A DNA stretch of 63,496 nt, the filler included, from Stramenopiles sp. TOSAG23-2 (lineage: Eukaryota), in NCBI GenBank assembly GCA_900128395.1. It is 21 parts of 21 records of this genome, joined end to end, with 100 filler letters (N's around TTAATTAATTAA, not from the genome) between each part and the next. Parts side by side here need not be neighbours in the genome. Positions count along the whole stretch, not along the records: positions 51,543 to 54,457 come from LT651464.1; 20 more parts are not named here. One strand, written 5' to 3'. This document shows positions 1 through 63,496 of the stretch, one piece after another. The position numbers and the translations under genes are program-made. The notes beneath the pieces are model-generated. The model was not told the origin of the DNA. It worked only from the letters and a program-made list of their open reading frames with translations, and searched no databases. How positions within the stretch are numbered: the stretch's first letter is position 1; each line of letters begins with the position of its first letter.

Positions 1-33
<33 letters not shown>
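1..33. repeat. (TA)n microsatellite at contig start
   Basis: Pure TA dinucleotide run. Confidence 0.9.
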
Positions 34-35
<2 letters not shown>

Positions 36-89
36 ATATACTATATTTATCGTCTCGTATATAATTAAATCATTATTATTCTGTACACA

Positions 90-1916
90 ATGTTAGGCCT
101 GGAAAATACTATTATTAAGAAAAAGCATATAAAAACGATAATAGTGACAATATTTTTCAATTGTATCATCTTCATTGCTAATATAAAAAATAGTGTGGCA
201 ATTGGTCAGAATAATAAATATCATGACAAGAATAAGAATAGTATACCTAACATACGTCGCAAATCGTTGTATCGATCTAGCAACTTTAACAAATTGATAC
301 AAAAGATCACATTTTTGGAGGAATTAAGTTTAAATAAAAATTCTATAACATCGAAAAAGCCACCAACGGAAGAAACAGAAGCAACTCCACAACTACCACC
401 AACCTACTATGAATGGTTGTGGCATGTTAATAATATAGCAATAGGCAATAGGGATACATCGTGGATGGATGGATCTGATGCAAAATGTAAAGGTTTTTGT
501 AGCTGTGTTGCAGGTGAAATATTGCAACGAATGATCCGAGAACGTACACAACGCAAGCTTCAAATAGGTGTAGATGATGTAGCCACGCCAGAACACTATA
601 TGCTAAAACCATTATGTAACACTGGTGGAACTGCAATACAAATACGCAACATGGAAGGTTCATGGGAGTGGCAATGGATACCAGCCGTTGCAGATAAATT
701 TGGTGTAGAATGTTGGACTCCCGTATCATCTCAAACGGCAACTTGCTATAGCAAATCGTTTGTATCTATAGGCGTGGGAAAAGAAGTAGATGTATTCAAA
801 CCACTGCGGGACAGAGGTAATCTCAAAGGCGGCATAGCAATTCTACTTAAAATATTAAATAAGTACAGCCCTGAGCGAATATTTACTGAAAATGGCAATC
901 CAGATCTTACAGAAGATGGAGAGGAAGTTCCAGTGAATGATTTTATGATCACTAGTAAGTTCAAACGAGAAATGTGCTTGAACAAAGAGGTTACAGAAAA
1001 GATAGAAGATCGTTGCCGCTGTACGAAAAGTACTTGTATGAAAGATATTATCGAACTGGCATCTGCATATTATCAACACATGATCAATGATTTACATGAT
1101 TATGGTGATTCAAGTAAAGAATGCGCAAAGCCATCATTTAATATGTTAGATACGCATTTAGATATTTTAAGTTTAATACCACCATTAGAAAGCTTTAAAT
1201 TTGATTTCTTAAAGATGATGATAAATTTCAAACAAGGCTACGACATGGTTGAAAGGAAAAAAGCAGAAGGAAAGAAATTATTTCTAGAAGTAAGTGAAAT
1301 AGAAGAAAAGCCAGGGAAAGGCAAAGGGAAAGGAGGGGGAGAAAACAAACCCCCACCTGGTGAAAGCGGCAGTTTAGGTATGAGAACAGGAGATATGACC
1401 AGTAAGGCTAGTGTTGCATATTATGAATCTGGACTGACCGACTTTATCGCTAGTATACCAATTTTTGCTTGGAGTGGTCCATATATACGTGTAATGAAAA
1501 AATTAGATAAATTACAACTAAGTGAAGGTCCTTTACGTTTGCTACAAGAGGCCATCGTTAGTGTAACCCAGATTAATCCACCACCAACTACTGAGTCCAC
1601 TTCAGACTCTGGTTCTAGTTCTGGTTTCAGTTCTGGCTTTAGCTCCGGTTCTGGTTCTGGTTCAGCAAGAAGAAGAGGGAGAGGAAAAAGAAGAGGGAGA
1701 GGAAAAAGGGCAGTAGGAAGTGGTTCCGGTTCAGGTTCTCGTACTGGATTATTAGAAGTTAGCGCTAAGAAGGAAACAAACAAATTGCCTGTAGGTGCCG
1801 CAAATAAAGGAACGTCATTATTACTAGAAGTAAGCGAAACAGAAGCAAGACCAAGTAAACTAAAAGTAGGGTCAGCGGTGATGAAACTTAAAAAGGTTGA
1901 AAGAAACACTTGCTGA
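90..1916 (+). CDS. Hypothetical, probably secreted Cys-rich protein with repeated (L/F)LEVS motifs and Gly/Ser-rich linker
   Basis: 608-aa ORF with hydrophobic N-terminal segment (IIVTIFFNCIIFIA), many Cys, LFLEVSE/LLEVSA/LLLEVSE repeats, GSGS linker and RRRGRGK x2. Confidence 0.65.
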   Translation: MLGLENTIIKKKHIKTIIVTIFFNCIIFIANIKNSVAIGQNNKYHDKNKNSIPNIRRKSLYRSSNFNKLIQKITFLEELSLNKNSITSKKPPTEETEATPQLPPTYYEWLWHVNNIAIGNRDTSWMDGSDAKCKGFCSCVAGEILQRMIRERTQRKLQIGVDDVATPEHYMLKPLCNTGGTAIQIRNMEGSWEWQWIPAVADKFGVECWTPVSSQTATCYSKSFVSIGVGKEVDVFKPLRDRGNLKGGIAILLKILNKYSPERIFTENGNPDLTEDGEEVPVNDFMITSKFKREMCLNKEVTEKIEDRCRCTKSTCMKDIIELASAYYQHMINDLHDYGDSSKECAKPSFNMLDTHLDILSLIPPLESFKFDFLKMMINFKQGYDMVERKKAEGKKLFLEVSEIEEKPGKGKGKGGGENKPPPGESGSLGMRTGDMTSKASVAYYESGLTDFIASIPIFAWSGPYIRVMKKLDKLQLSEGPLRLLQEAIVSVTQINPPPTTESTSDSGSSSGFSSGFSSGSGSGSARRRGRGKRRGRGKRAVGSGSGSGSRTGLLEVSAKKETNKLPVGAANKGTSLLLEVSETEARPSKLKVGSAVMKLKKVERNTC

Positions 1917-1956
1917 AACACTTACGGTACAATTAAAAAGGAAACGTGCAAATAGT

Positions 1957-2373
1957 ATGGAATTGCCTGTTAGATGTGATCCTGGACATAGCAGCAGTGG
2001 CAACATGTTAGATACTATTATAGATAATAATAGCAATAATAGTAAAAAGTCAAAGAACTGTCATCATCACGATCATTCCCATTGTCAGCATCAAAAAAAT
2101 AGGTCAGAAGAAGAAGAAAAAAATAGTGAAGAAAAGAAACTTGAAAAGCATGCACATGGCAAGGATTGTGGGCATAGAGCAATATTGCATAAAACCTCAT
2201 TTCATGCTGAGCCGCATATAGATTTCTTAGTAAATGGTGTCCTTGATTGTAAACACCAAGATCTTGATTGTTGTAGTAATATTGACTGTAACGAATATGA
2301 TTGTAATGATTTTGAATTAGTTGATGAAGATTTTGATATTGATTTGTATAAATTGGTTGATCTTCTAGATTGA
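1957..2373 (+). CDS. His/Cys-rich putative metal-binding protein (possibly only the C-terminal part of a longer gene)
   Basis: CHHHDHSHCQH and HAHGKDCGHRAILH...HIDFLVNGVLDCKH motifs. The frame is open upstream to 1885, overlapping the end of the previous ORF. Confidence 0.55.
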   Translation: MELPVRCDPGHSSSGNMLDTIIDNNSNNSKKSKNCHHHDHSHCQHQKNRSEEEEKNSEEKKLEKHAHGKDCGHRAILHKTSFHAEPHIDFLVNGVLDCKHQDLDCCSNIDCNEYDCNDFELVDEDFDIDLYKLVDLLD

Positions 2374-2721
2374 TCGCCTATCTATATTATATAAAATGTT
2401 CTCTTACTCATAAAATATTATATAAATTGATCTATATATCTATATTATATATATCACATTTTTTATTTTTTACGACTTGTGCACTTCGTAAATAAATACA
2501 AACGAATGTACTAAAAATATACGATTCGTATTTTTTATTAAAATATGAGTAAGAGAAAAACACACATATATATTAATTACATGGCTTGGCTGATACTATC
2601 ATACTACGAGTATTCTTTTTTATGACCCTTTCTCTAATCCTTCTTATCACCACCACCATCACTATTATTATTAGTAGCAGTATTGTCTACTGAATTCATC
2701 GATGACTCGATTTTCTTTAAT

Positions 2722-2943
2722 TTATTTTCTAATTTTTTTTCTTTCATTTTCTTGATCCATTAATTCCAGTTCATAATTCCATGCTGAAAAATATTTTGTA
2801 TGAACAGCAAACATTAATAACTCGGATAATAATATTACTAGACTTGCTACCAGAATAAAGAAAAATGCATTATATAAACTTCCAACATCTTTACAATATA
2901 CAATAACTATTTTTGATTGCTCATCATAATATTTTAATTGGCT
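2722..2943 (-). CDS. C-terminal fragment of a membrane protein (5' partial)
   Basis: My translation: SQLKYYDEQSKIVIVYCKDVGSLYNAFFFILVASLVILLSELLMFAVHTKYFSAWNYELELMDQENERKKIRK*, one TM-like segment, open to the contig edge. Confidence 0.4.
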   Translation of the reverse strand, partial: SQLKYYDEQSKIVIVYCKDVGSLYNAFFFILVASLVILLSELLMFAVHTKYFSAWNYELELMDQENERKKIRK

Positions 2944-2944
2944 T

Positions 2945-3044
2945 NNNNNNNNNNNNNNNNNNNNNNNNNNNNNNNNNNNNNNNNNNNNTTAATTAATTAA
3001 NNNNNNNNNNNNNNNNNNNNNNNNNNNNNNNNNNNNNNNNNNNN
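2945..3044. other. Artificial contig linker N44-TTAATTAATTAA-N44. First of 20; the others start at 5988, 9031, 12073, 15113, 18152, 21190, 24227, 27258, 30288, 33317, 36345, 39369, 42389, 45408, 48426, 51443, 54458, 57472, 60486
   Basis: Identical 100-nt spacers carrying stops in all six frames, flanked by contigs of steadily decreasing length. Confidence 0.98.
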
Positions 3045-3353
3045 AGGAGAAACCGAGTATGATGTCGACATCTACTGCTACATCGTCATCTTTCAGTCGT
3101 CATAACGACAATAATAGTGAAAGTATTTCGTACGATGTTGGTTGGTAAAAAAAATTTATTTTATATACTCGTATTATACGTGTATATAATTTAATTTACG
3201 CATATATATTTATTACGGTATGATTTGCGTATATTTAATATTATGGACACACATAAAATTAGAAAAAATATTTTTTTATAAAAATATATAATTACGTCGT
3301 AAATAAAATCAATAAAAAATAAAATTTACAGGGTACTAAAAAATTTAAAAGAT

Positions 3354-3410
3354 GTGGTTAAAATCTAAGTTATGACACATATATAATACGAGTATGAATA
3401 ATTTTACACA
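3354..3410 (+). repeat. Short degenerate copy of dispersed repeat family (see 5842-5987)
   Basis: tggttaaaatctaagtta...ataattttacac matches the conserved end of the copies at 5842, 14698 and 51218. Confidence 0.55.
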
Positions 3411-4586
3411 CATTCATTAAATACGTATTTTTTATATTTATAATTTATATAAGCCATAAAAAAAAATATATTAAAAAACGCGCGGTCATTGCGGTCATTT
3501 TGCTAGAGAATTACGACGTATCTTTTTTTAGAAAAGTACACTTAAAAATTTTATTACACACGTTTATACGTACATAATTTTAATGCCTGCTGCTTATTTT
3601 TAAATTTTTTTAATCTGGCCCCGTCTCTCTCCTCTTATCAACTCGGACTGATATATAAAAAAAGCAAAACCATCATGATAAATAAAAAAAAAACAAACAT
3701 GAAACCAACAATCTCGAAAAAACATTGATATGTTTATTATGACAATGGATTTGTTTCCATGATAATGACGAGGACCCATCATATTTGTATCAATTAAATT
3801 AATTTCTTTTATATATGTAGTTGTTGTTATACGTTCTATTTCTATAAATATGAATATATATACTATATTTAATTGTATGTATGTATGTATGTATAATGTA
3901 TGTGGTTTACAGTATATTTTTATAAATGTGTTCATATGACTCAATAATAAATATAACGATTTTTAAATCTAATTTATTTTTGATTTTGCGCTTCTTCTAG
4001 GTTGCTCTGCGCATTGTGATTGGCGATTTATTATCTAATCGCAACGAGAATAATGCTGTATATATGCTAAGCAAATCTCAATGCTGTGTTCATAGTAGCT
4101 TCGCCAGCTCCATCATAGAGGCCGAATTTCTAAAATTGCACCACGATGCAAATAGCATGCTGTACTGTAGGAGTATTTACTATTAGTTTATATGTAATAC
4201 TATATTATACTGCTACATATACTGCAATGTGCAAATTTACGACTGTTTCATCACTCTCTGCAATGATGAATTTTTTTGCGGACTAAAAAATTAAACATAC
4301 CCATGGCATAGACATACCATTAGCTACAACGAATCCATCAGAAGACTTATTTATACACAGAATAAAACGTATTACTATTGAAAATATATATATATATTAT
4401 GACAAGGACGATCAATTAGACAATTTATTTATAAGTAAAAAAGAGAAAAGCAAAAGAAGAAACAAACATAAAAAGAAACAATTACGCTTATTATTCTAGA
4501 AACCAAAGAAAAAGAAAGTAACGTTTATTATACATTTTTTTTCGGGTTCAGCAGTAGTATATATATACACATATTGTAAGCAAACT

Positions 4587-5237
4587 ATGTCGACATCGCA
4601 TGAAAATTTATCCCCACAAGTTATTAGTTCTTTAATTAAAGAGTTAAAAAAATTATCAAGAAAACCACCTGATGGTATTAAATACTTACCAAACGATGAT
4701 GATACCATTGGTGTTATACATTCTGAAATAGAGGGGCCAGTTGGCACGCCATTTGAAGGTGGGACTTTCCATATTAAATTAGTTCTTGGACAAGAATTTC
4801 CGTCCGCTCCACCAAAAGGTTTTTTCTTAACTAAAATTTTTCATCCAAATATAGCTAGCAACGGTGATATATGTGTAAATACGTTGAAAAAGGATTGGAA
4901 ACCTGACCTTGGTATTGCCCATGTTTTACAAGTAATTAGATGCTTACTGATTGTACCCTTCCCAGAATCCTCTTTGAACGAAGAGGCTGGCCGCATGTTT
5001 ATGGAAGATTATAATGCATATTCAAAAAGAGCAAAATTATATACAAGTATACACGCACAGCCAAAATGTCGACCAAATTCAGCAGATACAATAATAATCG
5101 ATGGTGCGAAAAAAAAATCACCTGGTAAAACAAAGGCAGATTCATCTTCATCTAACGTTGCTCGTAAAAAATCGAAAAGTATGATTGAAAAGAAGAAGAA
5201 ATCAAAAGCAAAGAAAAAAGGTTTAAAACGGTTGTAA
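4587..5237 (+). CDS. UBE2S: Ubiquitin-conjugating enzyme E2 S
   Basis: ENLSPQVI N-terminus, PPKGFFLTKIFHPNI, catalytic ICVNTLKKDW, CLLIVPFPESSLNEEAG and basic tail ending KKGLKRL. Confidence 0.95.
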   Translation: MSTSHENLSPQVISSLIKELKKLSRKPPDGIKYLPNDDDTIGVIHSEIEGPVGTPFEGGTFHIKLVLGQEFPSAPPKGFFLTKIFHPNIASNGDICVNTLKKDWKPDLGIAHVLQVIRCLLIVPFPESSLNEEAGRMFMEDYNAYSKRAKLYTSIHAQPKCRPNSADTIIIDGAKKKSPGKTKADSSSSNVARKKSKSMIEKKKKSKAKKKGLKRL

Positions 5238-5841
5238 GTGGTTGTATTAAAAGGATGGTAAATCGACATATGAATATATCATTATATTAATGATATACAC
5301 AACAACAAGAAAAGGAAACAAAATGATTTAATATATATATATATTTATTTGAAACGTTTTTTATCTAAAAAATGATAATTAATATATATTATTATATATA
5401 TTATATATATATATAAATGACATTTTGATGTAATATAAAAAAAAAAAAAAGATGAAGGATGTAGAAGAAAGAAAACATATATAAAAATATGTACTGATCT
5501 TTTAAAACAAAAAAAAATAATGTAAAACAAAATGAAACAAACAAAGATAAATTTTTAGAAAATAATGACAAAACAAAAAAACAGAAAAAAAAAAGAAAAT
5601 CACTTACACTTCTAATAAATATATATATGATTATGATATATATATGGTATTTCAGATTTTATTACGAACTTCATATTGAATACATGCGTGTTTTAGTAGA
5701 AAGTGCGTGTGTTGTGACGAAAATTCGTTGACGCATAATTAATTTCGCACTCTTACGAAGTTCGTACAAAGATGAAAAATTATATTTTTTGGGGGCATTG
5801 ATTTTCAATTTTTAAATAAAAAATAATTTAAAATTAAAAAC

Positions 5842-5987
5842 GATGGTTAAAATCTCTAATAGTTTATAATAATTTTACACTTCTCCGTGTGTTCAGTAAT
5901 ATGCCCAATACTCAATCGCAAGAATAATAATCTATCCTACTATAGTAAAGCTCTAATGCACCTCTGCAAACTAATACTCTACAAGCA
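5842..5987 (+). repeat. Dispersed repeat, copy 1 (runs into the contig end)
   Basis: Reverse complement aligns with 14698-14881 (tgcttgtagagtattagttt.cagaggtgcattagagctttactat...gaagtgtaaaattatt...agattttaaccatc). Confidence 0.85.
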
Positions 5988-6089
5988 NNNNNNNNNNNNN
6001 NNNNNNNNNNNNNNNNNNNNNNNNNNNNNNNTTAATTAATTAANNNNNNNNNNNNNNNNNNNNNNNNNNNNNNNNNNNNNNNNNNNNAT

Positions 6090-7907
6090 AAACATAGTAG
6101 TAAAAAATCAAGAACATTGAAAAAAAAAAGTTTGAAAAAAAAAAGAAGTAATAATAATAATAATGTAAAAAAAACTGTAAATGCAAATAAACCATGGGAA
6201 TTTGTACCATCGTTTTTTTATCCATCTATTGAAGATTTTGCTGATTGCGCTGCGTTTAATTGTCCATGGATTGCATGTTGTCCAGGTAAAGGTGGTATTC
6301 CATTAGAACAATTTAAACATCCATCTAGATGTGTATATTTATTTGGAGATATACCGGATGCATTAGTAACAAGATGTACTTTTCATATCTCACCACCATC
6401 AGCATTATTAATACAACATGATGATGATGATTATAATAATAATAATACATCGATTGGATCTGTCGTTATGTATGATCGATATTATAAACGAAAACAAAAT
6501 GAAGTACGAATTGCAAAACAATTAGAAGAAAGAAAACGTATGGAAATAGGAAATGGTGGAAATAAAGATGGAAATATGAAAAAGAAGAAAAAAGCAAATA
6601 GTCATGGAAAAAGAAAATTAAGAACAAAAGGTGTTGATACTGGTAATTATAAATCATTGAAATTAAATGCAAATATTAATACAACTACAATTAATAATAA
6701 CAATTACATAAGTAATAATAATAATAATAATAACAATAAAGACAAACGAGAAGATGATAGTAAAGGCAACAACAAACGTATGATTAATCCTGAATATTTA
6801 AATAATGGTAAACTAAAAGTTATTGTATATTCTGAAAAGATATTTAAATCACGTATAACGTTATATATGAAGGAAAAATTTCATTTAATAAATATGTATG
6901 ATAAAGATGAAACGAAAATTTTATTTGATCATCAAGATGAAGAATTGAAATTAATATCGACAACAAATTCTACCAAAATATCAAAAGAAGAAATAATACT
7001 TAAAATGTTAAACGATCCCATCCCAGCAAGAGCTATACAAACATTATATTGCGTAACAAATTCAACGAAAGATTTTGATTCCTTGTGTAGATTAATTATA
7101 ATTAAAATAACTTCAATTGAAGCATCAATAAGCATACGTATTCAAACAAAACCAAATGATTTAGGAGGTAAGATTATAGAAAAACTTCCAAAAGATACAA
7201 ATTTAAACCCAAAAGATTTTACACATGTTTTAAATATCATATATAATGTAATTGATGATACATACTTATTTGGTCTAGTTCGAAGAGAATTAAATTTTAT
7301 ATCTAGTCCAGGTTTTACGGAAAGCGTAAATATGTATAGAAAACGACATATATCGAGATCATATTATAAATTGTGGGAAATACATAGACGTGGTTATATT
7401 GATTTGAATAAAGATCAAACATATGTTTTAAATGTAGGTGGTGCGCCTGGTTGGAGTGAATATTTAATGTTACATACCAAACATGTCACATCGATGTCAA
7501 ATAAAAAACTACATGTTGAGTTGCAACAATATTCAAATATAGAGCATTTAAAAATGCGAAGCGAAGAGGGAATGCCATCGTATGAACGATTAAAAGGAAT
7601 ACATGATAATAATTCCAATGATGATAACAATAAACAACAAAAATACGATGTAATCTTAGCAAATTTGAATTGTAGTCCCCCACAAGCCATCAAAACTATT
7701 GCATTGTTTTCAAGTCTCTTGAAAGAGAATGGTGGAGTATTTGTTTTACTTTTAAAATTACCAGCTGCTGTTAAGCAAGAAAGTGCAAATAATTTCTACC
7801 ATCGACTTTTAATAGAAGAAGGGATTTATCAAGTTGATGATGTATTTCTCTTTACAAATAGTGCCAAGGAAACTACATTTATTATGCAAACAACTAAGAG
7901 AGAATAA
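6090..7907 (+). CDS. RlmM/FtsJ-like SAM-dependent RNA methyltransferase-family protein (5' partial, degenerate motifs)
   Basis: ISRSYYKLWEI (cf. SRxxxKLxEA), VLNVGGAPGW (cf. DLGAAPGGW), YDVILANLN, LLLKLP and NSAKETT. The frame is open to the contig edge. Confidence 0.7.
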   Translation, partial: KHSSKKSRTLKKKSLKKKRSNNNNNVKKTVNANKPWEFVPSFFYPSIEDFADCAAFNCPWIACCPGKGGIPLEQFKHPSRCVYLFGDIPDALVTRCTFHISPPSALLIQHDDDDYNNNNTSIGSVVMYDRYYKRKQNEVRIAKQLEERKRMEIGNGGNKDGNMKKKKKANSHGKRKLRTKGVDTGNYKSLKLNANINTTTINNNNYISNNNNNNNNKDKREDDSKGNNKRMINPEYLNNGKLKVIVYSEKIFKSRITLYMKEKFHLINMYDKDETKILFDHQDEELKLISTTNSTKISKEEIILKMLNDPIPARAIQTLYCVTNSTKDFDSLCRLIIIKITSIEASISIRIQTKPNDLGGKIIEKLPKDTNLNPKDFTHVLNIIYNVIDDTYLFGLVRRELNFISSPGFTESVNMYRKRHISRSYYKLWEIHRRGYIDLNKDQTYVLNVGGAPGWSEYLMLHTKHVTSMSNKKLHVELQQYSNIEHLKMRSEEGMPSYERLKGIHDNNSNDDNNKQQKYDVILANLNCSPPQAIKTIALFSSLLKENGGVFVLLLKLPAAVKQESANNFYHRLLIEEGIYQVDDVFLFTNSAKETTFIMQTTKRE

Positions 7908-8273
7908 GTATATATAATAGTGTTTTACAAAATATGATGACGCACACCACAAAAACATACGGGTTCGTATATCATAATATTAATATATTTAAAAAATGAA
8001 AAAAACTTGCTCTAAAATGTGATGAAAATTATTTTCATTAAAAAAATACCACATTATTTTTAATTGTTAAAATGTGTGGCTATTTTTCGGAGATACATAC
8101 TTCGTAACATTTTTAAAATAATTTTACCGTGTTCGCATAAAATCTTTTCTCTTTCTCCTGTGATTTCTCTGTCTCTCTCGGTAAATATATTATGCTAAAA
8201 ATATCTTCCTTGATGATGGCTTTTTAAGTCGTCGACATATGCATATGCATAAATTATATATTTTATGCTCTTT

Positions 8274-8933
8274 TTAAATTGATACAAATTCTTGTAATTT
8301 CTTTTTTTTACGTGATACAATTGTTGGAGAATATAAATGAAATTCATCATCGTCATCATTATCATTATCAAAATCGTCGTGTGGTTTTTTTGTAGATGAT
8401 TTCATTACATCATGTTGATTTTGTTTATTGTTTTCATTATTATTAGAAAATAATTTCATGGTATTATGATGATTATTGTGATGTGGACGGGGTGATTGTT
8501 TATCACTACGACGATGAATAATCATTTTCTTTTCATTATTATTACTATTGCTATCATTCCATTTATCACCATTTCCTAATAATGTAAGATTTAAACTTCT
8601 TTTACTTCGTTTAATGTTATTATTTTTATTACGACGACGATCAATGTTAATACTTTTTTTCTTTGTACTTGCTGATGATTGGTAATATCTACTTTTCATT
8701 TTATTATACGCTTCAAAATCATCTACGGTCTCTTTTTGCAAATATGTACGTACTTGTGATTTTTTCATTGATGATGATCTCGTCGCTGATGTATCTGTAT
8801 TTCGTGTCAAAACAGTCGTAGAAGGAGAAGATAAAGATGCGGACAAAGCGGCAATCAATTCGTTTTTATATTTTTTAACATCGTTTCGATTCATCGTTTC
8901 CAATGTCAACATGTACTTCAATGTTTTATTCAA
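8274..8933 (-). CDS. Hypothetical low-complexity protein
   Basis: 219-aa ORF rich in N/K/S/D like other host genes; no recognisable domain; start uncertain. Confidence 0.45.
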   Translation of the reverse strand: MNKTLKYMLTLETMNRNDVKKYKNELIAALSASLSSPSTTVLTRNTDTSATRSSSMKKSQVRTYLQKETVDDFEAYNKMKSRYYQSSASTKKKSINIDRRRNKNNNIKRSKRSLNLTLLGNGDKWNDSNSNNNEKKMIIHRRSDKQSPRPHHNNHHNTMKLFSNNNENNKQNQHDVMKSSTKKPHDDFDNDNDDDDEFHLYSPTIVSRKKKKLQEFVSI

Positions 8934-9138
8934 ATGTTTTATTCAATCAAAAAAAAAAAAATGATGATAATAATAATTTTGTTGAATAGATAATATATAA
9001 ATAACAACAACAACAAAAATAATATAATTCNNNNNNNNNNNNNNNNNNNNNNNNNNNNNNNNNNNNNNNNNNNNTTAATTAATTAANNNNNNNNNNNNNN
9101 NNNNNNNNNNNNNNNNNNNNNNNNNNNNNNCTTCTACG

Positions 9139-11133
9139 ATGAATACCAGTAGTAATAAAAGAAGGAGGGATATTAATTATCTACCTACAAAAAAAACAAA
9201 TTTGCCAAATTATGATAATGTAGATAGAGGTCTTGATCCAGTTGTTGGATTGTTTGGTCCTGGTGCATCTAGTAGTAGTGGTAAAGGAGAATCTAGAAAT
9301 GAAAATTTCGTAAGGTATAATAAACGCGCTCCACCGATGGACCTTTCAATAATGCGAACACCAGGTGCAAAAGGTGACCGTGGCCGCAATATTTTCCGAG
9401 GAGCGTATGATGCAACACAAAGATTTGGTACTAGTTTAGAAGTTGTATGGCGTAAAAAGCCTGCAATTATGAATAAAACGTTCAAAATGGTTTATAATAA
9501 GTATGGTAAAAAACAGTTTTTGCCAACCTTGTTGGTATGGAAGAAAATGCATGAAGAAAGAGAAGGTTTAATGACCAATAATATCGATGATGCTACTCCC
9601 ACATGTTATGAAGAAATTTATGTGAATAATTACGGTTCATATGCTGATATACTTTGCCAAAGGGATGAATATAATAAAGCTCGCCCAGCAGCTGCACTAA
9701 AGAATCCACTACGACCAACGGCTGAAGATATAGAAAGAGAACGGACGAAATTTTTTACAAAAGATAAAACGAATAAAAATATTGGTGACCCAGCAGCAAA
9801 AACCCGAAATTATGATAAGAACATTTTTGGGAAAGAAGGATGGAAAATAGCAATAGAAAATATACATAATCCTAATCCTAATGTGTATAAACGTCTTCGT
9901 ATAAAAGACGATAGGGAGGCCAAGATAAATTTGAACACTGGTGCGAAGTATCCAAATGGCCGATATGATTTACCGCTAAGAGTCCCACCTCACATTGTTG
10001 CTCCAGATAAACGTGTACAACCATGTCCTTTTTGGTTACAATATATTTTATGCAAAACAATAGTAAGGGAGGGGGAATGCCCGTATGGTGCTGCTTGTTG
10101 TTTTCCTCATAACCTCGATGAACTTAATCTTTGGAATAATTGGGTCGATAATGAGGAAGAGGAAAGGAATTATTTGCAAATTGTCAGTGCAATTAAATCG
10201 CGTAAACAAGCACCGCATCTTAAATCACAAGAGTTAAGTGACCTGTACAGAAAACGGGATTATACTATTTGCCTAAGTCTTTTGAATATTGGATTTTGTC
10301 CCAAGGGAGATGGGTGTTTTTATCCACACACAGTAGAAGAAGCGAAAGAGTGGAGAAAAATTGCGCCAAAAGATAATTTTTGTACAACATTTATATTACG
10401 AGGAGTATGTAAAGATGGTGCATTATGCACAGAAGCCCACAGTCGCGAAGAATTGTATGAAGGCAAACCAAGCAAAAAGATAACTAAGTGTTTAGAATTT
10501 ACAAATTTAAATAGATGTAGAAGAGGAAATTTTTGTACACATTGGCACGGACCAAAAGAATTCAATAAATTGATATGTCTCCATATGCATTGTGTCGCTC
10601 ATCCTCACGAAAATTACGTCCGATTCCATAGGAGTAGAAGTCGATCCCCGGTTGAATTTGAAACTCTTCCCTCTACCGTAGATAATACATGGCATGCCAC
10701 ATTTGGACCTGGTGCGGGTGGAGAGACTTATGAATATTTAATGTCTCATAGACCTAGAAATGTTGGATCACAACAATCTCGGTATACAGCTGGTGGTCTT
10801 CGTGGTCCTCGTGGTCCTCGTGATATGCAAAGAAATCCACGAAGAGAAAATCGTAATAACACCCCAGTCAATACGCAAAGAAGATTACAAAGAGGAAATC
10901 CTAATGATATCCCAGTTAATATGGAGAAAAGAAGAAATTTTGGAATCAGTGCTGCTAATAATACGAGTAATAGTAATAATAATAATAGTAGTGTACATAA
11001 AAATAATAGCCAAAGTTCAGACTCATATAATGCAAGAGATATTCCAATTAGTCCAGTTGTTGTCGCTGATAATTTTACAAAAAGGAAACGAATGAATAAC
11101 GAACCAGCATGGATGACAGCAATGAAAAAATAA
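9139..11133 (+). CDS. Tandem CCCH zinc-finger (RNA-binding) protein
   Basis: Four C-x8-C-x5-C-x3-H fingers (CKTIVREGECPYGAACCFPH, CLSLLNIGFCPKGDGCFYPH, CTTFILRGVCKDGALCTEAH, CLEFTNLNRCRRGNFCTHWH) and an RG/N-rich tail. Confidence 0.85.
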   Translation: MNTSSNKRRRDINYLPTKKTNLPNYDNVDRGLDPVVGLFGPGASSSSGKGESRNENFVRYNKRAPPMDLSIMRTPGAKGDRGRNIFRGAYDATQRFGTSLEVVWRKKPAIMNKTFKMVYNKYGKKQFLPTLLVWKKMHEEREGLMTNNIDDATPTCYEEIYVNNYGSYADILCQRDEYNKARPAAALKNPLRPTAEDIERERTKFFTKDKTNKNIGDPAAKTRNYDKNIFGKEGWKIAIENIHNPNPNVYKRLRIKDDREAKINLNTGAKYPNGRYDLPLRVPPHIVAPDKRVQPCPFWLQYILCKTIVREGECPYGAACCFPHNLDELNLWNNWVDNEEEERNYLQIVSAIKSRKQAPHLKSQELSDLYRKRDYTICLSLLNIGFCPKGDGCFYPHTVEEAKEWRKIAPKDNFCTTFILRGVCKDGALCTEAHSREELYEGKPSKKITKCLEFTNLNRCRRGNFCTHWHGPKEFNKLICLHMHCVAHPHENYVRFHRSRSRSPVEFETLPSTVDNTWHATFGPGAGGETYEYLMSHRPRNVGSQQSRYTAGGLRGPRGPRDMQRNPRRENRNNTPVNTQRRLQRGNPNDIPVNMEKRRNFGISAANNTSNSNNNNSSVHKNNSQSSDSYNARDIPISPVVVADNFTKRKRMNNEPAWMTAMKK

Positions 11134-13252
11134 TACGGACCGTAATAAAATAATACGTTCGTGTATATATATTTATAATATTTACTCGTATAATATTAAT
11201 ATTTTAATTTTACGCATAATTTATACATGATATATATTCGAATACTCGTATTTATAAAAAATATGCCAAAATATCATAGAAAATTTGAGAGAGATTTTTT
11301 TATACTGCTTATGCTGCTAGATATTAAAAAACTAAAAATTCACCGTCATTAATAGCTGTATTAAACATCAGTTGAAAATTTTACTTTAACTTGAAATTTT
11401 TCATATGCATAAGATAACAACTATTATATACTTCTTGTATGTATTGCCTGTATTATATGATATTACAAACAAGAAATTTCTTTGCAAGTGATCCACTCCT
11501 TGCCTAAAAAGTCTAGGACCTAGATTAATCCTTGCCCAGCTTGTACCAAGTAATATAGCACAATACAAAAACAAATGCTCACATAAATCCCATACTCTAT
11601 TGTCCTGTACCTGGTAGTGTATGCACGTATCAATGCTATTTGGATTCTTTTAGCCGCCATAAGCTGCACGTGCTCATTTTAAGCCGTTTAACTTATTGAA
11701 CTTATTACATGTGTACACAGACAAAGCAAATCCCAAACTTATACAAGTTGTACATGTTACATGCTACATGTATAAGATAAAATACTGTATGTAGTATAGT
11801 ATGCATACATACAGTATAGAAGAACATTAGACGTATACCATACACAATAACAAACACCATCAACAACAGCAACGACACACACGCGCGTAGAGAGACAATG
11901 CCATATACGAACAAATATAAAATATTAAATTATGGTACCGCAAAGAAAAAACGAAATGAACGTGTATCAGAGATTGTATTGAAATATAAAATAGATGTAT
12001 TAGGTCATAACAATCCTCTCACACAAAAAAACATATAAAAAATTAGCATTAATCTGTAAAAACAATGGTGATNNNNNNNNNNNNNNNNNNNNNNNNNNNN
12101 NNNNNNNNNNNNNNNNTTAATTAATTAANNNNNNNNNNNNNNNNNNNNNNNNNNNNNNNNNNNNNNNNNNNNTGGTTGAATTTGGATTGAAACAGAAATT
12201 ATTACCAATGCCGGCGATATATTTTGGAATGTGGCCGGCGTGGTTGAGGAAGTGAGAAAGGGTGGGGGTGAGGCGGTGATGGGGATGGGCAGTGGGTAGA
12301 GCCGGGGAGCGAGTGATGAGTGAATGTGAGGGTGAGATGTGAGATGTGAGGTGAGAGATGAACAGAGTGAACGAGAGGTAAAATATTAGCACACTTTTCT
12401 ACTTTTCTTTGTTTCTTGTTTCTTGTTTCTTGTTTCTTCACTTCCCCACACTCCAAAAACTCCTTTACCTTTCCCCTTCCTCCTCTTCTCCCTCTTTCAT
12501 CTTCACTGCTGCTCCACGACGTTTTTCAATATTTTCAATTTCAACATCAAGTTCATATGACATCATATACATGGATTTGATTTCATGCCTTAAATTATAA
12601 TACCAATATTCCATTTCAGTACATCTAATTTTGCATATACCCGTCAATAATTGTTTCTTTCATTGCTATTTTTCTTTCTTGATCTAATGGATCTAATTAG
12701 AACTAACAGCAATAATAAAACTACTCAGGTAACCCCGCTATGCTATTCGAATATACAGTATGGCAGCGAATAATAAAACTATTCACTATGGAAAAAAGAA
12801 AAAAGGGATTTGCGGATGATGAAATAAGTGATAAATACGTTAACAAAAGTGCAAAACGTTGGCAATATAAATAACAAATATCTATGGGATAAAATGACAA
12901 AAAATGTCTCCAATTTTTAATATTTTGTTATCCAATGGGACATGAGATGGGATGCAGAGATTGTGATAGAACAAGATAACCCTCTTATATATATAACTTA
13001 TATTTATATATCGGACCTTTACTATTATATATATATTATACGTACCTTTTTCGAATAGTATAATATACATTGTTGGTGAAAAATTACACACGTTTGAATC
13101 ATTGTATAAATATTATAAAAAAATTATTAAAAAAAATCGTTCATATATTTTAAAATTTCATAATTATATAAAACTTGGAAATAAAACATACTGGTCGTCT
13201 AATAAATAATATTTTATACAACACAAAACATGCTGCCAAATATAATCAATGA

Positions 13253-14533
13253 AACCTCATCGATCATATCCTCCTATTAAAATCATATTGTAGCTTTAGA
13301 TCTGATTTAGATGAATTATTTGAAGACGAAAGTTTTGATAAAAAAGCAAAAACATTTTGGCCAAATATATGTTGTAAAGAACGACGTAATAAAAAATTAG
13401 AAGCATGTAGTCCACCTGAAGGTAGCAAAATAAAACGGGAAAATATAGTACCATTTGCATTATCACAAGGTGGTGATTATAGTCGTCATAACTTATATGT
13501 AGAAGTTAGTGAAGCAATTAAAGTAGATGGTTATTTACATAAAGGTATGAAAAAATTACTAAAATCGCTTGGAGAACATAAAACGAAATATGCACGTAAA
13601 ATAGTCGATTCTTTTTTCAATGAAGTGTCATTATGTGGGCCACGTATTGTTGATCAGCCAGGTGCAAAAGACAAGACAAAGTTGTGTGAATTATTTATAC
13701 CATATAAACATGCCATGACACAATTTTACAATTTAATTGAATTATTATTTGCCAAACCAATGACAGTTCAAGAAGGGTCGACATCATTTCTTGAATCGAT
13801 GGAATCTTCATTGCGTAAACGTCAATTAACAGCTACTAAAAATCGTTTAGGTAAAAATACAAATATGCAACAAATTATGCAAGCGAAGCCAGCTGCCACA
13901 AAACCAAAAGCAGAGCAACAATGCAAACATGCAGAAGCAGGTGCAACAACCACATCAAGTGAGTTGGCGGAATGGAAAAAAACACATTGTACTGGTTATA
14001 ATCATATCGATTTATCCAATACCGATGTAAAAAATATTGCAATATATTATTTGAAAAATGATCTTTCGTATGATAATAAGAAAATGTTGGGTTTAAAGCA
14101 TACATTACGATATGATGTCAATGATGATAGTTGCCCAGCCGCTCCATTATTTACTGCCAAAGACATTTCCATACAACAAGTAGCAATGGATACGTTAGGT
14201 AAAAAGAAAGAATGGGCCGCTGTAGTAAATTTAAATACAAAAGATGAAAATGGATATTTACAAAGTGAATTGCCAAATTGCAAAGTGCGAAAGTATTTAA
14301 TTGGTACAAAAGTCCAAGTGAAAGCATACGTGGATGATGATGGTTGTTGTGATGGGTTGAAAGAATATAAGCAATGTGACAGTGCATGCGTAGATAAGTT
14401 GACTGCATTGAAAGATAAAAAACATAAAGATTATTCAAAAGACGTGATTTTGGCAGGTACACATTATAAGGTGGAGAATTCAAAAGGTATGAGAAGAAGG
14501 TTGTTACAGGAGACAAATGGTGGTGGGTGCTAA
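13253..14533 (+). CDS. Cys-rich probable secreted-protein family member ending RRRLLQETNGGGC (N-terminus missing or spliced)
   Basis: The frame is open from 13253, about 98 codons upstream of the first ATG at 13547 (…FWPNICCK…). Contains TSFLESMESSLRKR and a C-terminal RRRLL-x7-C. Confidence 0.65.
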   Translation, partial: NLIDHILLLKSYCSFRSDLDELFEDESFDKKAKTFWPNICCKERRNKKLEACSPPEGSKIKRENIVPFALSQGGDYSRHNLYVEVSEAIKVDGYLHKGMKKLLKSLGEHKTKYARKIVDSFFNEVSLCGPRIVDQPGAKDKTKLCELFIPYKHAMTQFYNLIELLFAKPMTVQEGSTSFLESMESSLRKRQLTATKNRLGKNTNMQQIMQAKPAATKPKAEQQCKHAEAGATTTSSELAEWKKTHCTGYNHIDLSNTDVKNIAIYYLKNDLSYDNKKMLGLKHTLRYDVNDDSCPAAPLFTAKDISIQQVAMDTLGKKKEWAAVVNLNTKDENGYLQSELPNCKVRKYLIGTKVQVKAYVDDDGCCDGLKEYKQCDSACVDKLTALKDKKHKDYSKDVILAGTHYKVENSKGMRRRLLQETNGGGC

Positions 14534-14697
14534 TAGTGATGATACCATCATCAATTATACTCGTAAATTTTATTTTTATAAAGATCTCCTGTTGTTCACA
14601 ACAGGATCTTTCACTTCGACATCCTCACCAATTTCAAATGAACCCGACGTCCAGCCCGTACAACGAACGCGCACACGGAAGGATAGCAAGCTACTCA

Positions 14698-14881
14698 TGC
14701 TTGTAGAGTATTAGTTTACAGAGGTGCATTAGAGCTTTACTATGATATAGTAGGATAGAATATTATTCTTGTGCGATTGAGTATTTGGTATTTGAGCATA
14801 TTTACTTAACACGAGAAGTGTAAAATTATTAATTCGTACGTATTATAATAACTTACGACGTACAAGTAGATTTTAACCATC
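14698..14881 (-). repeat. Dispersed repeat, copy 2, directly upstream of a 40-aa ORF (14576-14698, minus)
   Basis: High similarity to the reverse complement of 5842-5987. Confidence 0.85.
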
Positions 14882-15315
14882 AATTTATATATCTTAATTT
14901 TATATATTATATATATATATAATCTCTCTCGTATTTTGTCGTACACACCTCCCCTAGAAATCATCAACAATCTCAATCAAAATCATTACGCGAATCGTAT
15001 ATATATATCATATCAATTATCATATCATTCACATCATATATAAAATACAAATCACATACATTTTACGAATACACACCATCTGCGAAATTCCATGCATCTG
15101 GATTATGCGTTTNNNNNNNNNNNNNNNNNNNNNNNNNNNNNNNNNNNNNNNNNNNNTTAATTAATTAANNNNNNNNNNNNNNNNNNNNNNNNNNNNNNNN
15201 NNNNNNNNNNNNCTATCTATTTATATCTGCTTCGTCCATTAGTAGCCAAATAGCATTGTAACTATCATTAGTAGGCGAATAGCATTGGCAGGCGAGTATG
15301 TCCCCACGGGGGAAA

Positions 15316-15325
15316 GGGACAAAGT
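15316..15325 (+). promoter_or_regulatory. GGGACAARGT upstream motif, copy 1 (inverted copy tgtccccacgg at 15299-15309)
   Basis: The same motif sits 60-100 nt upstream of three consecutive ORFs (15316, 16710, 17183/17205). Confidence 0.55.
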
Positions 15326-15390
15326 ACATGTTTCCATATATACCGTGAAATAAAATAGTTAGTATATATATACACAAAAAATCTTATAAA

Positions 15391-15837
15391 ATGTTCAGTA
15401 AAGTAAAAAAGTTATCCCAAAACAACACAGCAACCATGCAAAGCAAACGTACCCACTCCGAAGTCACGGAAAGTACCCCAATGACATCCAATGCGTCAAA
15501 AAAGCAAAAAACCGGATCTGGTCCAAAAAAGTTATATATGATGCATGAATTCGATTCCACTGAAATTGCGGTCGTGGTCGCAAAGAATACTCAGCAGGAA
15601 TTGGTACCGAAAATGGTACAAAAAGGACAAGAGGATAGCAAATATCCACTTCAAGTCAACACACCTGTAGTCTCTGTCCAGTACAGTGACATGAAAAAAG
15701 GTGGCGACGAAGGAAAATTTGGTAAAATCAGCAAAGAAGCATCCTACAATTTGAAAGTTAGAAGAGGATTAAGCGAGCGTGTAGCACAAGCATTACCAGG
15801 TACAGGTATATACCATGGGTATAAAGTCAAACAATAA
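15391..15837 (+). pseudogene. Truncated virus-like ORF, possibly an ssDNA-binding-protein-like N-terminus, interrupted at about 15799 by the TIR repeat
   Basis: The last residues (GIYHGYKVKQ) come from the repeat. YPLQVNTPVVSVQY loosely resembles the xxxTP motif of large-DNA-virus SSB-like proteins (weak). Confidence 0.4.
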
Positions 15838-16019
15838 ATATTCTGGGGGGGGTAAAAAAAAAAAAAAAAAATGAGTCAAAACCACACCCAATGGTATGTA
15901 AGCCTATTTAACCCCTGCTGTGTAGTGTTAATGTATTAGCTTTACATAGCATTAGAGCCCAAAATAGAAAATAATATATTTCTGGGGGGGCAGAATATTT
16001 TTTGTTTGACTTTATACCC
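15799..16019. repeat. Partial second copy of the TIR element at 16380-16680
   Basis: About 220-nt near-identical direct repeat of 16411-16631, differing mainly in poly-A length. Confidence 0.9.
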
Positions 16020-16379
16020 TTGCTGTGTACCTGTATATATTACGGGGGAATACCGCAAGGCTACGGCTTAAAATGGAGCTAAAAATGTAACACTACGATC
16101 TAAAATTAGCACCATATACCATTACAATGCTATTCCTATCGCCGTTAATGCTAACTCCATGTAAAAAATATTTAGCAGGTAAATATAATGTAAATTAAAA
16201 AACTTTTTTTACAATGCTATTCCCATAGTATTATTATTAATAGGATAAGCTTTTGTATGTTGTATTACATATTTATCTTAAAACGTATAATGTCCACAAT
16301 GCTATTCCCATAGTATTATTATTAATAGCATTAAAACTCAATCGATAACAAAAAATATCGATTTTTATCATATATATAT

Positions 16380-16680
16380 TATATACCATAATACTATTTC
16401 CTCCGTAATAGGTACAGGTATATACCATGGGTATAAAGTCAAACAATAAATATTCTGGGGGGGGTAAAAAAAAAAAAAAAAAATGAGTCAAAACCACACC
16501 CAATGGTATGTAAGCCTATTTAACCCCTGCTGTGTAGTGTTAATGTATTAGCTTTACATAGCATTAGAGCCCAAAATAGAAAATAATATATTTCTGGGGG
16601 GGCAGAATATTTTTTGTTTGACTTTATACCCATGGTATATACCTGTACCTATTACGGAGGGAATAGTATCATGGTATATA
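16380..16680. mobile_element. MITE-like / foldback element with 78-bp terminal inverted repeats
   Basis: 16380-16457 and 16603-16680 are reverse complements with 3 mismatches. The 145-nt core is non-coding; flanks are TA-rich. Confidence 0.75.
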
Positions 16681-16709
16681 TAATATATATAATATATATA
16701 TATACCGTA

Positions 16710-16719
16710 GGGACAAAGT
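16710..16719 (+). promoter_or_regulatory. GGGACAARGT upstream motif, copy 2
   Basis: ccgtagggacaaagt versus ccgtggggacaaggt at 17200. Confidence 0.55.
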
Positions 16720-16810
16720 GACAGATTCACATGTATATATATATATATTTACATAATTTTATAGTAGACAATGAAATATTTTAATAAACTTCATGATGCA
16801 TTAGAACACG

Positions 16811-17098
16811 ATGGTGGTCCCACTAGAAGCGTATACCAATGTGGTATACCGAAAAAAGATGCAACCAGACACTATTTTATTCCTTCGTTTCAATAATTGG
16901 TTCCATGCATTTCATCAAGACGCGGATGTCATTCGATCGATATTTGATGTAGAATATGACCCCGGGAATGTTGCACGGGTAAGCATACATTGTATGTATG
17001 TAGAATCATTATTTGAAACGATAGAATCGGAAAATTACGAAAGTGATATTTTTTATTTTATGCATACCAATGTTAACATGGTAATGTGGACGAAGTAG
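16811..17098 (+). CDS. Stand-alone MutS domain I-like small protein
   Basis: KKMQPDTILFLRFNNWFHAFHQDADVIRSIF matches the MutS_I pattern KxxxPDxILFFRxGDFYExFxxDAxxxxxxL; no ATPase domain follows. An out-of-frame ATG at 16771 may be the original start. Confidence 0.55.
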   Translation: MVVPLEAYTNVVYRKKMQPDTILFLRFNNWFHAFHQDADVIRSIFDVEYDPGNVARVSIHCMYVESLFETIESENYESDIFYFMHTNVNMVMWTK

Positions 17099-17182
17099 AT
17101 TTTAAGGTGTGGTAAAATAATTTTTTTATACTATATATTGTACTTACTAGAATAATAACGCTTTCCTAAGACATCATACCAT

Positions 17183-17214
17183 GGGGACAAGGAATACCTC
17201 CGTGGGGACAAGGT
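17183..17214 (+). promoter_or_regulatory. GGGACAARGT upstream motif, tandem copies 3 and 4
   Basis: ggggacaagg at 17183 and ggggacaaggt at 17204, 70-100 nt upstream of the CK1 ATG. Confidence 0.55.
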
Positions 17215-17282
17215 ACATATACACACCCACATATACATATATACATACACGTATATAATATACAAATAATAAAAAAAAAAGT

Positions 17283-17702
17283 ATGGAACTCCTCGTTGGT
17301 AAGAACTACCGTTTAGGTCGTAAAATTGGAAGTGGCTCGTTTGGGGATATTTACTTAGGAACGGATAGATCAACAGGGGAGGAAGTTGCAATCAAATTGG
17401 AATCGAGAAGAGCTGCTCAACCACAATTAATATACGAATCAAAAATCTATAAACTTTTGAATGGTGCAAAAGGATTTGCAAATGTACGTTGGTACGGAAT
17501 AGAAGGAGATTACAATGTAATGATCATCGATTTATTAGGTCCGTCTTTAGAAGACTTATTCAATTTTTGTTGGCGTAAATTTAGTCTAAAAACTGTTCTG
17601 ATGATCGCCGATCAATTATTATCACGTATTGAATATTTACACAATAACAGGTTTCTTCATCGCGATATTGACACGGGTACCGGAAAAGAAAGAGAAACGT
17701 AA
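17283..17702 (+). pseudogene. Casein kinase 1 family, N-terminal half only (breaks off after HRDI)
   Basis: [39 protein letters not shown] and [12 protein letters not shown] are CK1 signatures; KPDN, DFG and the C-lobe are absent. Confidence 0.9.
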
Positions 17703-17886
17703 GAGACCTAGGAATATTGCAATTAGTATAAACAATATATCGGAGATAGGCATTGATTATTCGTGTCCATCCTGTGGTAAGAGCACCAATATCAAGTCTA
17801 CTACGTCCATTCAATGCATTCATTGCGACCACCGGATATTGGAAAAACCTCGAATAAACAAGGCAATAACATTAAATGCAGTATAA
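17670..17886 (+). pseudogene. Divergent RNA polymerase subunit RPB12/RpoP-like zinc ribbon (5' end lost at the junction with CK1)
   Basis: YSCPSCGKSTNIKSTTSIQCIHCDHRILEKPRINKAITLNAV* fits YxCxxCG-x9-IxCxxCxxRILxKxR-x7-A of RPB12. Confidence 0.7.
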
Positions 17887-18251
17887 ATAAGGGTCATGAT
17901 CAATTTTGAATAGGTGGTACATGATGGGACCTCTCCCTCTATTTTTCAACACCCACATACACTCACACGAATGCCATTTCTACACTTTTTTATTATATAC
18001 AAAGCTGAAAGCAATACATAAAAGTCGTATACTGATCACCTGAACATTTTCTGATCGTTCTCCTGTCCATACACCACATATATGTCGAGCTTGACCCCGA
18101 TATGTGATTTTCAAGATCGGGTTAGTTTAGGGTTAGAGCCCAAAAAATCACNNNNNNNNNNNNNNNNNNNNNNNNNNNNNNNNNNNNNNNNNNNNTTAAT
18201 TAATTAANNNNNNNNNNNNNNNNNNNNNNNNNNNNNNNNNNNNNNNNNNNN

Positions 18252-19572
18252 TCATCTGTTGTTGCGGTCCTGGTGTCAATTGTTGATAATTAAATTGCTG
18301 TGGTGGAGGTGCTCCTAAAGGAGCCAATAATGGTGGTGGTTGGCCTGTTTTTTGTCTTTTTGGTGCACTTCCTTTTGTTCCATCCCATTCTGCTGGAGTA
18401 CCGACTATAAAAGGTTGTGCCGGTGACGGTTGTCGCTGCTGATGTTGTATTCTTGGTGGTGGAAGGAATGGTCTTGCTTGCATTGGAGGTCTTGGAGGTA
18501 GACCTCCAAGCTGTGGCGGCATCATATTCGGCGGTCGAGGATGTAGTGGTGGTTGGACCATATTATTATTATTATTATTATTATTCGGACGTAACATATG
18601 TTGTTGTTGTGCAACGGCGACGTTTTGTTGTTGTTGTTTTTGTTTATGTTGAGATTGTAATAACTCATATTGCGATATAGCATCCCAAGTCATGCTTAAT
18701 CCTTCAAACATTTGATCACTTACATTTTTTTCATTTGCTAAATCATCTTCAGGTCTATTACTCAATAAATCATCTGTAAATATACCAAGTTGGTTTTTCA
18801 ACAATTTAACTAATTTTTCTTTTTTCTTCTTTTTATTTTTTAATATTTTAATATATTCATCAATAAGTTTATAACTTTTTTTACAATCAATTGGTATTTC
18901 TTCAACTACTAGATCATTTGGAGTTTTGGCCTTAAATTTACCCGTAACCGCTCTTTCCTGTTCTTCGTCTGTTTGCTCAACAAGAGCTATTATATTGACT
19001 TTTAACAATTCAATACGATCAGCTTTTAAACTTTCAGTAGAATTTATTTTTTCATTTGCGAGAAGTGCTTTTATCAATGGATTTTTTGATTTTTTCACTT
19101 CTTCCACTTTTGGCCTTGAAATCAAATCTGGTAGCAATATTTCATCTAAAGGGACTGGAGCTGTGCCACTTAATATAGCTAGAAATTTCGCTGTTTGCGA
19201 AGCTTGGTAACATCCTCTTTCCCTCCATATTTCGCATATACGTTTTAATGTTTTCAATGTTTTACTATCTTCATTTTCAGCTTCTTTTTTTTGAAACTTG
19301 CGAAATGAACGTTCAATTGGTCTTAAGAAAGCAGAGACAAACAAATTTCCATTCGAATTCCTTGAAGACTGGATGACATCATTCAACAAGTAAATTAATG
19401 TTATGCGCTGTTCAAATTCGACAGCATCAAAGACATCTTCCCATAATTTTCGCTGCAACTCTATGTTTTCATAATGCAATATCATAAATTTGGTTACTTC
19501 ATTAATATCTTTTTGTTTTGAGCTAAGATTTGTTAACGTCGCTATGAATTCATCATTATTAAACTCTGCCAT
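18252..19572 (-). CDS. CID (RPR) domain protein, RPRD1/Rtt103-like (3' partial)
   Basis: N-terminal CTD-interacting domain (RITLIYLLNDVIQSS, LKRICEIWRERGCY), a coiled coil and a Pro/Gln-rich tail. Confidence 0.8.
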
Positions 19573-20359
19573 GGTGTATGATATGTCTCGCCGTAGTTCT
19601 TGCTTATTGTCACTTGTTTCTATAGCTAATAAAAGAATGATAATGATAATAATTTATAAAATTGTATTGTTGTTATTCTTTTTGAACGAGATATTATTCG
19701 TATCTGTAATCCGGACTAATTATTATTTATAATTTTTTGTATCATAATAATAATTCATTCCAGCCATCATTGAAATCATTATTCTTCTGGTGGTGGTATT
19801 ATTATTTTTTATTATACATCATACATCATATTATTAATTTTGTTTATCATAATAATCATAGGTAAAATTATTTATAAAGATAGCCAGCTGGGCCAGCCCT
19901 AAGGCCAGGATAGCACATATTTTAAGCTTATACTATAGCCGCCTATTAACACTAAATTAGTCCTAAAAAAAATACTACTTCTTTCTTATTTTTTATATAT
20001 AAATTAAATATTTAATAATTGCTATCCAGCTATTTTACCACAGGTATATATAATAATTACGAGGAGAGAAATGTAAATATTTATAAAGGTGTGAGATATC
20101 CCTAGAGCTATTGTAGTTTTCCTTGTCAGGTACTGGCAAGGAAAATCTCTGGTTCCCAGAGTAGAGCTATTGCCTGTCTGTAGATATTATATATAATATT
20201 ACCACTCTCACTCCTGGCACTCTCTTTTCACATTGATATCATATGATTTTTTACAAAAATAATCCACTCCTTCGCACGTAAACTATATTGTCTCTCTGTG
20301 TGTATATATATATATGTATATACATTTGTATATATATATACATATATATCTTAAATGCT

Positions 20360-20992
20360 TTACCAATCACCTTTCCCAAAATTTCTACTTGATTTATGAG
20401 TCAATGCTTCATGATATCGTTCACTGCTTTCATCCAAACCATCCCATAAATCTGGATCATCTTCATCCTCATAAACACTATAAACACGCTTCTTTTTTTT
20501 CTTTTTCTTCTTTTTCTTCTTTGCTGGTGGATTTTCTTTCTTCAACTTTTCTTCCTCGGCCTTTTTTTGACGGTCTTCCTCGGCTTTTTTTTGCGCGTTA
20601 TAAACTTTAACTTTTGCACTTGTAAGTTTTTTCAATGCTTCAAGCTCCTCCAATTTCATTTGTGGTCCTAATATTTTAAGTGTTTCAACTAAAAATATAA
20701 GTTTATTCTCATTCTCTGCTTTGGATGTACGCAATTTGACACCAGTTGCAACACCAACAGCACGACACATGTTATGGGAATCAATTACTAACTTTTCCTT
20801 TAAATCCGCAAAAATTTCATCCGTACTCATCACTACCTCTTCACTACTATTTTTTTCATTATTATTAATATTATTATTATCATTATTATTATTATTGGAA
20901 TCTTCGTTAATATTTACATCATCTAAATCATCTGCAACTGCTTCCCAGTCATCATTATCACTATCCTCCCAATCATCTGCAAGTGCGGACAT
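20360..20992 (-). CDS. Probable translation initiation factor eIF3 subunit J-like protein
   Basis: Acidic DDWED repeats at the N-terminus, helical core (LEELEALKKLTSAKVKVYNAQKKAEE), Lys run and acidic tail; similarity is compositional. Confidence 0.5.
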   Translation of the reverse strand: MSALADDWEDSDNDDWEAVADDLDDVNINEDSNNNNNDNNNINNNEKNSSEEVVMSTDEIFADLKEKLVIDSHNMCRAVGVATGVKLRTSKAENENKLIFLVETLKILGPQMKLEELEALKKLTSAKVKVYNAQKKAEEDRQKKAEEEKLKKENPPAKKKKKKKKKKKRVYSVYEDEDDPDLWDGLDESSERYHEALTHKSSRNFGKGDW

Positions 20993-21289
20993 GTTTGATA
21001 TACGCTTGATGTGTGTCTGTATATATGTATGTATGTATATGTGTGTGTCTGTGTGTATCTGTATCTTTCTTTGTTATCTGTGTTTATTATTATTATAACT
21101 ATGTATATATATGATTTACTTTTACTCTCTCCACTAATTCTACTAATCTTTTTTTGATAATTGTTTTGTTGTGATTTGCATTTTTTGTTNNNNNNNNNNN
21201 NNNNNNNNNNNNNNNNNNNNNNNNNNNNNNNNNTTAATTAATTAANNNNNNNNNNNNNNNNNNNNNNNNNNNNNNNNNNNNNNNNNNNN

Positions 21290-24135
21290 ACATTCGAAGA
21301 AGGCCAACAGAAACAGAGTCTGCGAAAAAATTATTACCATTGGATGTTGATTTCGTACGTAGACGTCGTGCCGTATTAAATAAAAACGGTGAAATTGAAT
21401 ATAAAGATGAAATTTTTCGTGCAATGGAAGAAATACCTGAACCACCCAAACCGGTGACAATATTAGGACCAACAAGTTGGTGTAGAAGTGTACAGATGAA
21501 ACAACAATTGAAATTTTTAATACCAAAAAAATGCAATGAATACGATTCCGTCCCAATGATGCCACACAATAGTCAGAAATTTGGCGTAGGGCAAGGCGAA
21601 CCAATACGTGATAGAGATAAAGTGTGGCGAATGGATTCGTTTAGAAAATTTTTTGAAGGTCGTGGTACGATCGGGCGTTCTACGAAAAAATGGAAGATGA
21701 AACATGGTGATTTTTACGGTTCAGACGTCGTACAATGGGTGGATGGATTTCCATTGCGACAATCATTGATACATTGCGAATCTAGAATGATATCAAATGA
21801 TTATAGTTTAATATCCGTGCATGGCATGGGTATTTCTGGACGGGTATATAATGAAGGTGAAGCAAGAGTTCCAAAATTTCTACAAATAACTGTACATACG
21901 CCATCTGATTGTGGTAAATATGAAATACGTGTTATGGTAAAGGAATTGCCTGATTTATTTGCTGATCAACCGGATCTTTTATTGCCTGGGCGAAAGAAAA
22001 AAATGTGTAAAGAATTGATTAAATTATGTTATTTTGAATATAGCAATTCTGATCCAGTAAATTTAGAAGATGAAACACCATTATTTGGTGGTTGGGGCAA
22101 AGATAAATATGTACCACCACAACGTGATGGGGAAGAAAACGACGAGGATGAATCGAAAAAAGCGGAGGATGAATTATTAGAAGATGATAGTACATTGGAA
22201 GCAAAGGCAAAATCGGATGAAATGGTTACGGATGAAAAAGGTAATATTATTATACGTGGTACAGATGGTAAAGATCATTTAATGAGGCCAGATTTAATGA
22301 AAGTATTATTAATCAGTCGTGGGAATAAATTAAATAAACGTGAACGGAGGGAAAATTGGTTAAAAAAACGTGCGGAATTACGTGCGGAAGATAAATTGCC
22401 CTCCACACCAAGGCCACCACCTGTGCCATTGCGAATGGTCGATCGTAAATATGCATGTGGTTTACGTATGCAAGGGATGTCCTTTTATGCATCCGTGTAT
22501 TGCTATGCAGATCGACCTGGTAATTATCAATTTGTATTACGACAACCAAATACTGGAACGAAATTAACCATGAAAGTTGGTAAATTTGAAGTTGCAAAAC
22601 TTGTCAATGAGAAACGGCCAGCACGTTTCTGGACGAAAAAATTAGAAAAAGAAATATTAGGTAAAGTCTGTCGGATGTTTGATGTTATTACATGGCAACC
22701 AGTAGAAGAATCTAGACCATTACAAATGGCATTCCGTTTAGGTAGTAAGAAAAGTATACCTGGAAATGCATATGTTCGTTCACAAGAAGCCAAGGCATTG
22801 ACGGCAAAATTAACGTATAAAGTTACATCATCTAGAAAAGCTAGTATTGCACCGAAAGCTGAAAAATACAAACGTCGATTTAAATTGGTTCGTGAAATGG
22901 TTCATGGTACCCGACTATATATTGGAACAATACGATGGTGTGGCGTGAAAACTATTTTTGACATATTTTATAAATATCATTTGAAAGCGGAAAAAATAAC
23001 AGTACGTTTGTACAAAATGAATCAACCATATGCAATCTTTGAAATCGTCTGGCGTGATTTTGAAGTTTTTCTAAAAGATATTCATACATTAGAATTATTA
23101 CGTAAAGCAAAGAAAAAAATATTGAAAAAGAAATGGAAAAAATTAGGATATGGTGGATTTGAAAACCCTATATGGGGAGATGCAATGCGTATATTATTAC
23201 AATCACGCATCAAGTTATTAAATGAAGAGGAGGAAGTAAATCCATTATCACGTGTTGTAGGTCATCGTCCAGTTAAAAAAAAATTGCTTAGTAAGAAGAC
23301 ATATAAAAAGAAAAAAAAAGAAAAGGAAAAAAAATTCGACGAGGATGGAAATGTAATAGAAGAAGAAGAAGATGAGGAGGAGGAAGAAGAAGATGATGAT
23401 GAGGATGATGATGACATTGACATGGATGATGTTGATGAATTTGGCAATATTATCGAACGTGAAACATTTAATGATCAAAAGAAATTAGAAAATGTAACGT
23501 TTTGTAACCGAAACATATCATTCGATCGTAGAATATTTTCAAGATGGATTCGTGTTACGGATATGCGAATACCAACACGTAATGATGATGATGATGATGA
23601 TAATTCTACAAATAGTGATGATGATAGTAGCAATGGTGGTAATGAAAGTGAAGACAAGGAAATTAATGAAGTTGAGAAGAAGGATGGCACGAAAAAAAAT
23701 GACGAAGAGAAAGATAGCGATGAAGAGGATAGTGGGGATGATGAGGAAGATGATCTTAATTCCATTCAAAGTTCTGAAGATCAAGATGATGATAGTGATG
23801 ATATGTCATCAATGTCTGATCTCGATGATGATGAAATTAAAAGTGTCTACATTCAAGTGACTGTACATCAACGTGAATGGAGGTTATTCATCGTTGCATA
23901 TGAACCACTAGAACGAAAATATTATTATCCAAAATTTAATGAAACTATGTCACGCTCATTATCAAATGAATTTAAAAAATTAGATGTAAGCAAACGGACT
24001 GTTACGTTAAGTGTCACAGTTGCCTCTATGACAATGGTTGATGAAGAGGATGAAGAGGGTGAAAAGACTGGTAAAGGTATATTAGTATTTCAAGATGAAG
24101 CGGAAGATGATAGCAGTAGTGATGATAGTTTGTAA
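21290..24135 (+). CDS. Large hypothetical protein with acidic tracts (5' partial)
   Basis: More than 930 uninterrupted codons; no family recognised. Confidence 0.75.
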
Positions 24136-24743
24136 AAAAAATATACGTAGAAAAAATAAATTTTAAAATATTTTACCGGGGTGTATTTTTAAAACTTTAT
24201 ATATATGACCCACCGGCGATAAGATCNNNNNNNNNNNNNNNNNNNNNNNNNNNNNNNNNNNNNNNNNNNNTTAATTAATTAANNNNNNNNNNNNNNNNNN
24301 NNNNNNNNNNNNNNNNNNNNNNNNNNTCTCCTTCCGTTTTTGCTTGTCATTGTATTTCCATGCTATAATCGCGATGAAAAATGAAAAATTCAAATATAGT
24401 CAACTTACGCAGCTATCGGCATGCAAAAACAACTAATAACAATAGAAAAAAATAATTTAGATTTTATATATATTATTATTATTATTATTTATATATTCGA
24501 AAGATTTTGATACAAACAATTTAGAAGAAATATATGTAGAACTTCATTACATTAATTCTTATTGTTATTTTTATTTAAAAGACTATATATATATATATAT
24601 AAAAAAAAATTTATATAATAATAGTATTGTATTATTACCAAATTAAAAAATAATTATTATTACATTTATATTATTTAGTTTTTAAATTTTAATATTTTTT
24701 TTTTTGAAAGGAAATAACTGTTAAAAAATTGAATAAAAGAAAT

Positions 24744-26801
24744 ATGAGTAGACGCAGAGGTAATAACGAACCGAAAAAGGAACAGTTTGATGATTATGAT
24801 TTTCAAGAGCCGACTGTTGAATATATTGATCCACCTGATCATATGGGAGGACCAGTATTGAAAGATTTGACAGATGCACAATTGAAGGAGGAGGTAACTT
24901 GTGTATTAACTGCTGATGATCCAAATCAACCAAAAAATATTGCAAGTTACTCGTTTAAAGATAAATCTTTTCGTCCGCAACCACCACTTGCACATGGTCA
25001 ATTGGCTATTCATTTTCATATGATTGGGTCGTCATTGCACATTGACAGCGATGAAGCAAAAATGCAGCAAGCTGAGGAAAATCGTAAGAAAGAGGAGCAA
25101 GAGGAAATACGCAGACAAGCAAAAACGGAAGGAGATGAAGATGCCATTTTAGCAACGGAGGGTGGGAAAAATCAGTTTAACTATAGTGAACGTGCTGCGC
25201 AAACGTTTAACAATCCAATGCGTGAACGAGGTGTCTCAACACAGCCTCCGCCTATGCAAACAATGGGTGCAACGGTAACCCAATGGGACATTTACGATAG
25301 TTACATGGAATTGATGGCCAATGCACAGCGTGAGGCAGAGCTAACGGCTAAGCCTAGCTCCAGCAAATCAAGCAGTGGAGGTGCAAGCACTGACGCTGAT
25401 AAAGGAAAAGAAGATGAAGATGTTATCCATAGTGCTGCTATGGGAAAATCATTGAAGATTTTAGAGCGTATGGTAAACCAGAACGAGGAGGATGAAATCT
25501 TCCAAGATTTTAAATATTGGGAAGATCAAAGTGACCAGTTTCGCGATGGGGAAGGAAGTTTATTGCCATTATGGCGATTTTCAACAGAACGTACAAAACG
25601 AAAGCAGGTTACTAGTGTAGCATGGAATCCAAAATATCAAGATTTATTTGCCGTTGGTTACGGTTCATACGATTTCATGCGGCAAGGCAGTGGTATGATC
25701 TGCTGCTTCTCATTGAAAAATACGTCTCATCCGGAATATACATTTAGTACAGAAAGTGGTGTCATGTGCTTGGACTTTCATCCACAACACCCAGCATTAT
25801 TAGCCGTAGGTTGTTACGATGGAACCGTGATGGTTTTCGATGTCCGTAACAAGGTAAATAAACCAATATATATTAGTAGTATTAAAACTGGAAAACATAC
25901 AGATCCAGTATGGCAGGTTATGTGGCAAGAGGAAGATATTGCAAAGGAATTGAACTTCTTCTCGATTAGTAGTGATGGGCGTGTAGCAAATTGGATCATG
26001 AGCAAAAATACTGAATTCAAAATGGAAGCTGTAATGCAATTGAAATTAGTATCATCGCAAAAGGATGAACCAGAGGAAGAGACTGCATTGACAGGTTTAG
26101 CTGGTGGTTGTTGTATTGATTTTAACAAAGTCAGCGAACATTTATTTATTGTCGGTACAGAAGAAGGTAAAATTCATAAATGTTCCAAAGCATATTCTGG
26201 GCAATATTTGGAAACATATGAAGGCCATCATATGGCGGTGTATGCTGTGAAATGGAATCACTTCCACCCAAGAGTTTTCATCTCATGTAGTGCTGATTGG
26301 ACAGTTAAATTATGGGATCATAATTTACCATATGCAATTATGTCATTTGATCTATTCAATGCAGTTGGTGATGTTGCGTGGGCTCCATACTCATCTACTG
26401 TCTTTTCTGCAGTAACAAGTGACGGGAAAGTGCATGTATTTGATTTGAACGAAAATAAACACGAGCCGCTGTGTGAGCAAAAAGTTGTGAAACGTGCTAG
26501 ATTGACGCATGTAATGTTCAACCCACGCGATCCTGTGATATTAGTTGGTGATGATCGTGGTGGTGTAAACTCCTTGAAATTGTCCCCAAATCTCAGGAAG
26601 CTTGTCGATGCTGGTCAGAAGAAAGAGGATAGTGGTAAAGACGATGGTGGTGGTAAGAAAAAGAAGAAGAGAAGAAGGAGAAAGAAGAAAACGAGTGAAG
26701 AAGATGCCGATGCAGGTAAACCCGTTGTTACCAAAGCAATGCTTGAAATTGCTAAGTTTGATAAATTACTATCATCTACTGATGCTGGACCGAAGGAATA
26801 A
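24744..26801 (+). CDS. DNAI1: Axonemal outer-arm dynein intermediate chain 1 (IC78/IC1), WD40
   Basis: NQFNYSERAAQTFNNPMRERGVSTQPPP, ERMVNQN, FKYWEDQSDQFRDGEGSLLPLWRF, FAVGYGSYDF, KLSPNLRK and WD repeats. Confidence 0.93.
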   Translation: MSRRRGNNEPKKEQFDDYDFQEPTVEYIDPPDHMGGPVLKDLTDAQLKEEVTCVLTADDPNQPKNIASYSFKDKSFRPQPPLAHGQLAIHFHMIGSSLHIDSDEAKMQQAEENRKKEEQEEIRRQAKTEGDEDAILATEGGKNQFNYSERAAQTFNNPMRERGVSTQPPPMQTMGATVTQWDIYDSYMELMANAQREAELTAKPSSSKSSSGGASTDADKGKEDEDVIHSAAMGKSLKILERMVNQNEEDEIFQDFKYWEDQSDQFRDGEGSLLPLWRFSTERTKRKQVTSVAWNPKYQDLFAVGYGSYDFMRQGSGMICCFSLKNTSHPEYTFSTESGVMCLDFHPQHPALLAVGCYDGTVMVFDVRNKVNKPIYISSIKTGKHTDPVWQVMWQEEDIAKELNFFSISSDGRVANWIMSKNTEFKMEAVMQLKLVSSQKDEPEEETALTGLAGGCCIDFNKVSEHLFIVGTEEGKIHKCSKAYSGQYLETYEGHHMAVYAVKWNHFHPRVFISCSADWTVKLWDHNLPYAIMSFDLFNAVGDVAWAPYSSTVFSAVTSDGKVHVFDLNENKHEPLCEQKVVKRARLTHVMFNPRDPVILVGDDRGGVNSLKLSPNLRKLVDAGQKKEDSGKDDGGGKKKKKRRRRKKKTSEEDADAGKPVVTKAMLEIAKFDKLLSSTDAGPKE

Positions 26802-27740
26802 AACTAAAACACACAGATTTCACTTTAAATTTTACACATTAATATTTTATCATGAGCATGTAAAGCATGGTATCATATATATTACACTTTGTAAAATGCA
26901 TCATTATATAATCGTTTTCGACGATGGGATGAAAAATTTCATTTAAATAGAAATTTCATAATTCAAATAACATAATATATGATAATGTATAAGGAATGAT
27001 TTGGAAGAGTATGATAGTGTGAAGAGACGCGTATACGAAAGTATTATTATATCATCGTATACACAAGTACGAGTACTTTTTCACCATATTTAAAAATGTT
27101 TTTTAAAAATTAAATATTCGTAATTATACAGTACGAAGATATAATATTATTTCTCTCTTACTCATAAAATATTATAATATATATATATATGACCTTGATG
27201 TGATTTACAACTTTATGAAGGAGGACCTCTTTCATTTAGCTCTGAATCACAGACTGTNNNNNNNNNNNNNNNNNNNNNNNNNNNNNNNNNNNNNNNNNNN
27301 NTTAATTAATTAANNNNNNNNNNNNNNNNNNNNNNNNNNNNNNNNNNNNNNNNNNNNAACAAAAAAAATATATTAAAATATTACGAGTATTAATAATTTA
27401 ATGATGCGTTGTGTCTTGTGTCACACAGTACGTATATTTTTAGTACACACCTGGTACCTGGTACACGAGTCGTAAATCATATTTTAAAAAGGAGAGGTTT
27501 TAAATTGTTTTTTTTAAAAAAGTAAATTACATTTTTTTACTCGTATTAAAATAATGTGCGGATAATAAAAATATTAATTTTATAAAAATACTGAAATGTA
27601 CACCAAAATATGTGTCCAACGATGTACAATGTACGAAATATTGAATATTGTACCTCTACCAAAAATTAAAAAAAGCTAAAGCTAAAAAAATCTCGTATCT
27701 CGTATCTCTCGAACGAGAAACGACTTTCTTCTTTCTTGTA

Positions 27741-28824
27741 TCACTTCTGAAATTGTGTATAATATGTATACATTGCTTCTGATTCTTTTTCAATTGATGT
27801 ATATTCATCATATACATTTTTTTTAAATGATTTATTCAATTGATCGTCAATTTCATCCTTTGTCTTGTTATCCGCCACATCGCCATTATTATTATCATTA
27901 TTATCCATATTATGCAAAACAAAATCTAAGCCATTTGATGATGTTGATAACCAAGAATTATACCAGTCATTTGGAATTGATTTTTTTCTACGAGTATTAT
28001 TACTATCATCCTCATCATGTCGTTCTTTCACAACAACTAAATTTAATTTATTATATTGTTCTTCCATTCGATATTCTGTATAATCTTCCGGTACTTCTAA
28101 TAAATTATTTACAATCGATTTACCAAATGGTGAATTAAATTCATCATCAAAATGAGTTATTGTATTACATTCATATTCAATCATTGAACTTTTTTTTAAG
28201 TTGTCATTGGTATCGTTATTTATTTCATTAACATCAACAATATCATTTGTCAAAACTTGTCGTGCTATTGTAAACATTGATCCACCAGATGTAGATGCAG
28301 CACGTTCAACATCATGTTTTGAACCAGTATATCCATTTTCATTATCGTATGTACCAAGAAACAGATCTAACGATCGTTGTTTGTCTGAATCACTAAAATT
28401 ATTACTAATATAACGTGTTACCGCAACAAATGCATTTTTTGCACCACCAGTTAATGTAACTTTATGTTGAATGTGATTGGTAGAAGGAGAAGATTTCGAT
28501 AAATGACGTGATGGTGAAGATGTAGGTGTTGATATATTTGTATTTTTGACTTCATCTTCTATTATTATCGTGGAATCATTTTCTGTGTTGTTTGTGGATA
28601 TTGGCTCTTCATTGACTTGTTGCTTCTTTTTTGTACTTTTTTTTTTACTTCCACCAAAAAATGTACTTCGAAAACTACTATGTTTCTTCTTCATCGTCTT
28701 TTTCTCTTCCATCATTTTGTTATTATTATATTCAACAATTTTTCTTTTACTACTATTATTATTATCATCCTCCTCTAACGATGCACTACTTGAGGATCGA
28801 AAATGTCCAGAGAAACTAGTATAA

Positions 28825-28855
<31 letters not shown>

Positions 28856-30287
28856 TGGTGACCATGGAATTTTGTTCCTCATTTACAACATGTCGTTGAA
28901 AATCTAAATCAATATCGTTTGATGTAGATCTACTATCATTATTATTATTATTATTATTATCACTTGAATGAGGCGTAGTATTAAATGTATCATTAGTAGT
29001 AGTATCATTACGACCACCACGTAAATGTCGTACAGGAGAACGTGATGGGCTACGTAACAATAAATGTGTATTGTTTTTTCCATTTGGTGTATTATATGTT
29101 TTACTATTGTTATTATTATTATTATTAGTCGTACTGCTTTTTGCTAATGCTAATGAATGCATTGCACCAGAACCACCATATTGATTACCCATACAATTTC
29201 CATGTTCAGCATACATTTTCATCAATTCTTGCCATACTAGACTATACTCATCGGAATCTGTTATATCGACATTCAATGCATCCATTTGCGCTTCTAAACA
29301 CGTTCTGCCTAAGCTAAATTGTGCAACATTTGTTCGATCTAAACAATCAATACAATTTGTTCGCAATGTACCATGTTGCTCAATCCCATAACGCAAATGT
29401 TTTAATGAAATATCATTACTTTTCAACCTTGCATCTGTAGATGATAATGGTATTAATGTACGAAAGAAACCAGTGGTTTTGAATATCGATCCAGCAATTT
29501 CTGATATAGCATCTAATACATTTTGATTTGGGGATCTTGCACATTTTAAAAAATCAAATGTTATATATGCAATTGGTTTCGTTCGTGTTGGTGCCATGGT
29601 TCCAGTGATAGGAGATGCCGTTTCATCCGTTTGTTTTTGCAATTGTTTATTTAAATAACGTATGCAATTGGTATATTCATCAAATAATAATGTTTCCTTT
29701 GGTCTACCAGTTTCTTCTTGTTTTATTAAATTCAATGAAACAATTGGTTCTGGATATCGTTGTGCTAAATTATCAAAATGCAAACTAGCTGCTTTATATG
29801 TAGAATCTTGTTTCCATAATAAAAAATCAGGTTTTGGCATACTTAAATTTTCATGACACCAATGCAATGGTATCGAACCACGTACTTGTACCATGGATGT
29901 ATATAAACCATGTTCTGCGGCTGCCATTAATGGTTCTTCCCCTACCATTTGTTCTGTTTCAACTTCATTAGCAACTCGACCTTGTATATCGGATCCACGT
30001 TTTAAATATCGTGGCCCAGCAAAATGTCTTGATCGACGTGCAATTAATGTCATACGTAATTTTCGATTATTTAATAATAATGTTCGTTGTGAAAAGTAAC
30101 CATGGATAATTGGTGTGATCCATGGACTTGCAAATGTTCCTAATGCACCAACTATTTCCTCTAATAAATATGAATTCCAAACAAAATATTCATTACATTT
30201 CATTATTTTTGTCGTCGTTTCATCATGTGATGAAGCATTGATCAATTGTTGACCGCCAAATATCATATTATTTTGCAATGTACTGAT
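27741..30287 (-). CDS. FIG4: SAC-domain polyphosphoinositide phosphatase FIG4/SAC3 (5' partial)
   Basis: LIARRSRHFAGPRYLKRG, GRVANEVETEQ, VQVRGSIPLHW, catalytic RTNCIDCLDRTNVAQF, QYGGS and RYISNNFSDSDKQRSLDLFLG. Confidence 0.88.
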
Positions 30288-30387
30288 NNNNNNNNNNNNN
30301 NNNNNNNNNNNNNNNNNNNNNNNNNNNNNNNTTAATTAATTAANNNNNNNNNNNNNNNNNNNNNNNNNNNNNNNNNNNNNNNNNNNN

Positions 30388-31992
30388 GATTTTGTTGATA
30401 TTGCCTGGCTTGAAGAACTTTCATCTCTTTATTCATCTTACACGCGACAATTGCGTAGACCCAAAAACAAGATGTGGCTGAAAGTAAAACCATGCTGTGG
30501 TCGCCTTGGTAACAGGTTGTTTCAATTGGCATCTGGATATGGTATTGCAGCAACACATGGTGCCATTTTGTGTTTTCCAAGATGGCGAATGACTCTTTTG
30601 CCTACCTTACTCCAAGGCCCCTTTCCTCCCGATTGTCCCAACGTGTTTCCGCAACATCCACACTATGAAGCGGGCAATTCCATGTTCCAACATTTTCCGA
30701 AAAGGGACAACATGTTTGTGGGTACGTATCTGCAGTCGTGGCGTTATTTTGACTTCATTAAAGAGGATATTAGGAAACATCTACATATAAAAGAGGACAT
30801 TAAAAGACAAGCCGAAGATTACGTAAGCGCACACGGTGGTACTTTAAATACGGTGGGCATCCACGTACGTAAAAACTATGAAGATACTAACCTAAAATTT
30901 CCACCAGAAACATACTTTGAACACGCCATGGGACATTTTCAAGGTGGCGTACGCTTTATTGTTGTGAGTGACAACGCTACTTGGTGTACGGAACAAACAA
31001 TGTTCAAACGTCCCAACATCCACATCATTACGGCGCCCCATACCCCTGCGTTGGACTTGGCAATTTTGGCGAGTTGTGACGCAGTTATTATGACTATTGG
31101 TACCTTTGGATGGTGGGGTGGATGGTTGTCTGGCGGCGAGGTCGTGTACTACAAAGACGCGTTTTTGATGGACCATGAGTTAAACAAAGGCAAGGTGGTG
31201 GTGGCGGACCACTATCCGGAGGAGTGGGTGGGTCTGGGAATGAATTTGTTTGACATAGTTATACCAGTTGGACCAAATGATAAAGATGTTATCAAAGAAC
31301 AAATAAAGTATACTAAAAAAAATATAATTGGTTACAGAAATATCTATTTGATTGTTTATGATCCATCAATAAAAATAGATGGGTGTATTACCATTAATGA
31401 GAACATTTTCCCTTTTAATATAGAAACAGTTTCTAAATATCACGGAAAATTACGGAGAAATGGATGGTATTTACAGCAATTATTGAAATTATATGCGGGT
31501 AAAATCATCCCAGATATTTTAGATAAATATTTAGTAATTGATAGTGATACATTTTTCTTGAAACCAACAACTTTTATAGAAAATAATAAATGCTTGTATA
31601 ATTATGGTAGAGAATACCATAAACCATACTTTGAACATATGATAAAATTGGATAAAGGTTTGAATAAAATTTATGGAGATAAATCTGGTATTTGTCATCA
31701 TATGATATTTGAGACAAAATATATAGATGAACTTATTTCTAGAATTGAGATAAACCATAATGATTTATTTTACAACGTATTTTTAAAAACGGTAACGGAT
31801 AAAACCGGTTCTGGTGCTTCGGAATATGAAATTTATTTCAACTATATGTTAAAGTATAATCCAGATAAAATAAAAATTAGAGGATTAAACTGGAAAAATA
31901 CAAATAAACTAGAAACAAATTGGAATGGAGATTATATATCATGTCATTGGTGGAATGCAATAAGCGGAGAAATAGTATGGGGCCGTACATGA
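30388..31992 (+). CDS. Multidomain glycosyltransferase: GT11 alpha-1,2-fucosyltransferase-like domain fused to a GT-A-like (DUF6492-type) domain (5' partial)
   Basis: GRLGNRLFQ, VGIHVR and DLAILASCDAVIMTIGTFGWWGGWL (GT11), then FDIVIPVGPND, GWYLQQLLKLYA, YLVIDSDTFF (DxD) and ASEYEIYFNY. The frame is open to the contig edge. Confidence 0.85.
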   Translation, partial: DFVDIAWLEELSSLYSSYTRQLRRPKNKMWLKVKPCCGRLGNRLFQLASGYGIAATHGAILCFPRWRMTLLPTLLQGPFPPDCPNVFPQHPHYEAGNSMFQHFPKRDNMFVGTYLQSWRYFDFIKEDIRKHLHIKEDIKRQAEDYVSAHGGTLNTVGIHVRKNYEDTNLKFPPETYFEHAMGHFQGGVRFIVVSDNATWCTEQTMFKRPNIHIITAPHTPALDLAILASCDAVIMTIGTFGWWGGWLSGGEVVYYKDAFLMDHELNKGKVVVADHYPEEWVGLGMNLFDIVIPVGPNDKDVIKEQIKYTKKNIIGYRNIYLIVYDPSIKIDGCITINENIFPFNIETVSKYHGKLRRNGWYLQQLLKLYAGKIIPDILDKYLVIDSDTFFLKPTTFIENNKCLYNYGREYHKPYFEHMIKLDKGLNKIYGDKSGICHHMIFETKYIDELISRIEINHNDLFYNVFLKTVTDKTGSGASEYEIYFNYMLKYNPDKIKIRGLNWKNTNKLETNWNGDYISCHWWNAISGEIVWGRT

Positions 31993-32776
31993 TGGGTGAA
32001 ATCAAAAAGACATAAACAACAGGAAAAGGTGACCTTGCACATTTATATTATTAATCTTGAGAAACGTCGAAAACGATATGATTTGTTGCTCCAAAATTTA
32101 AATAAGATGCTTTTACCTGAAAACTGAAAATTAGATATCAACCGTGTCAATGCATCTGCTGGTAACGAAAGAAATTCATCTACCTATAGTAATTGGCGTA
32201 CAACAAATGCCCACCATGATGGTAAAGTAGACGAAACCCAGAAATATTGGATTAGGAATGTAACAAACGGAGAGATAGGTTGTTATATGTCACATGTAAA
32301 TACCATCATAAACACAATTGCACCATACAACACAAATGATTTACGAAAACATTACTTTTTAATGTTGGAAGATGATGCTAACTTTAATACATTTGAATTA
32401 GCATTTGAAATCAAAACCAGATTAATATCATTACCAACAAATTGGGATCTCTTTTATTTAGGTTATGCTTTTGTAAACAATAAACACAGAGTCATAAACG
32501 AAAATATATACAAATGCGGTTACACCTATCAAACCCATGCATATATGATCACAAAAGAAGCCGCACAAAAAATAGCTAGAATAGATAATATTTATGATGA
32601 TATAGTAGCTTATGATGAATTTTTATCATCCATTCATAAACAGCATCCTAGAGAAGATATGAATAATTTGTATAATATAAGGGAAGAATTCAATTTTTAT
32701 GCTTCACAAGATATAATTGATATGGCAACGTAAAGTCTCTGAAGGAGGCGATGGTATACATGATTCTAAAAATTGA
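31993..32776 (+). pseudogene. GT25 glycosyltransferase domain, in frame with the upstream GT ORF but disrupted (TGA 31990, TGA 32125, frameshift near 32715)
   Basis: IYIINLEKRRKR, GEIGCYMSH, LMLEDDA, WDLFYLGY and YQTHAYMIT; the alternative-frame tail reads IWQRKVSEGGDGIHDSKN*. Confidence 0.8.
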
Positions 32777-33178
32777 CTTTTTTTAATAATTTTAAATATA
32801 TAATAAAGTACGCGTATTTTAATTTTTTATTTCTTACCCACATGTTGACAATTCCTACTCTCACAGCGACAAGTCAGAAAACAAAAAAAAGAAATCACAA
32901 GTGGCGCCGGACGATGACTTTATCTGAAGACTAAAATGTAAAAACTCATTTTCAGTGGGGGCCAGAGGAACTTGGTCAAGAATATATTATATTTTTACGA
33001 GGAGGTGTTTTCGTGTATAATTACGACCGTATATTTTTTTTATTTTATTAAATATATTATATTTTTCAGATAGACTTATTTAAATTCATCATGTATAATA
33101 CATCATTATATTTTTAACCATCATTTTAATACCGAGTAATAAAAATAATCATTTTAAATACAAAAATGCCTGTATTAT

Positions 33179-33316
33179 TCACACTCCCACACCCACATTT
33201 CCAAAGAAAGCATTGTAAATGGTAATAGCCACTGATCCAAGCAGAGTTAAGATTGCTTCCGCCATCCGACTGTCAACTGGAAATCCATTAATACGCAGTT
33301 TTTCATTATCCCCCTC
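33179..33316 (-). CDS. C-terminal fragment of a membrane protein (5' partial)
   Basis: EGDNEKLRINGFPVDSRMAEAILTLLGSVAITIYNAFFGNVGVGV*, open to the contig edge. Confidence 0.4.
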   Translation of the reverse strand, partial: EGDNEKLRINGFPVDSRMAEAILTLLGSVAITIYNAFFGNVGVGV

Positions 33317-33416
33317 NNNNNNNNNNNNNNNNNNNNNNNNNNNNNNNNNNNNNNNNNNNNTTAATTAATTAANNNNNNNNNNNNNNNNNNNNNNNNNNNN
33401 NNNNNNNNNNNNNNNN

Positions 33417-33645
33417 CACCTGTGCCACGTTCAGGAGGCGGTGGTCCTTCACCTGCAAGGATTGTCTTTGGAATGTTACTTTTATTATTATTATTACTGG
33501 AAAAAAAACGATGTTTCATATTGTTAATATACAACGAAGAAGTTGAAAATGAAGTTGGTAGTTTCCATTGTTTTATTGATAATAATGGTTGTTTTTTAAT
33601 AATATTCTGTTTTACAAATATATATTTAATTGTAGAGGATATCAT
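33417..33645 (-). CDS. N-terminus of a probable mitochondrial protein (3' partial)
   Basis: Basic/hydroxylated presequence-like start ending HRFFSS; runs into the gap. Confidence 0.45.
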
Positions 33646-34350
33646 TGTGACGTAAATTTATTTATTTCAATAGACACGCACACACACAAACACACACACA
33701 TAAACACACAAATATATACTAATATATACTAATATATATATGTATACAACTATCTATGAATGTATACATTTTTGATTCTAGATCGATGGATGGCACGCAC
33801 GCACGCACGGTGCCGATCGAATAAAAAGTATATAAATATACTACTATACAAATAATAATTTAAAATAAGTATATGCGTAATAATAATAGTAGTACCTGGT
33901 GGCCATTTTTTTATAATAATTTCATCAGAGAGAATATCTCTGCCAGTCGTCTGCACCTCTCTGGTATTATAGTATGTGGTATATAATATAATACCAGTAT
34001 ACCTTAACTTGGTACTATGTATAGCCAGATAGCAGGCGAAAAGCGTATTAGTATTATATAGTATCGTTTCTGCTTCTTGTGCTATCCTGGCTATTTTTCA
34101 TCAAAACTTATTATTATGGCCTGTGCTGATAGAATCTTCTTCTCTCTGATAGAATGCTGGAATGATAAGACGGAGAAAAATATTATATATATATAATACA
34201 TACATGTGGGTGTTGTCCAGGATACCTTTCCTTTGTCTACTGTATATATATACATACTAATGTCAAAGAAACAAGATACCGTCTGTGGAAGAATATCATT
34301 TATAACAATAAACAAGTAAATAACATTATTATTATATTTTAACATCTAAC

Positions 34351-34854
34351 ATGGCCTATCCATTAAGAGCTACATGTTCCGTTGCACCAGAAGGTAAATC
34401 ATGTGATGGTACTGAAGGAGATACAGGTGTAAGTGGTACTATTACATTTGAACAAACCTCAGCTGATAGTTGTACAGTCTCATGGCATATCACTGGTTTG
34501 ACGCCAGGCAAGCACGGATTCCACATACATGAGTTTGCTGATTTTAGCAATGGTTGCAAAAGTGCTGGTGGGCATTATAATCCATTTGGAAAGAATCATG
34601 GTGCACCTCAAGATGAAGAAAGACACGTTGGTGATTTAGGAAATATTGTTGCAGACGCAAATGGTGTCTCAAAAGGTTCATTGAGTGATCGTCTGATCAA
34701 GTTACATGGTGATACAAGTGTCGTCGGAAGAAGTGTGATGGTACATGCTGGTGAAGATGACCTTGGTACAGGTGGTGATGCTGAAAGTTTAAAGACTGGA
34801 AATGCCGGTGCACGGGTTGCATGTGGGGGTATTTTGTTTGTAGCAAAATTGTAA
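34351..34854 (+). CDS. SOD1: Cu/Zn superoxide dismutase
   Basis: [42 protein letters not shown] and [11 protein letters not shown]; all metal ligands and the disulfide Cys are present. Confidence 0.98.
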
Positions 34855-36701
34855 GGTAGGATAATTGTACTGCATCTGACTATATATCTGACTATATATA
34901 TATTAACAAAAATATTATTTGATAGTACTGATACGAGGGGGGGAAAAAAGACTATTTACGAGAGTTTATTACTCGTACGTACGAGAGTAAAATTACATTA
35001 TATATATTATTCTCTTACTCATATATTATAAAAAAAATTTGTACTCCCGGAAATTAACATCTCAAACCAAAAATGATTTAAAGACTCATTTATACGCGTA
35101 TAAGCATACGAGTAGTAAATTGTTTAGGATTCAAAAAAGGCTTCCTCTGCATTATACTTGGTATATCATATATATATATAAAATTCTCTTATTTATAAGT
35201 TAAAGCTTTTATTTACTCATGATGTTATATTCACTATATATGTGTAGTTACCAGAAATAATTAATACTATTACCTATCATAACCAGAATTGCATACAATA
35301 AAAGTATTACTCATATATATATATAATAATATATCATATATACGAAGTATAAATGTTTTATTTCAGTATGTAAGATGATACGCCGAAGAGTGCCCTTCTT
35401 TTATACAAAGTTTAAATCATACCAAAAGGTACAATCTCAAATAATAATAATACGGTCGTATGTATTTTAATACCCTGTGATATATTTTTTTTTTACGCTT
35501 TTAATTTCTAGAAAATATTTTTGTCAAATTTTAATTAACACTGTCAATCTTTTTTTTATAATTAAAATCATCATTCTTGATAGTAAAAAATAATTTTTTC
35601 ACTAAGTTTTAGTAAAATATCCTCAAAATTTTATGAACATGTAATAGCGACAAAAATTGAATCAGTTTAATCACCTTTTTTTTCGATCACATTGTTATTA
35701 GTATTGCTATTACTGCAATTGACATTTACTTTATTTTCCTCGTTGTCGCAGGCACCAAATTTGATAAAATTCCATACTCCAGTTCCTTGGACACATATTT
35801 CCTCCCTATGTACAGCATAACGTAATGCATATCGACCTGTATCTAACAAAGTCTTAAAGGTTCAGTAAATTGGCATGACGATAATGATGATATTGATCCT
35901 TTCTCTTTTATTTTTCTAATGACAGAGAGCAGTATCTTGTTTCAACCTGTGTTGATATATTTTAAGTATTTCTAAGGATTATAATTGATATATATTTTGT
36001 TCCATCGAATAATGAAAATACATGATGTAAGAGAGCATAATAGTACGTGCATGATATACCAATTTAGCATATAAATAAAACTTAATGTTATTTATATACT
36101 ATTATAGCAACTATACCTCCATCATCCTCTCTTAACTTTTCTTATAGGTGGTTATTTTATTAGCGTACCGGGTATAGCTACCAGGTATTATTCTTCTGTG
36201 GTACTTCTGTGGTATTTATATTATTTTTTTTCAATTTATTGAATATTAGTAAGCTGGTAAGATATAAAGATACAAAAAAATAAGAAAATACATAGACATA
36301 CATACTATATGTAGAAATAGAATCATCATCAGTCATTTGTATACNNNNNNNNNNNNNNNNNNNNNNNNNNNNNNNNNNNNNNNNNNNNTTAATTAATTAA
36401 NNNNNNNNNNNNNNNNNNNNNNNNNNNNNNNNNNNNNNNNNNNNCAGTAGTACCTGGTATAACAAAAGAATGAAAAAAGAAGAAGAGCACATAAGAAAGA
36501 CATCGAAGTAATAATAAAATAATATTACCATCAATAATTAAAAAATACTAAGATATGGAACAAAAAATATTGAAGGCAAAGAACATATTGTACACATCAA
36601 AAAATTTGTATAATTTTGCAACACTGTGTCAGCGCGCGCGTAAATTTTTATAAGTGGAAACAATAATACTGTTGTACAGAACGATACATACACACATGTA
36701 T

Positions 36702-39368
36702 ATGGATAACAACGACAATAATAACCTATTAGATGTACAAGATTTTGGGCAAAAAGCAGATTTATGTGTACGGATACGTGAAATTTTAAGAAATTATCCA
36801 GAAGGTTCATCTATTTTAAAAGAATTAATACAAAATGCAGATGATGCAGGTGCGACGGAAATATCTTTTGTGCTTGATTTAAGAAAACACAAAAAACAGC
36901 ATTTATGGAGCAAAGGCATGGCATCATTTCAAGGCGATTCACTTTTAGCTTTTAATAATTCAATCTTTACAAAAACAGATTTTCAATCCATTCAAAGAAT
37001 TGGAGATTCTTTAAAAAAATCGACATCAAAAGGTATTAAAACTGGTAGATTTGGTGTCGGCTTCAATTCTGTATACCATTTGACGGATGTCCCACAATTT
37101 GTTAGTGATCGATATGTAGTGATGTTTGACCCACAAGCAACATATTTACCAAATGTAAACCCTGCCAATCCAGGTAAAATTATAGATTTTTTAAAACCAA
37201 ATAGTAAAAAAGCTCTTGAATCGAAGTTACAAGACCAATTTGAGCCTTTGCGAGCATTTGGGAATGATTTTTCAAAACCATTTAAAGGGACGTTATTCCG
37301 TCTTCCATTACGCACGGCTACGAAGGATGGCAAATCAAATAGTCGCTTATCGAAGCAAATTTATTCTAGAAAACGTTTAAAGGAAATTTTAGATGAATTT
37401 TGTCGTAATGCACCGTCCATGTTGTTATTTTTAAAACATATTGAAAAAATATCTGTTGGTATATGGATGGATGATCCGAATGATAAACAACAAAAAAATC
37501 CTAATATATATTTCACAGCAAATGTAGAATCAATGAACCGCCAAATAAAATCGTTAAGAGCATTTGTAACAACGGCTGAAGCTGCAGCAAAGTTAGCAGC
37601 GTCGACGAAAGATGCTGAAGGTATAGCACAGCAACAAGCAGTTGACTATAAATTAAACATTAGATCAAAATGGATAGATAATGTTGATATGAATATACAT
37701 GATAACAATGATGATAACAATGAAAAGAACAATAGCAACGGTAGCACGAAACGACATGGTGATAGTTTTAGTACAGGAATAGAAATAAGTGTATTAGAAC
37801 AATGGATGGTTTGCAACCAATTAGGAGGTGGTCAATCACATTTCATCGCTACTCACGAAGACAATTTACATTTGAAATTAGTACCATGGGCAGGTGTTGC
37901 TGCATTGATCAAACGTGAAGATTCAAACGGTAACTCATTATTAAATCAAGGTAACAATAAAAGCAACTCGAAGCAACAATCCACTACAACTGGGCAAGTA
38001 TATTGTTTCCTACCTTTACCAGTTTTCACAGGGTTGCCTGTGCATATTAATGGATACTTTGAACTGAGTAGTAACCGTCGAGATATTTGGAGTGGTACAG
38101 ATATGGCAGGGGATGGTGCATTACGCGCAAAGTGGAACCAAAGTCTACTAGAAGATGTTGTCGTACCATGTTATACGCGTTTGTTGAATCAAACTGCACA
38201 TTCACTTGGTCACGAACCATACTATCGTAATTTGCTAGATTATTACTTGTTATTTCCATCAAATCATCCAACATTGCCTATCTGGAGAAGCATGATTATT
38301 AAATTTTATGACAGTATCAAAAATATGACATTGTTTTACTCGAAAACGGGTAATGGTCGTTGGATCAATGGACAGCAACAAGCATATTTACCACCATACG
38401 CAAGAGGCGAAGATGGCAATGTAAATACTAATACAGACATGGATGATAATATCACATCTACGAACATAAAAAATCAATTAGAATCTATTTTTATTAAATC
38501 AAAGATTGTAAATATTATACATGGTTTGCCAGCAGATCTATGCGAGACATTGTTGCATTTTCAAGTTATTAAAAAGGTTTTAAATCCAAAAATGGTACGT
38601 GTGCTATTACGCAGTAATGAATTGCGAGACTTTCCTATGCAATTGTTGTTGACAAATAAAAATAATATGAATACCGATAATTATAAAAATAATAACAACA
38701 TTAACAACAAGGAAGAAAATAATAGGTATAAAGATATTATGTTTTTATTGCAATTCTGTATGTCGGATTTAAATGCAAATACGTATGTGGAAATGGATAA
38801 AATTAAATTATTGCCATTATGTGATGGCCATTTAGGTGCCATACATTTACGTGGCCAGATAAATGTTGAAGAGAAACTATTGTTCCAATTACGTGATATG
38901 GGATTTCCTTATCAAATTGCATGGTCTGCTTTACAAAAGCACAAAAATAATATTGAAACATCATCAATGTGGCTATTAGGATTGCAAAACCAGATTACTA
39001 GCAGTAGATCAAATGGCCACTCTGATCATCGAAGTGCATTTCAAGATGAAGCATGGGACGAAGCACCATATTATATATGCTCAGAAATAGAAAATAAATT
39101 GTTAATCGGTGATGCCAGGCGTGCAGTTATTGATATCAATAAATGCCCACCGAGGGTTGAACAAATTTTAAAAAGCAAAATATTTCAACGAGTTATGCAA
39201 ATAGATTTTTTGACACCACAAGCAATGTCCTACTTGATACCAGATGTGTTATCCCCAGAATGGCGAAATGTGTCATTTGTTGATTGGAATGCTGGCGATG
39301 CGAATAATACTAATCGTTCAAATGAAAAACCAACAGTAGAATGGATAGCATTATTTTGGGAATATGTT
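36702..39368 (+). CDS. SACS: Sacsin-like protein, first sacsin repeat (HSP90-like ATPase) (3' partial)
   Basis: DFGQKADLCVRIREILRNYPEG, LKELIQNADDAGA, TGRFGVGFNSVYHLTDVP, GTLFRLPLRT and CFLPLP..TGLPVHINGYFELSSNRR. Confidence 0.92.
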
Positions 39369-39468
39369 NNNNNNNNNNNNNNNNNNNNNNNNNNNNNNNN
39401 NNNNNNNNNNNNTTAATTAATTAANNNNNNNNNNNNNNNNNNNNNNNNNNNNNNNNNNNNNNNNNNNN

Positions 39469-39788
39469 AAGCAAAATCAAAACCATTTGTATATGCAGGT
39501 TTAGGTGGTCAAAAATTACAACGCCAACGCCAACGACCTCCACCAAGACCGGTAAACTCATATAGTAAAAAATATAGTTATAAATCATTAGGCGCTATGA
39601 AGAAATCCAATAATAGTATGGAAAAACCAGCAAGTCCCCAATTACCACCACGGCGCCCAACATCGTATTCATATGATGAAGAGGAGGATAGAGAAAAACG
39701 GAAAGTAGCAAGACGGTTATCAGCTCGTGGTAAAGGTTTATGGCAAAATGTGATAAATGATGAAGGAGATGATGGGATGGAAATTTAA
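39469..39788 (+). CDS. C-terminal fragment of a hypothetical protein (5' partial)
   Basis: Coding-like sequence from the contig edge to the stop at 39788. Confidence 0.35.
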
Positions 39789-39943
39789 AATATTTTTGAA
39801 CCAGAAAAACTCGCATTTAATTATATTTTAAAAAATATTTTTGAATAAAATCTCAATTTTTTTAAAAATTAATTTACGACGTACTACACACCACTTCCTT
39901 ATTTTTCAAAATACGTACTACGTATATATATATATGCATAATT

Positions 39944-42239
39944 TCACACTTCTAATTCACCGCTCAACCGAATATCTTCAATAGATGAACCAACATAAAT
40001 AGAATGTGTCCCATGTATCAATTCCCAATTATGTATATCTGGATTCCAAATTGATAACCATCGACTTGTTACAGTAAATGTCACTTCTTTTTTTTCACCA
40101 TTACGTAATGTCATTTTCTCAAACCCACGCAATTGTTTAAATGGTTCACCCGCACTGTTTGGATATTTTACATACAATTGTACTACTTCAGCACCTAATA
40201 CATCTCCAGTATTTTCAACATCACATGAAATAATTACATCATCATGCTCAACATTATCATGACGAACATTTAAATTACTATATTGAAATGTTGTATAACT
40301 GAGACCATGCCCAAATGGAAATGCAGGTTTTACATTATTTGCTTCATACCAACGATATCCTATTAATAATTCTTCGCTATAGATTGCCTTTGTTGGGGAA
40401 CATGGTTGAAACTTTGCTTCTGGCCGTGCATTAAATGAACATGGCGGGCCTGTTTTATTATCAGGTTTCAATCCAGGGTATTGTGCATATGTCATTTTCA
40501 TTTCATTTGCTATGTTTGGCATTGAATGAGGCATTTTTCCTGATGGATTTACCTCACCAAGTAAAATATCAACTAAACCATTCCCTTCTTGCTCTCCAGG
40601 AAATCCCATATCAATAAAAGCATTTGCATATTCAATCCAACTATGAGTTACAAATGGCCCAGGCGATATAGTGACTACTATCATTTTCTTCTTCTTCTTC
40701 TGATTCTTATTTGTTTCACCCATCAAAACTTTACCAATACTAGATGCAACATCTGATTGGGGCAAGGTAATATTTTCAGGACGATCATGACCTTCGGTAG
40801 AAGATTCAGCTAAAACAATAATAACATAATCTGCTTCTTTTGCAACTTTTATTGCATTATCTATATCTACACCACTTGCATATGTGATTTCAATGTTCTT
40901 CTCATCAATAAAACGAGTATTTAATGCATCTAATATACTAATTGGATGTTTAGGAACAACATTTCCCCTTCCCCCCCCCACCAAATATTGCAGTGCCATT
41001 GTTTGTTCCATTCTTTATTGCACCAGCAGATCCAATAACAGCTATTTTCATGTTGGATGATGGTGAAATAATTATAGGCAATGTTTTATCTTCATTTTTC
41101 AATAAAACACATGTACTAGAAGCTAATTTGCGCGCTAATGCATAATGTTCTGGTGATGTAACATCATTCGAGGGATTATTTTTATTAATAATATCCAAAG
41201 CTCCAATTTGAATCAGAGAATAAATAATTCTAACAGCCTTTTCATTTATCACTTCTTCAGGAACTTCACCGTTTTGTACAGCACTTAGTAACATCGTGCC
41301 AAAATAATCAGCATGTACTGGTGGACCTGGCATTGCAATATCTAATCCACCCAAAGCAGCATCAATTGTTGATCGAGTAGCATCATAATCGCTGCATATC
41401 CAACCTTGAAAGTCATTCCAATCTCGTAAATATGTATTTTGCGTTCGATTATTTTCACATGCATAAATATTATTTACTAGATTATTTGCACACATAAAAC
41501 TTAACGCTTGAGCTTTTACTGCCCCTTCAAATGGCGGAAAATAGATTTCCATCTGTGTCCGCTCATCTAATTCAGCACTAGTAGAATGTCGATCTCCTGG
41601 GCCAAATATATGATCATGCGGCGTTTTATATTTGTAAACGCCTTCTTGGTTATTATTAATGTAATGCTTTACATTTGCAATGACATGTTTTGATTGAATA
41701 CCTTGAATTACTGGCTGTAATAATTGATATCCCAAATATGGATCTTCACCAGAAATATATTCAAAACTACGTCCACCATTTGCAATTCTTGCAATATTAG
41801 CACCAGGTCCAAATTGCACTGTTGCACCTTTCCTATAAAATTCATCCCCCATTGCTTCGCCATATTTATATATTAATGATTTGTCAAATGTATGTGCCAT
41901 ACTTAAACCAGAAGGAAATTGCGTAGAAGTGCCCTGGTATTTTGTTGAAGTTCGAAAACCTTCAGGACCATCATTCATTTTAATTCCAGGTATATTTAAT
42001 CTTTCTATGCCTGGTACGTAACCTATATAACCAAAATTTTTACTTTCTTTTGGATTCCCTTGTAAAATAGAAATTTTCTCTTCTAATGTTAATTGTTCAA
42101 CGAGTTTTACTGCTCTGGTTTTATTGGTGTTGTAGATTTTAGTGGTGCTACTGGTGGTATCAGCAGTAATGCATTTTAAAAATATAATTGATAATAATAA
42201 TAATAATATTTTTTTCATTATTTGAAACTGAGAATGCAT
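39944..42239 (-). CDS. Secreted glycoside hydrolase family 3 beta-glucosidase, split by a 1-nt frameshift in the C9 run at 40971-40979
   Basis: Signal peptide, LTLEEKI, NDGPEGFR, GRSFEYISGEDPYL, VKHY, nucleophile ICSDY, VLLKNE; the second ORF has EGHDR, PGEQEGN, GYRWY, FPFGHGLSYTTF and Fn3-like KQLRGFEK. Removing one G restores FGGGGRGNVVP. Confidence 0.92.
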
Positions 42240-42704
42240 TATTTTAAAACAGAATTGATATATATATATATTTACATGTTTTCTTCACAATTATACACAC
42301 TAAAGTTTATTAATATATTGTAGCAAATTTTATTGGATATATCATAATTCTAGATGTCACATATACATATATATACATATATATATAANNNNNNNNNNNN
42401 NNNNNNNNNNNNNNNNNNNNNNNNNNNNNNNNTTAATTAATTAANNNNNNNNNNNNNNNNNNNNNNNNNNNNNNNNNNNNNNNNNNNNATGTACACTGGA
42501 ATACCACAGATTTTAACTGAAAGGACGTAATCCGCCTTAATATAAAACTTTTTTCACTTTTCACCCTTAAAACACAAAAAATAATGTATGTCGGTGCGCC
42601 CCGCCCGTGTATAGATATGGCTTTTATGGCAGTAGATAAACAGAGAACGTGTGTACTAGTGTGTGTACTGGTTTTGTGTATATATATTGCAAGTAGTGCG
42701 AACA

Positions 42705-45407
42705 ATGGGTGTGAATGGATTGTGGCAATTGATTACCCCGGCAGGGAGACGGATACCAATCAATACATTAGGGGATAAAGTATTGGCAATTGATGCAAGT
42801 ATATGGTTAGTTCAATTTGTGAAAGCCATGCGGGATGAGGAAGGAAAAATGATTGTTAACGCGCATATATTAGGTACGTTCCGGCGTTTATGTCGATTGT
42901 TATTCCACCGTGTACGTCCAGTTTTTGTCTTTGATGGTGGTACACCGCAAATTAAATATCGAACATTAAGAGCAAGAAGACAAGTTCGTGGAAAAGCAGA
43001 ATTTAATGCACATAGAGCAGCACAAAAATTATTATTAAATCAATTAAAAAGAAATCGTTTAAAACTTCAACAAAATAAAAATAATAAAAATAATAATGAT
43101 GATGGTAGTGCAGCAAAAGGATTTGTCGTACCAGAGGATCGATTTACAAGTGTTAACAACAGCAATGGTAATAACAGTAGCAGTAGCAACAACAACAACA
43201 ACAACAACAATAATAATAACAGACCATCCAATGAAACTACAACTACAACTACGACAACTAAAAATAATAATAATAATAATAATAATAATAAACGAGTCAT
43301 TGAATTATCCTCAGATGATGAAGATTCTAGTAGCAGCAGCGATGCTAGCGAAAGTAATCTTTTTGGTAGTGATGATTCCTCTGATGATGGTGCATTTTTA
43401 GATGGGTCTGGTGCACGTGTAATAAAAAAAACTAAACAAAAAAAGAAAAAAAGACGAAGAAAACGATATCGAAAAAAAGAATATCAAATGACATCCATCA
43501 GTAGTATTGCTGATACCAATAATAATAATAATAATAATAATAACAACAACAACAACGATGTAAACAAAGATGCAGTAGTAGAATTGGAAGAGCATACAAA
43601 TGTATGGGATGATGATGAAACTATGTATGCTGGATTAGATACAAATAGACTTGATTTTAATGCATTGAAATCTTTGCCAGAATTAGCTCAAATGAAAGCA
43701 ATACAAAGTGCAAAACGACAATCATTAATGTTAGCACAGCAACAATATAGATCAATAAATGGTGGTCCTTCAACATTTTCCAATGCACAAATGAATAATT
43801 TTATCAAAGGTGCGCAATTTAATGTACAAGTAGAACATCATGTAAAATCATTAAAACCGGATGATAATGTTGGTAAACGTATTGAAGGTGATGAAACTCG
43901 AGAATATGTATTGACAAAAATAAAAGATGATGATGATGATGATAACAATGGTTCAAATAGTAGTAATAATAACAATAATGTTGGAACTACTAGTGGTATT
44001 ATCAATTTGTATGATAATGACAATAATAATAACAATAATAATGGAAATGAACAAAAGAAGAAAAAAGTGACTTTGTATATATCAAAACAAGAGCGGAAAA
44101 AAATATTAGAGAAACAAATGGGATTAAAACAACAAGTTGGTTTAAGTATTGATGATCGTATCAATCGATATATGCGGCGTAACAACAACAACAACAACAA
44201 CAACAATCACAAACTTGAAGCTGAACAAAGTAATATTATTACAATCGATGAAAGTGATAATGAAAAAAATGGTGGTTGGGGTGTTACAAATAGTAGTGAT
44301 GATTCTTCCTATTCGGACAGTGATACAGATGGTAAAAAAAATAAAGATGTAGATGATGGGTGGGATGATGCAAATCTAGTTGATGATGATGATGATGATG
44401 AGTTATGGGAAATGAAGGAGAGTCCAAAGAAACAAAATGTAAAATCAAATAGCCCAAAGAAAATACCACAAACCGTTAATGTTATTGTAAATGAGAATCA
44501 ACAGAAGAAAACTGTGGGAGTCGAACAACAACAGTCAAATAGTTCTACAAATAAGTATGTAGATGTAACACCAATGCATAATCAAATAAAGAAAACAAAT
44601 GATGTTGTGGTAATAGAGAATGTGAATACGATGGGAGCTTTAGAACCACAACAACAGCAGCAGCAGCAGCAGCAGCAGCAACAACGACAACAAATGGTTA
44701 TAGAAATATCATCATCTTCGTCAAATGATGAGGATGATTCTTATACATACGAAAGTGATCGTATTGATGCAGGCGAAAATAACATTGCAGATTTATCAAC
44801 TGAAACAATACTAGATAATGTGCATTCGGCTAACAATGATGGTGAAAAGAAGAATCCAATTGTTGTAGATTTAGCTAGTGAAGAAGATGAAAACGAGGAT
44901 GAAAAAGAAGATGAAAACGAGGATAAAAAAGAGGATGAAAACAAGGATGAAAACGAGGATGAAAAAGAAGATGAAAACCAGGATGAAAACGAGGATGAAA
45001 ACGAGGATGATAAAGATTGCCACAAGAAACCAGTAGATGAAAATATGACTATACCGCCGTCTTCGTCATCAAAAATTGTCACAAGATCCCCCAATAATAA
45101 TAATAACAGCAATAATAACAATGATAATGCTAAAAACAATCCACAAATAATAGATTTAAGTGCAACGACAAGTAAAAAATCAACATCAAAACCACCATCT
45201 CCAACCAAATCTCCAAAACGACAATTGACATTAATGGAGTTACAAAATAAATCAAATACTGGATCCAGTAGTAATAGTAGTAGTAGTAGTAGTAGCAACA
45301 AGAACACCGATAAAAATAACACCACCCCAACTTCAAATATCACCAACAATGACAACATAAATAAAGAACTGTCTAATCTCGCAGAGGAAGATCGAGAATT
45401 ACGACAA
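42705..45407 (+). CDS. ERCC5: XPG/Rad2 nucleotide-excision-repair endonuclease, N domain plus long low-complexity spacer (3' partial)
   Basis: MGVNGLWQLI, LAIDASIWLVQFVKAMRD, NAHILGTFRRLCRLLFHRVRPVFVFDGGTP, FSNAQMNNFI and RIEGDETREYVL. Confidence 0.92.
44880..45012 (+). repeat. Coding 12-bp tandem repeat (EDEN/EDEK) in the XPG spacer
   Basis: About 11 variants of gaggatgaaaac. Confidence 0.8.
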
Positions 45408-45736
45408 NNNNNNNNNNNNNNNNNNNNNNNNNNNNNNNNNNNNNNNNNNNNTTAATTAATTAANNNNNNNNNNNNNNNNNNNNNNNNNNNNNNNNNNNNN
45501 NNNNNNNTATTCTCGAAAAACAATTTTAGAAATTCATGATCATTATTATATAATATTCGACATATATCTTTTTGTGTTGTTATTATCAAATTATTATTAC
45601 TATTATGCAGATCATTATTTGTCATCATCATTTGTTTTTTCATTGTATTTATATCATTTATATTATATTTATAATGATCAGCAAATGTAAATATATTATT
45701 TTCCATGAAATCATTATCATCATCATCATCAACATC

Positions 45737-46876
45737 ATGTTGGTAAAACATGTAATACGTACAATTAGCAAACAAAATCCTGCTACTGGACGATATAATT
45801 TTCCTGGAATTAAGAATACAAATATAAATAATATTGCTGCAACAACAATTACAAATTTTTCATCTTTATGTAATAATATTGACGAGGCAAATGATACGGG
45901 AGTCTCACCTGCAAGACTATTAGCACAAGAAGCGTTAAAATCATTTGCAAGACGTACAGGGACACGAACAATAAGTAGCCAATATGCACTAGGAAATGAA
46001 TTAGGGCGTGGTCGTTTCGGCAGAGTTCAAGAAGCAACCTGTAAACTAACAGGCGATATCGTCGCAGTTAAAACGATTCCAATAGCTAAAGTCTATGATT
46101 TGACTATGTTAGAAAGAGAAATTGATATAAGTAGTAATATCAACCATAAAAATTGTATGAAAACAATTGATACATTAGTTAATAGGAGATATGTACATAT
46201 CATAACAGAAAAAATTGAAGGGGAAGAGCTATTTGATCGCATAGTTGATAGAAGTGATTATACTTTTACGGAGCAAGAGACTGCGTTTGTTATGCACCAA
46301 TTGTTGGAAGCTGTAGAATATTTACATATAAATAACGTAGCACATCGTGATATCAAACCAGAAAATATTATGTTTGAAAATAAAGATAGTTGGAAGTTAT
46401 CCTTGATTGATTTTGGCATGGCAAGTGAATTTGATCCAAATAATAGAATTGGTTCATTGACTGGGCAAGCTGGTAGTCCATCATATGTTGCACCTGAAGT
46501 GATTGATCCTGGTACATATAATAATAAAGCCGATTTATGGAGTTGTGGCGTTATTATGTATATTTTATTATCAGGATCTAGCCCATTTGCTGGAAAAACA
46601 GCTGATGCAACAATGGATTTAATTAAAAGTGGTAACTATTCTATGGATACAGAAGAATGGGATGATGTTTCATCGGAAGCAAAGGAAGTAATTCGTAGAT
46701 TACTTATTGTGGATCCACTAGAACGTGCAAGTGCAACAGAAGCAAAATCATTAAGTTTCTTTGAAGGAATTGATGATACAAATAAATATGTACAAGATGA
46801 AAAAATATTAAATGATTATCACAAGGTTTGGTCTGGAATGGATTTTACCAGGACTAGATCAAGGACATTTGCTTAA
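45737..46876 (+). CDS. CAMK/CDPK-like Ser/Thr protein kinase without EF-hands
   Basis: LGRGRFGRV, VAVK, ELFDRIV, HRDIKPEN, IDFG, GSPSYVAPEV and DLWSCGVIMYILLSG. Confidence 0.92.
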   Translation: MLVKHVIRTISKQNPATGRYNFPGIKNTNINNIAATTITNFSSLCNNIDEANDTGVSPARLLAQEALKSFARRTGTRTISSQYALGNELGRGRFGRVQEATCKLTGDIVAVKTIPIAKVYDLTMLEREIDISSNINHKNCMKTIDTLVNRRYVHIITEKIEGEELFDRIVDRSDYTFTEQETAFVMHQLLEAVEYLHINNVAHRDIKPENIMFENKDSWKLSLIDFGMASEFDPNNRIGSLTGQAGSPSYVAPEVIDPGTYNNKADLWSCGVIMYILLSGSSPFAGKTADATMDLIKSGNYSMDTEEWDDVSSEAKEVIRRLLIVDPLERASATEAKSLSFFEGIDDTNKYVQDEKILNDYHKVWSGMDFTRTRSRTFA

Positions 46877-47686
46877 TACAACTAATAATAATTTTATTGT
46901 AACAATAATTAGACAAAAAAAGTAAAACATGTATAAAAAGAATTGTAAAAATATACACAGTTGGATTTTTCCATATATATATATTACTAATATATCCAAC
47001 AATTTTTGAATGGTAAAATGGAAATTTATATTTTTTAAATACCGATTAATTAAATTAAGAAAGACACGCGTGAAAAAAAAACATTTTGTGAAATAGAGAG
47101 AGAAAGAATTTTTGTATGCCATGTGTGGTGATGTGTAAGTTTTTCAATATTGTTTTACACACACCTAAATACGATAGCAGCACATCTTTTTCTATGATAT
47201 TTGTAAAAAAAAAAACTGAAAAATAAAAAGAGAGTATTAAAAATATACACGACGTGTACATGTAAAAAATAATGTTTTTTTGTAAAAAAGAATTTTCTTT
47301 TATTCGGTGTAAAATATACGAGAAGTAATTGCACATATATATGCATATTACTTCTTCGTATAAAATCTGTATTTTTTTAAAAATATATTATTTTTTAAAA
47401 AATATAAAAATGTAGACTATTATATAGACGACGAATATGATATATTTTTACATGGAAAAATATATTCCGCATTTTTTTTTAGGAAAGTGCTTCGTAATAT
47501 TTTTTAAAAAAATGACCCAACAAAAGTTAAAGCGATATAAACAATATTAAACGGTGCAACGCTAAAAATGATATCATACATATCTGCATATGCATATCAT
47601 ATATGATACTACGATTTATATAAATGTACAAACTGAATCTAATTACCTGCTGGTACACACGTCACACATACACACACACTCATATT

Positions 47687-47875
47687 TTACCTACAAGACT
47701 CGCTACCATGACATTTTACAAATCTCTTCAACATACCTTTCAATTCATTACGTTCATTACTATTTAAATCATTAATAGCATTCTTTAATTGCCATTGATC
47801 TTGATCGATATCATAATATTCTTCAAATGAATCATCATCGTTAAATTGACAATATAAAAAATTATTTGCCAACAT
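47687..47875 (-). CDS. Short hypothetical ORF or first exon
   Basis: MLANNFLYCQFNDDDSFEEYYDID...; several TACCWGGTA motifs lie upstream. Confidence 0.25.
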   Translation of the reverse strand: MLANNFLYCQFNDDDSFEEYYDIDQDQWQLKNAINDLNSNERNELKGMLKRFVKCHGSESCR

Positions 47876-49026
47876 GATGTTGAGGGTGTTTATATATTTC
47901 AATATATTTTGATGTCGGTTGTTGTTGTTGTTGTTTGTATAGATATATATATGTATATCTGTTACTTTGTTCCATTTGCTACACATACAGATATATATAT
48001 TACTATTATAGGATTTGGTGAGCGAAATTGTGGCTGGCCAATTGTGGAGTTGATGGATGTACTGTAACGAATTAGACCTGGTACTATACTATTTCCATGC
48101 TAGCTCTTAGCTTGATGAGTTTCATCTAATAAATTACGTAGTAATACCAGGTATATTATTGTAATGATGTGTGATGCAACTTTAAACTGTACAGGTTAAG
48201 GTACGAGGAGGTAGACAATAAATTTTATGAAGAAAGATTCATTTTCAAAGGTCTTCCAAGAGTTAGTCTAATACCACCAGTGGTAGGTGCTATGACCATG
48301 CTATTAATATCGCTAACTAATACTACTTTACCTGGTACTACTGCTGCTGCTAAAAAAAAATCACAAATTAAAATAAATTCAGGTTACCAGGTACAGGTTA
48401 GTTACGCATAATTTATTATTTTTAANNNNNNNNNNNNNNNNNNNNNNNNNNNNNNNNNNNNNNNNNNNNTTAATTAATTAANNNNNNNNNNNNNNNNNNN
48501 NNNNNNNNNNNNNNNNNNNNNNNNNGGGGTATTATTGTTTCTACAATTTGATATGTATTGTAAATATTGTCAATCTTCTAAAAAGAATATCTTTATATAC
48601 CACACCGGCTGTGCTATTTTTTGCCAGTTTGCAATTTTCAGCACCGTTTTCTCAGCACTATTTTTCTTTTTTTTTTCTCAAATTCGTAAATTTTATAGCA
48701 TTATAATAGCATACAATTACATATTATACAATACCATTATTTCGATTACCTTAGCTGGTATGATGACGTGTACGTAATGCTCAATAAATAAGAAGGCCAA
48801 GAACAAAACACATCATTATAGACGGTTAAAAATAGATAGATATCATAGGTTATACAGTCGTCTATACATATTGTGATTCATAACGATAAATATAGAACAA
48901 ATATATATAGTGTGGGGGTTTTTGATCATTTACGTATACCCATTTCCCTACCATTTACAAAAATAGTATAATAAGAATTTAATTTCTCACCGTAATTCAT
49001 CCATTAATTTTTTTTAATCTACTAGG

Positions 49027-51159
49027 ATGTCCAGAATTTCACATGCAAATAGTATTGATAGACAAATTGGTGAGCTTAACTTATCAGTATCTCCACCTAC
49101 AACAACCAATGTAAAATCGAATTTAGCAAGTAGAAGAAGGCAGAATGGCTCTCCATTGCGTGTAAATACAACTAAACCTGCGCCATCTGTAGCAACGCTG
49201 TCAAAAAGCACTAATGGCAATAAAAATGGAAGAATGAAGACTCCAGCAAAGATTATTACAGACGCATCTTTGCTTGACGCAAGAACTGGCAAACCGTTTT
49301 CTGTCAAGAACTTAGATACTGGTGAAACCATAAATATAGAAGAAATTGATAAGTTGATATCACAGGAATCGTTGACCACTTTCAGGACACCATATGCTAA
49401 AGATGCCCAAAAAGGAAAAGTATCGTCACCATTTGCAAATATATATGATAGGAACGAAGTTGATTTCATGAGAAGCTTAGAAGAAAACACATCACAAGCT
49501 GAGTTTATGAAAAATATGCGATTATGTGATAGTCCAAAAAAAGTTCAGCCTAGTGATTATTTTGATAAAATCGGTGGCAATTTTGGTGTAAAAATAGTTG
49601 GTAACAGATTAGTGCGAGATGAACGTGATGCAATTTATACTGTTTATATATTAGAGGTACGACATGATCAATATGATTTAGCATCGAAAACATGGAAAAT
49701 ATATCGTCGATATCGAGAATTTTATGCATTGGATGAATGTTTACGAAGTAAAGGATATAAAACACCATCGTTTCCACCGAAAAAAATTTTGGGAACTTTT
49801 GATCCACAATTCGTTGCTAAACGTCAAAGCTTGCTATCAGCATGGTTAGAGAATTTATTAAATTTACCAGCAATTGGGCAGCAACAAACGCAACAAAAAT
49901 CTTCTTTGAATCCACGGCATTCTGAAACATTACGTTATTTTATTAGTAAAGGTGCAAATGTGAAACCAAAAGGTATTGAAGAACATGATGATGATGGTCT
50001 ATTATATGATGCCAATGGGCTTAAAAGTAGCAATGGGAAGTCTTTACCGCTTCAAGTAAATGGACAACGTGTAACGTTGGACGACTTTCATTTAATTAAA
50101 GTGATTGGTAAGGGCTCGTTTGCTAAAGTTGTTTTAGTACGGCAAAAAAAAACTGAAAAATTATATGCAATGAAAATTCTAAAAAAAGATCATATCGTAA
50201 AACGAAAGCAAGTGGAACATACAAATACCGAACGTGCGGTATTACGTTTTACTCGACATCCATTCATTGTACAATTACATTATGCTTTCCAAACTAGCGA
50301 TAGATTATTTTTTGTTTTAGACTATTGCAGTGGTGGAGAGTTGTTTTTTCATTTAGGTAAGGCTGGAGAGTTTCGTGAGAGTGTGGCAAGGTATTATACT
50401 GCTGAATTGGTATTAGGATTGTCGCATTTACATAGTAAAGGGGTTATTTACCGCGATTTAAAACCAGAAAATGTATTATTGGATGCAGATGGTCATGTCA
50501 AGATAGCTGATTTTGGTTTGTCTAAAGTTTTAGATGATAAATTGCTAAAAAAAGGTCAGCAGATACAACGTGTTATAGATATTTCCATGGAAAAGGCGCA
50601 AACTTTTTCATTTTGTGGCACCCCAGAGTATCTAGCACCAGAAATTTTAACTCGTTCTGGGCATGGTGCCGGTGTTGATTGGTGGAGCTTAGGAATGTTA
50701 CTATATGAGATGCTTACAGGCCTGCCACCATGGTACACAAAAGATCGGCGTGAATTGTTCCGTCGTATACAAAGTGCTCCGTTGGTATTTCCAAGTCATG
50801 TTTCCAGCAGAGCAACTTCAATCATCCGTGCATTTTTAGAGCGCAATGTTAAGAAACGATTAGGTTCTAAAAAAATGAATGGTTTGGAAGGGATAAAAAG
50901 TCATGAATTTTTTGATGGAATGGATTGGGATAGGTTGTTTCAACGTAAAGTACGTACGCCATTTGCACCAAAAAAGTCTTCATTGGGAGAGACAGATGTT
51001 AGCAACTTTGATAAGACATTCACTCGTTTGCCTTTTGGTAGCGTAGCTGCTGATGTTAGGAGAGGGGAAAATGCATCTTCATCGCGTAAGAAAGATCAAT
51101 TTCATAAATTTTTCAAAAATTTTTCATACGAAGGTAGTCCGAGTAAATTGAGTGAATAA
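49027..51159 (+). CDS. PX-domain AGC kinase (SGK3/Akt-like)
   Basis: PX domain (YRRYREF, FPPKK, FVAKRQ), kinase (IGKGSFAKV, YRDLKPEN, DFG, FCGTPEYLAPE) and AGC tail with NFD and FKNFSY hydrophobic motif. Confidence 0.92.
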   Translation: MSRISHANSIDRQIGELNLSVSPPTTTNVKSNLASRRRQNGSPLRVNTTKPAPSVATLSKSTNGNKNGRMKTPAKIITDASLLDARTGKPFSVKNLDTGETINIEEIDKLISQESLTTFRTPYAKDAQKGKVSSPFANIYDRNEVDFMRSLEENTSQAEFMKNMRLCDSPKKVQPSDYFDKIGGNFGVKIVGNRLVRDERDAIYTVYILEVRHDQYDLASKTWKIYRRYREFYALDECLRSKGYKTPSFPPKKILGTFDPQFVAKRQSLLSAWLENLLNLPAIGQQQTQQKSSLNPRHSETLRYFISKGANVKPKGIEEHDDDGLLYDANGLKSSNGKSLPLQVNGQRVTLDDFHLIKVIGKGSFAKVVLVRQKKTEKLYAMKILKKDHIVKRKQVEHTNTERAVLRFTRHPFIVQLHYAFQTSDRLFFVLDYCSGGELFFHLGKAGEFRESVARYYTAELVLGLSHLHSKGVIYRDLKPENVLLDADGHVKIADFGLSKVLDDKLLKKGQQIQRVIDISMEKAQTFSFCGTPEYLAPEILTRSGHGAGVDWWSLGMLLYEMLTGLPPWYTKDRRELFRRIQSAPLVFPSHVSSRATSIIRAFLERNVKKRLGSKKMNGLEGIKSHEFFDGMDWDRLFQRKVRTPFAPKKSSLGETDVSNFDKTFTRLPFGSVAADVRRGENASSSRKKDQFHKFFKNFSYEGSPSKLSE

Positions 51160-51217
51160 ATTATATTTTTTTAAATATTTACGTCTCAACAATAATATAA
51201 TATTTAATTACGAATGA

Positions 51218-51300
51218 TTGAGCATATTACTTAGCACGGGAAGTAAAATTTTACGAGCGTATATATTACGTATTACCGTATAACTTAGATTTTAACCATC
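51218..51300 (-). repeat. Dispersed repeat, partial copy 3
   Basis: ttgagcatattacttagcacgggaagtaaaatt...taacttagattttaaccatc matches 14790-14881. Confidence 0.65.
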
Positions 51301-51912
51301 ATATCAATAAAATATTATATATTTAATATATTATTAATAAAAACAATTAGTGCAAAAAGCGCGACGACGTACGTACGTTTTACTCTCCCCGCCAAAGCAT
51401 ATGAATGGAACAACTTTCGCGATATTTCACATTTAATAAATTNNNNNNNNNNNNNNNNNNNNNNNNNNNNNNNNNNNNNNNNNNNNTTAATTAATTAANN
51501 NNNNNNNNNNNNNNNNNNNNNNNNNNNNNNNNNNNNNNNNNNGTCGAAGTATTGCTGTACGATTAATATGTGGATTTGAAAAAGCAAACGAAGGGAAAAG
51601 TAAATTGTAAAAAGCGGTGTGTGTGCGTTTTGTCATTTTTTTAAAAAAAGTGCGAGAGAGAGTTGCGTGCGTGTTTAAAAATAATGAGAACTTTGTAAAA
51701 GTATGAAATATATGGAACTCTTTTATAAATTTTTAAAATATTAAATCTCTTGTAATTTAAAATATTCACACACAATTATTTTACAAAGAGTAGATAAAAA
51801 AATATATGCCACGTATTATACAGCGTAGATGTAACCGTTGCGCTGCTTTTTATATTTTTGATTTAAGAGTACTCGTATTTTTATTTCTCATTCCTTTTAA
51901 AAGTAAAATATT

Positions 51913-53000
51913 TTATGCCTCGCACCCCTTCCCATTCTCACGCTCAATTTGACAAATTAAATCAGCAACTACCATGACAACTTGAAAATTAACTTGTTGC
52001 AACTCTTCAATTTGTTCTTTTTGCTTTACAATTTCATTTCCCATATGATCAATCTTATCACGTAATTCATCTTCCGTTTTTTCAGCAGCATCTAATGACA
52101 TTTTAATATGTTTAAAATTTTTATTTTTTGTTTGTTGTGCCATGCTTCTCCATGCATGAAATGTTTCCCGATATTTTTTTCTACGTTTCATTTCCGCAAA
52201 TAAATTTGAAATGTTTTCATTTTTATCTTTATCATCTATTGTTAAATATTTCCATTGAAGGATTCAACATTATCATCATTAGCATCAGGATTAGTATTAT
52301 TTTCTAAAATGTTTAAATAACCTTCCGTCCATTCGTTTAATCCATTTGATAATACTGAATTGGATGATGGACAAGCATCTAGAGATGCCATTTCAGTAAT
52401 ATGCTGACGTCCTACTTTTTGTATCAATGCTTTTGTTAATGCGCGTGTTTGCTCTGCAGTACTTCTTGGTCTTTGCCTTGTACTTGGACGAAATGACGCA
52501 TTATTATTATTAATTTTATTGTTTGGTAATATACCACTTGTGACATTGTAAATATTTTTATTAATATAATTTGTGACATTTTGATATGACGAATTTGTAT
52601 ATATATTACTTTTCCTTGTTCCATTTCTTCTTTTTATTGGAAATATAATGGATGATCCACCACTATTTATTGAACCTCTAATGCCAGTCATTGTTGTTGA
52701 TGGGCGTACATTATTGTTGTTGTTGTTGTTGTTGTTAGACGGTGGTTGGTTGTTTCTTGCCATCATTGTTCCTAGTGTCATCATTCGCTGTCTACTGTTT
52801 CTTACATTCTTGAAATTAAAATTAGATGTTGTATTTGGTCTTCTTGGTTGTTGTTGCTTCATTAAATCAAAATCTACCATTCGATTATCATTTAATACTT
52901 TTTTTCGCATGGATGATTTTTTATATGGTGACAGTAGCTCATCAACGGTGGTTAAAAATTTTCGTCTTACTGATCGATACCGTCCTATTTTATATGTCAA
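51913..53000 (-). CDS. Hypothetical protein with RPxT repeats and C-terminal coiled coil; probably one gene frameshifted near 52250
   Basis: ORFs 52242-53000 and 51913-52191 are bridged by the alternate frame KYLTIDDKDKNENISNLFAEMKRR. Confidence 0.5.
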
Positions 53001-53427
53001 TTATTTGAATTCACCAAATGAATTGGTCATTATCGAACGACCGTGGGTAAAGATATTGCAAGAATTTACAAATCCAGTGAAATTGAAACGGTATGGTGCA
53101 GAATAGAAACGGAGTGAGTACAACAGTACGATGTATGCTATCATATCATCCGGCTTTGATTTCAGTGTGAGATAGATATTAATATTGGCTCATGGCTCAG
53201 TTACTTTATGTGCTGGAGAGTATTCGTAGTATAATTACCATTGAGTAGAAATAAAAAATTTAACATATATACAGTATATGATAGTACTTATAAATAATAT
53301 TGTATATGTACTCGTACACATGTCTTTATAAAATATTTGTATCATCATATATCATATTTACAGACGCTCGTCGTATCATAGTGATATGATATGATTCGTA
53401 TACTCTCTGTTTACTATCAGTATCATG

Positions 53428-54457
53428 TTAGCGTGGTATCTGTACGGTGCCACTTTTCCCTTTTCTAAGGTCACCGTGTCCAGTCTTAGAGATTACATTG
53501 CCCTTTTCATCAAGTACAACTACAAAGGCTCCATAACCAGACTGTTCTCTATGGAACTCCACGGTACCACCCGCAATAACTGGCGCAATGATCTCAGCAC
53601 CCTCAGCACTGGGACCAAATCTACCTTTGGCATCATTCTTGAGTGGTATGTAATAATCCATACTTCTCCATCCACCTCTAGGTGCATGAGCCCCAAACAC
53701 TCTCCTCAGTAGAGATGCCTTCTGACTGTAAGATGCGTTAGGATCATAGACCAAACCAGATACTGCTGAATTAGAGAATTCAACCACTCTTCCCTGTTTA
53801 GCATAAGCAACAGCCATTGAATCAACCATAGACACTGCCTTTTCCATAGGTATGTCAGCTTTAATCTTAGTATCAATATGATATTCAGAACTACCACCAA
53901 TATACTGACGAGGACCAGTAACTAGACCAGTATTATATGCTCTATGTTCTGGTGTACCCTCTGTGCCACCACCGTTATTATTTGATGATTCATTGGATAA
54001 AGTGGGTTCTGGCGTATTTTTTGGGCTTGTATCCTCACCACCATTTTTGTTATTGGGTGAAGTGGGTTCTGGCGTATTTTTTGGAGTTGTATCCTCACTA
54101 ATGGATGATCCTGTATTGTGCAGTACCTGCTGTTCAAGGTGATCTCTAGTTGTATCAATTGCAGTATGGACTTTGTCCAAGTTGCTTCGTGTTCCTTTGA
54201 CCAAGTAGTTTTTAGTAGTATCAATTACAGCACCGACTTTGCCAATGTTGCTTCGTGTTCCTTGTACAATGTAGTTTTTAGTCGTATCAATTGCAGTATG
54301 GACTTTGTCCAAGTTGTTTCGTGTTCCTTTTACAATGTAGTTTTTAGTCGTATCAATTGCAGTATGGACTTTGTCCAAGTTGCTTCGTGTTCCTTTTACA
54401 AAGTAGTTTTTAGTCGTATCAATTGCAGTATGGACTTTGTCCAAGTTGTTTCGTGTT
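53428..54457 (-). CDS. Protein with tandem 22-aa amphipathic repeats, Pro/Thr linker and C-terminal M23-peptidase-like domain (5' partial)
   Basis: LDKVHTAIDTTKNYIVKGTRNN repeats, EDTxPKNTPEPT x2, and a C-terminal domain with AH...MDYY, AEIIAP, GYGAFVVVLD and KTGHGD. Confidence 0.75.
54150..54457 (-). repeat. Coding 66-bp tandem repeat (at least 4.5 copies, truncated by the contig end)
   Basis: Unit gtcgtatcaattgcagtatggactttgtccaagttgtttcgtgttccttttacaatgtagttttta. Confidence 0.92.
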
Positions 54458-54611
54458 NNNNNNNNNNNNNNNNNNNNNNNNNNNNNNNNNNNNNNNNNNN
54501 NTTAATTAATTAANNNNNNNNNNNNNNNNNNNNNNNNNNNNNNNNNNNNNNNNNNNNATATATACTCGTATATTTATTTTATCATAAATATTCATATAAA
54601 AAAAACATTAT

Positions 54612-55568
54612 TTATCGAAACACATCATCTACTTCATCTTTTTCCATTGTAATCGTTTCCTGCCTTACTTTACGTAATTCTTTTTGTTCAACACGACTAG
54701 CATAAACACCACCTTTACGTTTATGTTCAGCCGCACGTGCTAGATTTGGTGAGATATATTCTTCATTCATGTATAATGTTTCCCCTGTAAAACTACCGCT
54801 AAATATTCTTATAGGTTGCAAAACAAATCGTGGTCCAATCTCTACTAATTTATTTGTCACCACACCTTTTTTCACATCATTTGCTAATTGTTTTTCATTT
54901 AAATCACTTTCAACAACTTGATAATTACGAAACCATATACGACCATCTAAAATACTAAAATTTAATACATGATCAACAAATGGTTTGCTTTTTGGATGTC
55001 CAAGTGGCGTACCAAAAATGGAGGTAAATAATTCTTTTAATACTTTCAAATGTGGTTCTTTATCAAATGCAGTATCAAATGATAAAATTGGCCTGGAACC
55101 TTTTAAACAATTTCCAGTTAAACGTAACTCTTCCATAGTATGTACATTTTGTACTAAAAATTTCACCGATGGGCCAAATGGTGTTGCGCTTGCCCATAAA
55201 TATAAATCTTTTCGCTTCCTAAATTCAAAAAACAGCGCCGTATTGCAGCTTTTCATTTCAGCAATCTCATTAATAGCAGTTAAATCACGTTTTGTATCTA
55301 GTTTTACATCTTTTTTATGATGTGGTAATAATGCACGTATATCTCCCATTAAATGGCGATAAGATGCAACTGCTCCACGTGAACATAAAACTAAACAACG
55401 TTGCTTGTTTACATATTTTGTGGAGTATGGTCCTTCATTTTTTGCTTTTTTCGTATCAGTGGGGGAGGAGGAAGAAGATGATGAAGAAGAGGAGGATGTT
55501 TTACGTTTTTTATTTTTCGTCATGGTAGTTGTCGTTGTTGATACTTCCTCTTCTTTTTCTTGATCCAT
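54612..55568 (-). CDS. BRX1: Ribosome biogenesis protein BRX1 (Brix domain)
   Basis: YRHLMGDIRALLPHHKKD, GPSVKFLVQNVHTMEELRLTGNCLKGSRPILSFD, HPKSKPFVDHV, LVEIGPRFVL and YISPN. Confidence 0.96.
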   Translation of the reverse strand: MDQEKEEEVSTTTTTMTKNKKRKTSSSSSSSSSSSPTDTKKAKNEGPYSTKYVNKQRCLVLCSRGAVASYRHLMGDIRALLPHHKKDVKLDTKRDLTAINEIAEMKSCNTALFFEFRKRKDLYLWASATPFGPSVKFLVQNVHTMEELRLTGNCLKGSRPILSFDTAFDKEPHLKVLKELFTSIFGTPLGHPKSKPFVDHVLNFSILDGRIWFRNYQVVESDLNEKQLANDVKKGVVTNKLVEIGPRFVLQPIRIFSGSFTGETLYMNEEYISPNLARAAEHKRKGGVYASRVEQKELRKVRQETITMEKDEVDDVFR

Positions 55569-56422
55569 TTTTGTTGTTGTTGTTGTTGTTGTATTATTAT
55601 TATATAAAAGGAAGTTGATGGTTTTATTTTAGGGATGGGGAGAACAATTAATTATCAAAAGTTAAACAAACAATAATATGTGTTGTATTATTATTATTAT
55701 TATTATTGAATTAAAAGTATGTTAACAATGATGAACACTGTAACATAGACGACATCTTTCCATGAGAAAATAAATTATACTATGCATGTATATATATTTA
55801 CATGGCCAGAAATTTAGTAATTTTTAGAGTAGTTGTAAAAAAAGAGAGAAAATGTAGAGCTGATGATAGGGCGATAGAGCCGATTACTCTACAGCGTAGT
55901 ACAGCGTAGACGGAGCTACGATTAAAATCAGGCGGCATCATAATCATCCATAAAGTACGCTTTTCGTGCAACGTATTTTAAGGGCAAATGATCAAATGAC
56001 ACAAACCTGACAATAATTTATACTTGAATTGGAAATTAGAATATCAAAAAAATAATACTCATCTTCCTATACTATTGTATTTAAGGATGCTTGAAAGGGA
56101 ATAGCTGTACTATGTCCATGTTGTACGGTTGTACGTATAATAATAGAGTGCTGATTCTTTCAAGTCAAAGCCCTAAAAGGCAAATAGCTCCCAGCCCAGA
56201 GCTCAGCAGCTACATGTACCTATGTACCTGGTAAATTATAATGATGAAGAATAATCCGAGAGAAATAGAAGAAGAAAGAGCAGAGAACTATTATACGTAT
56301 TATTATTACAAAAAAAATTACAATTCAAAAAAATTATTATATAGTCATCTATAAAAAAGAAAACATTGATGTAGCAATAAAAGTTAGAGAAACTAATTTG
56401 CAATCGATGAAATAAGTAGACC

Positions 56423-57471
56423 ATGACGACGAAAAAATCATCGTTAAATACAGTTGTGCGATCGGGTGGATTCATATGTTCCAATACAAATATATGGGCA
56501 AGAGGTTTATTTCCACCACCACCACCAAGTCATCCTCAACATAATAATAATCTAGTAGAAGACGATAATAATAACAACAACAACAACAACAACAACAACC
56601 AACACATATTTGAATTTCAAAGTTTTCCTCACAATACATCACTATTAATAGATATTTGTTTAAAAGATGAAAATACGATTAAATTTGCATGTGCAAAAGG
56701 ATCATGTATCGTATTATCGACATTTCATTGCCAATCATCCTCATCATCTCAGCAACATAGTAAATGTATACCTTTAATAATACAACAAAATGTTCATAGT
56801 GATAAATTAAATAAAAAAAGCTCCTCTTCTAATAGTTATAAATCATCCTCGCTTAATAATAATGAAAATCCAATATCTTGCCTTTGTTGGTTGACTCCCG
56901 ATGTAATTGCTGTAGGATATCGTAATGGTGTTTTTCGCTGTTATTCTGGCATGACGGGCGAATTGTTATTATCGAAATTATTTCAAAAAGGTAAAGCAAC
57001 ATTAATGTCGTTGAAAATTTTTCAATGTTGCATATCAAATGAAACGATGGATACGCGAGAAAAAGGTTTATGGGCATTATATCGTGATGGGAGTATTGTA
57101 TGTATACGTATGAAAGATTTATTGGATGGTGCGTATGATGTAAATAATGATGTAAAGTACAAACGTTGGAAATGCCAACAACGTAGCAAACATATTGTCC
57201 CATTAGATTTTGTATGTTCCATTCCATTTCGAGTTGATACGTTTGATTTAAGACCTAAAGTTGGAATTAATATTAATATAGCCGGTGAAGATCCTACGGT
57301 CTCTCAATATTTTGTCACTGCAGATAAAGAAAAAGAAATTGATAGCCTTGGTGGTCTTGCATCTGTTGTAATGGGAGCTGCATTTGGTGCTGCAAGTAGT
57401 TGGTTCAGTAGCTCCACGAATGATAATAATAATAACGGTGGTATTAATAATGGTAATGATTCCGGAAATTG
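56423..57471 (+). CDS. RAB3GAP2: Rab3 GTPase-activating protein non-catalytic subunit, N-terminal domain (3' partial)
   Basis: ISCLCWL..VIAVGYRNGVFRCYS..GELLLSKLF, KYKRWK, AGEDPTVSQY and LASVVMGAAFGAASSWF follow the RAB3GAP2_N pattern. Confidence 0.7.
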
Positions 57472-57946
57472 NNNNNNNNNNNNNNNNNNNNNNNNNNNNN
57501 NNNNNNNNNNNNNNNTTAATTAATTAANNNNNNNNNNNNNNNNNNNNNNNNNNNNNNNNNNNNNNNNNNNNAAACGTCGGAGTATTAACCGTAATCATGT
57601 TGAAACTTCTTCCAACAAGCACAACAACACAAAAAGCAAAAACAAAAATATAAAAATTTAAATTTATTTGTTTTTAATAGTCTAATAAGTATACGTAAAA
57701 CTGTCTCAACTAAAATCTTCTCTTTTTGCTTTCTTCCTGGCTTTCCAGGGGCTTTCCAGGCGGCTTTCAAAAGCTTTCTTCCTTTTGGGCTTAAAATTGT
57801 ATATTTAACGTTGTGGGAGGATTAACAACGGAATATGATTACGATTTAAATACGTACAAGAATTACTACTATTAAATTATCTTTAAATCACTATCTCTTA
57901 AAAACCTAAAAACACACTTTTATCTCCAAATTACGATGTATCACTT

Positions 57947-59527
57947 TTACTGTCGTAAATATAAAAAAACTGCGAGGACGAGGGAGATTACCAACCGATA
58001 TGGCAACTCTCCTATTTGGCATATTATCCGCTTATAAATTACATCTATCGTTGTTTTCGTATTTTGTTCCTTCACTGGCTCTAGAACTAGAAAATCGCTG
58101 CACTCGTCTTTAATACTAAGGATATATTTGTATCCCTCCTTATTATCCGCTTCTACGTGTGTATAATCGCAATGTATCGTTCCCCAAATTTGCTGATTTA
58201 CCAACGATGCTGGGACTAACGTTGTTTGATGAACCGCTGTGGTTTTCCCTTTCTTACAATGGATGCATGTATCAATAAATTCCTTGATATCTTTTCTCAT
58301 GCCCCTCCAGTAAAAATTTTTACTAACCTGCTCGTAAGTCGGCTCCAACGACTGATGTGCTACTTGTAGCTCATGGTGGTAGTATGATATCAGATCGTCT
58401 TGCAGTTGAGCTGGTACTACTATCGCTGGTGGTTTGCGCTCTAACCGATTTTGTGTTCTGCCTTTTTCTAGTCGAATTATCGCCGTATGTACCAGTAGGC
58501 CCTTATTGTCTATTTCAAACCTCCTTGTCCACCTGTTGTTCTTTCCCTCCTTAATTTGTTCGATTATTTTGCCTGTTAGGGAATCTGTCCTCTGGGCTGC
58601 TTTCATTTTTGCTACCGTGAACTTCCTTGGAATTCGATATGTTACTGTGGTTTTCACTCCGTTGACTTGCTTCCCTGTCTTGGATTTCACTTCTTCCGCT
58701 TTTAGCGCCATTACCTTAATATTTGATGAGTTTAAGGATGTTTCTTCCTTTGACCATTTTGCCGGTTTTGTCTTCCAGTAGGTTATTGGAATTTCCGATT
58801 TACCGGTTTTATGATATACGTCAACTAAATTTAAGTCATCGCTATAAAGGTTAATTTCAAAAGTTTTATATACTCGCTGTTGGTGATTATGCTTCACCCC
58901 AACGTGTCCGTTTACAAATTTCGTTATTGCCGCCGTTACTGATGCTTTCGCTGTGCCCTCCGGAATTCTAGACATGTGATCTGCATCTGTATGTTTCGCC
59001 CCCGCTCTGTGGCTTAATATGATGTTGTATTCACTTATTCGACATGCCCATCGAATCATACGTCGCTTATGTTTTACGTACTGATTCAGTCGCAACAAGT
59101 TTGCATGATCTGTTACGACGTATAGCTTGTCGCCCAAAAAATGCCTCCACTTTTCTAATGCCCATAACAATGCTAAGCATTCCAGCTCCCGCGCATCGTA
59201 ATTTTTCTCTGCTGGGCTAAGTGCTCGACTCGCATACCATACAACATGTAGCTTCCCGTCTTTTCCTTTTTGGTTTAAAGTTGCACCCAGACCATGATAT
59301 ATCTCTTTTACCCCTCCTTCCGGATCCCCACTCCCGGTTTCTTTAAACTGAGTATCCTGATTATTTGCTTTGGCTTTTCCTCCACACCATACTTTGCCTG
59401 CCCATATGCCCTCTGCATATCCGTCATTGTTATTTTTTGAATTGTTTTTCTTGTATTGTTGTTTGTGTTTTCTTTTTCTTTTTATTTCTTGTCCTTTTGT
59501 TTTGCGCGTTGATGCGCTTCCTAGTCA
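57947..59527 (-). mobile_element. Ty3/Gypsy LTR-retrotransposon pol remnant: RNase H (partial), HHCC zinc finger, truncated integrase core
   Basis: HGLGATLNQ..VWYASRALSPAEKNYDARELECLALLWALEKWRHFL, VTDHANL, RWACRISEY, HRAGAKHTDADHMSR, HH..AH..FYWRGMRKDIKEFIDTCIHC, IHCDY and YKYILSIKD. RNase H before integrase is Gypsy order. Confidence 0.92.
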
Positions 59528-61110
59528 ATCGTTACCCGTCACGTATAACCTTAGAGATGTATAAAGATAAATAGAGACGATAAATTAACACTTAATTTAT
59601 CTTCTCTCTCCCGTTATTTTAAGATCAATAGCAGATGCTCCGCTTTGCAGAACGTTCCTTTACTTCGCTTGATCAGCAAGTGCGTCGCGAGATTGCGACA
59701 CTTCTCTTTGATCTTAAAACAACAATGATCAGCAGGTGCGGCGCAATGCGACACGTCCCTTTGATCCCTCAACAACAACGACTAGTAGAATATATATATA
59801 TATGTAAGAATATATATATATGTCCTTTACTATTATTAATACTACAATAATACAATATATATCACAAACTATATCTAACTAAAACCATAAAAACTCTATA
59901 TTTATAAAATGTAATGTATGTTCTAACATGTGTATGTATGTATATATATATATGCCTCTACACGTCTGTAGAAACGCATCTATTATCCATTCATACACAA
60001 TACTATGCACATACCATTACCAACTCTTACTCTCTCGTCACAGGGACTCCCTGCTCGTCAACTGTCAACTCTCTCTTGGCCACTAGCTCTACTCTCAATG
60101 CTATTCGCCTTACATCCCATTGATGTACCTGCTATCTTCACGTTATATCATCCAATCGACATAACCAGATCTATCAGGTCCCCGATCTTCTCATGAAAAA
60201 TGAATGAAAGTTTAATATGTTTGTTGTGAGAATATTAATATTGAATAAATCAAATTAAAATAGATTTCATTTTCAAGATATTATATAGTGGCACATTTTT
60301 ATATACAGTATCTATCAAATATTTATATCAACATTTAATAATACATTATCAATACCAAGGTATATCTTCTTTCATATCAACTTCCGTATTCTCGTGACCA
60401 CAGTCTTTTTGTTGTGATTGTAATAAATATTATTAATTATTTGTATATAATATTTAAACATATAATACAACAGCGTAATTATTATNNNNNNNNNNNNNNN
60501 NNNNNNNNNNNNNNNNNNNNNNNNNNNNNTTAATTAATTAANNNNNNNNNNNNNNNNNNNNNNNNNNNNNNNNNNNNNNNNNNNNTTTCCAAATATATGA
60601 AAAATAAAATTGGTATTTTAGAAAACGATATATATCTATTTCCCATAGTGAATGGCACAATGGTGTTATTTTGTTACTTTATTAAGTGTACATTTTTTGC
60701 ACGGTTAGTACATTTTTGACACGGTTTAGAGGGTAGCACTGTTTACGACCTCGTAGGTTGTGAATAGGGTTTTCTCACGCAGCGGGCCCCCTGCTATGCT
60801 ATTTCAATGCTACTTCAAACACAAAAACACAGCATTAAACACCCATCGAAACTCTGCTGCTGGTATAGATATTATTGGTGGGAAAATATGCTGATTTTGA
60901 TGATTTTGATGATGATTGAATTATTGATCAATATATATTATAATAGTCTGGATATATTCAAAAATAGAATAATAATATAGATAGTAGTGGTGTTGCAAAT
61001 ACAGATACAAGAGATATACAAAGGACGTACATATATATATACACCATATACAACCATATCATATCGCTTACAATCATATATATTATAGAACAATATATTA
61101 AAATAAAAAT

Positions 61111-63496
61111 ATGGCAGAAATAGATACGCAAGCGCAAGAGGAGGAAGCAAATTTGCGTATACAAGTGAAAAATTTTTTAACTGATGAAAATGGTGATTAT
61201 GTTGATAAAATACGTAGTTTAATTGATCAAAAATCGAAAAGGTTGCCTATTGATTTACATGATTTAAGGCATTATGATCAAGATTTAGCAGCTGATTTGC
61301 TTGACAGGCCGTTGGATTTTGTATTGCCATTTCAAGAAGTGCTCAGCGAAGTGATACAAACGATGATGGATCCAACAGAATTTCAAAAAGAAGTGGATTT
61401 AGATGGTGGTGCTTTAAATGAAATATATCAAGTTGGTTTTGAAGGTAGTTTTGGACCAAACCATGTCACACCTCGTGGTTTACGTGCAAGACTTATTAGC
61501 AAAATGGTATGCGTCGAAGGCATCGTAACCAAAGCTTCATTGGTACGCCCTAAAGTTGTAAAGAGTGTACACTATTGCAAAGAAACAAAAAATCAAGTAA
61601 AACGTGAATACCGTGATGCCATGTCGTTAAGTAAAGACGGGCCAACTACGTCGGTATATCCAACCAAAGACGAACATGGCAATCCATATCAAACTGAATA
61701 TGGATTATGCGTTTATAAGGATCATCAGACAGTAACGTTGCAAGAAATGCCAGAAAGTGCACCTATGGGACAATTGCCAAGATCCGTCGATGTCATCTTA
61801 GAAGGTGATTTAGTAGATCGTGTAAAACCAGGAGATCGTGTACGTATGATTGGTATTTATCGTGCATTAGCTGGTACATCGAGTGGACAAACATCTGGAA
61901 TATTTCGTACTGTTATTATAGGTAATAATGTATTGCAAATTGGTAAAGATGTTGGTGGCGTGATTATGACACCAAATGACATACAAAACATTCGCGCAGT
62001 TGCAAAAAGAAATAACGTGTTTAATTTATTATCACGTTCCTTGGCACCATCCATTTATGGCCATAGTTTTATTAAAAAAGCATTGTTATTGATGTTAATG
62101 GGTGGTGTGGAGAAAAATTTGGACAATGGTACACATTTAAGAGGTGATATTAATATTATGATGGTTGGAGATCCATCGACAGCGAAATCGCAATTATTAC
62201 GTTTTGTATTACGAATTGCACCATTGGCAATCAATACAACTGGTCGTGGTTCCAGTGGTGTTGGTTTGACAGCAGCCGTTACGTCTGATCCAGATACAGG
62301 GGAGAGAAGATTGGAAGCTGGTGCGATGGTACTTGCCGATAGAGGTGTTGTTTGTATTGATGAGTTTGATAAAATGAATGATGCAGATCGTGTAGCAATT
62401 CATGAAGTTATGGAACAACAAACCGTTACTATTGCAAAAGCTGGTATACATACATCGTTAAATGCGCGTTGCTCCGTCTTGGCTGCAGCTAATCCAATCT
62501 ATGGCGCGTACGACAGAACGTTAAGCGCACAAAGAAATGTATCATTGCCAGATTCATTATTATCACGTTTTGATTTATTATTTATTGTACTAGATACAAT
62601 GGATCCAACGATTGATCGTGCAATTTCCAACCATGTCATTCGCATGCATCGTTACCAACGTCCAGGCCAAGAAGGTATACCAATACCATTGAATGGCGGT
62701 GGGTTTAATACAAGCGTTTTACAAGATGATGATGCTGAAAACGATGATGGTGAAGAAAATACTCCAGTATATCAAAAAGTCAACCCATTGTTACATGGTG
62801 GGATTATTGAAGAGATTGAAGAAGAGGAAGCGCTTGAACGTCAATCATTGCAACGTGCACCAAGCCCAGGTGGTTCATCCTCGCAACGACGTATTGCTCA
62901 ATCTCAAAACGAAAAGTTAGTAACAGTTGAATTTGCAAAGAAATTTATACATTATGCAAAAAATCGTTTAAAACCAACATTAACGGATGATGCAAATGAA
63001 AGGATATCTGCTGCATATGCAGAAATGCGATCTGGTGCTGCTAGTAGCCAACGTACGTTACCGGTAACAGCTCGTGCATTGGAAACGATTATACGTCTAT
63101 CAAGCGCACATGCAAAAGTACGTCTAAGTCAAAAAGTGGAAGTTCAAGATGTTGATGAAGCATTGAAAATCATGAATTTTGCATTGAATAACAATGCAGA
63201 AGCAAGACCACATGGTAGTGAAGTACCTGTAAATCCGTATAATAACGATGTTAATAATAGTAATAATAATAATATGGATGTTGATAGTAGCAACTTTGAT
63301 GGAGGTAGCGATAATCCTGATAGTAACGTTAGTACAAATGCATCGAAAAAACGAGATGCAGTTTCTAGCAATAATAATAGTAATAATAATATGATGATGG
63401 GCGATAAAAATGATATGGGTGGCAATGCATCGAAACGGCAAAAGGTTAGCAGCACGGCGGCGACGACGACGACTACTACTACTACCACCACCACAT
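61111..63496 (+). CDS. MCM3: DNA replication licensing factor MCM3 (3' partial; absent from the ORF track because there is no stop in the window)
   Basis: My translation from ATG 61111: VGFEGSFGPNHVTPRGL, VCVEGIVTKASLVRPKVVKSVHYC, QEMPESAPMGQLPRSVDV, GGVEKNLDNGTHLRGDINIMMVGDPSTAKSQLLR, IDEFDKM, DSLLSRFD and PVTARALETIIRL. Confidence 0.97.
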   Translation, partial: MAEIDTQAQEEEANLRIQVKNFLTDENGDYVDKIRSLIDQKSKRLPIDLHDLRHYDQDLAADLLDRPLDFVLPFQEVLSEVIQTMMDPTEFQKEVDLDGGALNEIYQVGFEGSFGPNHVTPRGLRARLISKMVCVEGIVTKASLVRPKVVKSVHYCKETKNQVKREYRDAMSLSKDGPTTSVYPTKDEHGNPYQTEYGLCVYKDHQTVTLQEMPESAPMGQLPRSVDVILEGDLVDRVKPGDRVRMIGIYRALAGTSSGQTSGIFRTVIIGNNVLQIGKDVGGVIMTPNDIQNIRAVAKRNNVFNLLSRSLAPSIYGHSFIKKALLLMLMGGVEKNLDNGTHLRGDINIMMVGDPSTAKSQLLRFVLRIAPLAINTTGRGSSGVGLTAAVTSDPDTGERRLEAGAMVLADRGVVCIDEFDKMNDADRVAIHEVMEQQTVTIAKAGIHTSLNARCSVLAAANPIYGAYDRTLSAQRNVSLPDSLLSRFDLLFIVLDTMDPTIDRAISNHVIRMHRYQRPGQEGIPIPLNGGGFNTSVLQDDDAENDDGEENTPVYQKVNPLLHGGIIEEIEEEEALERQSLQRAPSPGGSSSQRRIAQSQNEKLVTVEFAKKFIHYAKNRLKPTLTDDANERISAAYAEMRSGAASSQRTLPVTARALETIIRLSSAHAKVRLSQKVEVQDVDEALKIMNFALNNNAEARPHGSEVPVNPYNNDVNNSNNNNMDVDSSNFDGGSDNPDSNVSTNASKKRDAVSSNNNSNNNMMMGDKNDMGGNASKRQKVSSTAATTTTTTTTTTT

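Follow-up and report, generated by a model that had tools for sequence, protein, structure and literature searches.

Positions 15213-18151 of a stretch of joined contigs from Stramenopiles sp. TOSAG23-2 contain truncated genes of virus-like appearance, closely packed and in part preceded by a common sequence word, and they raise the question of whose DNA this is and whether its gene order is natural. The first-pass annotation had read the region as a virus-like gene cassette with its own promoter motif, decaying in the protist genome or co-assembled with it. In this study, we concluded that the contig is probably DNA of a mirusvirus-like marine virus, recovered with a single protist cell and joined chimerically, a reading we hold with reasonable rather than high confidence.

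The contig and its gene pieces

The window, that is, the whole stretch of 63,496 nucleotides analysed, consists of 21 unlinked contigs of about 2.9 kb each, in descending length, joined by N/TTAATTAATTAA linkers. Positions 15213-18151 are exactly one 2,939-bp contig, with a linker of 44 N, TTAATTAATTAA and 44 N on either side, and therefore it has no physical linkage to anything outside these limits. It carries five gene pieces, all co-oriented:

15391-15798, + strand: first 136 codons of a gene for a gp2.5-type SSB of about 320 aa (ORF1), by homologues and the fold of full-length relatives
16772-16850, + strand: fifth fragment, first 26 codons of an unnamed ORF, with its ATG at 16772
16850-17098, + strand: small ORF resembling MutS domain I, a weak PF01624 match
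17283-17666, + strand: casein kinase 1 (CK1), residues 1-128/129, by Pkinase profile and CK1 delta match
17667-17886, + strand: 3' part of an RPB12/RPABC4-like gene with a zinc ribbon, stop codon at 17884-17886

Four runs were compared with the contig, two of DNA (X2 and X3), one of RNA (X15) and one of polyA RNA (X17).

ORF1 is 99% identical to the homologue P0001, which goes on in frame, and 84% identical to the full-length homologue P0015. Full-length relatives measure 293-321 aa; these proteins of about 300 aa have a disordered basic N-terminus and end in a short aromatic/acidic tail, e.g., VPYIEF or VPYDF. The AF2 model of full-length P0015 reached a pLDDT of 83.9, and Foldseek matched it to T7 gp2.5 (1je5, E 4e-7), Enc34 SSB (5odj, 9e-7) and ASFV CP312R (8hw5, 9e-5), as well as to many giant-virus proteins in BFVD, including NCLDV proteins of the DUF2738 type, one of which bears that name. 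The modelled fold confirmed ORF1 as the start of a gp2.5-type SSB with an OB-fold core of gp2.5 topology, as the earlier call of an SSB-like ORF had supposed, with ssDNA binding as its putative function. This assignment holds through the full-length homologues only, the window itself encoding residues 1-136. The fold is that of T7 gp2.5 and the Nucleocytoviricota DUF2738 SSBs (PDB matches at E 4e-7 to 9e-5), but identity of the family to its structural matches is only 9-16%; no Pfam family, DUF2738 included, was found among 10 members at E <= 0.1 or for P0001 at E <= 1, and there was no PHROG match of note.

The RPB12 piece scored 32.9 bits against PF03604 (cut-off 24), which upholds its earlier naming, and it matched PDB RPB12 chains at E 2e-5 to 3e-4; its zinc ribbon has two CxxC pairs, CPSC and CIHC. 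An in-frame ATG is absent within the window. Contigs of X3 and X17 carry 17667-17902 with other sequence before 17667 and after 17902, and the sequence that they have upstream extends the protein in frame.

The kinase piece is likewise what it had been taken for, as a fragment. It matches CK1 delta residues 1-130 at E 3e-58, equivalent to a CK1-type N-terminal lobe, and only positions 1-124 of 263 of the Pkinase profile, the catalytic domain being incomplete: the frame leaves CK1 inside the catalytic loop, after HRDI, at 17666. Its nearest matches are cellular CK1s of stramenopiles, which are 76-80% identical (80% for the best full-length relatives among unnamed ENA proteins, 76% for those of diatoms), and no full-length relative at >= 90% identity was found. 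Its codon-usage score leans weakly virus-ward. There was no meaningful depth over 17075-17662, which comprises CK1 and its promoter, in the four runs compared; RNA traces there amounted to <= 0.76, in three of six bins. The kinase presumably belongs to the virus, which may have captured it, although host DNA joined to the contig may be its source instead.

The MutS-I-like ORF spans 16811-17098 as read in the window; other runs contain it from about 16850 on, and a Met codon lies at 16859. Its score against PF01624 was 19.6 bits, below the cut-off of 20.6 (E 1e-3), and neither a longer homologue nor a PDB sequence match was found. In the Atlas, the protein is represented from residue 17 onward, and its look-alike clusters there carry MutS_I (score 0.91; 158-160 shared features, below the guide value of 170). 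The single-sequence AF2 model had a pLDDT of 51 and a helix/strand order compatible with domain I. The lone MutS-I of the first-pass annotation is thus weakened to a marginal call, to which the Atlas look-alikes point and for which the profile score falls short. An X3 contig covers 16850-17002, preceded by 28 other letters, and an X3 contig matches the fifth fragment only over 16760-16850, differing on either side.

Viral relatives and affiliation

Independent marine metagenome contigs of the same strain and of a sister strain (L006-L009) show what surrounds the SSB gene elsewhere. The same-strain contig L008 matches 15213-15798 at 99.3% and then continues into an intact SSB gene, which is also present in other assemblies. 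In the sister strain (L006, L007), genes are laid out compactly on two strands and a TBP gene (E 1e-49) adjoins SSB; a 1,122-aa ORF is divergent from SSB, with the same synteny in the IMG/VR contigs L002 and L004 (L007 and L002 proteins 37% identical over their full length; L004 homologue about 40%). The IMG/VR contigs that encode relatives of the SSB measure 19-134 kb and have viral gene content; the 134-kb record G002 encodes TBP, two heliorhodopsins, M16 and C1 peptidases, RNR and part of Rpb1. Capsid_NCLDV, VLTF3, A32 and PolB gave no match in G001 and G002 (9% and 27% complete by CheckV), the MCP search having been run without a positive control ring, and no HK97-type capsid, portal or terminase genes were seen in L006-L009. 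Taken together, the gp2.5-type SSB, the metagenome contigs of both strains and the IMG/VR relatives show a viral origin of the contig and support the proposal that an uncharacterised large DNA virus was its source. The virus of this contig is present in many marine metagenomes.

The choice between Nucleocytoviricota and Mirusviricota had been left open. Mirusvirus core functions enriched over Nucleocytoviricota are, in the part of PMC10132985 available, TBP (59% vs 0%), heliorhodopsin (64% vs 5%), M16 peptidase (60% vs 2%), trypsin and histone. Those seen here occur in the relatives only: TBP in L006/L007 and G002, heliorhodopsins and M16 in G002. In the G002 fragment of 134 kb, 27% complete by CheckV's estimate, neither trypsin nor histone was found. 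This gene content supports a better fit of the relatives to Mirusviricota, Nucleocytoviricota fitting less well, and this exact strain may be a mirusvirus too. The label draws on the TBP gene beside SSB and on relatives whose SSB is 44-46% identical. Besides the TBP neighbour in the sister strain and the gene content of G002, likeness to Mirusviricota (Gaia et al., 2023) lies in the marine setting and in the occurrence of copies both in DNA runs and in RNA libraries, polyA-selected ones included; a gp2.5-type SSB, RPB12, CK1 or a GGGACAAAGT-type motif is not mentioned for mirusviruses in the available part of PMC10132985.

Could the contig be viral DNA that became endogenous in the protist genome and is decaying there, as had been suggested? 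Its gene fragments are truncated, one of them without a start codon, CK1 is closest to cellular CK1s of stramenopiles, and for stramenopile protists both integrated and episomal mirusviruses are on record (PMC10827195; PMC12606086). We consider this improbable, and the idea of decay was abandoned: environmental copies match the SSB fragment at 99.3-99.7% identity, no fragment has internal stops, intact genes circulate in metagenome DNA and RNA-library contigs, and the contig has no identifiable host gene or host repeat, its matches to the 20 other contigs being confined to low-complexity sequence. Hardly any of the contig's words occur in the one other run that is labelled as this organism. 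Their scarcity is weak evidence, such genomes being incomplete.

A shared motif upstream of the genes

Three upstream regions of the contig carry the same word:

15213-15390, + strand: SSB upstream region, with two ATAGCATTG boxes at 15250 and 15279
15316-15325, + strand: motif GGGACAAAGT in the SSB upstream region
about 15363-15372, + strand: TATATATATA run in the SSB upstream region
16705-16850, + strand: motif CCGTAGGGACAAAGT (core 16710-16719), a TATA-like run and the start of the unnamed ORF
17179-17282, + strand: motif GGGGACAAGG twice, at 17183 and at 17204, with a TATA-like run, before the CK1 start

GGGACAARGT occurs at 15316, 16710 and 17205, always on the + strand; the ATG that follows stands at 15391, 16772 and 17283, at a distance of 75, 62 and 78 nt, respectively. 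The rest of the 63.5-kb window holds no copy; 0.12 copies were expected in the window, and none of 100 shuffles reached three. The motif noticed at first is therefore real and, within the window, confined to this contig. In L006-L009, seven of the eight occurrences of GGGACAA lie 47-76 nt upstream of ORF starts, at five distinct genes (background rate 4.6%; P 3e-9), which agrees with its description as a virus-type upstream element. The SSB upstream region is 99.3-99.7% identical to L008 and L009, both of which extend further upstream, and its GGGGACAAAC core is kept in the sister strain L007. The exact word is absent from L001-L005, the relatives at 44-46% SSB identity, and the motif is thus lineage-specific.

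If all fragments were the protist's own genes, the motif would be a host promoter element. CK1 is indeed canonically eukaryotic, with 76-80% identity to cellular proteins, and AT-rich ACATATA-type runs stand upstream of start codons in some other window contigs. Such a purely cellular origin is nevertheless very improbable in our view, since the motif is absent from the 160-nt regions inspected upstream of 14 gene starts in other window contigs, and four of the five occurrences of GGGACAA[AG] in the window fall within 15213-18151, one in the approximately 57 kb outside it. The phage/large-virus gp2.5 fold of the SSB family and the IMG/VR contigs of its relatives, with their viral genes, speak against it as well.

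Judged by its placement, the motif looks like a promoter-proximal element of this viral lineage, and it may function as a promoter. The arrangement comprises a lineage-specific element RTRGGGACAAANT, which precedes start codons by about 50-80 nt, and after it a TATA-like run; the virus encodes its own TBP. Promoter motifs shared within giant-virus genomes, such as the early motif WWWWWTGWWWWW (PMC11502894), are similar in that many start codons of a compact genome have the same short word before them, at a near and fixed distance. GGGACAAAGT differs in being G+C-rich, in lying 47-78 nt upstream and in preceding a TATA-like run, in a virus with TBP. A GGGACAAAGT-type promoter motif was not described in the literature searched.

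Repeats and foldback elements

Between and behind the gene pieces lie repeats:

15798-16048, unstranded: copy 1 of repeat D1, 251 nt long and with inverted ends of about 45 nt, starting exactly at the SSB frame break
16122-16331, unstranded: unit with the reverse complement of the ATAGCATTG box, three copies 85-87 nt apart
16356-16704, unstranded: foldback element with 102-nt arms, 90% complementary, enclosing D1 copy 2
17957-18151, unstranded: high-copy repeat at the contig end, holding TTAGAGCCCAAAA

D1 copy 2 (16410-16660) is 97% identical to copy 1, and a D1-like copy (88.8%) stands in L009 upstream of another promoter. The DNA fold of the foldback element was computed at -92.5 kcal/mol (z -16). 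Since the D1 copies are 97% alike and the arms are 90% rather than 100% complementary, the repeats are natural. Parts of the repeats at 16122-16331 are covered by X2 and X3 contigs. The TTAGAGCCCAAAA of the contig-end repeat also occurs inside D1; summed contig depth over this repeat was 290-580 in X2, X3 and X15, its copies being mostly 90-95% alike, and it gave no Rfam or tRNA match. Depth of the SSB and RPB12 pieces was about 6-10 in the DNA runs X2 and X3.

Baculovirus homologous regions (hr) and the MITE-like repeats of giant viruses invite comparison, the elements here being dispersed imperfect palindromes of about 250-350 nt upstream of different genes' promoters. They differ in that copies were seen in this strain only, not in the sister-strain contigs L006 and L007, and their function is putative.

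Junctions and the order of the pieces

The other runs have contigs that part from the window sequence at 15798 (X2, X15) or 15790 (X3), at 16760 and 16850 (X3), and at 17667 and 17902 (X3, X17). At 15798, those of X2 and X15 go on with the natural SSB sequence. The gene-truncating breaks noted earlier are thus borne out at 15798/9 and 17666/7, and further ones lie at 16760, 16850 and 17902. No contig of the four compared runs bridges any junction that it reaches, and the notion of a natural gene cassette fails on this point. Because the junctions are absent from other runs and the SSB gene is intact elsewhere, the contig is a mosaic, and the order of its pieces is probably not the native gene order of the virus. 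Depths of the SSB and RPB12 pieces match in three runs (9.6/10.2, 6.7/6.35 and 7.0/6.8), which we counted in favour of the same entity. As the 20 other contigs have intact ORFs (unbroken up to 965 aa), dense chimerism is special to this contig.

Chimeric rearrangement arises in multiple displacement amplification (MDA) of single-cell DNA, and the resulting chimeras are mostly inverted. The contig resembles them in its junctions unseen in other samples and in about 3 nt of shared letters read at the CK1/RPB12 junction. It departs from them in having at least five junctions within 2.9 kb while 20 other contigs look intact, and in the common orientation of all pieces, for which simple arithmetic gives a chance of about 1 in 16 under random joining.

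Chimeric joining is most likely the cause of the junctions. Viral DNA, fragmented or replicating in the sorted cell, would have been joined during whole-genome amplification and assembly, with at least five junctions connecting 90-600-bp pieces of different loci. The SSB gene start, the RPB12-like gene end, the small MutS-I-like ORF, the dispersed foldback repeats and the lineage-specific promoter-proximal element are real viral features. The thought that the contig might be an MDA chimera of host loci was therefore half right: it is a mosaic, but of viral loci.

The mosaic could instead be real DNA, that is, a rearranged or defective viral genome, or scattered duplicates of promoter-plus-5' units, formed by illegitimate recombination at foldback repeats. 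Independent assemblies also contain truncated SSB 5' parts joined to other sequence (P0002, P0004, P0009, P0012, P0014, L009 and an X3 contig), cut at 15538, 15560 (twice), about 15775 and 15790; L009 and X3 join the unit to the same partner gene at different points, and the partner in P0002 reads, from its translation, as a reverse-complement motif. X2 depth over 15213-15408 is 1.3-1.8 times that over the rest of the gene, and L008 and L009, about 90% alike upstream, are about 99.5% alike from 15213, the contig start, onward. The naturalness of the repeats and the co-orientation of the pieces point the same way. However, the contig's own junctions were unseen in the four compared runs, P0009 fuses the SSB 5' part to a bacterial-type ABC ATPase and shows that artefactual joins with this gene occur, and the form that replicates could not be a genome in which SSB, kinase and RPB12 are truncated. 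We regard a real mosaic as unlikely, though deserving of serious weight. That promoter-plus-5' units of several genes of a circulating mirusvirus-like virus are variably cut and rejoined one way between foldback repeats in the cell itself is a notion to which we would give slightly less credence still.

Implications

With chimeric joining as the preferred reading, a small contig within a concatenated "unplaced" pseudo-scaffold can be a mosaic when the single-cell genome was amplified, and the order of its genes should not be interpreted biologically. If the promoter-plus-5' units were real, defective or rearranged viral genomes would be common enough in the sea for repeated assembly, or a host locus would archive fresh virus fragments; the footprint would be the SSB 5' units that recur, truncated at different points, in assemblies independent of each other. 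The gp2.5-type SSB family, missed by Pfam, could act as a marker gene, and the GGGACAAAGT element with its TATA-like run and a viral TBP is a candidate promoter grammar for the lineage; GGGACAAAGT could also serve as bait for more contigs of the same virus in fragmented assemblies. Mirusvirus hosts are mostly unknown, and a single-cell genome with 99.3-99.7% identical copies of this virus's genes gives a testable virus-protist association, which could reflect infection, ingestion or persistence.

The Contig and Its Gene Pieces

The segment at 15213-18151 was exactly one contig of the window, 2,939 bp long, within a series of 21 contigs of ~2.9 kb each, arranged in descending length and joined by linkers of 44 N, TTAATTAATTAA and 44 N. 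Because the 21 contigs are separate, findings that span a linker have no physical linkage, and neighboring contigs are uninformative in this respect. Its G+C content (0.32-0.34) was the same as that of the other contigs. Rfam and tRNA scans of this contig gave nothing above chance, and the following features were recognized:

15391-15834, ORF1, an SSB-like fragment without a Pfam family
15798-16048, repeat D1 (251 nt), copy 1, starting at the exact break of ORF1
16410-16660, repeat D1, copy 2, inside a foldback
16811-17095, MutS_I-like ORF
17283-17699, Pkinase (CK1), Pfam profile positions 1-124 of 263
17665-17883, RPB12 zinc ribbon (PF03604)
17957-18151, high-copy repeat

The 136-codon fragment of ORF1 was 99% identical to P0001, an assembled protein representing 31 member sequences, which runs on in frame beyond the break. 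A scan of all representatives gave 36 matches at E ≤1e-3 and delineated a family of ~290-320-aa proteins, including the full-length P0015 (84% identity to the ORF1 fragment), with a short aromatic/acidic tail at the C-terminus of its full-length members. The family had no Pfam or PHROG match. P0015 was modeled with AlphaFold2 from an alignment of 23 members (pLDDT 83.9, pTM 0.77), and Foldseek matched this model in the PDB to T7 gp2.5 (1je5, E 4e-7), phage Enc34 SSB (E 9e-7) and African swine fever virus (ASFV) CP312R (8hw5, E 9e-5). Among the top-50 matches in BFVD, the named ones were mostly giant-virus proteins, including Clandestinovirus DUF2738, EsV-1-76, FirrV-1-I1, mimivirus R506 and ASFV CP312R, together with several phage SSBs and unnamed entries. 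Judged from this modeled fold, ORF1 is predicted to be the start of a gp2.5-type SSB, and the label "SSB-like" given to it in the first-pass annotation was appropriate.

The remaining gene names of that annotation fared differently. RPB12 was confirmed by a score of 32.9 bits (cut-off 24) and by similarity to solved RPB12 chains (E 2e-5), and the piece had no start codon within the window. Casein kinase 1 also held, as an N-terminal piece matching CK1 delta residues 1-130 (E 3e-58), with the CK1 frame lost after HRDI. For the lone MutS-I, the match to MutS_I was marginal, at 19.6 bits under a cut-off of 20.6. The Atlas entry of this ORF begins at its residue 17 (Met), and its look-alike clusters consist of 72-104-aa proteins with MutS_I in some of them; the ORF may therefore be a small stand-alone one. 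A search of IMG/VR with 8-mer peptide patterns found no close relatives of the SSB, RPB12 and CK1 pieces or of the MutS-like ORF.

Viral Source and Relatives

Words of the contig were present in 20 of the 22 public runs listed. One small run, probably the source run, held 0.90 of them, 13 marine or seawater DNA runs held 0.26-0.41 each, and six RNA runs held 0.09-0.16. Four loci (L006-L009) were recovered by scanning metagenome contigs from JGI. In L008, which belongs to the same strain, sequence matching 15213-15798 at 99.3% was followed by an intact SSB gene; the 3' end of a leucine-rich-repeat gene lies upstream of SSB in L008 (1-300) and in L009 (1-291), also of the same strain. In L006 and L007, representing a sister strain, the SSB protein was 84% identical and compact intron-free genes lay on both strands, among them those of a PQ-loop protein and a TATA-binding protein (TBP; PF00352, E 1e-49), as well as a 1,122-aa ORF divergent from SSB.

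Four IMG/VR contigs, 19-134 kb in length, carried more distant SSBs (44-46% identical), and a 63-kb contig carried a fifth (27%). The large ORF is one of a conserved set of 1,107-1,153-aa proteins, located as follows:

L007, 834-4202, - strand
L001, 6012-9443
L002, 5977-9438
L003, 5983-9444
L004, 6221-9616
L005, 3856-7179

Its gene was divergent from the SSB gene in L001-L004 and L007. The L007 and L002 proteins were 37% identical over their full length, and the L004 homologue aligned at ~40%. L002 and L004, which share this pairing, both have RNA polymerase Rpb1 domains, a C1 peptidase, a VWA protein and a dNMP kinase as neighbors, with a BT1 transporter in L002 and ribonucleotide reductase in L004. 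The 1,122-aa ORF had no Pfam match and no PDB sequence match; words resembling Walker A/B and SF3 helicase motif C were seen by eye. These words make a helicase-primase likelier than a capsid protein, which had been considered first, so that the ORF possibly encodes such an enzyme.

The 134-kb IMG/VR record G002 (27% complete by CheckV estimate) contained TBP, two heliorhodopsins and an M16 peptidase; Capsid_NCLDV, DNA_pol_B, VLTF3, A32, histone, trypsin and RPB12 were not found in this partial record. In the available sections of Gaia et al. (2023; PMC10132985), TBP is given for 59% of mirusviruses vs. 0% of Nucleocytoviricota, heliorhodopsin for 64 vs. 5% and M16 peptidase for 60 vs. 2%, and C1 peptidases and ribonucleotide reductase are named among mirusvirus functions. 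On this gene content, set against those sections, the relatives resemble mirusviruses; with regard to the window's own strain, the sole evidence of this kind is the TBP neighbor in the sister strain. No capsid-module gene was seen. We conclude that the contig comes from an uncharacterised large DNA virus of marine waters that is mirusvirus-like, judged by its relatives. The viral reading of the first-pass annotation was correct.

Mosaic Structure of the Contig

Contigs of two DNA runs (X2 and X3), a metatranscriptome run (X15) and a polyA RNA run (X17) were aligned to 15213-18151. At 15798, X2 and X15 continued with other sequence, whose in-frame residues were those of P0001 after position 136, and at 15790 X3 went on with sequence identical to L009 912-941. 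In X3, 16760-16850 had other sequence on both sides and 16850-17002 was preceded by 28 other letters. The RPB12 piece (17667-17902) was preceded in X3 and X17 by identical other sequence that extends the frame upstream, and was followed by other sequence in both. None of the junctions was bridged by contigs of these four runs, indicating that at least six pieces, 90-600 bp long and derived from different loci, are joined in the contig; what had been taken for a gene cassette is a mosaic. The SSB and RPB12 pieces had matching depths (9.6 and 10.2 in X2, 6.7 and 6.35 in X3, 7.0 and 6.8 in X17), and so belong to one entity. Elsewhere in the window, the 20 remaining contigs have long uninterrupted ORFs, up to 965 aa, so that joins at this density are peculiar to the viral one.

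The 17957-18151 segment is a high-copy repeat. Its contig depth summed to 290-580 in the marine runs, both DNA and RNA, ~50 times that of the SSB and RPB12 pieces in X2 and X3 (about 6-10). Its copies were 90-95% alike, and within it are a CCCGAT...ATCGGG hairpin and the word TTAGAGCCCAAAA, the latter present in D1 too. The two D1 copies were 97% alike; the foldback around copy 2 has 102-nt arms that are 90% complementary (DNA fold -92.5 kcal/mol, z -16), and part of copy 1 (15801-15898) had zero cover in X2, X3, X15 and X17. An IMG/VR search with a 25-nt word of D1 gave no match. The contig had no repeats in common with the 20 other contigs, where only low-complexity TA runs matched.

The first-pass annotation had offered a decaying endogenous element as one reading, which the data did not support: the SSB fragment was 99.3-99.7% identical to environmental copies, the gene fragments had no internal stops, the contig had no host gene or host repeat, and natural unbroken forms occurred in RNA-library contigs. 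The observation made in that annotation was itself largely real.

As to the cause of the mosaic, we somewhat favor the view that the joins are chimeras formed in whole-genome amplification and assembly, for which viral DNA that was fragmented or replicating in the sorted cell would have served as template; the source was presumably an amplified single-cell genome, judging from the 8-million-letter source run and a remark in the first-pass annotation. A clear chimera of assembly or amplification exists in a public data set, namely P0009, in which the SSB start of a related strain runs into the C-terminal half of an ABC ATPase of bacterial type. Other observations speak against a pure artefact. 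The SSB 5' unit was cut elsewhere and joined to other sequence in P0002, P0012, P0014, L009 and X3, and carried an internal in-frame deletion in P0004. L009 and X3 had one common partner for this unit, namely an opposite-strand ORF of 196 aa that is preceded by a motif of its own and a D1-like repeat. Furthermore, all five gene pieces of 15213-18151 were in one orientation, and L008 and L009 were ~90% alike upstream of the position matching 15213, the exact contig start, and ~99.5% alike from there on. Ciliate germline scrambling, a nucleomorph and gene capture by a Helitron or Pack-MULE were dropped as explanations, as was the idea that the motif derives from cDNA or an adapter, given the standard code and long open frames in the window, the placing of the motif ahead of TATA-like runs and start codons in metagenome contigs of independent origin, and the viral gene content of the relatives.

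The kinase piece could be read in two ways, as host DNA that became joined downstream of a viral promoter or as a strain-specific kinase gene captured by the virus. Its closest full-length relatives were unnamed ENA proteins (80%) and proteins of diatoms and other stramenopiles (76%), with no relative at 90% among the best 120 of 7,900 matches. A doubled viral motif and a TATA-like run lie upstream of it, and 17075-17662 (third motif and CK1) had no depth in X2 and X3, with RNA traces of ≤0.76 in three of six bins. Its codon-usage score (+0.011) was nearer to virus chunks (+0.019 ± 0.038) than to host chunks (-0.051 ± 0.047), a hint only, as codon usage at 128 codons separates weakly (score >0 in 11% of host vs. 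63% of virus chunks). We lean towards capture by the virus, with the host-piece reading as the less likely of the two.

Other Contigs of the Window

The contig at 30388-33316 has two intron-free glycosyltransferase genes without poly-Asn tracts:

30388-31989, GT11 and DUF6492
32128-32730, GT25

Pairs of glycosyltransferase genes are common in giant viruses and bacteria, and therefore this contig may also be non-host. An ORF at 53428-54457 (- strand) contains ~5 tandem 20-aa units (TRxNLDKVHTAIDTTKNYxVKG) and, after them, a globular C-terminal part; no Pfam family matched this ORF, and its composition differs from that of the poly-Asn host genes. At 57947-59521 (- strand) lies a pol fragment of a retrotransposon, in which RT-RNaseH, the zinc-binding domain of an integrase and an rve core were recognized.

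A Shared Upstream Motif

The shared upstream motif proposed in the first-pass annotation, GGGACAARGT, was found on the + strand at 15316, 16710 and 17205 and nowhere else in the window (three seen vs. 0.12 expected; three reached by 0 of 100 shuffles). From these copies to the ATGs downstream of them, at 15391, 16772 and 17283, the distances are 75, 62 and 78 nt, respectively, with a TATA-like run in each interval, and four of the window's five GGGACAA[AG] were within this contig. The motif preceded none of 14 gene starts on the other contigs (160-nt upstream regions examined). In L006-L009, seven of eight GGGACAA sit 47-76 nt upstream of a same-strand ATG-started ORF of at least 50 aa (chance of a qualifying position 4.6%; binomial P 3e-9), or five of six with SSB counted once; the genes behind them are SSB (three loci), the 1,122-aa ORF, TBP, a 189-aa ORF and the 196-aa ORF. 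The extended motif word is approximately RTRGGGACAAANT. A second box, ATAGCATTG, had five of its seven occurrences in the window within this contig, and AATAGCAT occurs three times upstream of SSB in the sister strain. The exact motif word was not in the 44-46% identical SSB relatives, and no description of a mirusvirus promoter motif was found in the accessible parts of the literature searched.

GGGACAARGT is a genuine promoter-proximal element of this lineage, and a promoter function would be in keeping with its position, the TATA-like run and the virus's own TBP. Of the new items that the analysis yielded, this promoter motif is the most useful.

Follow-up and report, generated by a model that had tools for sequence, protein, structure and literature searches.

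A repeat-rich host gene ends in a conserved domain

The window analyzed, a stretch of 63,496 nt from Stramenopiles sp. TOSAG23-2, strings together contigs of ~2.9 kb with N44-TTAATTAATTAA-N44 spacers between them. The contig of interest, at window positions 51543-54457, is contig C6138 of G000, the contig set of the source genome. Its minus strand holds an open reading frame (P0001; Table 1) with a TAA stop at 53428, which is still open at the contig edge and yields 342 aa: 4.7 repeats of 22 aa, followed by a Pro/Thr/Asn linker of ~65 aa and a domain of ~170 aa. Reading of the frame and a tandem-repeat search bore out this arrangement, which a first-pass annotation of the sequence had described, and all the motifs quoted there were found in the translation. 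Other contigs of the window contain, among positions 49018-51159 (+), 54612-55628 (-) and 57947-59524 (-), a PX-domain protein kinase, a Brix gene and, by eye, an RNase H/integrase-like frame of an LTR retrotransposon.

Table 1. Position of the features of the repeat gene and of its C-terminal domain (residues in domain numbering)
Feature	Position in window	Strand	Basis or remark
3' part of host gene, P0001, 342 codons plus stop	53428..54456	-	5' end cut by contig edge; bridged by contigs of X2-X5
Tandem 66-nt/22-aa (2x11) repeats, host-derived, 4.7 copies	54147..54457	-	TRF, 90% matches
Pro/Thr/Asn linker with duplicated 12-residue unit, ending near the NNNGGG junction	53950..54146	-	Common to P0212
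Cyanophage-derived domain	53434..53942	-	blastn and codon alignment versus phage locus L006
H24-x-D26, proposed equivalent of M23 HxH at the N-terminus, with Asp as third metal ligand	53872..53880	-	Global profile alignment
Helical insert, residues 35-86, proposed to join the permuted halves	53692..53847	-	AF2 helices 35-51 and 74-86
H88..D98, proposed H(x)nD metal-binding motif	53656..53688	-	Conservation
H158 of TGHGD, proposed equivalent of LytM His260	53476..53478	-	219/219; on the His of YaHL in global profile alignment, E 0.0013
Host-type TACTCGTA motif	53309..53316	+	~110 nt downstream of the stop

The motif TACTCGTA is enriched ~15-fold in the window (16 matches versus a mean of 1.06 in shuffled sequences, with 0 of 100 shuffles reaching 16), and no copies were found in the six phage loci counted. 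C6138 carries a second copy at 51870, likewise downstream of the stop; these two copies on the same contig uphold the earlier claim of host-type flanks. A further copy, at 54563, lies on the next, unrelated contig. The flank at 53119-53263 also resembles dispersed sequence on five other G000 contigs (72-83%). Base composition was discarded as a test of origin, since GC and GC3 (0.435/0.289 for the domain, 0.432/0.29 for the phage and 0.34-0.39/0.18-0.29 for host genes) do not separate host from phage.

The fusion recurs in independent samples

Part of the stretch is held by 20 of the 24 sequencing runs listed, from 12 studies. We compared assembled contigs, rather than reads, of four runs (X2 to X5; four studies, two of them RNA), leaving out the possible source run. 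Single contigs span 53176-54148 in X3 (one difference), 53378-54181 in the RNA run X4 (two differences), which covers the flanks too, and 53421-54181 in the oligo-dT RNA run X5 (two differences); those of X2 span 53798-54181 and 53018-53535 with no differences. The linker-domain junction is bridged in all four compared runs, with 0-2 differences, and the passage from the stop into the 3' flank is bridged by at least 31 letters in three of them.

Because the contigs of all four compared runs bridge the linker-domain junction, the fusion is real, with the domain integrated in a host gene, and not a chimera. The first-pass annotation had worried about contaminant phage DNA chimerically joined to the host contig, which the recurrence of the same junction contradicts. 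An assembly or amplification product of host DNA and DNA from ingested phages might be suspected because the assembly is fragmented and the middle of the contig (~52300-52930) is almost without cover in the four runs, X3 lacking 52211-53175; we nevertheless consider it largely refuted and give it hardly any credence, as four independent runs share the junction, no phage sequence was found outside the domain and a second eukaryotic version exists (see below). The 965-bp segment at 52211-53175, which the X3 contig skips and both ends of which are crossed by X2 contigs, holds a low-complexity frame of 252 codons (52242-53000, minus strand), and pieces of X3 and X5 depart from the stretch at 52933 with an identical loose end. 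This discrepancy represents either a structural variant or a local misassembly. Missing cover among assembled contigs does not prove that a segment is lacking.

The gene may be transcribed. Contigs from the two RNA runs end 7 and 50 nt beyond the stop, although such assembled contigs give neither strand nor level and the libraries may hold DNA.

The C-terminal domain resembles a cyanophage baseplate-locus protein

A search with the domain matched 63 of 1,473 candidates among longer proteins and gave 194 cluster representatives at E <= 0.001. The best long match, P0003, shows 82% amino acid identity to the domain, and its counterpart is the C-terminal domain of a long protein from the baseplate locus of T4-like cyanophages; both the cyanophage resemblance noted in the first-pass annotation and its expectation of cyanophage best matches in a protein search were thus confirmed. 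DNA similarity to phage locus L006 is limited to 53434-53942 (78-79% over 510 nt), and comparison with L006 revealed no phage sequence outside the domain; divergence between domain and phage amounts to dN 0.10 and dS 1.10. According to its sequence and to the annotated phage S-WAM2, L006 has the order tail-tube-like gene, gp26-like hub, two long proteins, hub and spike, with the donor gene sitting between the gp26-like hub and the hub/spike genes, and its gp26 is 73% identical to that of Synechococcus myophages. Among cultured phages, two of 50,697 records matched, both from S-WAM2 (47%), and a close-relative scan of prokaryote genomes yielded no close cellular homologue among 611 candidate stretches.

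The EukProt protein P0066 carries a domain 78% identical to that of the window, an acidic N-terminal part of non-phage type and a similar end point, and both proteins retain all five conserved residues described below. We placed the domain in a midpoint-rooted tree of 76 rows, made up of the 45 domains closest to it out of 219, one in six of the others and two fragments. One clade (100/99) unites the query with P0066 and with P0156 and P0194, the fragments, whose eukaryotic label is a guess; it is sister to the P0003 cluster (98/94) and lies deep among the phage rows. Additionally, the oligo-dT run X5 contains a second, 89%-identical piece, which agrees with P0066 at seven of seven amino acid changes, these being the ones computable from 13 of the 18 differences listed. 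As judged by these comparisons, the ancestry of the domain is that of a phage, a virus of cyanobacteria. Its nesting among phage rows under a midpoint root, together with the linkage to host sequence in four of four runs, agrees with the horizontal acquisition that had been proposed.

Among 227 full-cover matches, the domain family shows three layouts: in 71 small proteins the domain is N-terminal, 29 proteins are longer than 1,500 aa and 127 are of other kinds. All four proteins tested from the 29 carry TMP_3. Homologues of the domain adjoin lysozyme, amidase and glucosaminidase domains, and are also found within tape-measure proteins.

The domain is likely a permuted relative of M23 peptidases

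We counted residue conservation over 219 distinct homologues with full cover. H24, D26 and H158 are each present in 219/219 and D98 in 218/219, while the column of H88 contains 170 His and 49 gaps; in a recount, a His stands 8-16 residues ahead of the Asp in 218 of 219. As described in the available part of a review (PMC9662197), M23 enzymes contain H(x)nD, HxH and a His located ~30 residues before HxH (His260 in LytM), and by comparison with that text the five conserved His/Asp residues correspond to the five M23 active-site residues. The domain contains no HxH motif, having instead an invariant HxD (219/219) that is N-terminal to H(x)nD; the register that sets H24-x-D26 on HxH comes from the global profile alignment alone and is not significant (E 0.12). 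Consequently, one part of the H...D site described in the first-pass annotation stands, as the H-I-D of YHID belongs to the conserved site, but its reading of the terminal GHGD as the HxH motif was wrong.

A canonical M23 peptidase was rejected, because the Pfam score is below the cut-off, the motif order is permuted and HxD replaces HxH. The domain scored 13.3 bits with PF01551, not reaching the cut-off of 28.7, and there were no M23 matches at E <= 0.01 among 74 members of the family. We compared it with a profile of 77 canonical M23 domains, 76 of them out of 80 loci and one from P0178. In hhalign, residues 117-152 matched the first half of this profile (E 8e-5) and residues 6-13 its late STGP segment (E 1.2e-3, eight columns), versus E 0.027-0.28 for controls with the middle piece and reversed sequences; no match to the profile was found in the helical insert. 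Likewise, an HMM of the C-terminal half matched the first half of 47/77 canonical domains versus 3/77 shuffled ones, and that of the N-terminal piece matched the last part of 9/77 versus 0/77.

AF2 modeled the domain with a pLDDT of 96.8, and a fragment comprising residues 84-173 with 84.9. In VIA comparisons, the whole domain retrieved 10 named M23/LytM chains in the top 50 rows (Z 2.9-3.4), whereas with residues 84-173 M23/LytM structures made up 9 of the 12 rows with at least 65 aligned residues (Z 2.9-3.5), beta-propellers being higher by Z; no row reached Z 5, and unrelated folds tied with or outranked M23. The aligned range of Csd3 (240-321) includes His259 and His306 and ends before His341, as numbered in the accessible text of PMC4356371, which is as permutation predicts. 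Foldseek found no PDB match at E <= 0.001 with either model, a result that does not exclude the fold, and two significant rows in the viral library, S-WAM2 and an S-T4 'putative muramidase'. Neither the domain nor its profile had a match below E 0.28 among PDB sequences; PHROGs gave only matches at E >= 0.02 and Atlas no usable match for the domain.

Taken together, the five residues and the profile halves and structure rows, which are weak matches in themselves, point with good confidence to a circularly permuted M23-like domain having HxD for HxH, outside the canonical members; the kinship with M23 proposed in the first-pass annotation is thereby supported, but membership in the canonical family is not. 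It is unlikely that the domain is another metal-dependent enzyme or a binding module, its M23 likeness coming from a shared arrangement of beta-sheets. Such a module would account for Z values of up to 3.5 with named M23 structures, the score under the Pfam cut-off, the HxD motif and the outcome with Atlas, but it is opposed by five of five conserved residues mapping to M23, by halves that match M23 in swapped order above shuffled controls and by the position of the domain, which in virion proteins fills the hydrolase slot and in protein P0212 (see below) gives way to NlpC/P60.

Canonical M23 domains also occur in this material. In P0178 a canonical M23 domain stands next to the permuted one, and three canonical domains above the Pfam cut-off are found on G000 contigs C1292, C1244 and C4916 (L024-L026). 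These three lie in host-like frames that are AT-rich and contain poly-Asn, and have no relation to the permuted domain. No canonical M23 was found in the five phage records carrying the domain, four of which are fragments.

The repeats belong to a probable secreted scaffold

Amphipathic repeats of 11 residues are known in several proteins, perilipin-4 among them. The hydrophobic moment of the window repeats peaks at 98.5 degrees, the 11/3 period, with a value of 0.365 that is borderline against shuffled units (p 0.068); the helical analysis suggested in the first-pass annotation thus gave the expected peak, at a borderline p of about 0.07, and the repeats probably form an 11/3 amphipathic helix. 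They would share this helical periodicity with perilipin-4, as they do a composition rich in Thr, Lys, Gly and Val, but differ in the 22-aa unit, in giving no Pfam match and in belonging to a probably secreted protein, so that they would at best work alike. No Pfam perilipin family matched the available 342 aa at E <= 1, nor C4847 (see below) at E <= 0.01, and the homology implied by the earlier description as perilipin-like is not supported.

The only other match in G000 is contig C4847, with an open frame of 1,356 codons and 22-mers at 50% identity. Its 3' end breaks inside another repeat, with 37 nt common to three window repeats (up to 92%), and therefore C4847 may well, with moderate confidence, be the 5' part of the window gene. 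No contig of G000 bridges C4847 and C6138. A search for full-length relatives found none among 7,996 scored candidates, with one match, P0252.

Contigs C2406, C621, C2116 and C1954 hold relatives of C4847. As the 5' end of the window gene is missing, a signal peptide can only be borrowed from these relatives, whose link to C6138 is unproven: by eye, C2406 and C621 have hydrophobic N-termini. C4847 and its relatives contain a Gly/Ala-rich hydrophobic hairpin, also seen by eye, and in one relative a lipase domain follows the shared Gly-rich hairpin. These five contigs (L003, L107-L109 and L018) define a family of giant, mostly Pfam-less proteins with Cys-rich, coiled-coil and Gly-hairpin modules and variable C-termini (a Cys-rich tail or a lipase).

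Long uninterrupted frames in this family would fit a scaffold from a giant virus, or from an endogenous viral element in the assembly, instead of a protist gene. We consider this very improbable in view of the flank, with its host motif TACTCGTA and dispersed host-like sequence, of a relative located on a 64.5-kb contig and of a search of viral contigs with P0212, in which none of 22 candidate stretches was a relative.

A second cassette at the same junction

A whole-protein search identified P0212, a metagenomic protein for which there is a single record, on a contig of 1,655 bp whose origin is unverified. Its repeats are 70% identical to those of the window over 148 columns, and its linker matches up to the NNNGGG junction, where an NlpC/P60-type domain begins (Pfam E 4e-4, below the cut-off; Cys and His present by eye). 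P0001 and P0212 are accordingly, as read from their alignment, the same scaffold with a different C-terminal enzyme at one junction, the second form being represented by one record. The NlpC/P60 domain is 69-70% identical to four viral loci (4 of 13 candidates), with 105 of 153 residues identical to phage L124, and in the phage it sits in the first long protein after the gp26-like hub, in the same locus as the donor of the window domain. The gp26 of this donor locus is closest to Synechococcus myophages (62%), and the matches of the domain in cultured phages are S-CREM2 gp208 and S-CREM1 gp48. P0212 ends directly after the domain, like the window gene, whereas the phage protein continues. No NlpC/P60 cassette was found in the incomplete G000 assembly. 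P0212 also has, by eye, a six-cysteine module (residues ~175-215) between two linker copies, which is missing from the window gene and resembles the Cys-rich repeats placed ahead of the wall peptidases of rusticalin-like proteins.

These observations suggest repeated borrowing of viral wall enzymes at the same spot. The phage DNA might instead have inserted recently, and without selective effect, into a repeat gene that tolerates it. This would agree with the 79% nucleotide identity to phage, and dN/dS against the phage reflects selection on the phage branch as well, with few strain variants available; we nonetheless judge it quite improbable. The insertion is in frame, with limits at the domain edges; the two eukaryotic versions retain all five residues at 78% identity; both strain variants inside the domain are synonymous and both outside are not, among four variants only; and a second, independent capture occupies the same junction.

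Proposed function of the captured domains

We favor, with moderate confidence, a protist scaffold that carries captured cyanophage wall hydrolases in an exchangeable slot, the window domain being a permuted M23 zinc endopeptidase, and uses them on bacterial prey. A protist gene for a probably long, secreted and repeat-rich protein would have acquired the wall-hydrolase module from a virion protein of a T4-like cyanophage and carry it as the last domain. H88, D98 and D26 would coordinate the metal and H24 and H158 activate water, allowing the module to cleave peptidoglycan cross-links. With the 22-aa amphipathic repeats and the flexible linker, the protein may display it at a membrane, where it would help to open bacteria that have been engulfed or touched, picocyanobacteria being plausible targets. 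The slot at the C-terminus would be exchangeable, as suggested by the cyanophage NlpC/P60 hydrolase in P0212.

The presence of two wall-hydrolase-type domains from one cyanophage locus at one host junction, with their catalytic residues kept, argues for selection for attacking bacterial walls. Lysis of prey is what we infer from it, and P0212 strengthens this reading. The transfer could be real and the enzyme an active wall hydrolase, yet serve in defence against bacterial parasites or symbionts, or be stored on lipid bodies, in place of prey digestion. Bivalve phage lysozymes, described in the available text of PMC5303276 as antibacterial immune proteins, favor defence, and the hydrophobic hairpin of C4847 and its relatives suits an attack protein better than a digestive enzyme; both donors are, however, of cyanophage type, which suggests that the protist regularly meets cyanobacteria and their phages, as a grazer would, and we hold such alternative uses to be unlikely, if worth keeping in mind. 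More speculatively, and with low confidence, the gene might belong to a polymorphic-lysin system, in which a giant secreted scaffold made of a membrane-inserting hairpin, amphipathic repeats and a linker would have its slot repeatedly and recently refilled from one cyanophage locus, matched to the prey, with an undescribed permuted M23 bearing an Asp-type metal site.

Marine picocyanobacteria are killed mainly by grazers and by phages, two causes of death that are usually handled separately. The gene suggests that a protist took the phage's own entry enzymes at least twice, recently enough for 69-82% identity to persist, and provides named, small and expressible candidates for the way picoplankton grazers breach cyanobacterial walls. 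In addition, about 200 phage domains unnamed in Pfam and PHROGs may be permuted M23 domains with an unusual metal site.

Comparison with known systems

Transfer of lysins from phages to eukaryotes already has precedent. One instance is reportedly provided by a preprint on NlpC/P60 proteins of Trichomonas. For marine heterotrophic protists, lysozymes and transfers from prokaryotes have been reported in PMC5778133, where the word 'phage' is absent from the main text in its accessible part. In the open-access literature we found no description of the gene, of a permuted M23 family, of a swapped cassette or of protist capture of a cyanophage lysin, although transfer tables in supplements could list the gene; 'permut' occurs zero times in the available part of the M23 review PMC9662197.

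M23 zinc endopeptidases of the LytM/lysostaphin type (PF01551; PDB 2B0P, 4RNY and 6SMK) have five conserved His/Asp residues, as the window domain does. Further likeness lies in the AP...GG.V....GYG.F.V strands and, at low Z, in a structural alignment that covers the first two-thirds of the M23 fold, and M23 enzymes are known virion-associated lysins. In the window domain the motif order is permuted, HxD stands for HxH, some 50 residues form a helical insert, the H..D spacer is longer (8-16 residues) and the score stays below the Pfam cut-off.

The long virion proteins of the Kyanoviridae baseplate locus (S-WAM2 AOV61704, S-CREM2 gp208/gp209 and S-CREM1 gp47/gp48) represent the donor locus of both domains, and S-CREM2 gp208/gp209 were detected in virions according to the available text of PMC10665884. 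Unlike these proteins, the window gene took only the hydrolase-type domain, as the end of a eukaryotic repeat protein. The peptidase domain (736-899) of the hub gp15 from cyanophage A-1(L) (PDB 8KEA), which lyses Anabaena cells (PMC10966104, in the part available), aligned over 99 residues in VIA (Z 4.1, rmsd 3.6), the best row in a tie with an unrelated ribosomal protein; it differs in being another virion protein, with 8% identity and a Z in the range of chance arrangements.

The phage lysozymes of bivalves offer a parallel for the transfer of a wall hydrolase from phages to eukaryotes with later fusion to host genes, as here, but involve an animal host and a glycosidase, and the accessible text of PMC5303276 reports no swapped cassettes from a single locus. 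Rusticalin, as presented in the available part of PMC6339383, joins Cys-rich host repeats to a C-terminal phage-like wall peptidase, an arrangement comparable by eye to P0212 with its six-Cys linker module; it differs in being an L-Ala-D-Glu peptidase of animals that arose in a single ancient event.
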